DNA of 32,000 nucleotides from Candidatus Methanoperedens sp. Lineage in GTDB: Archaea > Halobacteriota > Methanosarcinia > Methanosarcinales > Methanoperedenaceae. The stretch covers positions 60,001 through 92,000 of the forward strand of contig JBGQBI010000004.1 in NCBI GenBank assembly GCA_041494705.1, given 5' to 3'. This document shows, piece after piece, positions 1 through 32,000 of the stretch. The position numbers were made by a program, and so were the translations under genes. How positions within the stretch are numbered: the first letter of the stretch is position 1; each line of letters starts with the position of its first letter. The notes below the pieces were generated by a model that saw only the letters and a program-made list of their open reading frames with translations, was not told the DNA's origin and made no database searches.

Positions 1-1
1 A

Positions 2-346
2 GTATATACCAGGACGCGCGGTACGCATGCAGCATGCCTTGTAAATACAGGGGGTGAATGCGTGGCAAAAGCGATAGACGTTGGAAGGCATAATGCCTTT
101 GATAAGGTTGTAGGGCGCGCCTATCTTGAGGGAATTGATGTAAGCAAGCATTTCATTTTATCTACGGGGCGACAATCAGCCGGCATGGTATTGAAAGCCG
201 CCCGCGCCGGAATTCCTCTTGTAGCAACGAAAACCGCGCCGCTTAACACCGGCATTGATGCCGCCCAAAGGACAAGGGTCTGCCTTGTTTGTTTTGTGTC
301 GCATGATAAAATGTCTGTCTTTGCGCATCCTGAGAGGCTCAAGTGA
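2..346 (+). CDS. fdhD: Formate dehydrogenase accessory sulfurtransferase FdhD, C-terminal part (5' end outside window)
   Basis: The frame is open from the window edge. The translation ...GTHAACLVNTGGECVAKAIDVGRHNAFDKVVG... carries the FdhD DVGRHNAxDK signature. The stop overlaps the mobB start (GTGA). Confidence 0.85.
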   Translation, partial: VYTRTRGTHAACLVNTGGECVAKAIDVGRHNAFDKVVGRAYLEGIDVSKHFILSTGRQSAGMVLKAARAGIPLVATKTAPLNTGIDAAQRTRVCLVCFVSHDKMSVFAHPERLK

Positions 347-837
347 TTCCTGTCATTTGTATTGTGGGGAAAAGCAAAAGCGAAAAAACGAAATTGATGG
401 AAGTATTGATAAAAGAACTGAAGAACCTCGGTCTTCGAGTCGGCGCTATAAAATATCATAAACATGGCGATTTTGATATGGATATCGAAGGTAAGGATAG
501 CTGGAAATATGCAAAAGCAGGTGCAGATGCGGTCGCTATTTCCTCATCGGTGAAGTTTGCATTTATCAAAAAGGCTGAAAAAGGAATGGAAATTGATGAA
601 ATTTGTGATAAATATTTCCCTGATATCGATATTGTGCTTGCCGATGGTTTCACATTATCCGATAAGCCCCGCATCATTGTTGCGGATAGTGATGAGGAGG
701 TTTCTATTTTCAAAAGGGGCTGCCCTGTGATAGCGGTTGCGGGTAAATCAGGGCTTCATGATATAGAACCAATAATGAATAAAATAATTGAGTTTTTGAA
801 AAACCACAGAGAACGCAGAGGACACAGAGAAAAATAA
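343..837 (+). CDS. mobB: Molybdopterin-guanine dinucleotide biosynthesis adapter protein MobB
   Basis: MIPVICIVGKSKSEKTKLMEVLIKEL...GAIKYHKHGDFDMDIEGKDSWKYAKAGADAV...LADGF is typical MobB. The Walker A is deviant (GKSKSEKT, with E where G is usual). The GTG start overlaps the fdhD stop. The last 11 codons and the stop lie inside a repeat element. Confidence 0.85.
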   Translation: MIPVICIVGKSKSEKTKLMEVLIKELKNLGLRVGAIKYHKHGDFDMDIEGKDSWKYAKAGADAVAISSSVKFAFIKKAEKGMEIDEICDKYFPDIDIVLADGFTLSDKPRIIVADSDEEVSIFKRGCPVIAVAGKSGLHDIEPIMNKIIEFLKNHRERRGHREK

Positions 838-1042
838 CAACGCTCTGTGCTCTGGTATGAAAAAGTGTAAAAACCACAAAGCTGAACACAGATGGCACGG
901 ATTCGACGGATTCCCACGGATTTTTTATCCGTGCCAATCCGTACCATCAGCGTAAATCCGTGTTCTACGCCAACCATTGTTTAGGCTTTTTCATGTTCAT
1001 TTGTGAACCGCGTTCATAGCTGACTCTGTGTCCTCCGTGGTT
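802..1042. mobile_element. MITE-like non-coding repeat element, copy 1 (possibly two abutting units)
   Basis: Left end AACCACAGAGAACGCAGAGGACACAGAG (802-829) is inverted at the right end as CTCTGTGTCCTCCGTGGTT (1024-1042). The ends are built from tandem 9-nt CRCAGAGNN units. There is an internal inverted partner CTCTGTGCTCTGG (844-856) and a second AAAAACCACAAAG...ACACAGA (869-892). The centre holds three direct and three inverted ACGGAT(T) units, including the 9-bp stem GGCACGGAT/ATCCGTGCC (894-902/927-935). No ORF. Confidence 0.6.
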
Positions 1043-1125
1043 AATTATCTGACTGGGATTGATAATCCAGAATAAAATAATATGAAATCAACTTATCTAT
1101 TCAATAGCGGGATAAGAAATATTTG

Positions 1126-1785
1126 CTAATATTCATTTATCGTATGGTTACGCCGTTTCATTGGAACGTAGATTACGCCGTCCTCGCCGTCTATTTTAGA
1201 AGCAATGCCATTGCCTTCGCAGTAGGCGACATATGCGGAAAGTATGGCATCCAGTTCGTCATCAAACAAAAGCCTGTCACTCGTAATTGCATCCAGCCCA
1301 TCTATAAAACCTGAAAGTGCATCCTGTATTACCTTTCTGCCTTCCTTTGATTTTTTCTTCTCATCTATGCCAATATTCAGAATTTTCCTGGCTGCATAGG
1401 GGTAAACTTCTATTACCCTGGCATCGAGTTCGGCTTCAGCCCATTTCTTAAGTTCAATCCCCTTATCCACCCATCTGCTTACCCATTGCGCGCCAGAGGG
1501 ATAGCACGGGATTCCATGTTTGCGAAGCCGCCTTTCGCATTCCCTCATTGTCCCGTGCTCAGGTCTTGAAAGAGGCGCATCTATGCCGATAATCCTTGAA
1601 CTTGAATTTTCAGATAAACCGGTTAAGTAATCGCGGATTTTCTTATCGTCTGATATCGTATGCTCAGGTAGAGCTTCTATCCGGGGTTTTCCATTTTTTT
1701 CAATAAGGTAAGCAAGACCCGTACTTTTTCGGAGCATGCTGGTCCCAAGGTCAACGCCTATGAATACTGTTCTTTTATTGCTCAT
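1126..1785 (-). CDS. DUF429-family protein (predicted RNase H-fold nuclease)
   Basis: 219 aa. The pattern VFIGVDLG...IIGIDAPLS...RECERRLRKHGI...VYP resembles DUF429. Recognised from memory only. Confidence 0.5.
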   Translation of the reverse strand: MSNKRTVFIGVDLGTSMLRKSTGLAYLIEKNGKPRIEALPEHTISDDKKIRDYLTGLSENSSSRIIGIDAPLSRPEHGTMRECERRLRKHGIPCYPSGAQWVSRWVDKGIELKKWAEAELDARVIEVYPYAARKILNIGIDEKKKSKEGRKVIQDALSGFIDGLDAITSDRLLFDDELDAILSAYVAYCEGNGIASKIDGEDGVIYVPMKRRNHTINEY

Positions 1786-1812
1786 TCCTGACCCTTCTAA
1801 AACAGAATTTAT

Positions 1813-2268
1813 TTACCTGATGTTAAACTTCACTCCAATCTTAAACAGCCTCCTTGTAGGCAAATTCATGACCTCACACCCCGTTTTCTCAGAAATCTCC
1901 CCCAGAATCTCCTGCATTCTCTCCTCATTCTCAGCCGAAAGCGTGAACCAGATATTGTAATTAGCAGGTCTCAAATAATTATGCGAAACCTCATCATATT
2001 CATTAATAATACCAGCCACCCCCTCAACCCGCTCCTCCGGCACCTTCATAGCCACAAGCGTGCTCACGCCGCCTGTTTTCTTGGTGCTGATTATCGGACC
2101 TATGCGCCTTATTGCCCCTTCTGACTGAAGCCGCCTGATTCGCATTATAACCTCTTCCTCTTTTAATCCCAGGCTTTTTCCAAGCACCTCAAACGGCCTG
2201 TGCTCAAGCGGGAAATCAATCTGAACAGCGTTCAAAATCTTTTTATCAATATCGTCCAGTGAAATCAT
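1813..2268 (-). CDS. Siroheme decarboxylase subunit, AhbA/AhbB (NirD/L/G/H-like, Lrp/AsnC-type)
   Basis: [56 protein letters not shown]...HNYLR... I chose the ATG at 2268 because it overlaps the upstream radical-SAM stop (ATGA). The track ORF extends to 2292. Confidence 0.7.
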
Positions 2269-3332
2269 TTTCTCACCGGCACATACACGCAATACGGCTC
2301 TTCATCCAGGTAATCGCCTGTTGCCGCATACGCCCTCGCACGGCACCCGCCGCACACGGTGCGGTACTCGCAGTCCCCGCATTTGCCCTTAAGCTTTCCC
2401 GGGTCGCGAAGGTCGTTGAAGACTTTAGATTTCTCCCATATCGACTTAAAGGGCTTCCGCCTGATGTTGCCCGCCAGCGCAGGAAGGTATCCGCATGGAT
2501 AGACATCGCCTTTACTTGAGACAAAGCAGAATGCGGAGCCACCAAGGCAGCCTTTCGTCATGGCTTCAAACCCGTGGGTTTCGGGTGTAATCCTTATTCC
2601 CTCGGCTTTTGCACGCTGTCGCATTATCCTGAAATAATGCGGGGCGCACGTGGCTTTTAACTGAATCCTCTTATCCTTGCTCCTGTCATAGAACCAGTTA
2701 AGCACGCGCTCATATTCCTCAGGCGGGATTTCCTCGGATTCTATTTCCTCACCCCTTCCTGTGGGAACAAGCAGGAATATGTGAAGCGCAGACGCTTTTA
2801 ATTCAAGCGCAAATTCATAAATGCGCGGAATTTCAAGAAGGTTCCTTTTCGTTATTGTGGTGTTTATCTGGAAACTCAAGCCCTCTTTCTTTAAAATATC
2901 AATCCCGCGGAGCGCAGCCTCAAATGCCCCGGGCTCTCCCCTGAACGTATCATGCGTCTCTTTTGTGGCGCCGTCGATGCTGATGCTCACCCGCTGTATG
3001 CCCGATTCTTTTAATTTCCTGGCTATCTCTGGTGTTAGAAGAGTCCCGTTGGTGGCAAGCACCGCGCGCAGGCCGCGTCCTGTGGCATACCGTGCAATAT
3101 CATAAACATCAGCGCGAAGAAGCGGCTCACCTCCGGTCAGGATTATAATAGGTTTGTACTCCACCAGTTCATCCACAAAATGTTTTGCCTCAGCCGTGGA
3201 TAATTCATCTGGTGCTGGCTCTTTAATCGCCGATGCCCGGCAGTGTATGCAGGCAAGATTGCAGGCGTTTGTCAATTCCCATGCAATAAGCCTTGGAGGT
3301 TTGACTGTATGTTCTATCAATAAATCACGCAT
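2265..3332 (-). CDS. Radical SAM/SPASM enzyme of the AhbC/AhbD (NirJ-like) alternative haem biosynthesis family
   Basis: N-terminal [21 protein letters not shown] contains the CxxxCxxC radical-SAM cluster. The C-terminal Cys-rich SPASM region reads [18 protein letters not shown]. It is translationally coupled to the AhbA/B-like gene. AhbC and AhbD cannot be told apart by eye. Confidence 0.7.
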
Positions 3333-3373
3333 TATCTTTTGTTACCTTAACCTTTATGTAATCAGCGAATAAA

Positions 3374-3505
3374 ATGGCTATCATGAGTTACTTGGATGCA
3401 GCTTTTTCCGCCGTATGGATTGTTTTCATAGCTTATATTTTAAACCTGATTCGAATACGGCGTGGATTAAACAAAGAACTTAAAACCCTTGAAAGCCTGA
3501 GATAA
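3374..3505 (+). CDS. CcmD-like small membrane protein (43 aa micro-ORF, not in ORF track)
   Basis: MAIMSYLDAAFSAVWIVFIAYILNLIRIRRGLNKELKTLESLR has one TM helix followed by a basic/coiled tail, matching the YLxAAYxxxWxxxxxY...R...L..EL..L pattern of the alternative CcmD family. The stop TAA shares its last A with the next ATG (TAATG). Confidence 0.55.
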   Translation: MAIMSYLDAAFSAVWIVFIAYILNLIRIRRGLNKELKTLESLR

Positions 3506-3897
3506 TGACCATCGGGAATATTTTAAATTACAGAACAATTGCAGTAGTGGGTATTTCTGATGACCCGGAGCGTCCGAGCCATTTTGTGGCAAGTTTCCTT
3601 GAATCGCACGGTTATAAAATCATCCCCGTAAACCCGAAATTGACTGAGTGGGAAGGGAAAAAATGCTATCCTGACCTCATATCCATACCTGAAAAGGTTG
3701 ATGTGGTGGATATTTTCAGGCGATCTGAAGCTGTTCCTCCCATTGTGGATGAGGCAATTAAAATAAAAGCAAAAGCTGTGTGGATGCAGGAGGGTATCGT
3801 GAATGAAGAGGCTGCTGCAAAAGCACGGGATGCGGGGATTGAAGTTGTTATGGACAGGTGCATGAAGAAAGAATATATCAGGTTACTCGGAAGCTAA
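3505..3897 (+). CDS. CoA-binding domain protein (YccU/YneT-like)
   Basis: YRTIAVVGISDDPERPSHFVASFLESHGYKIIPVNPK...VDIFR...AVWMQEG is the typical CoA_binding_2 layout. Confidence 0.8.
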   Translation: MTIGNILNYRTIAVVGISDDPERPSHFVASFLESHGYKIIPVNPKLTEWEGKKCYPDLISIPEKVDVVDIFRRSEAVPPIVDEAIKIKAKAVWMQEGIVNEEAAAKARDAGIEVVMDRCMKKEYIRLLGS

Positions 3898-4241
3898 AGC
3901 AACTTCAAATGCCCTGTAATCTTATCCAGTTCCCCGACTTCAGCAGGCCCAATCCCCAGCACTGTAATCGTTCCGGGCGGCACCTCCGTAAGTCCGGCAT
4001 CGGTTATCAACATGGAAGGCAAACCCTGTCTTCTTGCAAGCTCCTTCAATTCAAAAAGGTCTTTCAAACCTGGAACTCTCAATACCACTTTCTTCTGCCC
4101 GCCCTCTTTCCACGCCTCTCTGGCCTCCTTTCGTGCACATTCATACGAAGAGAGTGCTGCATGCGCCACCTGGACTGCAAGCTTCCCTTTTGACAATTTC
4201 AGGTCATCACGCACAATGATGCATTGCTTGTACTCTGTCAT
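3894..4241 (-). CDS. pth2: Peptidyl-tRNA hydrolase, archaeal type (Pth2)
   Basis: KQCIIVRDDLKLSKGKLAVQVAHAAL...LITDAGLTEVPPGTITVLGIGPA...ITGHLKLL is the Pth2 signature. Its 3' end overlaps the convergent CoA-binding gene by 4 nt. Confidence 0.92.
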   Translation of the reverse strand: MTEYKQCIIVRDDLKLSKGKLAVQVAHAALSSYECARKEAREAWKEGGQKKVVLRVPGLKDLFELKELARRQGLPSMLITDAGLTEVPPGTITVLGIGPAEVGELDKITGHLKLL

Positions 4242-4250
4242 AGCGTCCTG

Positions 4251-4592
4251 TCACTTAACAAGCATCCCTTTCTCGTCAAACTTCAACGTGTCTTTTCGCT
4301 CAAACCATTCTTTTCCAAGCTGGATGGATTCTTCCCTGTTAAAATCCCCGACTGCAATAATTTCACTATTGGTAACAACGGCTTCAAATGGAATAGACAT
4401 GAAAGCTTCCGGATTTTTTACGATAAATCCTTTTTCGGTAACTGCAATGCTTTCACCAATATCTATACCGTTTTGTTTGACAAATTTGCCCGTATATCCA
4501 AGGGCTCTGGATTTATTATCTTCTTTTTCCGAAGCCCCTGTATTTTTCTTTAGAAAATTAGAAATTTTATTGATGATTGACATGAATATCAT
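4251..4592 (-). CDS. Hypothetical protein
   Basis: 113-aa ORF co-directional with pth2 and separated from it by only 9 nt. I recognise no family. Confidence 0.45.
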   Translation of the reverse strand: MIFMSIINKISNFLKKNTGASEKEDNKSRALGYTGKFVKQNGIDIGESIAVTEKGFIVKNPEAFMSIPFEAVVTNSEIIAVGDFNREESIQLGKEWFERKDTLKFDEKGMLVK

Positions 4593-4642
4593 TTATTGTT
4601 CATTCTAAAATATATACTATTTGAATAAAGTAAAGTTAATAA

Positions 4643-5251
4643 TCATTCATGAGTCCCCGGGATTGTCCCAAGCGCTTCATCGATTTCCCCTGCCAGGTTA
4701 AAAGGTATTCCTACCACAAGCTCATCATCCGGATATTTGCTGTGTTTCCTTGAACCCTTGCACCCGAGCGATATCCCGAGCTTTCCCTGCAATGGATAAG
4801 TTGTACAGTCGCTGCATATCGAGGCAATCCCGCCTGTCCTGAATTCAACCGGTTTCCCGCTATGGTAAGCATGCGCCTGGACAATACGCATCGCACGCTC
4901 AGGTTTCAGGAAAAGGAGGAGGATATCAAAATCCCCGCCTGAATAAGGGCTGATCCTTATTGATTTTCCTTTTTTCGTGAGCCTGTAAAGATTGGCGACT
5001 GCGTTCTTTGCTGCATTTTTATCCCGGTATCTCCTTGAATTATAATAATAATCAAGGGGTGTGATTTCCGTATTGCCAAGCACGTACTCTCCTACTTTGC
5101 AGCCCTGGTTTTTTATCAGGAATGACTCGCCGAACCTGGCTTTCTGGACAAGCTCACAATACAGCTCGTGCGTTTGTTCACCCTCTTCATCGGTGAAAAG
5201 CACGCTTACCGGCTTGCCTTTATCCATTAACGAAGGAATGCGGCGCAGCAT
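4643..5251 (-). CDS. DUF169-family protein
   Basis: 202 aa. The Cys pattern (CSDC...GCKGSR) and overall layout resemble DUF169/COG2043. It lies 5 nt downstream of the surface-protein gene on the same strand. Confidence 0.45.
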   Translation of the reverse strand: MLRRIPSLMDKGKPVSVLFTDEEGEQTHELYCELVQKARFGESFLIKNQGCKVGEYVLGNTEITPLDYYYNSRRYRDKNAAKNAVANLYRLTKKGKSIRISPYSGGDFDILLLFLKPERAMRIVQAHAYHSGKPVEFRTGGIASICSDCTTYPLQGKLGISLGCKGSRKHSKYPDDELVVGIPFNLAGEIDEALGTIPGTHE

Positions 5252-5256
5252 GGGTA

Positions 5257-6675
5257 TTAGTGGGCTAATGTTGTTGTGCCATCTATATATCCTGTTTTCC
5301 GCGCAGTCACACTTATGGTTCCAGAAGCCGCCGCATTGAGCTGCAATGTCGCCTGGCCATTTGAATTTGTAATCCCGTCCGCGGTAATGCCTCCGCCCGA
5401 CACGCTCACAGTTGCACCGCTCACGGCAGAACCGCCGCTTGTTACCGTAAAGGTCACATACGCAGCTACGCCGTTTGTGATATTTGAAGGACTTGCACTC
5501 ACGCCGAGAGTTGGCTGCCCGAGGGCTGTAAGCGTGGCGCTAGTACCTGAGAAACCATTCTTGGTCGCAGATGCGGTAATTGTGCCCGTGCCTGTCGAAT
5601 TGACCTGGAGTATGACCTGACCGTTCTGGTTTGTAATCCCGCTTCCGCTTGCTGCTCCTGTAAGAGTGACTGTGGATTCGCTTACCACGTTACTCCCGCT
5701 CGTTACCGTGAACATAACATAGGTTGGGATTCCCGCTGTAACAGATGTCGGGCTTGCAGCAAGCGATAATGATTGTGTGCCTGTCGAAGTTATTGCGACC
5801 GAGCCGCCCGCATAACCTGCTTTACTTGCAGAGGCTGTTATTGTGCCTGTTGAACCCGGCGTGAAGGATATAATGGCTTTGCCGTCCTGATTCGTTATTC
5901 CGGTTCCCGACACTGGGCCGCTCAGAGTGACCACAGCGTCATTCACAGCAGAGCCGCCTGCTGTAACCGTTAAGGTAACAAACACCGGGACATTGACCGT
6001 GACTGAACTGTGGCTTGAAGAAACACTCAATGTTTGCTGGCTTGCGGATGTTATGGTTGTTGAATCGTCAGCATATCCTGTTTTTTTGGCAACCGCGGTA
6101 ATCGAACCGGCATTTGGGGGATTCAATTGAAGAATTATCTGGCCGTTGGAATTTGTAACTCCGTCCATGGCAATCCCGGCTCCGGAAAGATTCAGGGCTG
6201 CGCCTTCAACAGGTTTTCCGAGACCGTTCACCGAAAATGTAACAAAAGAAGCTGTACCCGAGGTTATTGAGCCAGGAGTTGCGCTGATAATAAGACCGGG
6301 TGTAGCCAGAAGACTTGAAGTCGCATTTTTGTAACCTGTTTTTTCTGCAATAACATTGACACTTCCATTTGTGGTGGCATTTATTGAAATTTCAAGCCTG
6401 CCGTTTGTATCCGTGGTTCCTCGCCCGGATGCAGCGCCATCAAGTGTTATATTGGCATTTCCAATAGCTTCACCGTTGCTGAAAGTGATAAAGGTGACAT
6501 TGGAAATCCTTCCCACGCCCACGTTGCCGGGGAAACCAATGATATACATCCGGGAAGTATCCGTCCAGCCATTGATAAAACTGTCCAGGCCAAATCCCGC
6601 AATTATTCCTCCGACCAATACAATTAAAATAATATATTTCGTTTTCCTGTCATCATCGTATCCTCTAATATCCAT
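5257..6675 (-). CDS. Cell-surface protein: N-terminal TM anchor plus five tandem ~87-aa Ig-like/carboxypeptidase-regulatory-like repeats
   Basis: N-terminal YIILIVLVGGIIAGFGL is a TM helix. It is followed by five repeats, each ending in ...G(I/V)TN.NGQ..LQ.N....G.IT..A.K.GY....T. The protein is Thr/Ser/Gly-rich. Confidence 0.75.
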   Translation of the reverse strand: MDIRGYDDDRKTKYIILIVLVGGIIAGFGLDSFINGWTDTSRMYIIGFPGNVGVGRISNVTFITFSNGEAIGNANITLDGAASGRGTTDTNGRLEISINATTNGSVNVIAEKTGYKNATSSLLATPGLIISATPGSITSGTASFVTFSVNGLGKPVEGAALNLSGAGIAMDGVTNSNGQIILQLNPPNAGSITAVAKKTGYADDSTTITSASQQTLSVSSSHSSVTVNVPVFVTLTVTAGGSAVNDAVVTLSGPVSGTGITNQDGKAIISFTPGSTGTITASASKAGYAGGSVAITSTGTQSLSLAASPTSVTAGIPTYVMFTVTSGSNVVSESTVTLTGAASGSGITNQNGQVILQVNSTGTGTITASATKNGFSGTSATLTALGQPTLGVSASPSNITNGVAAYVTFTVTSGGSAVSGATVSVSGGGITADGITNSNGQATLQLNAAASGTISVTARKTGYIDGTTTLAH

Positions 6676-6795
6676 CCCTCCGGGAATTATATTTTAAATG
6701 CAATGAGGATACATATAAAGATTCCCGGCAGGCTTTCCATTAAATCTATATATATAGAAAAGAATAATTTGTTATTAAGATTCCGAGGTGGATTA

Positions 6796-7113
6796 ATGGA
6801 TATAAAACATATTTCCCTTGCCGGCGTTATGACCCTGTCTTCGATAGTATTGACTTATAAATGGCTTACGCGTCTTGGCAATTCGGACCCGGTTATCATC
6901 ATTTCCGCTATGCTTTTGATTGGTTCACTTGCGGTCATGATACTATTGATTGACCAGAGGCTTCGGGGCATTGAAGAAACGCTTGATGCAAAAGAGCGTT
7001 CTATCAGGATAAATATCAAAGGCGTTGAAGAGCATCTTGATAAAAAGATGGATACTATTGTTAAAAGCACCAGTAATACCATCGGTGAATTTTCTAAGAA
7101 GATGTATCGCTAA
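6796..7113 (+). CDS. Small membrane protein (two predicted TM helices plus coiled C-terminus), hypothetical
   Basis: The ATG at 6796 is preceded by GAGGTG at 6785-6790. The sequence starts MDIKHISLAGVMTLSSIVL...VIIISAMLLIGSLAVMILLI. The track ORF begins upstream at 6703 with no RBS. Confidence 0.55.
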   Translation: MDIKHISLAGVMTLSSIVLTYKWLTRLGNSDPVIIISAMLLIGSLAVMILLIDQRLRGIEETLDAKERSIRINIKGVEEHLDKKMDTIVKSTSNTIGEFSKKMYR

Positions 7114-7396
7114 GCGCATCCTTTATTATAGAAATTATTTGTTCCATTACTTTTGCGGCTTCACCGGTGTTTTTTATTTTCCTGATGTCCACGCGCCCGC
7201 TTTGATACAGCATCACGCTTCTCCCTTCAAATTCAAAACGTGCAACTCCAAGTTTTACTGAGCATTTTAATTCCTTTGCGCCTGTTTGCCTTAAAATATC
7301 ACACAATTTCTCAATATTCACCTTTTTCCCGAGATGACATTCTGCAATATATCGGGTGGGGTCGTCTATGCACGGGCGGGAAAGCCTGATTTCCAT
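7094..7396 (-). CDS. Hypothetical protein (weak resemblance to a TBP-like half-domain)
   Basis: First ATG at 7396 (MEIRLSRPC...). The track ORF extends to a TTG at 7504. The segment SVMLYQSGRVDIRKIKNTGEAAKVMEQI loosely recalls a TBP repeat. Its 3' end overlaps the convergent gene by 20 nt. Confidence 0.4.
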   Translation of the reverse strand: MEIRLSRPCIDDPTRYIAECHLGKKVNIEKLCDILRQTGAKELKCSVKLGVARFEFEGRSVMLYQSGRVDIRKIKNTGEAAKVMEQIISIIKDALSDTSS

Positions 7397-7595
7397 GAAG
7401 AATGTTAATAGTGGAAAGGAATATAAGAACTCTGCCGTGAGAGGGTGAGAAGGATCTTTCGGCTCATCTCTTTTTTTATCAGCCGAAGACTTGACAGTAC
7501 CCAATTTAGCAAAGTTTAAATATCGTAATGATTATTAAAAATATTGGGGAAACATGATTGTATTTTTTAAAGACATCATGTAGAGGTGACATAAC

Positions 7596-7793
7596 ATGGT
7601 TAAAATAATGCATGCACAAACAGTTCTTACACAAGAGGATATCGAAGCCCTGAAACAAAAGACGGGTGAAAGCAACGCCAAGGATGCAATTGCCAAAGCT
7701 GTTGCACATTATCTTGAGTGCGAATACACCGGGGTTGAGGATATGTGGGTAAAGAAACTTGAAAAAGTAGTGAAGCGCAAGCAGAAGGAATGA
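7596..7793 (+). CDS. Small ribbon-helix-helix (CopG-like) DNA-binding protein
   Basis: A strong SD GAGGTGA sits 7 nt upstream of the ATG. QTVLTQEDIEALKQKTGESNAKDAIAKAVAHYL fits a strand-helix-helix pattern. Confidence 0.55.
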   Translation: MVKIMHAQTVLTQEDIEALKQKTGESNAKDAIAKAVAHYLECEYTGVEDMWVKKLEKVVKRKQKE

Positions 7794-7807
7794 GCTAATA
7801 TCAATTA

Positions 7808-8863
7808 TTACAACCGCATCCGCCCGATAATAATAAAATCAACTCTTGAATCGGCTACACCGTATATCATTTCTTTTCTCACACTGTTGGCAAGCCTCAC
7901 TGCACGCGAAAGCTGCTGCAGTGAAAAAACATGGGTCTCATCTATCGCATGAACGAGGTAATCCGAATGGGGCAGGCTGGATATTTCTTCAAAGCTCTTA
8001 TAAACACGAAAATGCGTGCCAAATTTAAATCCTGTCTTGGGAACAAGGCCGTTATTCCGCAGCGTCTTGTAAACAGCAAGTTTTATCATGAAATCTGATT
8101 CAATATTAGATGCAAGTCTTGAAAACTCATCAAAATCCAGCTTTTTATGATTCCTTTGTTCAATGTTCAGAATCCCTTTACCCAGAAGATAACACGATTC
8201 AACCAGTGACAACTGCAGGTGTCCTTCATCCATTGGTTTGCCAAAAAACCCCTCATTATGAAGGACTGATGAAGCCTCCGGGTCCCATACCATTACCCTG
8301 TCTTCAAGAAGGCTTGCGGTAGATGCCAGCCTGTCCAGTTTTAATTCATAAGAACCCGAGGGAATTGTTTTTTTCACTTCGTAATAGGTAATATCGCTTT
8401 CTTCATCCACTATTGCCAGAACCAGTCGTTTCTTCAGGTTTTCAACAGTGTCGAGGTGTGTTCTCAGGTCAGAAAGCAAAAGCGGTATCCTCTCGGATGT
8501 CACAAAAACAAAAAATTCTGCCGGCGTCTTGCCCGGATGCCCTCCGCGCGGATAAACCCGGAAACCCGTGACTGCAGGCTGGATAAAGTATCCGCGTTCT
8601 CTCAGGTCCTTATAAGTAATATACAATAATTCAAAATTTTTTACTAACAATGATGCTTTAAGGAAAAATTGATTAAAATCAAGTTCTTTTCCCCGGAATT
8701 CAACTTTTATTTTTCCAACATAAATAAGATAAGCGCTCTCGATTAGGGAAACTTCAAGCCTGTCATCTCTTGGACGGCCGTAAAAACTTGTGTTAAATAA
8801 TTCCTCTATCGCCTGTTTATCGAGTATTACCGCATTTTCGGTTAATTTTCCTGATATTGTCAT
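7808..8863 (-). CDS. endA: tRNA-splicing endonuclease (tRNA-intron lyase), two-repeat homodimer type
   Basis: 351 aa with a duplicated EndA unit: FYGRPRDDRLEVSLIESAYL...GFRVYPRG and FFGKPMDEGHLQLSLVESCYL...GTHFRVYK...YLVHA. Confidence 0.9.
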   Translation of the reverse strand: MTISGKLTENAVILDKQAIEELFNTSFYGRPRDDRLEVSLIESAYLIYVGKIKVEFRGKELDFNQFFLKASLLVKNFELLYITYKDLRERGYFIQPAVTGFRVYPRGGHPGKTPAEFFVFVTSERIPLLLSDLRTHLDTVENLKKRLVLAIVDEESDITYYEVKKTIPSGSYELKLDRLASTASLLEDRVMVWDPEASSVLHNEGFFGKPMDEGHLQLSLVESCYLLGKGILNIEQRNHKKLDFDEFSRLASNIESDFMIKLAVYKTLRNNGLVPKTGFKFGTHFRVYKSFEEISSLPHSDYLVHAIDETHVFSLQQLSRAVRLANSVRKEMIYGVADSRVDFIIIGRMRL

Positions 8864-8878
8864 ATCAATCCATTAATA

Positions 8879-9229
8879 TTAGAATTCCATTTGGCCGCCG
8901 ACTGAAAGATTGAACTTTTCAATTGTTCCGGCTTTCATTTCAATAACATACTTGACGTTCTTCATGGTTTTAAATCCGAGCCACGGTTTTAAACTGGAAA
9001 GCCCTTTAATTCTTTTTTCTTCGTTCAAAAATATAACGTCAATGGGAAAAAACACGAAAATCATGTGAATACTGACAGAGGACGGCTTTTCCAGGATAAA
9101 TATCATCGAATAATCGGATGGTATGTTTTTGCGAAACATAAGACCGAACGCCTTGTTCAATATAGTCCGGGAAAGTTCGACGGTTCTTGCTATCTCTATA
9201 CCATTATATTTTAATACGGGAAGCATCAA
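8879..9229 (-). CDS. DUF192-family protein (COG1430)
   Basis: GLMFRK...MIFIL...IHMIFVFFPIDVIFLNEEKRI...VIEMKAG is characteristic of DUF192. Confidence 0.75.
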   Translation of the reverse strand: MMLPVLKYNGIEIARTVELSRTILNKAFGLMFRKNIPSDYSMIFILEKPSSVSIHMIFVFFPIDVIFLNEEKRIKGLSSLKPWLGFKTMKNVKYVIEMKAGTIEKFNLSVGGQMEF

Positions 9230-9282
9230 GTAGCTATATAATAGTCATGTATAATATAAGAACGGAGGTATTAATCCAATAA

Positions 9283-9591
9283 ATGAGTTCAGAAATGTGC
9301 ACTGTATGCGGTTTGCCTAAAGAGCTTTGCATATGCGAAGAAGTGGCAAAAGAACAGCAGAGAATTATAGTAAAGGTAGATACGAGAAAATATAAAAAAG
9401 AAGTAACGGTGATAGAGGGTCTTAATCCAACCGAGATTAACCTGCAGGAACTGACAAGCTACCTGAAATCTAAATTCGCATGCGGTGGTACGATAAAAGA
9501 TAATGTTATCGAACTTCAGGGAAACCATAAAAGCCGTATGAAAGATGTCCTTATTAAAAAAGGTTTTTCACCAGAACAAATCAAAATTTAA
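9283..9591 (+). CDS. eif1: Translation initiation factor aIF1 / SUI1
   Basis: [42 protein letters not shown]...[10 protein letters not shown] is the archaeal SUI1 signature. Confidence 0.92.
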
Positions 9592-9681
9592 GTTCCTTTG
9601 GGGAAGGGGATTTTACAAATATTGAGGGTAATTCGTGATGCAATAGTCGTATTTTTAATATAAAATTATTACATCCGAAAC

Positions 9682-9714
9682 AAAAAAGTTATCAGGAAGT
9701 AAAGAACTTCCTGA
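9682..9714 (-). terminator. Hairpin plus oligo-T terminator candidate downstream of mtd
   Basis: A perfect 9-bp stem TCAGGAAGT/ACTTCCTGA (9692-9700/9706-9714, 5-nt loop) starts 9 nt after the mtd stop. On the transcribed strand it is followed by a T6 run (9682-9687). Confidence 0.5.
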
Positions 9715-9722
9715 GATGGTTT

Positions 9723-10550
9723 TTACTGTGGTTTTTCAAGTAGTTTTGTTTTGCTTAACAGCCTGCCGTCCTTTGCATGTGGCTTTCGCAGGACTGAATC
9801 GTTTGCCTTCTCCATTTCGCGCGCTTCATCCGCAAGTTTTGCAGCTGCACGCATGGCTTCGTGGCCTGCTGCCGCCGCTATGGCAATCTGGTCAACCTCT
9901 TTTAATACAAAGCATGCCGGGAAATCGATTTCTGCGACCTTGGTGGCAATGTGTAATGCAGCTAACGCCTTTGCTTTTGCGTACGGATTTGTGAACCCCG
10001 CGCTATCGACGCATTTCTCAGGTTTTGCAAGAATCTTCGGAAGAGCTGGGGGTTTTGTGCCTGCTGCGACCTGGTCGATGACTTTATCGATTTCTGTCTG
10101 GACAAGCCTGATGGCACCGCATACGGATAATACCTTTAATGCATCGCTATTGAAAGACGCCATCTCAACACAGTCAAGGAATTCTCTTTTTGCACCAATC
10201 AAGGGGTCAACCGGCAGAATGATATAGCCAAAGCCTGCCTGTTCCAATTTTTCCCTGTCCTCTTTCTTGGTGGGGCCGTCTGAAACCACGATAGTTGGTG
10301 TGTCTTTCCAGACATCGCGCGCTGCCGTCGGACCCGGAGCGCTTGAGTTGGGGCTTATCATAACTACAAAATCGGGCTTCCAGTCCAAGAAGTATTTAGT
10401 ATCCTCAGCCTCGTCCTTTCCCATCTTTGCCCCTGTTCCGAATACCCGTACTGCAATTCCCTCTCGCGCCGCAATCTCATCAAGTAATAAATCAATTACC
10501 TGTGAGGTACCAAGATTTCCAAGTTTAATAAATCCTACTTTAACGACCAT
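9723..10550 (-). CDS. mtd: F420-dependent methylenetetrahydromethanopterin dehydrogenase
   Basis: MVVKVGFIKLGNLGTSQVIDLLLDE...REFLDCVEMASFNSDALKVL...EMEKANDSVLRKPHAKDGRLLSKTKLLEKPQ matches Mtd end to end. The start is set at the conserved MVVKVG (ATG 10550, with GTGATC SD-like sequence upstream). The track ORF start at 10643 would contain the TATA box. Confidence 0.93.
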   Translation of the reverse strand: MVVKVGFIKLGNLGTSQVIDLLLDEIAAREGIAVRVFGTGAKMGKDEAEDTKYFLDWKPDFVVMISPNSSAPGPTAARDVWKDTPTIVVSDGPTKKEDREKLEQAGFGYIILPVDPLIGAKREFLDCVEMASFNSDALKVLSVCGAIRLVQTEIDKVIDQVAAGTKPPALPKILAKPEKCVDSAGFTNPYAKAKALAALHIATKVAEIDFPACFVLKEVDQIAIAAAAGHEAMRAAAKLADEAREMEKANDSVLRKPHAKDGRLLSKTKLLEKPQ

Positions 10551-10620
10551 ATTGATCACAGGACGAGATTCGTTTGGTTTATTTATAAGGTTTTTGAAAT
10601 TGTTCTGCAATTCTGGAAGA

Positions 10621-10630
10621 TATATAAAAA
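10621..10630 (-). promoter_or_regulatory. Candidate TATA box of the mtd promoter
   Basis: The minus strand reads TTTTTATATA about 70-80 nt upstream of the 10550 ATG, implying a leader of about 45-50 nt. Confidence 0.4.
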
Positions 10631-10693
10631 TTAATAAACCCATGCGTGATTAAGTAAAACAACAAACTTATACGAACTCACAACGAACTTTTT

Positions 10694-11230
10694 ATGATAA
10701 AACCAAACTCAATCCTGGAAATCAGTTGCGGTGGGCACTCGAAACTGTACGAGACAAAAGGTAAGGAATGGGCGCTGTTTGTTGGTATCGATATAAACAT
10801 GGACCTTTGCAGGCAGGCTAAGAAACAGGGATTTGAAGTGGTTTGCTGCGATGCCTTCAACCTGCCATTCAAGCCCAAATCTTTCCAGGACGTGTATATC
10901 CAGTGCTTTACCGCGCTTCTTGAAAAAGACGCCCTCTCAGATGCATTCCAGAAGAGCGATTATGATGAGTTCTGCGAGTTCATGGGACGCGAGATAGATT
11001 ATGCATGGCAGGTGATAGACCCGTTCTATGAGTTGCTGCTTGAATGCAAGCAGGCGAGCGAGCATATAATATGCCTGCCGTCGTGCAATATTGAGATGAA
11101 TAAGTACTTAGTGAATGCTGTAAAGAATCTGCCAAGTGTCACGGTTGAGGTGGGTTTTTCCAGGAACTGGGGGGGAAAGAAGAAATCTTGTGTGATGTAC
11201 TTAGATATTGACTGCACAATATACGTGTGA
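10694..11230 (+). CDS. Class I SAM-dependent methyltransferase (small, Methyltransf_11-like)
   Basis: ILEISCGGHSK...FVGIDINMDLCRQAKKQGFEVVCCDAFNLPFKPKSFQDVYI shows motif I, post-I and motif II spacing. Confidence 0.6.
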   Translation: MIKPNSILEISCGGHSKLYETKGKEWALFVGIDINMDLCRQAKKQGFEVVCCDAFNLPFKPKSFQDVYIQCFTALLEKDALSDAFQKSDYDEFCEFMGREIDYAWQVIDPFYELLLECKQASEHIICLPSCNIEMNKYLVNAVKNLPSVTVEVGFSRNWGGKKKSCVMYLDIDCTIYV

Positions 11231-11276
11231 TTAACAAACATTTTTAGATATAAAAGATAATCTGGATATCCATGGT
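11228..11276 (+). repeat. Left copy of an imperfect direct repeat flanking the Fic gene
   Basis: TGATTAACAAACATTTTTAGATATAAAAGATAATCTGGATATCCATGGT aligns with 12412-12458. About 37 of about 48 positions are identical by hand alignment, including the ATGGT at each start codon. Confidence 0.7.
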
Positions 11277-12405
11277 CAGTCCTCCCTGGCACCCCCTCTA
11301 CACCCTCACTCCAGCCATCGCCCGCGCGCTCATGGACATCGAAGCAGCACGCGCCGTGGTCGGGCAGACGCCCCTGCCGCCGGCAGCAGAGGCTGAACTG
11401 CGCCGCCGTGCCCGCATACGTTCCACGCATTATTCAACCCGCATCGAAGGCAACCGCCTCACGCTGGCAGAGGCTGAACAGGTCATCGAGGGGAAACAGG
11501 CGCATTTCCACGGACGGGAAAGAGATGTCAGCGAAGTGAAGAACTACTGGAATGCACTGCTGCGCGTTGAGGAATGGGCTGCGAAAAAAATGCCGCTCAC
11601 AGAAGAGCTTATCCGAAGGCTTCATGCGCTCATAAAAGAGGGGGCGCGTGCTAAACCCACGCCTTACCGTGATGGTCAGAACGTCATCCGCGATTCAGCA
11701 TCAGGTGCAATAATCTATCTGCCGCCCGAAGCCAGAGATGTTCCCGCGCTCATGGCAGCGCTTGTCGAGTGGGTGCAGAAGGCAGAAAAGGAGGGCTTTC
11801 CCGTGCCGCTCATCGCCGGTCTTGTGCATTACCAGTTCGTTACCATTCATCCTTACTATGACGGCAACGGCAGGACGGCGCGCCTGCTTGCGACCTTTAT
11901 CCTGCACCGCGGCGGCTATGGATTAAATGGATTTTTCTCGCTGGAAGAACACCATGCGAGCGACCTGGAAGGCTATTACCGCTCCCTTGCTGTACATCCG
12001 CACCACAACTATTACGAGGGACGTGCAGAAGCTGACCTGACGCCGTGGCTTGAATACTTCGCCAAAACCTTGGCTGAAGCGTTTACCGCTGCAAAAGATG
12101 AGGCGCTGCATTATGCTGAGCGGGGTGTGCCAGTAGAACCCGAAGAACTGCGCCGTCTTGACCACAGGGCTCGGACAGTTCTTGCGCTGTTCGCCAAAGC
12201 AGAACAGGTTACTACATCACAGGTCGCCGCTACTCTGGGACTTTCAGAGCGTATGACCCGTTTGTTGCTCAATACCTGGGTCAAAGATGGCTGGCTGGTC
12301 ATAGCAAATCCATCTAACAGGAAACGTGCATACGGTTTATCGGTAATTTATCGGCAATATATTGATAGTTTTTCGGCAATGCATGAGGATGAACGTGAGA
12401 CGTGA
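11272..12405 (+). CDS. Fic family protein (class II, N-terminal inhibitory helix; C-terminal winged-helix)
   Basis: The Fic active-site loop is HPYYDGNGRTARLL. The N-terminal inhibitory motif STRIEGN fits (S/T)xxxE(G/N). The C-terminal wHTH-like segment is TSQVAATLGLSERMTRLLLNTWVKDGWLV. The DNA is visibly far more GC-rich than its flanks. Confidence 0.88.
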   Translation: MVSPPWHPLYTLTPAIARALMDIEAARAVVGQTPLPPAAEAELRRRARIRSTHYSTRIEGNRLTLAEAEQVIEGKQAHFHGRERDVSEVKNYWNALLRVEEWAAKKMPLTEELIRRLHALIKEGARAKPTPYRDGQNVIRDSASGAIIYLPPEARDVPALMAALVEWVQKAEKEGFPVPLIAGLVHYQFVTIHPYYDGNGRTARLLATFILHRGGYGLNGFFSLEEHHASDLEGYYRSLAVHPHHNYYEGRAEADLTPWLEYFAKTLAEAFTAAKDEALHYAERGVPVEPEELRRLDHRARTVLALFAKAEQVTTSQVAATLGLSERMTRLLLNTWVKDGWLVIANPSNRKRAYGLSVIYRQYIDSFSAMHEDERET

Positions 12406-12411
12406 ATTATA

Positions 12412-12458
12412 GATTACAAACATTTTTAGCAACCAAAAATAATCTAGAGGTTGATGGT
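12412..12458 (+). repeat. Right copy of the direct repeat (native ribL leader and start)
   Basis: GATTACAAACATTTTTAGCAACCAAAAATAATCTAGAGGTTGATGGT. See the left copy at 11228-11276. Confidence 0.7.
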
Positions 12459-12876
12459 TCGAGTCCTTGCAACGGGTACGTTCGATATACTTCACCCAGG
12501 GCATCTGCTGTATCTTTCCGAAGCAAAAGCACTTGGTGACGAACTGTATGTAATCGTGGCGCGGGATTCGATGATAAAACACAAACCAAAACCCATAATC
12601 CCGGAAGAGCAGAGGCTCGCTATGGTTGCAGCGCTTCGCATGGTGGATAAGGCGATGCTCGGGAGCGAGACCGATATGTTCGAGCCGCTTCGCGAGATAA
12701 GACCCGATATCATAGCGCTTGGAAAAAACCAGTTTTTCAATGAAAAGGAGCTGCAAGCACAATTAAAAAGCCACGGCATAAATGCAAAGGTGGTAAGAAT
12801 CCAGCCGTTTGAGCAGTGCGAGCTGTGCAGCAGCGGGGCGATTATCAGGAAGATACTGGAGCGGAACGGCAGGTAA
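12454..12876 (+). CDS. ribL: FAD synthase (FMN adenylyltransferase), archaeal RibL
   Basis: MVRVLATGTFDILHPGHLLYLSEAKALGDELYVIVARDSMIKHKPKPIIPEEQRLAMV is a cytidylyltransferase-fold RibL signature. The ATG is at 12454 (the track uses the TTG at 12451). GAGGT lies just upstream. Confidence 0.85.
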   Translation: MVRVLATGTFDILHPGHLLYLSEAKALGDELYVIVARDSMIKHKPKPIIPEEQRLAMVAALRMVDKAMLGSETDMFEPLREIRPDIIALGKNQFFNEKELQAQLKSHGINAKVVRIQPFEQCELCSSGAIIRKILERNGR

Positions 12877-14019
12877 TTATTCCAGCACAGCTTCCATTCT
12901 CCGCAGAGCCTCTTTGATGCGCTCCTGCGACGTGGCATACGATATCCTGATAAAATCATTGCCTGAAGAGCCGAAAGCCGAGCCGGGCGTAGTTGCGATG
13001 AAAGCTTTATTGAGAAGAAGTTCTGCTATTGCCTCGCCGCTTCCGTACTCGCTCACATCTGCAAAAGCGTAAAAAGCGCCATCGGGTTTTGCACATTTGA
13101 TGCCGAGTTTATTCAATCCCCTGACCAGCAGGTCTCTTCTTGTCCTGAATTCCCTGACCATTACTGTCACGGGGGTCTGGTCGCCCTGAAGCGCCGCCAG
13201 GCCTGCATACTGCACAAAGGAAGTCGCCTGGCTCACCGAGTGCGAGTGAAGTTTTAGCATCTGTTCGTAAATTTCTTTGGGTGCGCTTACATAACCGAGG
13301 CGCCATCCGGTCATCGCGTATGCCTTTGAGAAACCATTAACGGTTATGGTTAAATTCTGCATCCCGTCCATTGAGCCGATGCTTATGTGCTCTTTGTCAT
13401 AGATTATTTTTTCATAAATCTCATCAGATAATACAAAGATATTCTTATCAATCGCAATATCGGCTATCTCTTTTAGCGTTTCCCTGCCATAGACGCCGCC
13501 TGTGGGATTGCAGGGGCTGTTGATAACGATGAGTTTTGTTTTTTTAGTTATGTATTCTTCAATATCGTAAGGTAAGAAACCGTGATCGCGCCTTGTGGGC
13601 GCCCAGATTGTCCTTGCGCCTGCAAGTTTCACGCACGGGTCGTATGATACCCAGGCAGGGTCAAATATAATTGCTTCATCGCCTTCCCGCAGTACCGATA
13701 GTATGACTTCAAAGATTGCCTGTTTTGCACCCGGGGTAACTATAATATTTCCAGGCTTTGTCTCGATTTTGTTATCCTTTTTTAATTTCTCGGCAATAGC
13801 CCGCCGCAGTTCCGGTATTCCCGGTGAAGGAGTATAATGCGTCTCGCCGCGTTCAAGAGAAGCTTTGGCAGCTTCGATGATATGCGAAGGTGTTGTAAAA
13901 TCCGGTTCTCCAAGGCTGAAGCTTATTATGTCTTTGCCCTGGCTTTTTAATTCACTTGCAAGATTTGATATCCGCAGTGTTGCAGATTCTGTGATGTTCT
14001 GCAGTCGTTTTGCTGTCAT
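12877..14019 (-). CDS. Aspartate/aromatic aminotransferase (PLP-dependent, class I)
   Basis: ISFSLGEPDFTTPSHIIEAA...NSPCNPTGGVY...NGFSKAYAMTGWRLGY contains the PLP lysine motif. Its stop abuts the ribL stop back-to-back (TAATTA). Confidence 0.88.
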   Translation of the reverse strand: MTAKRLQNITESATLRISNLASELKSQGKDIISFSLGEPDFTTPSHIIEAAKASLERGETHYTPSPGIPELRRAIAEKLKKDNKIETKPGNIIVTPGAKQAIFEVILSVLREGDEAIIFDPAWVSYDPCVKLAGARTIWAPTRRDHGFLPYDIEEYITKKTKLIVINSPCNPTGGVYGRETLKEIADIAIDKNIFVLSDEIYEKIIYDKEHISIGSMDGMQNLTITVNGFSKAYAMTGWRLGYVSAPKEIYEQMLKLHSHSVSQATSFVQYAGLAALQGDQTPVTVMVREFRTRRDLLVRGLNKLGIKCAKPDGAFYAFADVSEYGSGEAIAELLLNKAFIATTPGSAFGSSGNDFIRISYATSQERIKEALRRMEAVLE

Positions 14020-14076
14020 AAAGTGTAGCTCACTGACTAATTTCTTAATATTTAAGCCATTCTAAAGAAGAGCGAT

Positions 14077-14433
14077 TCAACGATTTCCTTCATTCACAAA
14101 ATCATTCTCAAGCCTGAACGAATAGAAAAAGATCGCTCCACCTTCAGGTACATCCTTCCACAGGTTTTTATCCACGCAGTCATCGCCCAGCTCTTTGACA
14201 AGCCCTTCATAGGTGACGGCGGCAATTTTGTCGATATTAACAGCGATGCTCTCAAGCCGCCCGCTGTTCATATTTCGTACCCTGTATACCCCCTTATTGA
14301 AGAATTTTGGAGAAATCAACGTGCTTTTGCCGTGTTCTTTAGCTTCATTTATTTTGAACTCATCCATGTCAAGAATATGCCCGATTCTTTCAATATCCAG
14401 TTTAAATGAAGTTGTGGAATTCAAGACAATCAC
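14077..14433 (-). CDS. Hypothetical protein
   Basis: 118-aa ORF in a coding-dense context. I recognise no family. Confidence 0.4.
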   Translation of the reverse strand: MIVLNSTTSFKLDIERIGHILDMDEFKINEAKEHGKSTLISPKFFNKGVYRVRNMNSGRLESIAVNIDKIAAVTYEGLVKELGDDCVDKNLWKDVPEGGAIFFYSFRLENDFVNEGNR

Positions 14434-14502
14434 TCAATGATTATGTACATGCGTGTATTTAATGTTTAGTCCCCATTTTAAATACGGGGTCTCATTCGGG
14501 TC

Positions 14503-15414
14503 TTAATCTGACAGCAGTATCTCGATTTCCATCAATTCTTCTGCGATTATAGCGGTTTCAAACACTTTTTTGGCATCATCCAGTAAAGGTGCTGCGCTCT
14601 CTGAATACCTTGAACTGACATGGGTTAAAATCAATTGTTTAACCTTGGCCTTTTTGGCAAGCCGGGCGGCTTCACCTGCGGTTGAGTGTTTTGTTTCAAT
14701 TGCCCAGTCCTTAAGCTCATCAGCAAGCGTGCCATCATGGATAAGTAAATCAGCTTTCGCACTTACTTTTTCGATGGATTCGCATGGCCGGGTATCCCCG
14801 GTATAAACTATTTTCCTGCCGGGCCGGCTTTTTCCAATAACCTCAGACGGTAAAATTGTTCTTCCCTCTATGATGACAGGTTCGCCCTTCTGGAGTTTTG
14901 AGAAAAGTGGACCAACGGGAACCCCAAGTTTGATAGCCTTTTCCCTGTTAAACCTCCCGATTCGGCTTTTCTCTTCAATAACATAACCGAGGCTTGGAAT
15001 ACCGTGGTCTGTGCCAACCGCTTTGATGAAATAATCCCCTTTATCTATTATTTCCCCCTCCTCCAGCTCATGTGCATTTATTACAAATCCCAGCTTGAAA
15101 TAACCAAGCTGCACCAGGAGGTTTACGAATTGTTTTGTCCATTCCGGGCCGTATATTTCAAGAGGCTCGGTTCTTCCGTTAAATGACATTGTCTGGATGA
15201 GCCCGGGGATTCCGAGGAAATGGTCAGCATGGAAATGGGTGATGAAGATGGAATTTATTTTCATTCCGGTCTTTGCACGCATCATTTGCTGCTGGGTGCC
15301 CTCGCCGCAGTCAAAGAGCAAAAGCTCACCTTCCCGGTTGACCAATATCGCGGAGGGGTTGCGATTTGGTGTGGGCAGGGTTCCGCCTGTGCCAAGAAAT
15401 GTTACCCGAAGCAT
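14503..15414 (-). CDS. rnz: Ribonuclease Z (tRNA 3' endonuclease)
   Basis: MLRVTFLGTGGTLPTPNRNPSAILV...LLFDCGEGTQQQM...ITHFHADHFLGIPGL is the metallo-beta-lactamase HxHxDH motif typical of short-form RNase Z. Confidence 0.92.
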   Translation of the reverse strand: MLRVTFLGTGGTLPTPNRNPSAILVNREGELLLFDCGEGTQQQMMRAKTGMKINSIFITHFHADHFLGIPGLIQTMSFNGRTEPLEIYGPEWTKQFVNLLVQLGYFKLGFVINAHELEEGEIIDKGDYFIKAVGTDHGIPSLGYVIEEKSRIGRFNREKAIKLGVPVGPLFSKLQKGEPVIIEGRTILPSEVIGKSRPGRKIVYTGDTRPCESIEKVSAKADLLIHDGTLADELKDWAIETKHSTAGEAARLAKKAKVKQLILTHVSSRYSESAAPLLDDAKKVFETAIIAEELMEIEILLSD

Positions 15415-15459
15415 AAGGGGCTAATTTGTGGCTTGGGATTTAAATAATCCGCTTATTGC

Positions 15460-15475
15460 AAAAATATAAAAAATA
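15460..15475 (-). promoter_or_regulatory. T-rich tract directly 3' of tRNA-Tyr: candidate oligo-T terminator and/or TATA box for rnz
   Basis: The minus strand reads TATTTTTTATATTTTTG immediately after discriminator A73. It lies about 45-60 nt upstream of the rnz ATG (15414). Confidence 0.35.
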
Positions 15476-15644
15476 TCCCGCCTCCCAGACTCGAACCGGG
15501 GACTTCGCGGTGCCTGCGCGGTAATGTGTGCATAAACACGACGCTGGGGTATGCTTCGCATACCCCGCATTTGATAAACCTTTCTAAAGGTTTGCACATG
15601 AACCAAACTACAGCCGCGCACTCTAGCCACTGAGTTAAGGCGGG
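15476..15644 (-). tRNA. tRNA-Tyr (anticodon GUA) with a 96-nt intron at the canonical 37/38 position
   Basis: Hand-folded. Acceptor CCCGCCU/AGGCGGG with the archaeal Tyr C1:G72 pair and A73. D arm ACUC-AGUGGCUA-GAGU. Anticodon stem CGCGG/CCGCG with loop CU-GUA-G[intron]A. Variable loop AAGUC. T arm CCCGG-UUCGAGU-CUGGG. Exons are 15644-15608 and 15511-15476; the intron is 15607-15512. The mature length is 73 nt, with no encoded CCA. Confidence 0.85.
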
Positions 15645-15737
15645 ATTGCCTTTGAATAAGCACAAATATACTTAACCCTTTCTTTCTTTTAGGCGATAAA
15701 TTAAAGTCCACACACTGATATTTAGGAACAACCCTGA

Positions 15738-15812
15738 GGGCGCGTGGCCTAGTCTGGATATAGCGGCAGCCTCCTAAGCTGTAGATCGGGGGTTCGAATC
15801 CCTCCGCGCCCG
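15738..15812 (+). tRNA. tRNA-Arg (anticodon CCU)
   Basis: Acceptor GGGCGCG/CGCGCCC plus G73. Anticodon stem GCAGC/GCUGU with loop CU-CCU-AA. Variable loop AGAUC. T arm GGGGG-UUCGAAU-CCCUC. The D stem is weak in my hand fold: only G10:C25 and C11:G24 pair. Confidence 0.8.
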
Positions 15813-15870
15813 TAAAAACAATATCATGGTGGCTTTCTATTTTATTCTGGATAGATGGTCATAGGAAATT

Positions 15871-16021
15871 AACCACAGAGAACACAGAGCGCACAGAGAG
15901 TTGTTGCTTTTCTCCGTGTAAACCTTTATCAAAGGTTTATCAAACGAAGGGATATAGGGTGCTCCCTATATCCCAACACTGCGCAAGCCGAAGTCTCGGC
16001 TTCTCTGCGCCCTCTGTGGTT
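15871..16021. mobile_element. MITE-like non-coding repeat element, copy 2
   Basis: Left end AACCACAGAGAACACAGAGCGCACAGAGAG (15871-15900) is inverted at the right end as CTCTGCGCCCTCTGTGGTT (16003-16021). Internal hairpins are AAACCTTT-ATC-AAAGGTTT (15920-15938), GGGATATAGGG-TGCT-CCCTATATCCC (15949-15974) and GCCGA-AGTC-TCGGC (15988-16001). Confidence 0.65.
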
Positions 16022-16052
16022 TTTGAAACCAGAATATAGTAAAAGTCTCATA

Positions 16053-16796
16053 TCATGATTGGCGGGAAGCCAGATGAGCCGCAATCTCGTTTACCGCATC
16101 GGTCAGGTTTTTCCGGTTATCGAATTCATCGACTAACCTAAGCAGCGCATTTTTTTCGAAGTTTTCCAAATCTTCTGCGAATTTGGATATGTTCGGTACA
16201 GCGCGGGTAATATTGTCCACGATTGTTATCGATGCGCATTGCGCTGTCCTTGAAAGAGGGTTCAGGTCGATGGCAATTACGGTTTTACCCATATCCACAA
16301 GGGCTTTGCACCTGTCCCCGTCCTCAAGAGGGACAAGCACAACATCCGCGCTGAAGATTCCGTCGCTATCCACTTTTCCGCGTTCATGAGAAATCCCGGG
16401 TATCTGCGCATCGCTTTTTGTGCATAAATTTTTTGCGCCGAGTGAGCGAAGATGCTGTATTATCTTGTTCACTCTTTCTTCTGTCCTGTGGAATAGATTG
16501 ACCTCAAGCTGGGCATTGACAAGCCCGCTTAGCTTTATGATTTCACCGGGAACAAGGGCTGCAACATTCCCATTGACCGAGATGGCAGGCTTTTTTGCAA
16601 GGAGCAGCGCCGCTGCCGCCACTTTTTCAGCCTTCAATGCGCTTTCCGTGGTCTTTTCCCCGATTAAATAATCAAATGCCTCGCCGCGCCCCTGTGCAAT
16701 CAGCCCGTGTATGCTCGTTATGCCTTTTTCAACGCCTTCTACTGTCAATTCGCGCGTCATCAGGGATTCATATCTGGGATGGTTTTTTGGTATCAT
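16053..16796 (-). CDS. 4-phosphopantoate--beta-alanine ligase (archaeal phosphopantothenate synthetase, PPS)
   Basis: IPKNHPRYESLMTRE...GLIAQGRGEAFDYLIGEKT...ISVNGNVAAL...AIDLNPLSRTA is the COG1701 PPS signature. The ATG overlaps the stop of the pantoate kinase gene (ATGA). Confidence 0.85.
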   Translation of the reverse strand: MIPKNHPRYESLMTRELTVEGVEKGITSIHGLIAQGRGEAFDYLIGEKTTESALKAEKVAAAALLLAKKPAISVNGNVAALVPGEIIKLSGLVNAQLEVNLFHRTEERVNKIIQHLRSLGAKNLCTKSDAQIPGISHERGKVDSDGIFSADVVLVPLEDGDRCKALVDMGKTVIAIDLNPLSRTAQCASITIVDNITRAVPNISKFAEDLENFEKNALLRLVDEFDNRKNLTDAVNEIAAHLASRQS

Positions 16797-17641
16797 AACA
16801 AATGCGCTCCTGCATTCGTTATCCTGCTTTCATGTACTTCCCCGAATTCCGAAAGCGCGCCATTGTCGTTTATGGCAAAAACCGTATTCCCCAGCATTGC
16901 CTGGCTCGCAAGACCGCCGGCAGCTTCGACAGCCTCGATTGCATCCATAACCCTCGGGCTCATGAGTTCGATTTCTTTTGCGAATGCAGAGGACTGGCGG
17001 AAAAAGTCAGGAAGCGTGGGTTTTTTCAGGAGTTCCTTGAGCCTTAAGCGCCCTGCTTTATTGATGCTCCTTTTTTTCAGGTCATCGGATAGAACCGATT
17101 TTGTGGAAATCCCGCCAAAGCTCACCCAGGAAATCGTTTCATCCCTGCACGGAAGCTTGTCGATAGCTACGGTAAAAGGCGCGCCTGCCTTTTTCCTGAT
17201 GACGATGCCGCCGAATGTCTGCCCCGTGACATCGCCAAGCCCTGTCCTGTTCGTGACTTCTGCGATATGCGCAGCCTCTGCTATTTCCCTGAAGGTCAAA
17301 TTCAGGGAAAGCGCTTCGTTCACCGCAAGCGCGGCGCTCAATGCACCGGCGCCGCTTGCCCCGAACCCCGCGCCGACGGGCACGCGGAGAGTGGTTTCTA
17401 CAAGGACAGGCTGCGAGGTCAGGAGCTTGATGGCTGTTAGCGTTGTTGGGGCGTCTGTAACGGCGCCGTTTATTTTCACGGTTGTTTCTTTTGCGGCGCT
17501 TACTTTTGTTACCGCGCCGTCCTCAAGGCAGATGCCGGCGCCCATCGAGCCTGAAAGTGCGGGGTCTTTCTTTATGTCGATTATGAAAATGCCTGAGATG
17601 TGGGCGGGGGCGAATGCCTGGGAGAGAATTTTTTGATGCAT
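16793..17641 (-). CDS. Pantoate kinase (archaeal PoK, GHMP kinase family)
   Basis: AFAPAHISGIFI...GSMGAGICLEDG...VPVGAGFGASGAGALSAALAVNEAL is a GHMP motif with a COG1829-type layout. It forms an operon with PPS. Confidence 0.8.
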   Translation of the reverse strand: MHQKILSQAFAPAHISGIFIIDIKKDPALSGSMGAGICLEDGAVTKVSAAKETTVKINGAVTDAPTTLTAIKLLTSQPVLVETTLRVPVGAGFGASGAGALSAALAVNEALSLNLTFREIAEAAHIAEVTNRTGLGDVTGQTFGGIVIRKKAGAPFTVAIDKLPCRDETISWVSFGGISTKSVLSDDLKKRSINKAGRLRLKELLKKPTLPDFFRQSSAFAKEIELMSPRVMDAIEAVEAAGGLASQAMLGNTVFAINDNGALSEFGEVHESRITNAGAHLL

Positions 17642-17774
17642 TGGAATGGATTTTATGTACTTGTTAAGCTAAATTGTTTACTGGAACGTTTGGGTCTTTC
17701 GGGAAACTATAAATTAAGTAAAAACCAACTGGAAAGGGGGAATTTTGGGTTGATAATATATCCAAGTATAAGAT

Positions 17775-19007
17775 TTAAAATAAACCTCGAATGATGCCCA
17801 AATCGTCCGTAGAAATTTTTTGTCCTGCTTGATGGTTAAATGAACTTAGGGCTTTGCGTATTTTTTCTAAACGAATCGGATTCTTCAATTTTTTAATTTT
17901 TTCGAATGAATACGCGGTTACAATTGATTTGCCTTCAGTGTAAGTCATATATTCTTTAACAGTAAAAGCGGATTGCCGGCTATATTTTTTCCAAATTTCT
18001 GATGGATGACCCGTCGTTATTTTCATGATTTCCGTGTACCCGCTGATTGCTTGTATGGGAGATGTAACATAAAATAAAAGGACTTGATTTTTTTCAACAC
18101 CCGAGAAAACCCGCCCTCCTTTGATAAAGACTCTATCCTTCTTTTGAACTAAATGTTCGAAATATTCAGGTTTTACTACCACAATTAGACCAGCGGTATC
18201 TTTTGATGAGGTTGGCAGTGTAAGTCCAGTTAGTTCTTCTAATTTGATTCGGTCTATTAATGTTATTCCATTCTTGCCGGAGTAATTAATCGCCGCCTCA
18301 CTAAAATAAGGTGCAAAATATATCAGATTACCTTTAACCAATACTTCTTTCAACGAAACTTTTAAATCATCAATATCGAGTTCATGGTCTAGATCATCAC
18401 AAACCAGCATTGTTGCCATGAACTTCACATCATTAATTTTTTTATCATAATACGAATATTTCTCATCGACTAAAGTATATCCAAATATTCGAGCCATAAC
18501 CCATTGAGAAATTGCTATCCAATCATAGTGTCCAATATATTTTATTGGCAATTTTTTTACTAATAGATAACTTTCCTTGCCCTGTCCATAAAAATCTCCA
18601 CGATTTTGGAATTCGTAATCTTTTTTTATAAAAAATTTTAAAGTCTCTTTCTCGTCAATTGACATATCAACATGAATTTGAGTGCAACCTCTTTCAATGC
18701 AATAATTTTCAATGGAATCTAAGAGCATCGACCCAATCCCACGACTTCTAAAATCCTTTCGTAAAAAAAAGTTTTTAAGTTCGACCGTCTTGCTAGCTGT
18801 TATCCTTATAATTCCGTCACCAACAATATCTTTTGCGCTCGTAAAGAACCCGAAGGCAATTTTATCTCCAGATTCAACCTCTTGAATTGTATTTGAAACC
18901 CATTTTTTATAATTAGGATATTCTAAATCTTGACTTCGTAAAAGAGATTCTAATTTTTCAATCTCATTACTTGAGATAATTCTATCTGGATAACCTTCTT
19001 CCGTCAT
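17775..19007 (-). CDS. Three-module fusion protein: GNAT acetyltransferase + Mrr-like (PD-(D/E)xK-fold?) segment + ASCH/PUA-like domain
   Basis: GNAT motif A is RSRGIGSMLLDSIENYC, with IHVDMS...FFIKKDYEF. The middle segment is FGYTLVDE...YYDKKIND...ATMLVCDD...NLIYFAPYFSEAAINYSGKNGITLIDRIKLEEL. The C-terminal segment is VVVKPEYFEHLVQKKDRVFIKGG...VLLFYVTSPIQAISGYTEI...AYSFEKIKKLKNPI. The DNA is AT-rich. Confidence 0.6.
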   Translation of the reverse strand: MTEEGYPDRIISSNEIEKLESLLRSQDLEYPNYKKWVSNTIQEVESGDKIAFGFFTSAKDIVGDGIIRITASKTVELKNFFLRKDFRSRGIGSMLLDSIENYCIERGCTQIHVDMSIDEKETLKFFIKKDYEFQNRGDFYGQGKESYLLVKKLPIKYIGHYDWIAISQWVMARIFGYTLVDEKYSYYDKKINDVKFMATMLVCDDLDHELDIDDLKVSLKEVLVKGNLIYFAPYFSEAAINYSGKNGITLIDRIKLEELTGLTLPTSSKDTAGLIVVVKPEYFEHLVQKKDRVFIKGGRVFSGVEKNQVLLFYVTSPIQAISGYTEIMKITTGHPSEIWKKYSRQSAFTVKEYMTYTEGKSIVTAYSFEKIKKLKNPIRLEKIRKALSSFNHQAGQKISTDDLGIIRGLF

Positions 19008-19009
19008 AC

Positions 19010-19444
19010 TTAATCTTTTTTGAGCTGAATCTTAAATAAAATTAGTTTCTCATATTTTTTTACATAATCTTGAACAAAATCGATAACTTTTGGATCATTT
19101 TGGACCGAAGGAGGAATTGTTTTGTCATAAATCTCCTTGGGGATTTCATTAAGAGATTTTATAATTAATCGATCTGTAATAATACCCCAGATTGGATTGT
19201 CTTTATAGCCTCGTCTTAGTTCGACCGTTCGACCTTTTTTCACATTTTTTGAATTAAACACCCCATTAAATCCACGCATTTCCCACTCCTTTTCGCCGCT
19301 TAAAAATAATTGATACCATCGTTCATCTAAAGGGATAAATAATCGATTATCGGTTTTGATGCGATCCATCCTTTCAGAAATTTTAAAACCTGGGTATTTA
19401 TCAAGTGTTATTTGTCCGGCCACATTTATACTACAGGAGGGCAT
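19010..19444 (-). CDS. Stand-alone ASCH-like (PUA-fold) domain protein
   Basis: FIPLDERWYQLFLSGEKEWEMRG...VKKGRTVELRRGYKDNPIWGIITDRLIIKSLNEIP fits an ASCH beta-barrel pattern. Its stop lies 2 nt before the start of the fusion gene. Confidence 0.55.
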   Translation of the reverse strand: MPSCSINVAGQITLDKYPGFKISERMDRIKTDNRLFIPLDERWYQLFLSGEKEWEMRGFNGVFNSKNVKKGRTVELRRGYKDNPIWGIITDRLIIKSLNEIPKEIYDKTIPPSVQNDPKVIDFVQDYVKKYEKLILFKIQLKKD

Positions 19445-19610
19445 GATAGTTAAATTTTTCCTAAAATGTATCGATTGGTTCTAAATAATTCGATGAGTCA
19501 ATGAAGGCTAAAATCAGATGACCTTCCAGCATATTATGAGAGCAAAAGCCGAGTTAAACCACCAAAATAAATGGGAGTTTAATAGATTTAAAATAGTTAA
19601 TCGTCACTTC

Positions 19611-20843
19611 TCACGGATTAAACAACCCTATCGTCTTCCCCAGCACATCAATGAACTTCCGTGCCTCTTCCTCTGTATTATACAAATAAAGCGAAGCCCT
19701 CACCGCAGCCTCACACTTTCGGTAATTGAACCACGAATGCACGCAGAATGCCCCCGAGCGCACCTCGATGTTCTCGGTCTCGTCAAGCACGAGCGCTATA
19801 TCATGGGCATCCCCACCCTTTGGAAGCTCAACCGTGAAAGCGATGATGCCGGCGCGGAGTTCGGGCTTCTGCGGGCCTATGATTTTCAGCCCAGGCATGT
19901 CCTTTATCCCATTGGTAATAATCGTATTCAGCCGCTTTTCATGTTCCTCAATATTCGATAGCCCGATATTGTTTAGGTAATCAACGGCTGCGCCAGAGCC
20001 TATCATACCTGCATAGTTCTGCAAGCCCGCCTCGAATTTCTCAGGCGGAGGCAGGAATTTTGCACCATCGTAGGTGGTATCGCTAACCGTATCACCGCCA
20101 ACGATGAAAGGCGCCAACTCTTCGAGCAAGTCATGTTTCCCGTAGAGCACGCCCATACCCGTCGGCCCCGCCATCTTGTGCACCGAAAGCGCGAATAAAT
20201 CAACATCCAGTGCCTTCACATCCACAGGTTTGTGCGGTGCGCTCTGGGCGCCGTCCAGCATTACAAGCGCTCCATGGTCGTGGGCGATTTTGATAATCTC
20301 CTTTGCCGGTATGGTATAGCCGTCAAGGTTCGCGGTATGAACCATGCTCACGAGCCGCACGTTCTTGTTTTTGCTCATTATTTCCTCGAACTGGGGAAGG
20401 TTGAAGGTATTATCGGGATTTGAGTAAACAATCATGTGCTTAATCCCGCGCTTGTGAGCCTGTATCTGCCAGGGTATGAGGTTTGAATTGTGTTCCCTGT
20501 CAGTGGTGAGAACTATATCGCCTTTTTTGAGTTCAAGCGAATTCGCAACGAGATTTAACCCCTCGGTGGTATTCCGCGTGAAGATAATTTCCTCGGGACA
20601 TGATGCGCCCAGGAATTTCTGGAATTTCTTCCGTGCCTCTGTCACTTTCTCGTCCACCTTCTTTGCCATCTTGTGAATCGAACGACCGCCGCATACGGGA
20701 TATTCATTATAATATTCGTTCATTGCATCCATGACCTGCTTTGGTTTCAATGTCATGCAGGCATTGTCGAAATAGATGGGGTACTTGCCGTTCCATCTTT
20801 TCCAGAGCGATGGGAAGTCAAGGCGGATTTTTTGGATGTCCAT
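19611..20843 (-). CDS. Cysteine desulfurase (class V aminotransferase, SufS/CsdA-like)
   Basis: IYFDNACMTLKPKQV...HNSNLIPW...FALSVHKMAGPTGMGVLYG contains the PLP lysine. ...RSGAFCVHS contains the catalytic Cys loop. Confidence 0.88.
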   Translation of the reverse strand: MDIQKIRLDFPSLWKRWNGKYPIYFDNACMTLKPKQVMDAMNEYYNEYPVCGGRSIHKMAKKVDEKVTEARKKFQKFLGASCPEEIIFTRNTTEGLNLVANSLELKKGDIVLTTDREHNSNLIPWQIQAHKRGIKHMIVYSNPDNTFNLPQFEEIMSKNKNVRLVSMVHTANLDGYTIPAKEIIKIAHDHGALVMLDGAQSAPHKPVDVKALDVDLFALSVHKMAGPTGMGVLYGKHDLLEELAPFIVGGDTVSDTTYDGAKFLPPPEKFEAGLQNYAGMIGSGAAVDYLNNIGLSNIEEHEKRLNTIITNGIKDMPGLKIIGPQKPELRAGIIAFTVELPKGGDAHDIALVLDETENIEVRSGAFCVHSWFNYRKCEAAVRASLYLYNTEEEARKFIDVLGKTIGLFNP

Positions 20844-20952
20844 TATGGTTACAAAAGCAGTTGAGATGTGATATAAATTTTGGTTAATGAGAACCTTTCG
20901 CCAATTTCATATAATTTCATATATCTAGAGACTAATTATAACAGGGATTATT

Positions 20953-21993
20953 ATGGCAAACGTAGCAATCATAGGCAGCGAAAAATCAGGCAGGACAAGT
21001 CTTGCAGCACAACTCGGGAAGAAAGGCACCGAGTCGGATATCACGCTTTATAATTTCGTAAAAGGCGACAGGATATATTCATTCGTGGATGCGAATGGGT
21101 ATCCGGCATCATTAAAAACACTTATCCAGTCAATAAATCTCTCGGATATCGCCCTTGTCTGCGTCCCCTCAAGCGGTCTTAATGCGCAGGTCGGTGAATG
21201 TATCATTGCGCTTGATTTGCTCGGGAATAAACGCGGGCTTTTTGTCATCACAATGTCGGATAAATCAAATCCCACGGCTATTGCTGAACTATCCGAAAAA
21301 ATAAAAGCCATCGCCAAAGGGACGAACCTTGAGAAATGGGAATCGATTGCAATTTCAACCACAACCTTTGAAGGACTGGAAAACCTCAAGGAAAAGCTCT
21401 TTGCACTCGGGGAAGAAGCGAGGGCTGCAAACGCCCTGAATAACGCCCTCCCCCAGCGCGTCATGGTGGACCATTTCTTTAATGTCACAGGCATGGGATG
21501 CGTGGTGCTTGGGGTTGTGACACAGGGAACTCTCAAAGTACATGATAGCCTGACCACTTTCCCGATTAACATACCCACAGAGATACGCTCAATCCAGAGT
21601 AATGACGTGGACATGAAAACCGCGCCAGCAGGTACAAGAGTGGGACTTGCGCTAAAAGGAATACAGTCAAAAGACTTCGATAGGGGGTACATAATTTCAC
21701 AGAAAGAAGAGGTAGCAACAAAATTCAACCTCAAATGCCGCCTCACTAAATTCACTCCGGGTCTGGGTGTGGGCGATGCGGTTCACCTGTTCGCGGGGTT
21801 GCAGGACATGCCGGCGACCATCAACAGTATGGCAATAGGCGGAAAGGACGTGACACAGGCGCCTCCGGGTTCTGAGTGTAATGTCACCATGACGACACAG
21901 AAAGATATCGCATACAGCAGAAGTGACAGGTTTTTGATTGTCCAGCTCAATAATCCAAAGCAGAGGCTTGTCGCGGGCTGCGAGGTCGTTTAG
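20953..21993 (+). CDS. EF-Tu/SelB/aIF2gamma-like protein with degenerate GTPase motifs
   Basis: The G domain has G1 GSEKSGRT, G3 DANGY and G4 TMSD. The EF-Tu domain-II barrel is VDHFFNVTGMGCVVLGVVTQGTLKVHDSL...IRSIQSNDVDMKTAPAGTRVGLALKGI. Confidence 0.7.
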   Translation: MANVAIIGSEKSGRTSLAAQLGKKGTESDITLYNFVKGDRIYSFVDANGYPASLKTLIQSINLSDIALVCVPSSGLNAQVGECIIALDLLGNKRGLFVITMSDKSNPTAIAELSEKIKAIAKGTNLEKWESIAISTTTFEGLENLKEKLFALGEEARAANALNNALPQRVMVDHFFNVTGMGCVVLGVVTQGTLKVHDSLTTFPINIPTEIRSIQSNDVDMKTAPAGTRVGLALKGIQSKDFDRGYIISQKEEVATKFNLKCRLTKFTPGLGVGDAVHLFAGLQDMPATINSMAIGGKDVTQAPPGSECNVTMTTQKDIAYSRSDRFLIVQLNNPKQRLVAGCEVV

Positions 21994-21997
21994 GCCA

Positions 21998-22774
21998 ATG
22001 TCTTATTACGAATTATGCAATGAAGTGGCGGCAGCTATCCAGCAGGCGGTTTCAGGACTGATTGGAAAACCTGAAGCTGGTGTTCCGCTTCGCATCGGAG
22101 CCGATGGAACCCCGACTGAAAAGATAGATGAAGTGGCTGAAAACGCAGCCCTGTCCGTGCTTGAGAAAGACGGCAGGTCAATGCGGTTTGTGAGCGAGGA
22201 ACTGGGTGAAAAGAGAATCGGCAAAAACCCCGAATTCACGTTCGTGCTTGACCCGATAGACGGCACCTTCAATGCGGTGAACAACATTCCATTTTTCTGC
22301 GTGCCTGTAGCCATCGGCGGCTCTGACCTTTCAGACATCAGGTACGGGTATGTGAAGAATCTCGTTAGCGGTGATATCTATACAGCGGAGAAAGGAAAAG
22401 GCGCGTTTCTGAACAAAAGGAAAATACACGTATCCAGTGTTTCGGAACTGTCCGGGTTAAGTGTAATATCATACAGCCACAGCCCTCATGTTGTGGCTAT
22501 AAATAACCATAAAGTAAGGAGAGTAAGGGTATTCGGGTGTGCCGCACTTGAATTATGTTATATCGCATCTGGCATATTCGATGCCTTTATCGATATGCGC
22601 AGCATGCTTCGTGTTACTGATATAGCGGCTTCGAAATTGATTGTGGAGGAAGCGGGCGGAGTGGTCACGGATGGAAACGGTAAACCGCTCTCTACGGAGC
22701 TTGACGTGACAAAAAGGGTGAATATGGTAGCCAGTAACGGCATGGTTCATGATAAATTACTTGAACTTGTATAG
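21998..22774 (+). CDS. suhB: Inositol monophosphatase / FBPase family protein (candidate NADP phosphatase)
   Basis: FVSEELGE...FVLDPIDGTFNA...ALELCYIASGIFDAFID are IMPase motifs. The start is set at the ATG at 21998 (MSYYELCNEV), just after the upstream stop. The track ORF starts inside the previous gene. Confidence 0.85.
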   Translation: MSYYELCNEVAAAIQQAVSGLIGKPEAGVPLRIGADGTPTEKIDEVAENAALSVLEKDGRSMRFVSEELGEKRIGKNPEFTFVLDPIDGTFNAVNNIPFFCVPVAIGGSDLSDIRYGYVKNLVSGDIYTAEKGKGAFLNKRKIHVSSVSELSGLSVISYSHSPHVVAINNHKVRRVRVFGCAALELCYIASGIFDAFIDMRSMLRVTDIAASKLIVEEAGGVVTDGNGKPLSTELDVTKRVNMVASNGMVHDKLLELV

Positions 22775-22810
22775 ACGAATTATGAATAAAGAGATATGCA
22801 GGAGGACGGG

Positions 22811-23632
22811 ATGAGAAAAATTGGGGTGATTTCAAGATGCGACAGGGACGATGTGCTCGCCATGGTTAAAGATATCGTGCATCATCTTAAATCAAAAGCT
22901 GTTGTGCTGATAGACCCAAGGACAGCCGAAATGCTCCATCAAAAAGGCACGCCGATGAACGAGATGAAAAAAGCAGGCGCGGAATTTATAGTTTCCATAG
23001 GCGGCGACGGGACTGTGCTTCGCGGTATCCAGAAAATGGATGACCCGCTGCCAGTGCTTGGTATCAATATGGGCACTATCGGTTTTCTTGTGGATGTGAA
23101 TCCTGAAAATGCGCTGGAAGTTATTGATAAAGTGTTATCGGGTTTTGAGGTCGAGGAACGCGCGCGCCTTTCAATCGCAGTAAATGATGAAAACCTGCCT
23201 CCTGCTACCAATGAAATGGTAATTCTCACTGCAAGTCCGGCCAAGATGCTTGCGTATCGGATTTTCGTGGATAAAAGCCCGCTTGAGGAATTGCGGGCTG
23301 ACGGCGTTGTTTTTGCCACATCAACAGGTTCAACCGCATACGCAATGAGCGCAGGGGGTCCGATAGTTGACCCGAGGGTGGACGGAACCGTAATCGTGCC
23401 TCTCGCGCCTTTTAAATTATCATCAAGACCATGGGTTGTCCCGGCACAAAGTGAGATAAGGGTGGAATTAACGATACCGAAAAAGGAGGCAGTTCTCGTA
23501 ATAGACGGGCAGTATACAAGGAAGATAAAAGAGGATGATACCATCCTTATCACAAAGGCAGATAAACCCGCGAGGTTTGTGAAAACGAGAGAGGGCGGGT
23601 TTTATGAGAAGGTCAGGAGCAAGCTGGCTTAA
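22811..23632 (+). CDS. nadK: NAD kinase
   Basis: FIVSIGGDGTVLRG...NMGTIGFL...ADGVVFATSTGSTAYAMSAGGPIV. The ATG at 22811 is preceded by GGAGGA (22801-22806). An alternative ATG lies at 22796. Confidence 0.9.
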   Translation: MRKIGVISRCDRDDVLAMVKDIVHHLKSKAVVLIDPRTAEMLHQKGTPMNEMKKAGAEFIVSIGGDGTVLRGIQKMDDPLPVLGINMGTIGFLVDVNPENALEVIDKVLSGFEVEERARLSIAVNDENLPPATNEMVILTASPAKMLAYRIFVDKSPLEELRADGVVFATSTGSTAYAMSAGGPIVDPRVDGTVIVPLAPFKLSSRPWVVPAQSEIRVELTIPKKEAVLVIDGQYTRKIKEDDTILITKADKPARFVKTREGGFYEKVRSKLA

Positions 23633-23877
23633 TGGTCAGTAGATTGGCCGGAAGTATATATAGAAGCTTTTTATTTTCCCATGAAGTTTCTCACTTCTGC
23701 TAATATCGATTCTGCATAACTTATGCATGTATTTGCCCCCTCTCTTGTGTAGTATTCGAAGGGTAAACCTGATATAAAGCGTCTGGATAGTAAACAACGG
23801 CGGATAAGCTCGCGAACTCATAATGGTAATAGTTAGTTTTAAAATGTATTGGGATGGTTATGATATAGGAGACATAT

Positions 23878-25086
23878 ATGAAAGCTATAATTCTCGCTGC
23901 AGGCGAGGGACTAAGATGCCGCCCCCTCACCATGACACGCCCAAAGGTTATGCTCCCGGTTGCCAATAAGCCGATACTGGAATATATTATCCGTGCACTG
24001 GTGCAAAATGAAATAAAAGATATAATCCTTGTTGTCGGATATAAAAAAGAGCGTATAATGGACTACTTCGGCGATGGAATTGAGTTCGGCGCGAATATCA
24101 ATTATGTTGAACAGGAAGTCCAGCTCGGAACGGCTCATGCCATAAAGCTCGCCAAACCTTTTGTTGATGAAAAGTTCCTTGTGCTTAACGGAGATAACCT
24201 GATTGATACAGATACAATTGTCGATCTGCTCAAAGGCGCATCCGGAGACATGACACTTCTTACCGTAGTACGCGAACAGACAACAGGATATGGCGTTGTA
24301 TTACAGGATAAAGGACGAATTTCACAAATTATCGAAAAACCCAGAGAGAAGATAAGCCATCTTGTAAATACAGGAATATACATGTTCCCGCTCTCGATAT
24401 TTAATGAAATAGATAAGACCCCAATATCAGAAACCGGAGAATATGCCATTACAGACACTATCCAGAGGATAATAGACCAGGGCGGCAAAGTTACGCATGT
24501 CACCACACATTCCACATGGATCGACGCTGTTCACTCATGGGATTTACTAAAAGCAAATGCGATATTGCTTGGCAAATTCGAAGACAGGGGGAATAAAGGG
24601 GTAGTCGAAAAAGGCGCAATAATAGTGGGAGACGTGGCAGTTGGCAAAAATTCAATTATCAGGTCGGGTTCGTATATCGTGGGCCCGGTTGTAATAGGCA
24701 AGAACTGCGATATAGGTCCCAGCGCAACGATATTACCCTCGACAGCCATAGGGGATAATTGCAGGGTTGGTTCGTTCACTGAACTTGAGAACAGTATCAT
24801 CATGTACGATGTGCGTATCGGGGCGGGTTCTTTCGTATCAAATTCGATTATAGGCGCCCACAATAATATAGGCCCTCATTTTTGTACCGGCGTGGGGAAG
24901 GATTTGATGATTGAAATGAAAGGCATATTGCACCATGCGGATGAACTCGGAACCGTAATAGGCGACAGTAATATTATTGGTCTTTCGGTTTTGGTGGAGG
25001 CAGGCAAAATGATCGCAACAGGCTGCTCTGTCGAATCAGGGGTTAAAATCGCAAGGGATATTCCGCAGGATTCAACTGTTTTATGA
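23878..25086 (+). CDS. Bifunctional sugar-1-phosphate nucleotidylyltransferase / acetyltransferase (archaeal GlmU-like), paralog 1
   Basis: The N-terminal NTP-transferase region is [34 protein letters not shown]...LGTAHA. The C-terminus carries left-handed beta-helix hexapeptide repeats. AGGAG is the RBS. Confidence 0.85.
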   Translation: MKAIILAAGEGLRCRPLTMTRPKVMLPVANKPILEYIIRALVQNEIKDIILVVGYKKERIMDYFGDGIEFGANINYVEQEVQLGTAHAIKLAKPFVDEKFLVLNGDNLIDTDTIVDLLKGASGDMTLLTVVREQTTGYGVVLQDKGRISQIIEKPREKISHLVNTGIYMFPLSIFNEIDKTPISETGEYAITDTIQRIIDQGGKVTHVTTHSTWIDAVHSWDLLKANAILLGKFEDRGNKGVVEKGAIIVGDVAVGKNSIIRSGSYIVGPVVIGKNCDIGPSATILPSTAIGDNCRVGSFTELENSIIMYDVRIGAGSFVSNSIIGAHNNIGPHFCTGVGKDLMIEMKGILHHADELGTVIGDSNIIGLSVLVEAGKMIATGCSVESGVKIARDIPQDSTVL

Positions 25087-25093
25087 GGTAAAA

Positions 25094-26908
25094 ATGTGCG
25101 GTATAGTGGGATACGTCGGGAAGAAGGAGGCCACTCCTATCCTTCTTGATGCATTAAAGAGGCTTGAATACAGGGGATATGATTCTGCCGGGATTGCGGT
25201 ATTAACGGATAAAGGTTTATCGGTCTATAAAACCGAAGGAAAAATTTCAGACCTTGAATTAAAACTTCCCGATATAAAGGGGTCATGCGGCATCGGGCAT
25301 ACGCGCTGGGCAACACAGGGGGCGCCAACAACGATAAATGCACATCCCCATATTTCAGGAAATATTGCGGTTGTGCATAACGGTATCATCGAGAACTACC
25401 AGGAATTGTACGATGAACTAAATAGGGAGGGTTATGAATTTGTCTCAGAAACCGATACCGAGGTCCTGGCGCATCTGGCCCACAGGTACTATAAAGGCAA
25501 CCTTGTCGCCGCGGTCATAGAGGGTCTTAAGAAAGTAAAAGGTTCTTATGCCGCCGCATTTATATGTGAGGATTCAGAGCAGGTGGTAGCTGCCAGGAAA
25601 GACAGCCCACTTGTTGCAGGTATAGGAAACGAAGAGAATTTTATTGCATCTGACGTCACAGCGCTCTTGAAATATACGCGTAATGTGGCCTACATGCATG
25701 ATTTTGAGATTGTGTCGTTATCCAGGGAAAAGATAGAATTTTTCAATTTTGAAGGAAAGCCTGTTAAAAAGAAAACAGAGTCAATAGAGTGGAACATTGA
25801 AGCTGCTGAGAAATCAGGGTATCCGCATTTCATGCTAAAGGAGATACACGAGCAGGCAGTATCAGTACATGATACGTTAATGGGACGGGTATCCGAGTTA
25901 GCAGCGGAAGTCATTCTTTCGGAAATCACATTAACCAGGGAAGAAACCCAAAAGCTTGAGCGGATTGTTATTATCGCCTGCGGGACATCCTATAATGCAG
26001 GACTTCTCGGGAAGTACCTGTTCGAGGGACTTGCGGGCATCCATACGGACGTGGAGATAAGTTCGGAGTTCCGGTATGCGAATCCTGTGCTGGTTGAGCC
26101 CACGCTTGTTATTTCAATATCCCAGTCAGGTGAGACCGCTGATACAATCGCCGCTACCAGGGAAGCAAAGACCTACGGATGCAAGACCCTTGCAATCACG
26201 AACGTTGTAGGAACTACACTTTCCCGCGAGGTGGAAAACATCATGTATACGCGGGCTGGCCCTGAGATAGGGGTTGCTGCCACCAAGACTTTCACCTCCC
26301 AGCTTATTGCACTGTATTTGCTGGCTATTCATTTTGCGAAGACAAAGAAAAGAATGGACGTGGACAGGTCAAAACGCCTGCTTGTATCGCTAAAGCAGTT
26401 GCCCGGAATGATACAGCAGATTCTTAACAACAAGGAAACAATCATGAAACAGGCAAAGCGATTTTCAAACGCCAGGGATTATTTCTTTTTGGGGAGGGCG
26501 CTAAACTTCCCGATTGCCCTTGAGGGCGCCCTGAAACTCAAGGAGATTTCTTATATACATGCCGAAGGCTACGCGGCAGGCGAGTTAAAACATGGTCCCC
26601 TTGCCCTTATCTCAAAAGATACTCCAGTGGTTGCCCTGGCTACAAAGGGTTTAACTTACGATAAGATGCTCAATAATATCAAAGAAGTAAAAGCGCGGGG
26701 TTCGCCGGTCCTGGCTATTGCAAGCATGGATGATACTGAGATCGCAAAATATGTTGACGCGGTAATAAGAGTGCCTGTGACTGACGAATTGCTATACCCG
26801 GTACTATCCTCAGTCGTGGTTCAGCTTCTGGCTTATTACACTGCGGATGCTCTGGGGTGCCCGATAGATAAGCCACGGAACCTGGCAAAAAGCGTAACGG
26901 TGGAATGA
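25094..26908 (+). CDS. glmS: Glutamine--fructose-6-phosphate aminotransferase (isomerizing)
   Basis: MCGIVGYVG has the N-terminal nucleophile Cys. ...HTRWATQG... is followed by two SIS domains, and the C-terminus is [12 protein letters not shown]. Confidence 0.95.
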
Positions 26909-26910
26909 TT

Positions 26911-28212
26911 ATGGCATTATTTGGCTCATCAGGAATAAGGGGTCTTGCAAACAGGGAAATAACTCCCGGACTTGCGCTCAAGGTTGGACTTGCTGTAGGT
27001 TCCATGCATGATTCGGCAGTTATCGGGCGCGACCCAAGGACTTCGGGAGAAATGATAGAATATGCCATTATTTCCGGGCTGTTATCGGCGGGATGCAATG
27101 TCACCCGCATCGGGATGGTGTCCACCCCAACCCTTGCTTTTGCGGCAAGGAATTATGATTGCGGCGTAATGGTGACGGCATCGCATAATCCGCCAGAATA
27201 TGGCGGCATAAAGCTCTGGAACCGGGATGGGATGGCATTTGATTCAAAGCAGCAGGATGAAATCGAATCGGTAATACAAAATAAGGCATGGAAGATGGCA
27301 GAATGGAACAGCATCGGCAGGGTGAATGAAGCCGATGTAATCGAAGAACATGCGGAAATGATTCTCGGGAAAGTAGGCCGCACATCATTGAAAGTGGTAG
27401 TTGATTGCGGATGCGGGGCTGCATCCACGATTACCCCGTACGTTTTAAGGCGCATGGGCTGCCATGTAATAACCCTTAATTCGCAACCAGACGGCTTTTT
27501 TCCTGCAAGGAATCCCGAGCCAATTGAGAAGAATCTTGAAATGTTGAAAAAAGCTACGCTTGCATTCGGGGCTGACCTGGGAATAGCTCACGACGGGGAT
27601 GCCGACAGGATGATGGCAGTTGACGGTCTAGGCAGGTTTGTGGAGGGCGATAAGCTCCTGGCTTTCTTTGGGCTCCGTGAAACCAAAAAGAGCATCGTTG
27701 TGCCGGTTGACACCTCGATAATGGTAGATGATGTCCTGAAAGGCAGGACGGTTTACAGGACGCGCGTTGGGGATGTGTATGTGGCTGAAGAATTGAAAAA
27801 GAGAAATGCAGATTTTGGCGGTGAACCTTCAGGAAGCTGGATTTTTCCGGGGATTTCACTATGCCCTGATGGAATATACGCCGCAGCCCGGCTTGTAGAA
27901 ATAGTAGAAAACGAGGGAAGGCTCGATTCGCTGGTAGATGAACTGCCGGCATATCCCATGATACGGGGAACAATTGCATGCAGTAACGACAAGAAAGAGG
28001 CTGCAATGGGAAAAATCGGTAATGGGTTAAAGGAGATGGGTGAAGTGAGCAGCATCGATGGTATAAGAGTCGATACAAAAGAAGGGTGGATACTTGTGCG
28101 CCCGAGCGGGACTGAGCCAAAAATCCGTATCACTGCCGAAGCACGGAATAATGTAGAAAACCTGTATGCGAGAGCCGAAAAAATAGTTAAAGAGGCGCTT
28201 TTAGGTTCATGA
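26911..28212 (+). CDS. glmM: Phosphoglucosamine mutase (archaeal PGM/PMM family)
   Basis: [11 protein letters not shown]...[17 protein letters not shown] contains the active-site Ser. ...[10 protein letters not shown]... is the metal-binding loop. The ATG at 26911 lies 6 nt after GGTGGA. An alternative ATG at 26905 overlaps the glmS stop. Confidence 0.9.
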
Positions 28213-29399
28213 AAGCTATAATTCTTGCAGCCGGACAGGGAACGAGGATGGGACCGCTTACCCGCAACAGACCCAAGGTCATGCTGCCCGTAGCCAACAT
28301 GCCTCTGCTTTCCCATGTAATACTCTCTGCGCGTGATGCGGGAATCAGGGAATTTGTGCTTGTGGTTGGATTCGGGCAGGAAATTATTAAACGCTATTTC
28401 GGGGACGGCTCTTCAATGAATGTCAGCATTGAATATGCGCACCAGAAAGAACAGCTTGGTACAGCGGATGCCGTACGTTCGGCAAAAGGATTTGTAAAAG
28501 ACCGGTTTTTAATGCTGAACGGTGACATAATTGTGAGCCCTTTGCATATCAGGAACATGGTCAAACAAAGCCGGGATGTTGTGATGACGGCAAGACGCGT
28601 TGATAACCCATCTGAATTCGGTGTCCTTGAGGTAGAGGATGACAGGGTTTTGCGTATTATAGAGAAACCGAAAAAACCCCCAACAAATCTTGCCAATGCC
28701 GGGATATACATTTTCCCGTTGGCGATATTCGATGCAATTAACAAAACGGCGCTCTCCGCTAGGTCGGAATACGAAATAACCGAATCGCTGCAATTGCTGA
28801 TTGATGAGGGCATGGATGTCGGTTTTTTGACTCTTTCGGGGAACTGGCTTGATATAGGGAGACCCTGGGACCTTCTTGATGCCAATGAATATTTCCTGTC
28901 CGGTTTACAGCCTGAGATAAAAGGAGAAATCGAGCCGCTCGCCACATTGAAAGGCAATGTTTCGGTCGGGGAAGGCACGATTGTTAGGAACGGCGCATAC
29001 ATTGTAGGTCCTGTGATAATCGGCAAGAACTGTGATATCGGACCTAACTGTTATATTCGCCCCGGCACCAGCATCGGCGATGATGTGCGTATCGGCAATG
29101 CGGTGGAGATCAAGAACAGCATCATTATGAATGGGACGCATATAGGACATTTGAGTTACGTGGGGGACAGCATCATAGGGGAAAGATGTAATTTCGGGGC
29201 GGGAACAAAGGTTGCAAACCTGAGGCACGACGACAGGACAATCCGCGTGCGTCTGAAGGGCAAACTCACGGACTCTGGCAGGAGAAAGCTTGGCACTATC
29301 ATGGGGGATGATGTGCACACGGGTATCAACAGCATGATTAATGTGGGTGCAGTGGTTGAAAGTGGGGCGATGATAGCGCCCGGGGAATTCGTGAAATAG
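28209..29399 (+). CDS. Bifunctional sugar-1-phosphate nucleotidylyltransferase / acetyltransferase (archaeal GlmU-like), paralog 2
   Basis: [34 protein letters not shown]...LGTADA plus C-terminal hexapeptide repeats. The ATG overlaps the glmM stop (ATGA). Confidence 0.85.
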
Positions 29400-29431
29400 A
29401 ACAGATAAAATAGAAAATACAGAAAAAATTT

Positions 29432-30043
29432 TTAAGACACTTTCTCAGCAAAAGCCAGAGTACCTGTAATTTTCTTGATTTTTATTTTTACGGTATCTCC
29501 CTTAACTGTATTGGGCACATAAATCGTATATTTATCTTTTTTAGCGATGCCGTCGCCTTTACTTCCTACGGCATCGATCTTGACATCGTAAGTTTCGCCT
29601 TCGGTCAATGCTTCTTCTTTTGCTATGGTGGTCGCCCGGCGCTTTGTTACCGGTCTGTGCGCTCCGCAGGCATCGCACCGCAGGGTCAGGATTCTCTCGC
29701 TTTTCATCAGATGCGTATCCGGGCGTCCGCATTCCGAGCATGTCACATATTCCTTGACATATGCATTGATAAGTTCGGTAACGATTCCCGAAGTAAGTTT
29801 CCTCTGGAATATTGCCCTTGGACCATCGATTTTACCAGCCGTTCCAAGTTCCCGCAAAAGGAATTTGAATAAATGCTCCTGCTCACGGTTCAGTTTGTCA
29901 GCTATACCGGCAAAATTTTCAAGTACTGTCGTCTTTCCTTCGGTGAGCAGCTTGGGCTCAGGGACGACGAATCGCTCCCCCGAACCTTTGATTTCAGGCA
30001 GTTGTTTCAATGCCCTGTCAAGGTTTGCAAGATAATCATTCAA
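29432..30043 (-). CDS. eif2b: Translation initiation factor aIF2 beta subunit with C-terminal TRAM domain
   Basis: The aIF2beta core reaches the zinc ribbon YVTCSECGRPDTHLMKSERILTLRCDACGA. It is followed by a tail of about 60 aa, LTEGETYDVKIDAVGSKGDGIAKKDKYTIYVPNTVKGDTVKIKIKKITGTLAFAEKV, with a TRAM pattern. Confidence 0.88.
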   Translation of the reverse strand: MNDYLANLDRALKQLPEIKGSGERFVVPEPKLLTEGKTTVLENFAGIADKLNREQEHLFKFLLRELGTAGKIDGPRAIFQRKLTSGIVTELINAYVKEYVTCSECGRPDTHLMKSERILTLRCDACGAHRPVTKRRATTIAKEEALTEGETYDVKIDAVGSKGDGIAKKDKYTIYVPNTVKGDTVKIKIKKITGTLAFAEKVS

Positions 30044-30088
30044 AAAGTGATACCTCGCTTTATATGCCTGTCGTTTGATGATTCATAG

Positions 30089-30610
30089 TTAAGTTGCAAT
30101 TAATTCCTGGCCTTTTTCTACGACCAGACCGATGGGAGTTGGAAGCTTATATCCTGCCGAAACGAGTGATTTTTTTGCCTGTTTGAAACCTGCCGGGTTA
30201 ATATACACCGTCATGAGTTTCTGGCCGGCCCTTACCCTGGCAGCCGTACCAACAGGTTTCCCGAATGCCAGGCGCATTCCCTGTGAAACACGGTCGGCGC
30301 CTGCTCCTGTCGCCTGTTTGTTCTCCCTTAAGACTTCATGCGGGTGGACCCTGATTTTTAAATGATAATTGGGCTGCCCGAGAACCTCAAGTAAAATCCT
30401 GTTCGCTGCGATACGGGCTGATTCGAGAGCGCTGTGCCGTATATTGCATGCTTCTTTTGCTACGAGGGACATATGCACCGGGAAATCATCTTTCAGGTTT
30501 CCCATGTCATAAGTTACGATTTTGCTTCCCGGAACACCGCCCATGTATTCGCGTCTTGTAAATGAGCGCTGGGTGATTTTAGTGTACATTCTTCCTGGTT
30601 TTCTTGCCAT
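30089..30610 (-). CDS. rpl10e: 50S ribosomal protein L10e (uL16)
   Basis: [46 protein letters not shown] upstream. Confidence 0.95.
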
Positions 30611-30805
30611 TTGAGTAATCCTCCGATAATTGGGATGTGCGTATTAAAAACATATCACACGATTTGGTTTCCAGATGACTTTGAGGTTTATAAGCTTTAT
30701 TGAAATGGCCACCTGTCAAAAATTCCGGCGAAACATTTTCAGGATACTACAGGCTGCAAGCCTTATAACAATTCTTTTATAGATTGCAGGATATCAAAGA
30801 AGCCG

Positions 30806-32000
30806 ATGAGTCACGACTACAGGGCGCTCGGATTAAAAGCCGGACTTGAAATCCACCAGCAGCTTGACACAAAAGAAAAACTCTTCTGCGGCTGTCCCAC
30901 CCTTCTTCGTGATACCAAAGAATCCAATTTTGAATTCATGAGATACCTGCGCCCCACACAGAGCGAGATGGGAGTGGTTGATAAAGCTGCGCTTGAGGAA
31001 ATAAAACTCATAAAAAGATTCATCTATAAGGCTTATGATACGACCTGCCTGGTCGAAAATGATGAAGAGCCGCCGCGTGAATTGAACCAGGAAGCAGTGG
31101 AGCTTGCTCTCATGATTGCACGCATGCTGAACATGAATATCGTTGACGAGCTATATACCATGCGAAAAATAGTGATTGACGGCTCGAATACATCAGGTTT
31201 CCAGAGGACAGGGCTTGTTGCTACTGGCGGTTACCTTGATTCAAAAACGGGTCGCGTGGGAGTGGATGTGCTTTGCCTTGAGGAAGAAGCCGCGCAGAAA
31301 GTGGAAGATAAAGGCGATTCGGTGATTTATTCTCTTGACAGGCTAGGTATTCCGCTTGTTGAGATTGGGACAGCGCCCGATATCGTATCGCCTGCGCATG
31401 CACGAGAAGTCGCCGAGCAGATTGGTATGATACTGCGCTCAACCGGCAGGGTAAAGCGCGGACTTGGCACTATCAGGCAGGATGTCAACGTTTCAATTGC
31501 AGAAGGGGCAAGAGTCGAGATAAAAGGAGTGCAGGAACTGTCCCTGATAGAAACCATTGTGGAGCAGGAAGTAGCAAGACAGGAAGCTTTGATAGGAATC
31601 AAAAAGCAACTTAATAAATTAAATGCATCTGTTTCTGATAGAATCGTGGATGTAACATCTGTTTTTGCAAATACCACCTCCAAAGTAATTTTAAAGGCAT
31701 TAAATACAGGGGTTGTTTATGCTGTGAACCTGCCCGGATTCGCGGGCTTTGCGGGAAAAGAGCTCCAGCCCGGGAGGCGCCTGGGGACTGAATTTTCCGA
31801 CCGCGCTAAGAAATCAGGTGTTGGAGGCATATTCCATACAGACGAACTGCCGAATTATGGCATCACACAGGACGAGATCGATGCGCTCCGGAAAGCAGTG
31901 GGCGCACAGGATAAGGACTGTGTGGTCATGGTTGCAGATACAAAAGAAAAGGCAAAAGGAGCGCTTGAAGCGGTGATTATCAGGGCAAAAGAGGCGCTCA
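30806..32000 (+). CDS. gatE: Glutamyl-tRNA(Gln) amidotransferase subunit E (3' end outside window)
   Basis: Not in the ORF track because there is no stop in the window. My own translation from the ATG at 30806 is [32 protein letters not shown]...[13 protein letters not shown]...[18 protein letters not shown]...[16 protein letters not shown]...[11 protein letters not shown], which is the GatE signature. Confidence 0.9.

Follow-up and report, generated by a model that had tools for sequence, protein, structure and literature searches.

Results

A tRNA-Tyr gene with a long intron and its neighbours

The window (by which we mean the whole stretch of 32,000 nucleotides that was analysed) contains on its minus strand, at 15644..15476, an intron-bearing tRNA-Tyr(GTA) gene (ARAGORN -i; raw span c[15475,15645]). 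Read from 15644, the minus strand gives CCCGCCTTAACTCAGTGGCTAGAGTGCGCGGCTGTAG, then 96 nt of intron, and then ACCGCGAAGTCCCCGGTTCGAGTCTGGGAGGCGGGA. ARAGORN -i places the 5' exon of tRNA-Tyr(GUA), tRNA positions 1-37, at 15608..15644 and the intron at 15512..15607, in canonical position 37/38 and with ends that are kept in all 118 related loci described below; the 3' exon (positions 38-73; ARAGORN -i together with the sequence) follows at 15476..15511. The exons have the C1:G72 pair and A73. A T-run lies immediately 3' of them, and ~27 nt 5' of the gene there is a TATA-like box, TTAAGTATAT. When the intron is removed, the gene folds into a cloverleaf whose interruption lies at the canonical 37/38 site (ARAGORN -i), which places the intron among those of Archaea that depend on a bulge-helix-bulge (BHB). 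An earlier reading of these letters (hereafter the sequence-only reading) had proposed a tRNA-Tyr(GUA) with C1:G72 and a 96-nt intron after G37, and ARAGORN -i returned the identical sequence and position. Default ARAGORN and Rfam at the gathering threshold missed the gene and reported the neighbouring tRNA-Arg(CCT) alone; this is because of the intron, a limitation of the tools that does not speak against the gene. The identical 96-nt intron is present in two independent assemblies (JGI metagenome 3300053059 and the Logan assembly of another run), the 5' exon is near-identical across 113 Methanosarcinales genomes, and a pattern built from the 3' exon has exactly one match per assembly in 118/118 related genome assemblies. 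Judging from these sequences, this is probably the only tRNA-Tyr gene of an archaeon akin to Methanoperedens, and a functional one; the single-copy state is shown for the relatives.

Directly downstream of tRNA-Tyr, on the same strand, is a gene for an RNase Z-like metallo-beta-lactamase (14503..15414; Pfam Lactamase_B and Lactamase_B_2), the start of which lies 62 nt past the tRNA. The divergent neighbour is tRNA-Arg(CCT) on the plus strand (15738..15812; ARAGORN; Rfam 59.3 bits). Further away, at 7808..8863 on the minus strand, is the gene of the splicing endonuclease EndA, already recognised at this place by the sequence-only reading; its product of 351 aa is tandem-duplicated (alpha2-type), with two tRNA_int_endo_N and two catalytic tRNA_int_endo domains in Pfam (called gene L001 16552-17607, equal to window 8863-7808).

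Between tRNA-Arg and the stop codon of pps, the gene for phosphopantothenate synthetase, lies an element of 223 nt (15827..16049, plus strand) with extended terminal ends, TGGTGGCTTTCTATTTTATTCTGG and CCAGAATATAGTAAAAGTCTC, that form terminal inverted repeats (TIRs). It is flanked by the target site duplication (TSD) ATATCA at 15821-15826 and 16050-16055, the right-hand copy of which holds the stop codon of pps. The orthologous site is filled in one relative (L225) and empty in five others (L221, L182, L215, L219 and L072). This element has TIRs and a 6-bp TSD, contains no ORF, occurs in several copies and is missing from the empty sites of relatives, and it is thus a classical MITE, a small non-autonomous transposable element. 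Another MITE with TIRs of this type (AACCACAGAG...CCGTGGTT...CCAGAATAAAATA) lies at approximately 795..1091 on the plus strand and carries no hairpin cassette. The tRNA-Arg/tRNA-Tyr locus is a hotspot for elements: L133 has another one between both tRNA genes, and in L219 a member of the hairpin family described below stands between tRNA-Tyr and RNase Z, in opposite orientation.

An ancient intron, short in nearly all Methanosarcinales

In the metagenome contig L072, RNase Z is not downstream of tRNA-Tyr; synteny therefore fails there, and the tRNA-Tyr 3' exon was used as the pattern for a genome scan. Applied to one genome per GTDB species, the scan gave 118 loci, one per assembly, all 118 of them in Methanosarcinales (Methanosarcina, Methanolobus, Methanococcoides, Methanosalsum, Methanoperedens and others), and every one of these 118 genes has an intron at 37/38. 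A comparison of intron length among relatives had been proposed in the sequence-only reading: the intron measures 35-47 nt in 109 of the 113 complete genes and 64, 96, 96 and 97 nt in the remaining four, and it reaches 133 nt in L072. Long introns (64-133 nt, including that of the window) are exclusive to one Methanoperedenaceae subclade, and ~20 other Methanoperedenaceae species, among them M. nitroreducens Mnv1, have an intron of 36-40 nt. The genomes nearest to the window, both labelled Candidatus Methanoperedens sp., are ~91% identical over the region (L133 and L182). The ends of the intron are conserved throughout (5' T[AT][TC]GG...ATG[TC]G; 3' ...CGCGCAGGC). Based on this distribution, the tRNA-Tyr intron appears to be ancient and common to all Methanosarcinales, with a hairpin of ~37-40 nt as its ancestral form.

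The splice motif

Pairs were counted in an alignment of the anticodon arm and intron of 78 distinct Methanosarcinales sequences. The BHB register has C32-U35 paired with intron G94-G91, and its bulges are A36 G37/U1 and G95 C96/A38 (the stroke marking the junction of exon and intron). The intron side of the central 4-bp helix is GCAG (i91-i94; 15514..15517, minus strand), which is invariant, and all four central pairs are present in 78/78 sequences. The 3' bulge consists of GC (15513-15512) and A38, and its two intron bases vary freely among the 78 sequences (GC, TT, AA, AC, GT, AT). The flanking helix h is the anticodon stem and is essentially invariant, with one non-pair in 390 cells. The intron-side helix h' has 2-4 pairs (77/78, 78/78, 56/78 and 28/70), the first two of which show the exchanges U:G/C:G and G:C/G:U, and it is split from the 5' bulge by a conserved non-pair, i2/C90. 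No sequence pairs intron base 2 with C90, which shifts the intron-side helix one position away from the bulge, and the BHB of the tRNA-Tyr intron, as read from the alignment, is near-canonical rather than textbook. Over the core, 91% of cells are paired, versus 19-61% when the 3' partners are slid, and double-sided changes occur in 84 cells versus 30 +/- 10 in shuffles. The near-canonical register folded by hand in the sequence-only reading is thus borne out by invariant central pairs, variable bulges and the poorer pairing of slid partners.

Further into the intron, the 5' arm of the ancestral hairpin, CATGTGC (15594..15600, minus strand), is found in all short-intron relatives, and its 3' arm, GCACACAT (15524..15531, minus strand), is defined by alignment and covariation. 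In this apical stem one pair is CG in 40 sequences and UA in 30, and another is GC in 24, CG in 23 and AU in 22. The stem of ATGTGC with GCACACAT that had been noticed enclosing the module is accordingly real, and is the covarying hairpin of the ancestral intron.

RNAfold gave a mixed picture: the cloverleaf arms, both hairpins of the insert and the closing stem are reproduced, but the minimum free energy (MFE) structure draws no BHB, either with or without the insert, nor does it for Methanosarcina precursors. The claim of a BHB therefore rests on the comparative data. A fold constrained to the BHB lies 3.4 kcal/mol above the MFE both with the insert and with the insert removed in silico, and this equal cost means that, in the RNAfold model, the insert makes no structural difference to the splice motif.

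An inserted hairpin cassette

In the alignment, the extra sequence of the long introns forms one contiguous block in the apical loop, from CATGTGC to (TTTAT)GCACACAT. In the window this block is a hairpin cassette (15537..15593, minus strand) that is absent in 109/113 complete tRNA-Tyr genes and matches a dispersed family; to judge from the aligned relatives, it has more than doubled the length of the intron. On the minus strand, the cassette consists of hairpin 1, AAACCTTT-AG-AAAGGTTT (15593-15576), the linker ATCAAATGC (15575-15567), hairpin 2, GGGGTATGC-GAA-GCATACCCC (15566-15546), and a degenerate tail, AGCGTCGTG (15545-15537); both hairpins appear in the MFE and centroid folds and are predicted to be stable (z -3.3 to -4.0). 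The adjoining TTTAT (15536-15532) may be either the old loop or the end of the cassette. No ORF was found in the insert. A regular-expression search of the intron for a C box (RUGAUGA) or a D box (CUGA) returned none, in agreement with the sequence-only reading, and Rfam at E<=10 over 15350-16150 gave no match on the intron or the MITE and no snoRNA family.

The inserts of the window, L133, L225 and L221 share the idiosyncrasies ATCAAATGCGGGG and CCCCAGCGCTATGTTTAT, which depart from the consensus of the family, and are therefore orthologous. The 64-nt intron of L212 is an internal-deletion derivative from which hairpin 2 is gone (ATCAAATG^TGTTT), and the insert of L072 has kept hairpin 1, which is followed by three other hairpin modules. 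In L133, L221 and L225 the hairpins of the insert have stem mismatches or deletions. Substitutions in the four orthologous inserts affect 3/34 stem positions versus 7/29 unpaired positions, a contrast that is not significant (p=0.17); these counts were made by hand, as MAFFT puts a 1-nt indel wrongly and so inflates stem variation. From these sequences, the insert hairpins may be under a weak constraint.

RNase Z served as the phylogenetic marker, with orthologues from 18 loci. A clade with short introns only (clade I) has 100% support, long introns are confined to clade II, and the window forms a tight clade with L182, L215, L133 and L225 (99% support); inner nodes are modestly supported (59-75%). 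Since clade I and all outgroups are short and the insert occurs in one subclade, the insert is derived. Within the tight clade, L182 and L215 (~91% nucleotide identity) have no insert and a 40-nt intron with the loop TTTATT, which also occurs in the more distant L177. These empty introns may reflect loss of the insert or, equally in line with the sequences, an ancestral empty state that was retained, with recombination. With close relatives that do without the insert and another that has only part of it, the insert looks dispensable.

The dispersed hairpin family

The resemblance of the intron to the intergenic element ~270 bp away, reported before for 15917-15974, survives statistical alignment: 26/29 positions match, with a score of 41 against 14.3 +/- 2.1 (maximum 27) for shuffled sequences, and only the start had to be corrected, to 15916. 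The intergenic copy belongs to a cassette of 83 nt inside the 223-nt MITE (15919..16001, plus strand), made of hairpin 1, ATCAAA, a variant of hairpin 2, AACACTGCG and hairpin 3. In the orthologous MITE of L225, at the same site, exactly 15919-16001 is missing, so that the cassette is a unit gained or lost alone; it thus shows presence/absence polymorphism in the MITE as it does in the intron. It sits in the central loop of the MITE after ...CCGTG and in the apical loop of the intron after ...CATGTGC. Its ends (AAACCTTT... and ...CGGCTT or the degenerate tail) have no inverted repeats, and no duplication was found at either insertion. Having neither TIRs nor an evident TSD, the cassette is not itself a MITE, and the MITE-like module of the sequence-only reading has to be redefined as a cassette nested in the local MITE.

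A scan of metagenomes with hairpin 1 and the linker found at least 120 stretches, which fall into two classes. In class A (~40 contigs among the matches listed), perfect palindromes of different kinds follow one another in changing order: hairpin 1 with its AAACTTT variant, sometimes in tandem arrays, and also GGGGTATGCnnnGCATACCCC, ATAAAGCGAGGTGTCGCTTTAT, TAAACCGAAGTTTCGGTTTA, GCCCTCCCGAGGCGTGACTCGGGAGGG and ACGTATGGCnnnGCCATACGT. Among the matches listed, 52 of 116 distinct copies of both classes have a perfect hairpin of at least 7 bp after ATCAAA, versus 0.6% of shuffles. Hairpin 2 of the intron is identical to the commonest variant of the family, and the intergenic variant was seen once among the matches listed; the differences between these two second hairpins, described in the sequence-only reading as compensatory, are those of a common and a rare variant and not a co-evolution of the copies. 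Among the matches listed, the modules turn up at scattered intergenic places in either orientation, and the dispersed copies are fuller (hairpins 1, 2 and 3), the intron copy ending in its degenerate tail. Their left flanks are heterogeneous (ATGA, GTGC, GTGT, ACGT and others, among the matches listed). None of the dispersed copies among the matches listed has intron flanks, and the junction of CATGTGC with AAACCTTT was found in tRNA-Tyr genes only, which argues for transfer from the genome to the intron and not the reverse.

Clustering of the ORFs of 39 cassette-bearing contigs revealed no recurrent transposase or neighbouring protein as a mobilising enzyme, the largest cluster being open frames through the repeats themselves, and the cassette was not found in viral contigs. 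Several cassette strings close with a hairpin that ends in ...GCTTTATGA, the ATG of which starts a long ORF, and in strings that abut start codons a copy of (TT)ATGA is also seen at the left boundary. Class B comprises other organisms, in which nearly the same palindrome, followed by TTTATCAAA, precedes tRNA genes by 33-55 nt on the strand of the gene. As this is where an archaeal BRE/TATA would sit, hairpin 1 looks like a palindromic promoter box. On an unrelated contig (L096), a tRNA-Glu(CTC) gene has a canonical intron of 184 nt that starts with the class B palindrome.

Discussion

In this study, we have compared a tRNA-Tyr intron of unusual length with its counterparts across an archaeal order and with a family of repeats that surrounds it. 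The explanation we favour, with a probability of roughly 0.8, is that a selfish hairpin cassette lies in the splicing-protected apical loop of an ancient canonical 37/38 tRNA-Tyr intron. Invasion by a mobile structured element was one of two alternatives offered by the sequence-only reading, and it is the one favoured by a derived insert, a dispersed family and a cassette that is polymorphic in the MITE. According to this model, the GCAG at the 3' end of the intron would build the BHB with C32-U35, and the alpha2-type EndA would cut both bulges. A non-coding cassette of ~57-62 nt from the dispersed mosaic family would have entered the apical loop in one Methanoperedenaceae subclade, in one insertion event, to be followed by decay, partial deletion, remodelling or loss according to the lineage. 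The precursor would be transcribed from its own promoter, RtcB would join the exons and probably circularise the 96-nt intron, and the cassette would leave with the intron at every round of splicing, so that landing there would be harmless to an essential gene. With a stem of ~20 nt between the insertion point and the splice sites and a cassette that folds on itself, the BHB would be left undisturbed, and the insertion into an essential gene would have been survived because the cassette is removed at the RNA level. Circularisation of introns and joining of exons by RtcB are established for Archaea in general (PMC4090602); for the tRNA-Tyr of the window we infer splicing and release of the intron, probably as a circle through RtcB. 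We also infer that the insert itself serves no function.

An opposite role for the insert, close to the second alternative of the sequence-only reading, is that of a functional RNA domesticated in the intron in the manner of the box C/D guide of tRNA-Trp introns, which would be spliced out, probably as a circle, and act in trans; it appears unlikely to us. Archaeal introns are known hosts of small RNAs (PMC4090602), both hairpins are predicted to be stable, the insert is kept in at least five species and its stems change somewhat less than its loops; nevertheless, the stem versus loop contrast is not significant, C/D boxes and Rfam matches were not found, and the same modules occur in intergenic DNA in both orientations. 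Furthermore, the insert is missing from the two nearest species (L182 and L215), it has lost hairpin 2 in L212 and has a different module set in L072, and its stems have mismatches or deletions in L133, L221 and L225. A promoter function, in which hairpin 1 and the linker (AAAGGTTTATCAAA) would be an internal BRE/TATA ('box A') directed towards the 3' half of the gene and RNase Z, is very unlikely, as TTTATCAAA differs from TTTATATA at crucial bases, tRNA-Tyr has a probable promoter of its own in TTAAGTATAT, RNase Z adjoins tRNA-Tyr in relatives without the insert and the family element between both genes in L219 is oppositely oriented. The attraction of the idea lies in the near-identical palindromes that precede tRNA genes of other organisms by 33-55 nt on the strand of the gene, in the resemblance of the motif to the methanogen box A consensus, AAANNTTTATATA, and in the closeness of the RNase Z start. 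On a decidedly unlikely but far-reaching reading, the tRNA-Tyr intron may be the expressed 'master' copy of the cassette, either as a circular trans-acting RNA or as an internal box-A-like promoter. If so, transcription at the level of a tRNA, excision by EndA and ligation by RtcB would yield an abundant and stable circular hairpin RNA, which could titrate a protein that binds the palindromes of the cassette family, and an archaeal mosaic-hairpin element that favours hairpin loops and start codons would be new to description.

The direction of transfer could also be the reverse of the one we propose, the dispersed family being born from the intron when excised intron RNA re-entered the genome as a copy. 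Transcription of the intron is presumably high, its release would yield a stable RNA, and transposition of introns is documented in Thermoproteales, as cited in PMC4033280. We consider such an origin extremely improbable, given that the junction of CATGTGC and the cassette is confined, among the matches listed, to tRNA-Tyr genes, that the dispersed copies are more complete than the intron copy and that most Methanoperedens species have a short intron. Finally, the chance that a repeat was mis-assembled into the tRNA, or that the gene is a dead copy, is close to negligible. Contigs built from short reads do come to an end at the intron or in its interior, where L003, L196 and L144 start, but the artefact is excluded because six independent assemblies carry the same insertion with species-level divergence; moreover, the exons, the BHB, the promoter-like box and the terminator are intact, and each related assembly has a single match to the 3' exon.

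Even with the proposed selfish cassette in its apical loop, the intron is of a known kind, a canonical BHB intron, and there is no new splicing mechanism at the window locus; what is new is the nested mobile cassette and the series of gain, decay and loss. As in the canonical 37/38 introns of Euryarchaeota, where the first two anticodon bases lie within the central 4-bp helix (PMC4090602), the position and the 3-4-3 register of the BHB are maintained, G34 and U35 are in the central helix, and there is one intron per gene and a tandem-duplicated EndA in the same genome. The differences are that the first intron-side helix position in the window is a conserved non-pair and that the intron is 2-3 times as long as the same intron in 109 related genomes, owing to the nested repeat. 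With 96 nt it is still inside the range of 11-129 nt published for archaeal tRNA introns in a 2014 review (PMC4090602), and L072, with 133 nt, is beyond it. The box C/D intron of tRNA-Trp(CCA) in Haloferax and many other Euryarchaeota is likewise a long canonical intron with an extra structured RNA module nested at a distance from the splice sites. In contrast to that intron, the window insert has no C/D boxes, is present or absent among sister species instead of being order-wide, and is made of a genomic repeat rather than a dedicated guide RNA. The tRNA introns that transpose in Thermoproteales (Fujishima et al., 2010, as cited in PMC4033280) share with our case a mobile-element behaviour tied to archaeal tRNA introns. 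From what that source relates, however, it is the whole intron with its BHB that moves between genes or positions there, whereas here a foreign element lies inside a fixed and ancient intron.

The architecture of the cassette, with terminal hairpins, no TIR or TSD and apparently clean loss, recalls REP/BIME or IS200/IS605-derived elements. Like REP/BIME and the IS200/IS605-derived palindrome-associated elements (PATEs) of bacteria, the family is made of short perfect palindromes of several types in variable order, has no ORF or TIRs and is mostly extragenic, and its composition differs at orthologous sites (L008 versus L086; the window versus L072). Unlike these, it has an archaeal host, no RAYT/TnpA partner in 39 contigs and no fixed target tetranucleotide, and in some copies that lie next to a start codon (TT)ATGA is duplicated. 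Compared with classical prokaryotic MITEs, the intron insert and the 83-nt cassette, lacking TIRs and an evident TSD, are passengers or nested elements. In the open-access literature, we found no account of the hairpin family, nor of a MITE or cassette in an archaeal tRNA intron, and the literature on MITEs of Methanoperedens and Methanosarcina (open access) does not describe the family.

In conclusion, genomes of the Methanoperedens type hold an apparently undescribed family of mosaic hairpins that breaks short-read assemblies and nests in MITEs. Modules of this family are often seen exactly at start codons. To our knowledge, archaeal tRNA introns are usually regarded as short static spacers that grow only by acquiring a box C/D guide or a homing endonuclease. 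The tRNA-Tyr intron points to a different route of growth, in which a genomic repeat enters the loop of an ancient intron, and the stages of this process (empty at ~37-40 nt, then 64, 96-97 and 133 nt) are all found within one genus-level clade of methane-oxidising archaea. Spliceosomal introns of eukaryotes shelter mobile DNA. The present case suggests that splicing through a BHB copes with long extra sequence at the intron tip, and hence that mobile DNA can find shelter in Archaea, too, within an intron that is spliced out of an essential single-copy gene.

Results and Discussion

In the window's clade, the region that holds the tRNA-Arg and tRNA-Tyr genes is a hotspot of insertion. Two related loci carry TIR elements with heptamer repeats there: in L133, a CTTTGCG-type element lies in the tRNA-Arg/tRNA-Tyr spacer, and in L219 (680-1000) a CACGGAT-type element lies in the spacer between tRNA-Tyr and RNase Z and contains the hairpin cassette (hairpin 1, the ATCAAA linker and further hairpins) in reversed orientation. 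Within the window, the 223-nt MITE with its flanking duplication spans 15821-16055. It inserted where the phosphopantothenate synthetase gene has its stop codon, and the ATATCA duplication that it generated restores the TGA stop, as read on the minus strand. A second MITE of the same TIR type (AACCACAGAG / CCGTGGTT ... CCAGAATAAAATA) lies at approximately 795-1091, where the internal repeats are heptamers of the CACGGAT type and the hairpin cassette is absent. Four short-read contigs (L003, L196, L144 and L002) have their start or end within or beside the tRNA-Tyr intron or tRNA-Arg, which is consistent with breakage of the assembly by repeats in these genomes.

Across the window (14503-15644) and 18 related loci, many Methanoperedenaceae have an RNase Z-like gene directly 3' of tRNA-Tyr on the same strand, so that the gene for a tRNA 3'-processing enzyme adjoins an intron-bearing tRNA gene. 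The tRNA-Tyr of L072 has no RNase Z-like gene directly downstream.

Strings of hairpin modules are also found at the starts of genes, in L007, L021, L031, L090, L102, L055, L071, L013/L059, L034 and L063. Their 3' terminus reads ...GCTTTATGA, a long ORF starts at the ATG within it, and another copy of (TT)ATGA marks their left edge. These two features indicate that the strings are placed exactly at gene starts, with the start codon regenerated.

In metagenome contigs from other organisms (L016, L019, L037, L043, L095, L042 and L024), tRNA genes are preceded, at a distance of 33-55 nt and on the same strand, by a palindrome that is nearly identical to hairpin 1 and is followed by TTTATCAAA. This combination resembles an archaeal promoter (BRE/TATA, "box A") that is extended by a palindrome, and a promoter of this type may be the source of hairpin 1 in the Methanoperedens cassette, or the model that it mimics. 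In an unrelated organism (L096, contig Ga0208375_1000045), the intron of a tRNA-Glu(CTC) gene (432-692) begins at its 5' end with a hairpin 1-like palindrome and TTTATCAAA, with AAGGAG...ATG after them. This intron, at position 37/38, measures 184 nt, far above the 11-129 nt quoted for archaeal tRNA introns (PMC4090602).

At orthologous sites, L008 and L086 share an identical hairpin 1, followed by differing strings of hairpin modules, and the same holds for the tRNA-Tyr introns of the window and L072. Module composition is therefore subject to fast turnover, either through successive insertions and deletions or through recombination between copies.

Follow-up and report, generated by a model that had tools for sequence, protein, structure and literature searches.

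A rare two-gene cassette of a GNAT, REase-fold and ASCH fusion protein and a separate ASCH protein in Candidatus Methanoperedens: a variant of known GNAT-EVE + ASCH operons and a candidate conflict module

What is the origin, and what might be the role, of a conspicuously AT-rich gene pair that lies between two housekeeping genes, for cysteine desulfurase and pantoate kinase (PoK), in the methane-oxidising archaeon Candidatus Methanoperedens? The question was raised by a first-pass annotation of the window, a stretch of 32,000 nucleotides (GCA_041494705.1, JBGQBI010000004.1:60001-92000), in which the pair was read as a candidate defence or modification-sensing module. Genes, domains, boundaries and relatives were therefore examined by profile, structure and neighbourhood comparison; coordinates are given in Table 1.

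Table 1 Features of the cassette in the window. Positions are counted from the first letter of the window; AF2, structure model; PoK, pantoate kinase.
Feature	Position	Strand	Basis or remark
AT-rich accessory insert, maximal extent	17684..19599	.	blastn of junctions against related Methanoperedens loci; GC profile; empty site in L017
Left repeat copy, AGATTTAAAATA	17771..17782	+	covers large-gene stop codon; 130 nt upstream of PoK start, minus strand
C-terminal ASCH of large protein, ZmASCH/PDC-M11B-like, residues 269-410	17778..18203	-	phmmer, profile, Foldseek, PADLOC, NCBIfam
Predicted Mrr-type PD-(D/E)xK fold of large protein, catalytically degenerate, residues 156-268	18204..18542	-	Mrr_cat matches in family; AF2 topology; alignment
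GNAT acetyltransferase domain of large protein, residues 1-155	18543..19007	-	Pfam, Foldseek, invariant residues
Small ASCH protein, GKER-type, predicted fold	19010..19444	-	ORF of 144 aa; AF2 and Foldseek; invariant octapeptide
Right repeat copy, AGATTTAAAATA	19584..19595	+	140-160 nt upstream of small-gene start (minus strand); 15 nt past desulfurase stop

Both co-directional minus-strand ORFs were found as annotated, the large one (410 aa) at 17775..19007, with a gap of 2 nt between the stop codon of the small gene (19010-19012) and the ATG of the large gene (19007-19005); the two genes are translationally coupled. The AT-richness, estimated by eye from ~17.65 to ~19.6 kb, was borne out by computed GC, which is 0.335 (33.5%) in the pair vs 0.486 and 0.495 in the two flanks, and 0.32-0.38 along 17.5-19.5 kb vs 0.46-0.55 in the flanks, giving an island of ~1.9 kb. 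Alignability to related genomes (blastn) stops near 17683 on the left and restarts near 19600 on the right. No integrase was found within the 1.9-kb insert, and an Rfam search (E up to 0.1) gave no ncRNA match in the island.

Acquisition of the pair from elsewhere is supported by the relatives, in which the same site is empty or differently filled: only 33 bp separate the desulfurase and PoK genes in one genome (L017), Ku/LigD cargo occupies the site in a second (L028) and other cargo in a third (L037), and the closest Methanoperedens relative (L049; PoK 94% identical) has ORFans there and lacks the pair. The horizontal acquisition that the annotation had proposed is thereby supported, on two checks it had suggested, GC deviation (0.335 vs ~0.49) and comparison with an empty site. 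The two protein families match in size (39 and 41 clusters in a set of 5.8 billion proteins), lie on the same contigs, and are derived, for all pair-carrying clusters, from archaeal metagenomes; 5 of 185,579 species genomes have the pair. On every sufficiently long contig the 137-aa gene stands directly upstream of the ~411-aa gene, with a 2-nt gap or a 4-nt overlap in homologous pairs. GC is 0.34-0.40 at nearly all pair loci vs 0.42-0.54 in their flanks, and the neighbouring genes are different in every genome. The cassette is a rare, strictly paired, horizontally acquired accessory insert.

A neighbourhood survey, also suggested beforehand, thus returned a conserved pair in accessory contexts, some of them with defence genes: at one locus (L010) the cassette has a complete Lamassu system immediately upstream, and at another (L014) its neighbours are a REase_II-like gene, Dcm and Vsr. 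A recognised defence system adjoins two of the six distinct neighbourhoods of relatives examined; most loci, that of the window included, have housekeeping neighbours and no defence island.

The pair had further been described as bracketed exactly by a 12-bp direct repeat, taken as a sign of acquisition. Two exact copies are present, and the repeat is real and only marginally significant: in Markov-1 simulations P is ~0.008 for a 12-mer common to both junction stretches and ~0.064 for any far-spaced repeated 12-mer inside 17500-19800. Because homology with relatives ends at ~17683 and resumes at ~19600, the right copy falls at the insert boundary and the left copy ~88 bp inside it, overlapping a stop codon, so the bracketing is not exact. 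At thirteen other pair-carrying loci the junction matches are 7-11 bp only, which is chance level, and the repeat is not general to the family. The repeat is not accepted as a target-site duplication or insertion scar on these three grounds: marginal significance, position off the left boundary, and absence at the thirteen other loci. A TATA-like promoter was noted as a candidate reading of the repeat.

The large protein had been read as three modules, a GNAT, an Mrr-like REase with a doubtful active site, and an ASCH, and this reading holds by profiles, AF2, Foldseek and alignment. The GNAT domain passes Pfam Acetyltransf_1 (32.5 bits vs a cut-off of 20.7), Acetyltransf_7 and Acetyltransf_10, and a Pfam GNAT match is found in 33/33 members of the family. 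Its acetyl-CoA motif R87-x-x-G90-x-G92, annotated earlier as motif A (RSRGIG), is intact, with R87 and G92 invariant and G90 nearly invariant. Foldseek matches are at E ~1e-9; PDB matches, by structure and by sequence, are Ard1, RimI, Naa50/60, PaiA and SpeG-like GNATs. The GNAT is closest in structure to acetyltransferases of protein N termini and of polyamines, which are neither nucleic-acid acetyltransferases nor GNAT toxins. No GNAT toxin is among the sequence matches or the best 50 Foldseek matches.

The middle domain is predicted from family profiles and model topology to be an Mrr-type REase fold. Pfam Mrr_cat is matched by 27 of the 33 family members (best E 1.6e-5, 25.4 bits vs a cut-off of 21), the match of the window's own protein being below the reporting threshold; the AF2 topology (alpha-beta-beta-beta-alpha-beta-alpha-beta-alpha) fits the PD-(D/E)xK fold. 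A profile of this domain had no meaningful match to PDB sequences and recovered only 8 representatives among 1.84 billion; in the Foldseek search with the whole large-protein model, GNAT and ASCH dominate the best 50 matches and the middle domain is not assessable there. Distant relatives (P0083, P0084, P0086, P0087) keep YDWE…(L/F)D…EVK in the alignment. At these columns the window protein has I164 for the helix E and L201-V202-C203 for ExK, the D position not being conserved in the family; its subfamily has I/V, K/N/D and LVC/FIN/LIE/LII at the E, D and ExK columns. By these substitutions, which remove all catalytic residues, the nuclease is predicted to be dead throughout the window's subfamily. 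The annotation had been right about a degenerate motif and had placed it wrongly: since the ExK of the motif-keeping relatives aligns with L201-V202-C203, its 'CDD' is two residues off.

The C-terminal domain matches ZmASCH at E 4.6e-7 with a single sequence (phmmer) and at 1.2e-10 with the family profile, and by Foldseek at TM 0.82-0.87 and rmsd 2.0-2.2; the C-terminal domain of NCBIfam NF008917 matches too. In a PADLOC screen, proposed with the annotation, neither protein had a full match; the fused ASCH was matched by PDC-M11B (1.3e-14), and PDC-M11A profiles matched with their C-terminal end only (large-protein residues ~302-392, E 3e-8 to 3e-3). The ASCH octapeptide aligns here as K-K-D-R-V-F-I-K, so that D291 (invariant) stands at the Lys position and F294 (F/Y in the family) at the Glu position; distant relatives show the same two losses. 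Lacking the Lys/Glu dyad, this domain is therefore probably a reader, presumed non-catalytic.

The small protein is recognisable as an ASCH only by structure prediction followed by Foldseek. Sequence and profile searches gave no match in Pfam, NCBIfam, PADLOC (E up to 1) or PHROGs, and neither phmmer nor profile comparison with PDB sequences gave similarity to any solved ASCH. The AF2 model (pLDDT 83; core >87) has ASCH-type proteins as its best 22 PDB structure matches, including PH0355, the ac4C amidohydrolase YqfB, ZmASCH and TTHA0113, with PH0355, YqfB and ZmASCH at E 2e-5 to 6e-4. The earlier assignment of the 144-aa protein to ASCH is borne out by this predicted fold, and its GEKEWEMR is the octapeptide G50-E-K52-E-W-E55-M-R57 (GxKxxExR), of which G50, K52, E55 and R57 are invariant among 30 aligned sequences, as is E75. 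The protein thus retains the Lys/Glu residues used by ASCH deacetylating enzymes, which is consistent with such an activity. In one preprint (bioRxiv 10.64898/2026.02.27.708502), 19/19 ASCH proteins assayed removed ac4C from tRNA, and the octapeptide Lys and Glu/Thr were essential; this generalisation concerns tRNA ac4C and has no bearing on the product of the cassette's GNAT. Most homologs are 137 aa long and begin at the residue equivalent to V8, and the JGI gene call has the 137-aa form too, which makes the GTG at 19423 the probable start of translation. An N-terminal extension of ~30 aa is family-specific and poorly ordered. The two ASCH modules belong to different subfamilies; recent duplication was rejected, hhalign finding no similarity between them.

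Distant relatives and viral homologs extend this picture. In P0083 a PDC-M11B-type ASCH is physically fused to GNAT-REase-PUA, so that one intact and one degenerate ASCH are combined, and a PDC-M11A gene, with GNAT motifs followed by EVE in sequence, adjoins it. In P0084 and P0087 no small ASCH is found directly upstream; an IstB/DnaA-like AAA+ ATPase has that position in P0084. The nearest outside relatives of the small protein are in viral nucleotide-metabolism modules: homologs are found in eight IMG/VR contigs and in L039 and L040, beside thymidylate-synthase-like, dCMP deaminase and PolB genes, and viral ASCH proteins match it in a BFVD structure search. The viral homologs are without the conserved N-terminal extension. 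That viruses carry the entire cassette was considered and rejected: IMG/VR yielded relatives for the small ASCH and none for the large protein.

We infer for the cassette a conflict role, a substrate and a writer/eraser relationship. The reading that we hold most likely, with middling confidence, is that of a mobile two-gene conflict module, acting in virus defence or as toxin and antidote. The large protein would be anchored to nucleic acid through the dead Mrr fold and the non-catalytic ASCH reader, and the intact GNAT would move an acetyl group from acetyl-CoA onto a nearby target. An exocyclic base amine is the most attractive one, for instance N4 of cytosine, whether in RNA or in DNA; aminoacyl-tRNA and proteins bound to nucleic acid are alternatives. 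The small ASCH, with its Lys/Glu dyad, would remove the mark or limit it on self, as an antidote or eraser, and the virus-encoded homologs may be counter-defence. For the link with defence we count the Lamassu system, the Dcm/Vsr neighbours, the PDC-M11 matches and P0083; for the eraser idea, the removal of tRNA ac4C by ASCH proteins in the preprint, the invariance of K52 and E55 in the small ASCH, the loss of both counterparts in the fused one, and the intact and degenerate ASCH pair of P0083. The viral homologs of the small ASCH are counted in favour as well. Counted against a conflict module are the defence systems in only two of six neighbourhoods, the lack of a full PADLOC match for either protein, the kinship of the GNAT with protein N-terminal and polyamine acetyltransferases, the ASCH generalisation drawn from a single preprint on tRNA ac4C, the absence of a small ASCH directly upstream in P0084 and P0087, and an insert that bears neither a mobility gene nor a tRNA nor a persuasive target-site duplication. 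A more specific version, which we consider rather unlikely, is a DarTG-like immunity or toxin-antidote system acting by acetylation of nucleic acid, in which N4-acetylcytosine, or some other N-acetyl base, would be written on DNA or RNA by the GNAT. The dead nuclease fold and the reader ASCH would bring the GNAT into position, the small ASCH would be the eraser, and archaeal viruses would use homologous ASCH erasers as counter-defence.

Three other readings share part of this evidence. The cassette might be a classical GNAT addiction module with no dedicated antiviral role, in which charged tRNA, bound by the ASCH and dead-REase domains, is acetylated as by TacT, AtaT and KacT, and the small ASCH keeps the toxin in check by binding to it and not by catalysis. 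A small gene upstream of and translationally coupled to a GNAT gene, in a mobile, AT-rich cassette, would suit this, as would the tRNA binding of ASCH proteins and the conserved disordered N-terminal extension, which is absent in viral homologs and could be a docking peptide. Known GNAT toxins, however, are paired with RHH/DUF1778 antitoxins, and the partner here is an ASCH and not an RHH protein, which places the cassette outside the GNAT/RHH type II toxin-antitoxin class. Neither the sequence matches nor the best 50 Foldseek matches of the GNAT include a toxin, and an enzyme, rather than a plug, is favoured by the unvarying catalytic octapeptide and E75 of the small protein. In favour, related (PIN)-GNAT-EVE operons were classed as putative toxin-antitoxin systems by Bell et al. 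(PMC7641849); we judge an addiction module distinctly unlikely. A defence without self-toxicity is rather unlikely: here the ASCH modules and the dead REase would recognise virus-made modified cytosine-type bases or nucleotides, and the GNAT would acetylate a hypermodified base or a protein of the virus and so block replication. Fusions of PUA-like readers to REase folds are typical of modification-dependent restriction (PMC6765204; PMC7641849), the E…D…EVK nuclease motif is still intact in ancestral relatives, and the viral small-ASCH homologs beside thymidylate-synthase-like and dCMP deaminase genes point to pyrimidine chemistry; but with the nuclease dead in the window's subfamily there is no obvious effector except the GNAT, and the constant co-encoding of a catalytically intact ASCH is left unexplained.

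Very doubtful, finally, is a housekeeping or regulatory module, whether a writer/eraser pair tuning ac4C in tRNA or rRNA or a DNA-bound acetyltransferase of proteins with a regulator. The latter is the sense of the JGI annotation, 'predicted transcriptional regulator/GNAT'; housekeeping genes flank the cassette in the window, the GNAT is similar to protein N-acetyltransferases, and ASCH proteins erase tRNA ac4C. Against these points stand the extreme patchiness of the family (39 clusters and 5 species genomes in the sets given above), the absence of the pair at the syntenic site in the closest Methanoperedens relative, the foreign composition in nearly every host, and the variable location with defence neighbours.

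Should the cassette indeed act by base acetylation, it would be the first defence system to do so and would supply a natural set of writer, reader and eraser for marks of the ac4C type. The class of GNAT-PUA + ASCH operons has been recognised as conflict systems by computation and is present in PADLOC only as a candidate; in the archaeal variant its logic is unusually easy to read: an intact GNAT, a nuclease fold clearly switched off, an ASCH without the dyad, and an obligate partner ASCH that keeps it and has viral relatives. A vague 'modified-base' prediction can thus be replaced by a concrete, testable hypothesis, a writer of base or RNA acetylation with a dedicated eraser, and recent claims of ASCH proteins as general ac4C erasers may gain a natural genetic context. 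The cassette also extends the short list of accessory and defence genes catalogued in Candidatus Methanoperedens, and the desulfurase-PoK-PPS junction is an integration hotspot in that lineage.

Several known systems bear comparison. The annotation had found no comparable named system, and here it is corrected: (PIN)-GNAT-EVE fusions beside a free ASCH gene were described by Bell, Wolf & Koonin 2020 (PMC7641849), who cite Iyer et al. 2013 for (PIN)-GNAT-EVE + ASCH operons, and PADLOC lists the GNAT-EVE type (A) with ASCH (B) as the candidate system PDC-M11, a term that a literature search returned only in passing, in one unrelated preprint. Common to these operons and the cassette are the fusion of a GNAT with a PUA-like domain at the C-terminus, a separate co-encoded ASCH, and an accessory occurrence often near R-M or other defence genes. 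The cassette differs in the predicted dead Mrr-type REase fold between GNAT and PUA-like domain, in a fused PUA-like domain that is a ZmASCH-type ASCH and not EVE, in having no PIN domain, in GNAT and REase parts that are not matched by PDC-M11A profiles, and in a free ASCH that, unlike PDC-M11B, is of another subfamily, with no PADLOC or Pfam match and no profile similarity to the fused ASCH. Type IV modification-dependent enzymes, such as the SRA/EVE/ASCH-nuclease fusions of PMC6765204, are built of a PUA-like reader and a PD-(D/E)xK or HNH nuclease, and the cassette likewise has an Mrr-like REase fold and a PUA-superfamily domain in one chain; in the window's subfamily the catalytic positions are all substituted, and such enzymes have neither the GNAT nor the obligate ASCH partner. 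With the ASCH amidohydrolases (E. coli YqfB, TthASCH, ZmASCH, EOLA1 and the TRIP4 ASCH) the small protein shares the predicted ASCH fold and the dyad of the GKER octapeptide, and it differs from them in lacking sequence similarity to solved ASCH proteins, in its extra N-terminal extension and in its operon with a GNAT. DarT-DarG is a functional analogy only, a two-gene mobile operon of a nucleic-acid-directed transferase and a hydrolase of a mark-removing family; folds and chemistry are unrelated, with ADP-ribosylation and a macrodomain there and presumed acetylation and an ASCH here. The cassette is thus a variant of the (PIN)-GNAT-EVE + ASCH operons and not unprecedented: the kind of system is already known, and what is new is the exact architecture, with its REase-fold insert and this particular partner ASCH.

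Both minus-strand open reading frames proposed in the first-pass annotation were found at the positions it had given, with 2 nt between the stop codon of the small gene and the ATG of the large gene. The start of the small gene is likely a GTG at 19423, since most homologs are 137 aa long with their first residue at the position of V8, and the JGI gene call on an identical contig likewise yields a protein of 137 aa. The AT-richness, judged by eye at first, was confirmed by computation: GC is 0.32–0.38 over 17.5–19.5 kb versus 0.46–0.55 on both sides, and 0.335 for the pair versus 0.486 and 0.495 for its flanks. A Fic-domain gene with host-like GC lies 5.4 kb from the cassette.

Location of features in the window and at other loci or contigs examined (L-handles); P0083 and P0084 are distant relatives of the large protein.
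Feature	Location	Strand	Description
Large gene	17775..19007	-	410 aa; ORF call
Small gene	19010..19444	-	144 aa; ORF call
N-terminal segment of small protein	19355-19444		about 30 residues
12-mer AGATTTAAAATA	17771-17782; 19584-19595		exact copies
Desulfurase-PoK-PPS junction	17642-17774; 19445-19610		hypervariable
SoFic-like gene	11272..12405	+	377-aa Fic-domain protein; PADLOC SoFic match almost end to end, E 3.4e-52
Lamassu system, complete	L010 3965-7357		LmuA, LmuC, LmuB (LmuB E 2e-97); directly upstream of pair
REase_II-like HATPase (HATPase_c_3), Dcm-type methylase, Vsr	L014 5968-9683		downstream, adjoining pair
Prokaryotic YEATS (pYEATS) gene	L015 723-1040		105 aa; about 1.2 kb upstream of pair
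Conserved viral block with small-ASCH homolog	L039/L040 5098-10058; L052 369-5399; L053-L056 about 7000-14500
Partial PDC-M11A gene with P0083	L047 3-2535 (also L048)		PDC-M11A gene of GNAT-EVE type, E 4e-86; upstream, overlaps start of P0083
AAA+ ATPase gene	L044 64-1233		389 aa, IstB/DnaA-like; ends 4 nt before start of P0084

The domain architecture of the cassette is almost certain. The large protein does combine GNAT, REase-like and ASCH domains in one chain, as had been read from the sequence by eye. Its N-terminal GNAT domain matches Pfam above cut-offs, and all 33 of 33 family members have a match; the acetyl-CoA motif R87-x-x-G90-x-G92 is conserved, and the closest structures are Ard1, RimI, Naa50/60, PaiA and SpeG-type enzymes. 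Pfam Mrr_cat is matched by the middle domain (residues 156–268) of 27/33 members, with the top score exceeding the curated cut-off; in the AF2 model of the large protein (pLDDT 89.6, pTM 0.78), the domain follows the order alpha-beta-beta-beta-alpha-beta, as expected. A profile search with this domain retrieved only eight representatives among 1.84 billion; four of these are the distant relatives P0083, P0084, P0086 and P0087, which keep the E…D…ExK signature intact (as YDWE, (L/F)D and EVK). The same catalytic columns in the window's subfamily read I/V, K/N/D and LVC/FIN/LIE/LII, with L201-V202-C203 as the ExK-equivalent in the window protein. Because these columns are substituted where distant relatives keep the signature, the nuclease is predicted to be inactivated in the window's lineage, in line with the doubt initially raised about its activity. 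The C-terminal domain (residues 269–410) is a ZmASCH-like ASCH domain (sequence E 5e-7; profile E 1e-10; Foldseek TM 0.82–0.87), which also matches the ASCH component, PDC-M11B (1.3e-14), and the C-terminal end of the GNAT-EVE-type component, PDC-M11A, of a PADLOC candidate defence system. In its octapeptide (the ASCH motif GxKxxExR), aligned with ZmASCH and the intact ASCH of P0083, the catalytic Lys is replaced by Asp and the catalytic Glu by Phe/Tyr, substitutions present in all relatives.

The small protein was recognized by none of the sequence methods used (searches of sequence and profile databases). Its proposed ASCH-like nature is supported by an AF2 model (core pLDDT above 87), for which the top of the PDB list consists of ASCH proteins only (PH0355, YqfB ac4C amidohydrolase, ZmASCH, TTHA0113) and which also matches many viral ASCH proteins. 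No variation is seen in the octapeptide G50-x-K52-x-x-E55-x-R57 or at E75. Profile comparison of the small and fused ASCH detected no similarity, which places them in separate subfamilies. The N-terminal segment of the small protein is conserved, with near-invariant Q11 and F20; the model shows it as poorly ordered, and it is missing from viral homologs. It could be a docking segment for the large protein.

Among 5.8 billion proteins, one family forms 39 clusters and the other 41, with contigs common to both. The large protein occurs in 5 of 185,579 species genomes (Methanosarcinales, Methanotrichaceae, unclassified Halobacteriota/Methanobacteriota MAGs). The small gene is immediately upstream of the large gene at every locus with enough sequence to tell; surrounding genes vary, and in nearly all hosts the pair is more AT-rich than its flanks. 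Recognized defence genes adjoin the pair in two loci (L010 and L014). In a third, L015, a gene of the pYEATS family of acyl-lysine readers lies nearby and has no PADLOC match. Relatives of the small ASCH (36–46% identity) occur on L039, L040 and eight contigs of IMG/VR; for the large protein, IMG/VR contained no viral relative. The block conserved on these viral (IMG/VR) and virus-like contigs comprises a thymidylate-synthase-like gene, the small-ASCH homolog and a gene for a family B DNA polymerase, which an intein interrupts in L039/L040, with an HNH endonuclease and a dCMP deaminase in some contigs. This context ties the small-ASCH subfamily to pyrimidine nucleotide chemistry and virus-host exchange, and suggests that it has a role in the pyrimidine or modified-base metabolism of viruses.

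In the window, the pair is flanked by housekeeping genes (labels from precomputed Pfam on a 2.07-Mb JGI metagenome contig, part of which is identical to the window): a class V aminotransferase/cysteine desulfurase upstream, and a GHMP-kinase (pantoate kinase, PoK; 94% identical to proteins labelled 'Candidatus Methanoperedens sp.') and PPS downstream. The pair is absent from all 23 of 23 metagenomic loci with PoK relatives at 72–91% identity. The site is empty in L017, since only 33 bp separate the desulfurase stop from the PoK start; it holds a small membrane protein in L037 and L033 (gap of about 0.8 kb), the NHEJ genes Ku and LigD-type ligase and polymerase with a DUF72-like gene in L028, and four ORFans, one with a weak PDC-M19A match, in the closest relative, L049. 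A further insert in L049, located between its PoK and PPS genes, carries a DUF4365/Aga-REase-like gene and one for a 1020-aa S-layer/PQQ protein. Judged by this varying content, desulfurase-PoK-PPS is a hypervariable junction and a hotspot in Candidatus Methanoperedens, and the pair is an accessory element of the desulfurase-PoK site. Alignability to relatives stops near 17683 and restarts near 19600, and we consider the accessory and mobile nature of the cassette very probable.

The 12-bp repeat reported around the pair exists as two exact copies, but its reading as an insertion scar was not accepted. In Markov-1 simulations, a 12-mer common to both junction stretches arose with P about 0.008 and any far-spaced 12-mer in the region with P about 0.064, which is marginal; the left copy is offset inward from the homology boundary by about 88 bp and overlaps the large-gene stop codon, and other pair-carrying loci have matches of 7–11 bp only. 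Read on the coding strand as TATTTTAAATCT, the repeat resembles an archaeal TATA box, and its copies lie 130–160 nt upstream of the next minus-strand start codon (small ASCH gene; PoK). Both copies may act as promoter elements instead of marking an insertion.

All 19 of 19 ASCH proteins tested in a 2026 preprint removed ac4C from tRNA, the octapeptide Lys and Glu/Thr being essential (bioRxiv 10.64898/2026.02.27.708502). From these results combined with the pattern of retained and lost residues, we infer that a three-part model would be the most economical: the GNAT would be an acetyl writer or effector, the nuclease-dead Mrr fold and non-catalytic ASCH would position it on nucleic acid, and the separately encoded ASCH, predicted to be catalytically competent, would reverse or limit the acetyl mark. 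A conflict role is favoured because the genes are tightly coupled and mobile and have defence neighbours; we regard it as reasonably probable, with a putative substrate, toxicity and antiviral effect. Base acetylation specifically, with writer and eraser, is a tentative and rather unlikely reading. The retained versus lost catalytic residues turn the cassette into a sharp, testable hypothesis.

Bell, Wolf and Koonin, building on Iyer et al. 2013, describe fusion proteins of the (PIN)-GNAT-EVE type (PMC7641849). The operons that encode them nearly always include a separate ASCH protein and often an AAA+ ATPase, lie near type I R-M or other defence genes or inside prophages, and were proposed, by prediction, to be toxin-antitoxin or base-acetylating systems (PMC7641849). 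PDC-M11 appears to be the (PIN)-GNAT-EVE + ASCH system. P0083 is a 566-aa fusion of an N-terminal ASCH (octapeptide intact; PDC-M11B match 2e-61), a GNAT, an REase that retains E…D…EVK, and a PUA-like domain that is degenerate; in the partial PDC-M11A gene before it, an EVE-like domain comes after GNAT motifs, which brings the locus to three PUA-like domains and two GNATs. P0083 is a Rosetta-stone fusion linking a catalytically intact ASCH to a GNAT-REase-PUA protein. P0084 (GNAT-REase-PUA, nuclease motif intact) has no small ASCH upstream; its upstream ATPase recalls the AAA+ ATPases of (PIN)-GNAT-EVE operons (PMC7641849). In PADLOC, the window cassette has no full-length match to PDC-M11A and its partner is not PDC-M11B; despite this, it is clearly the same kind of system. 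Rather than being categorically new, the cassette is a new architectural variant of an already predicted kind of system.
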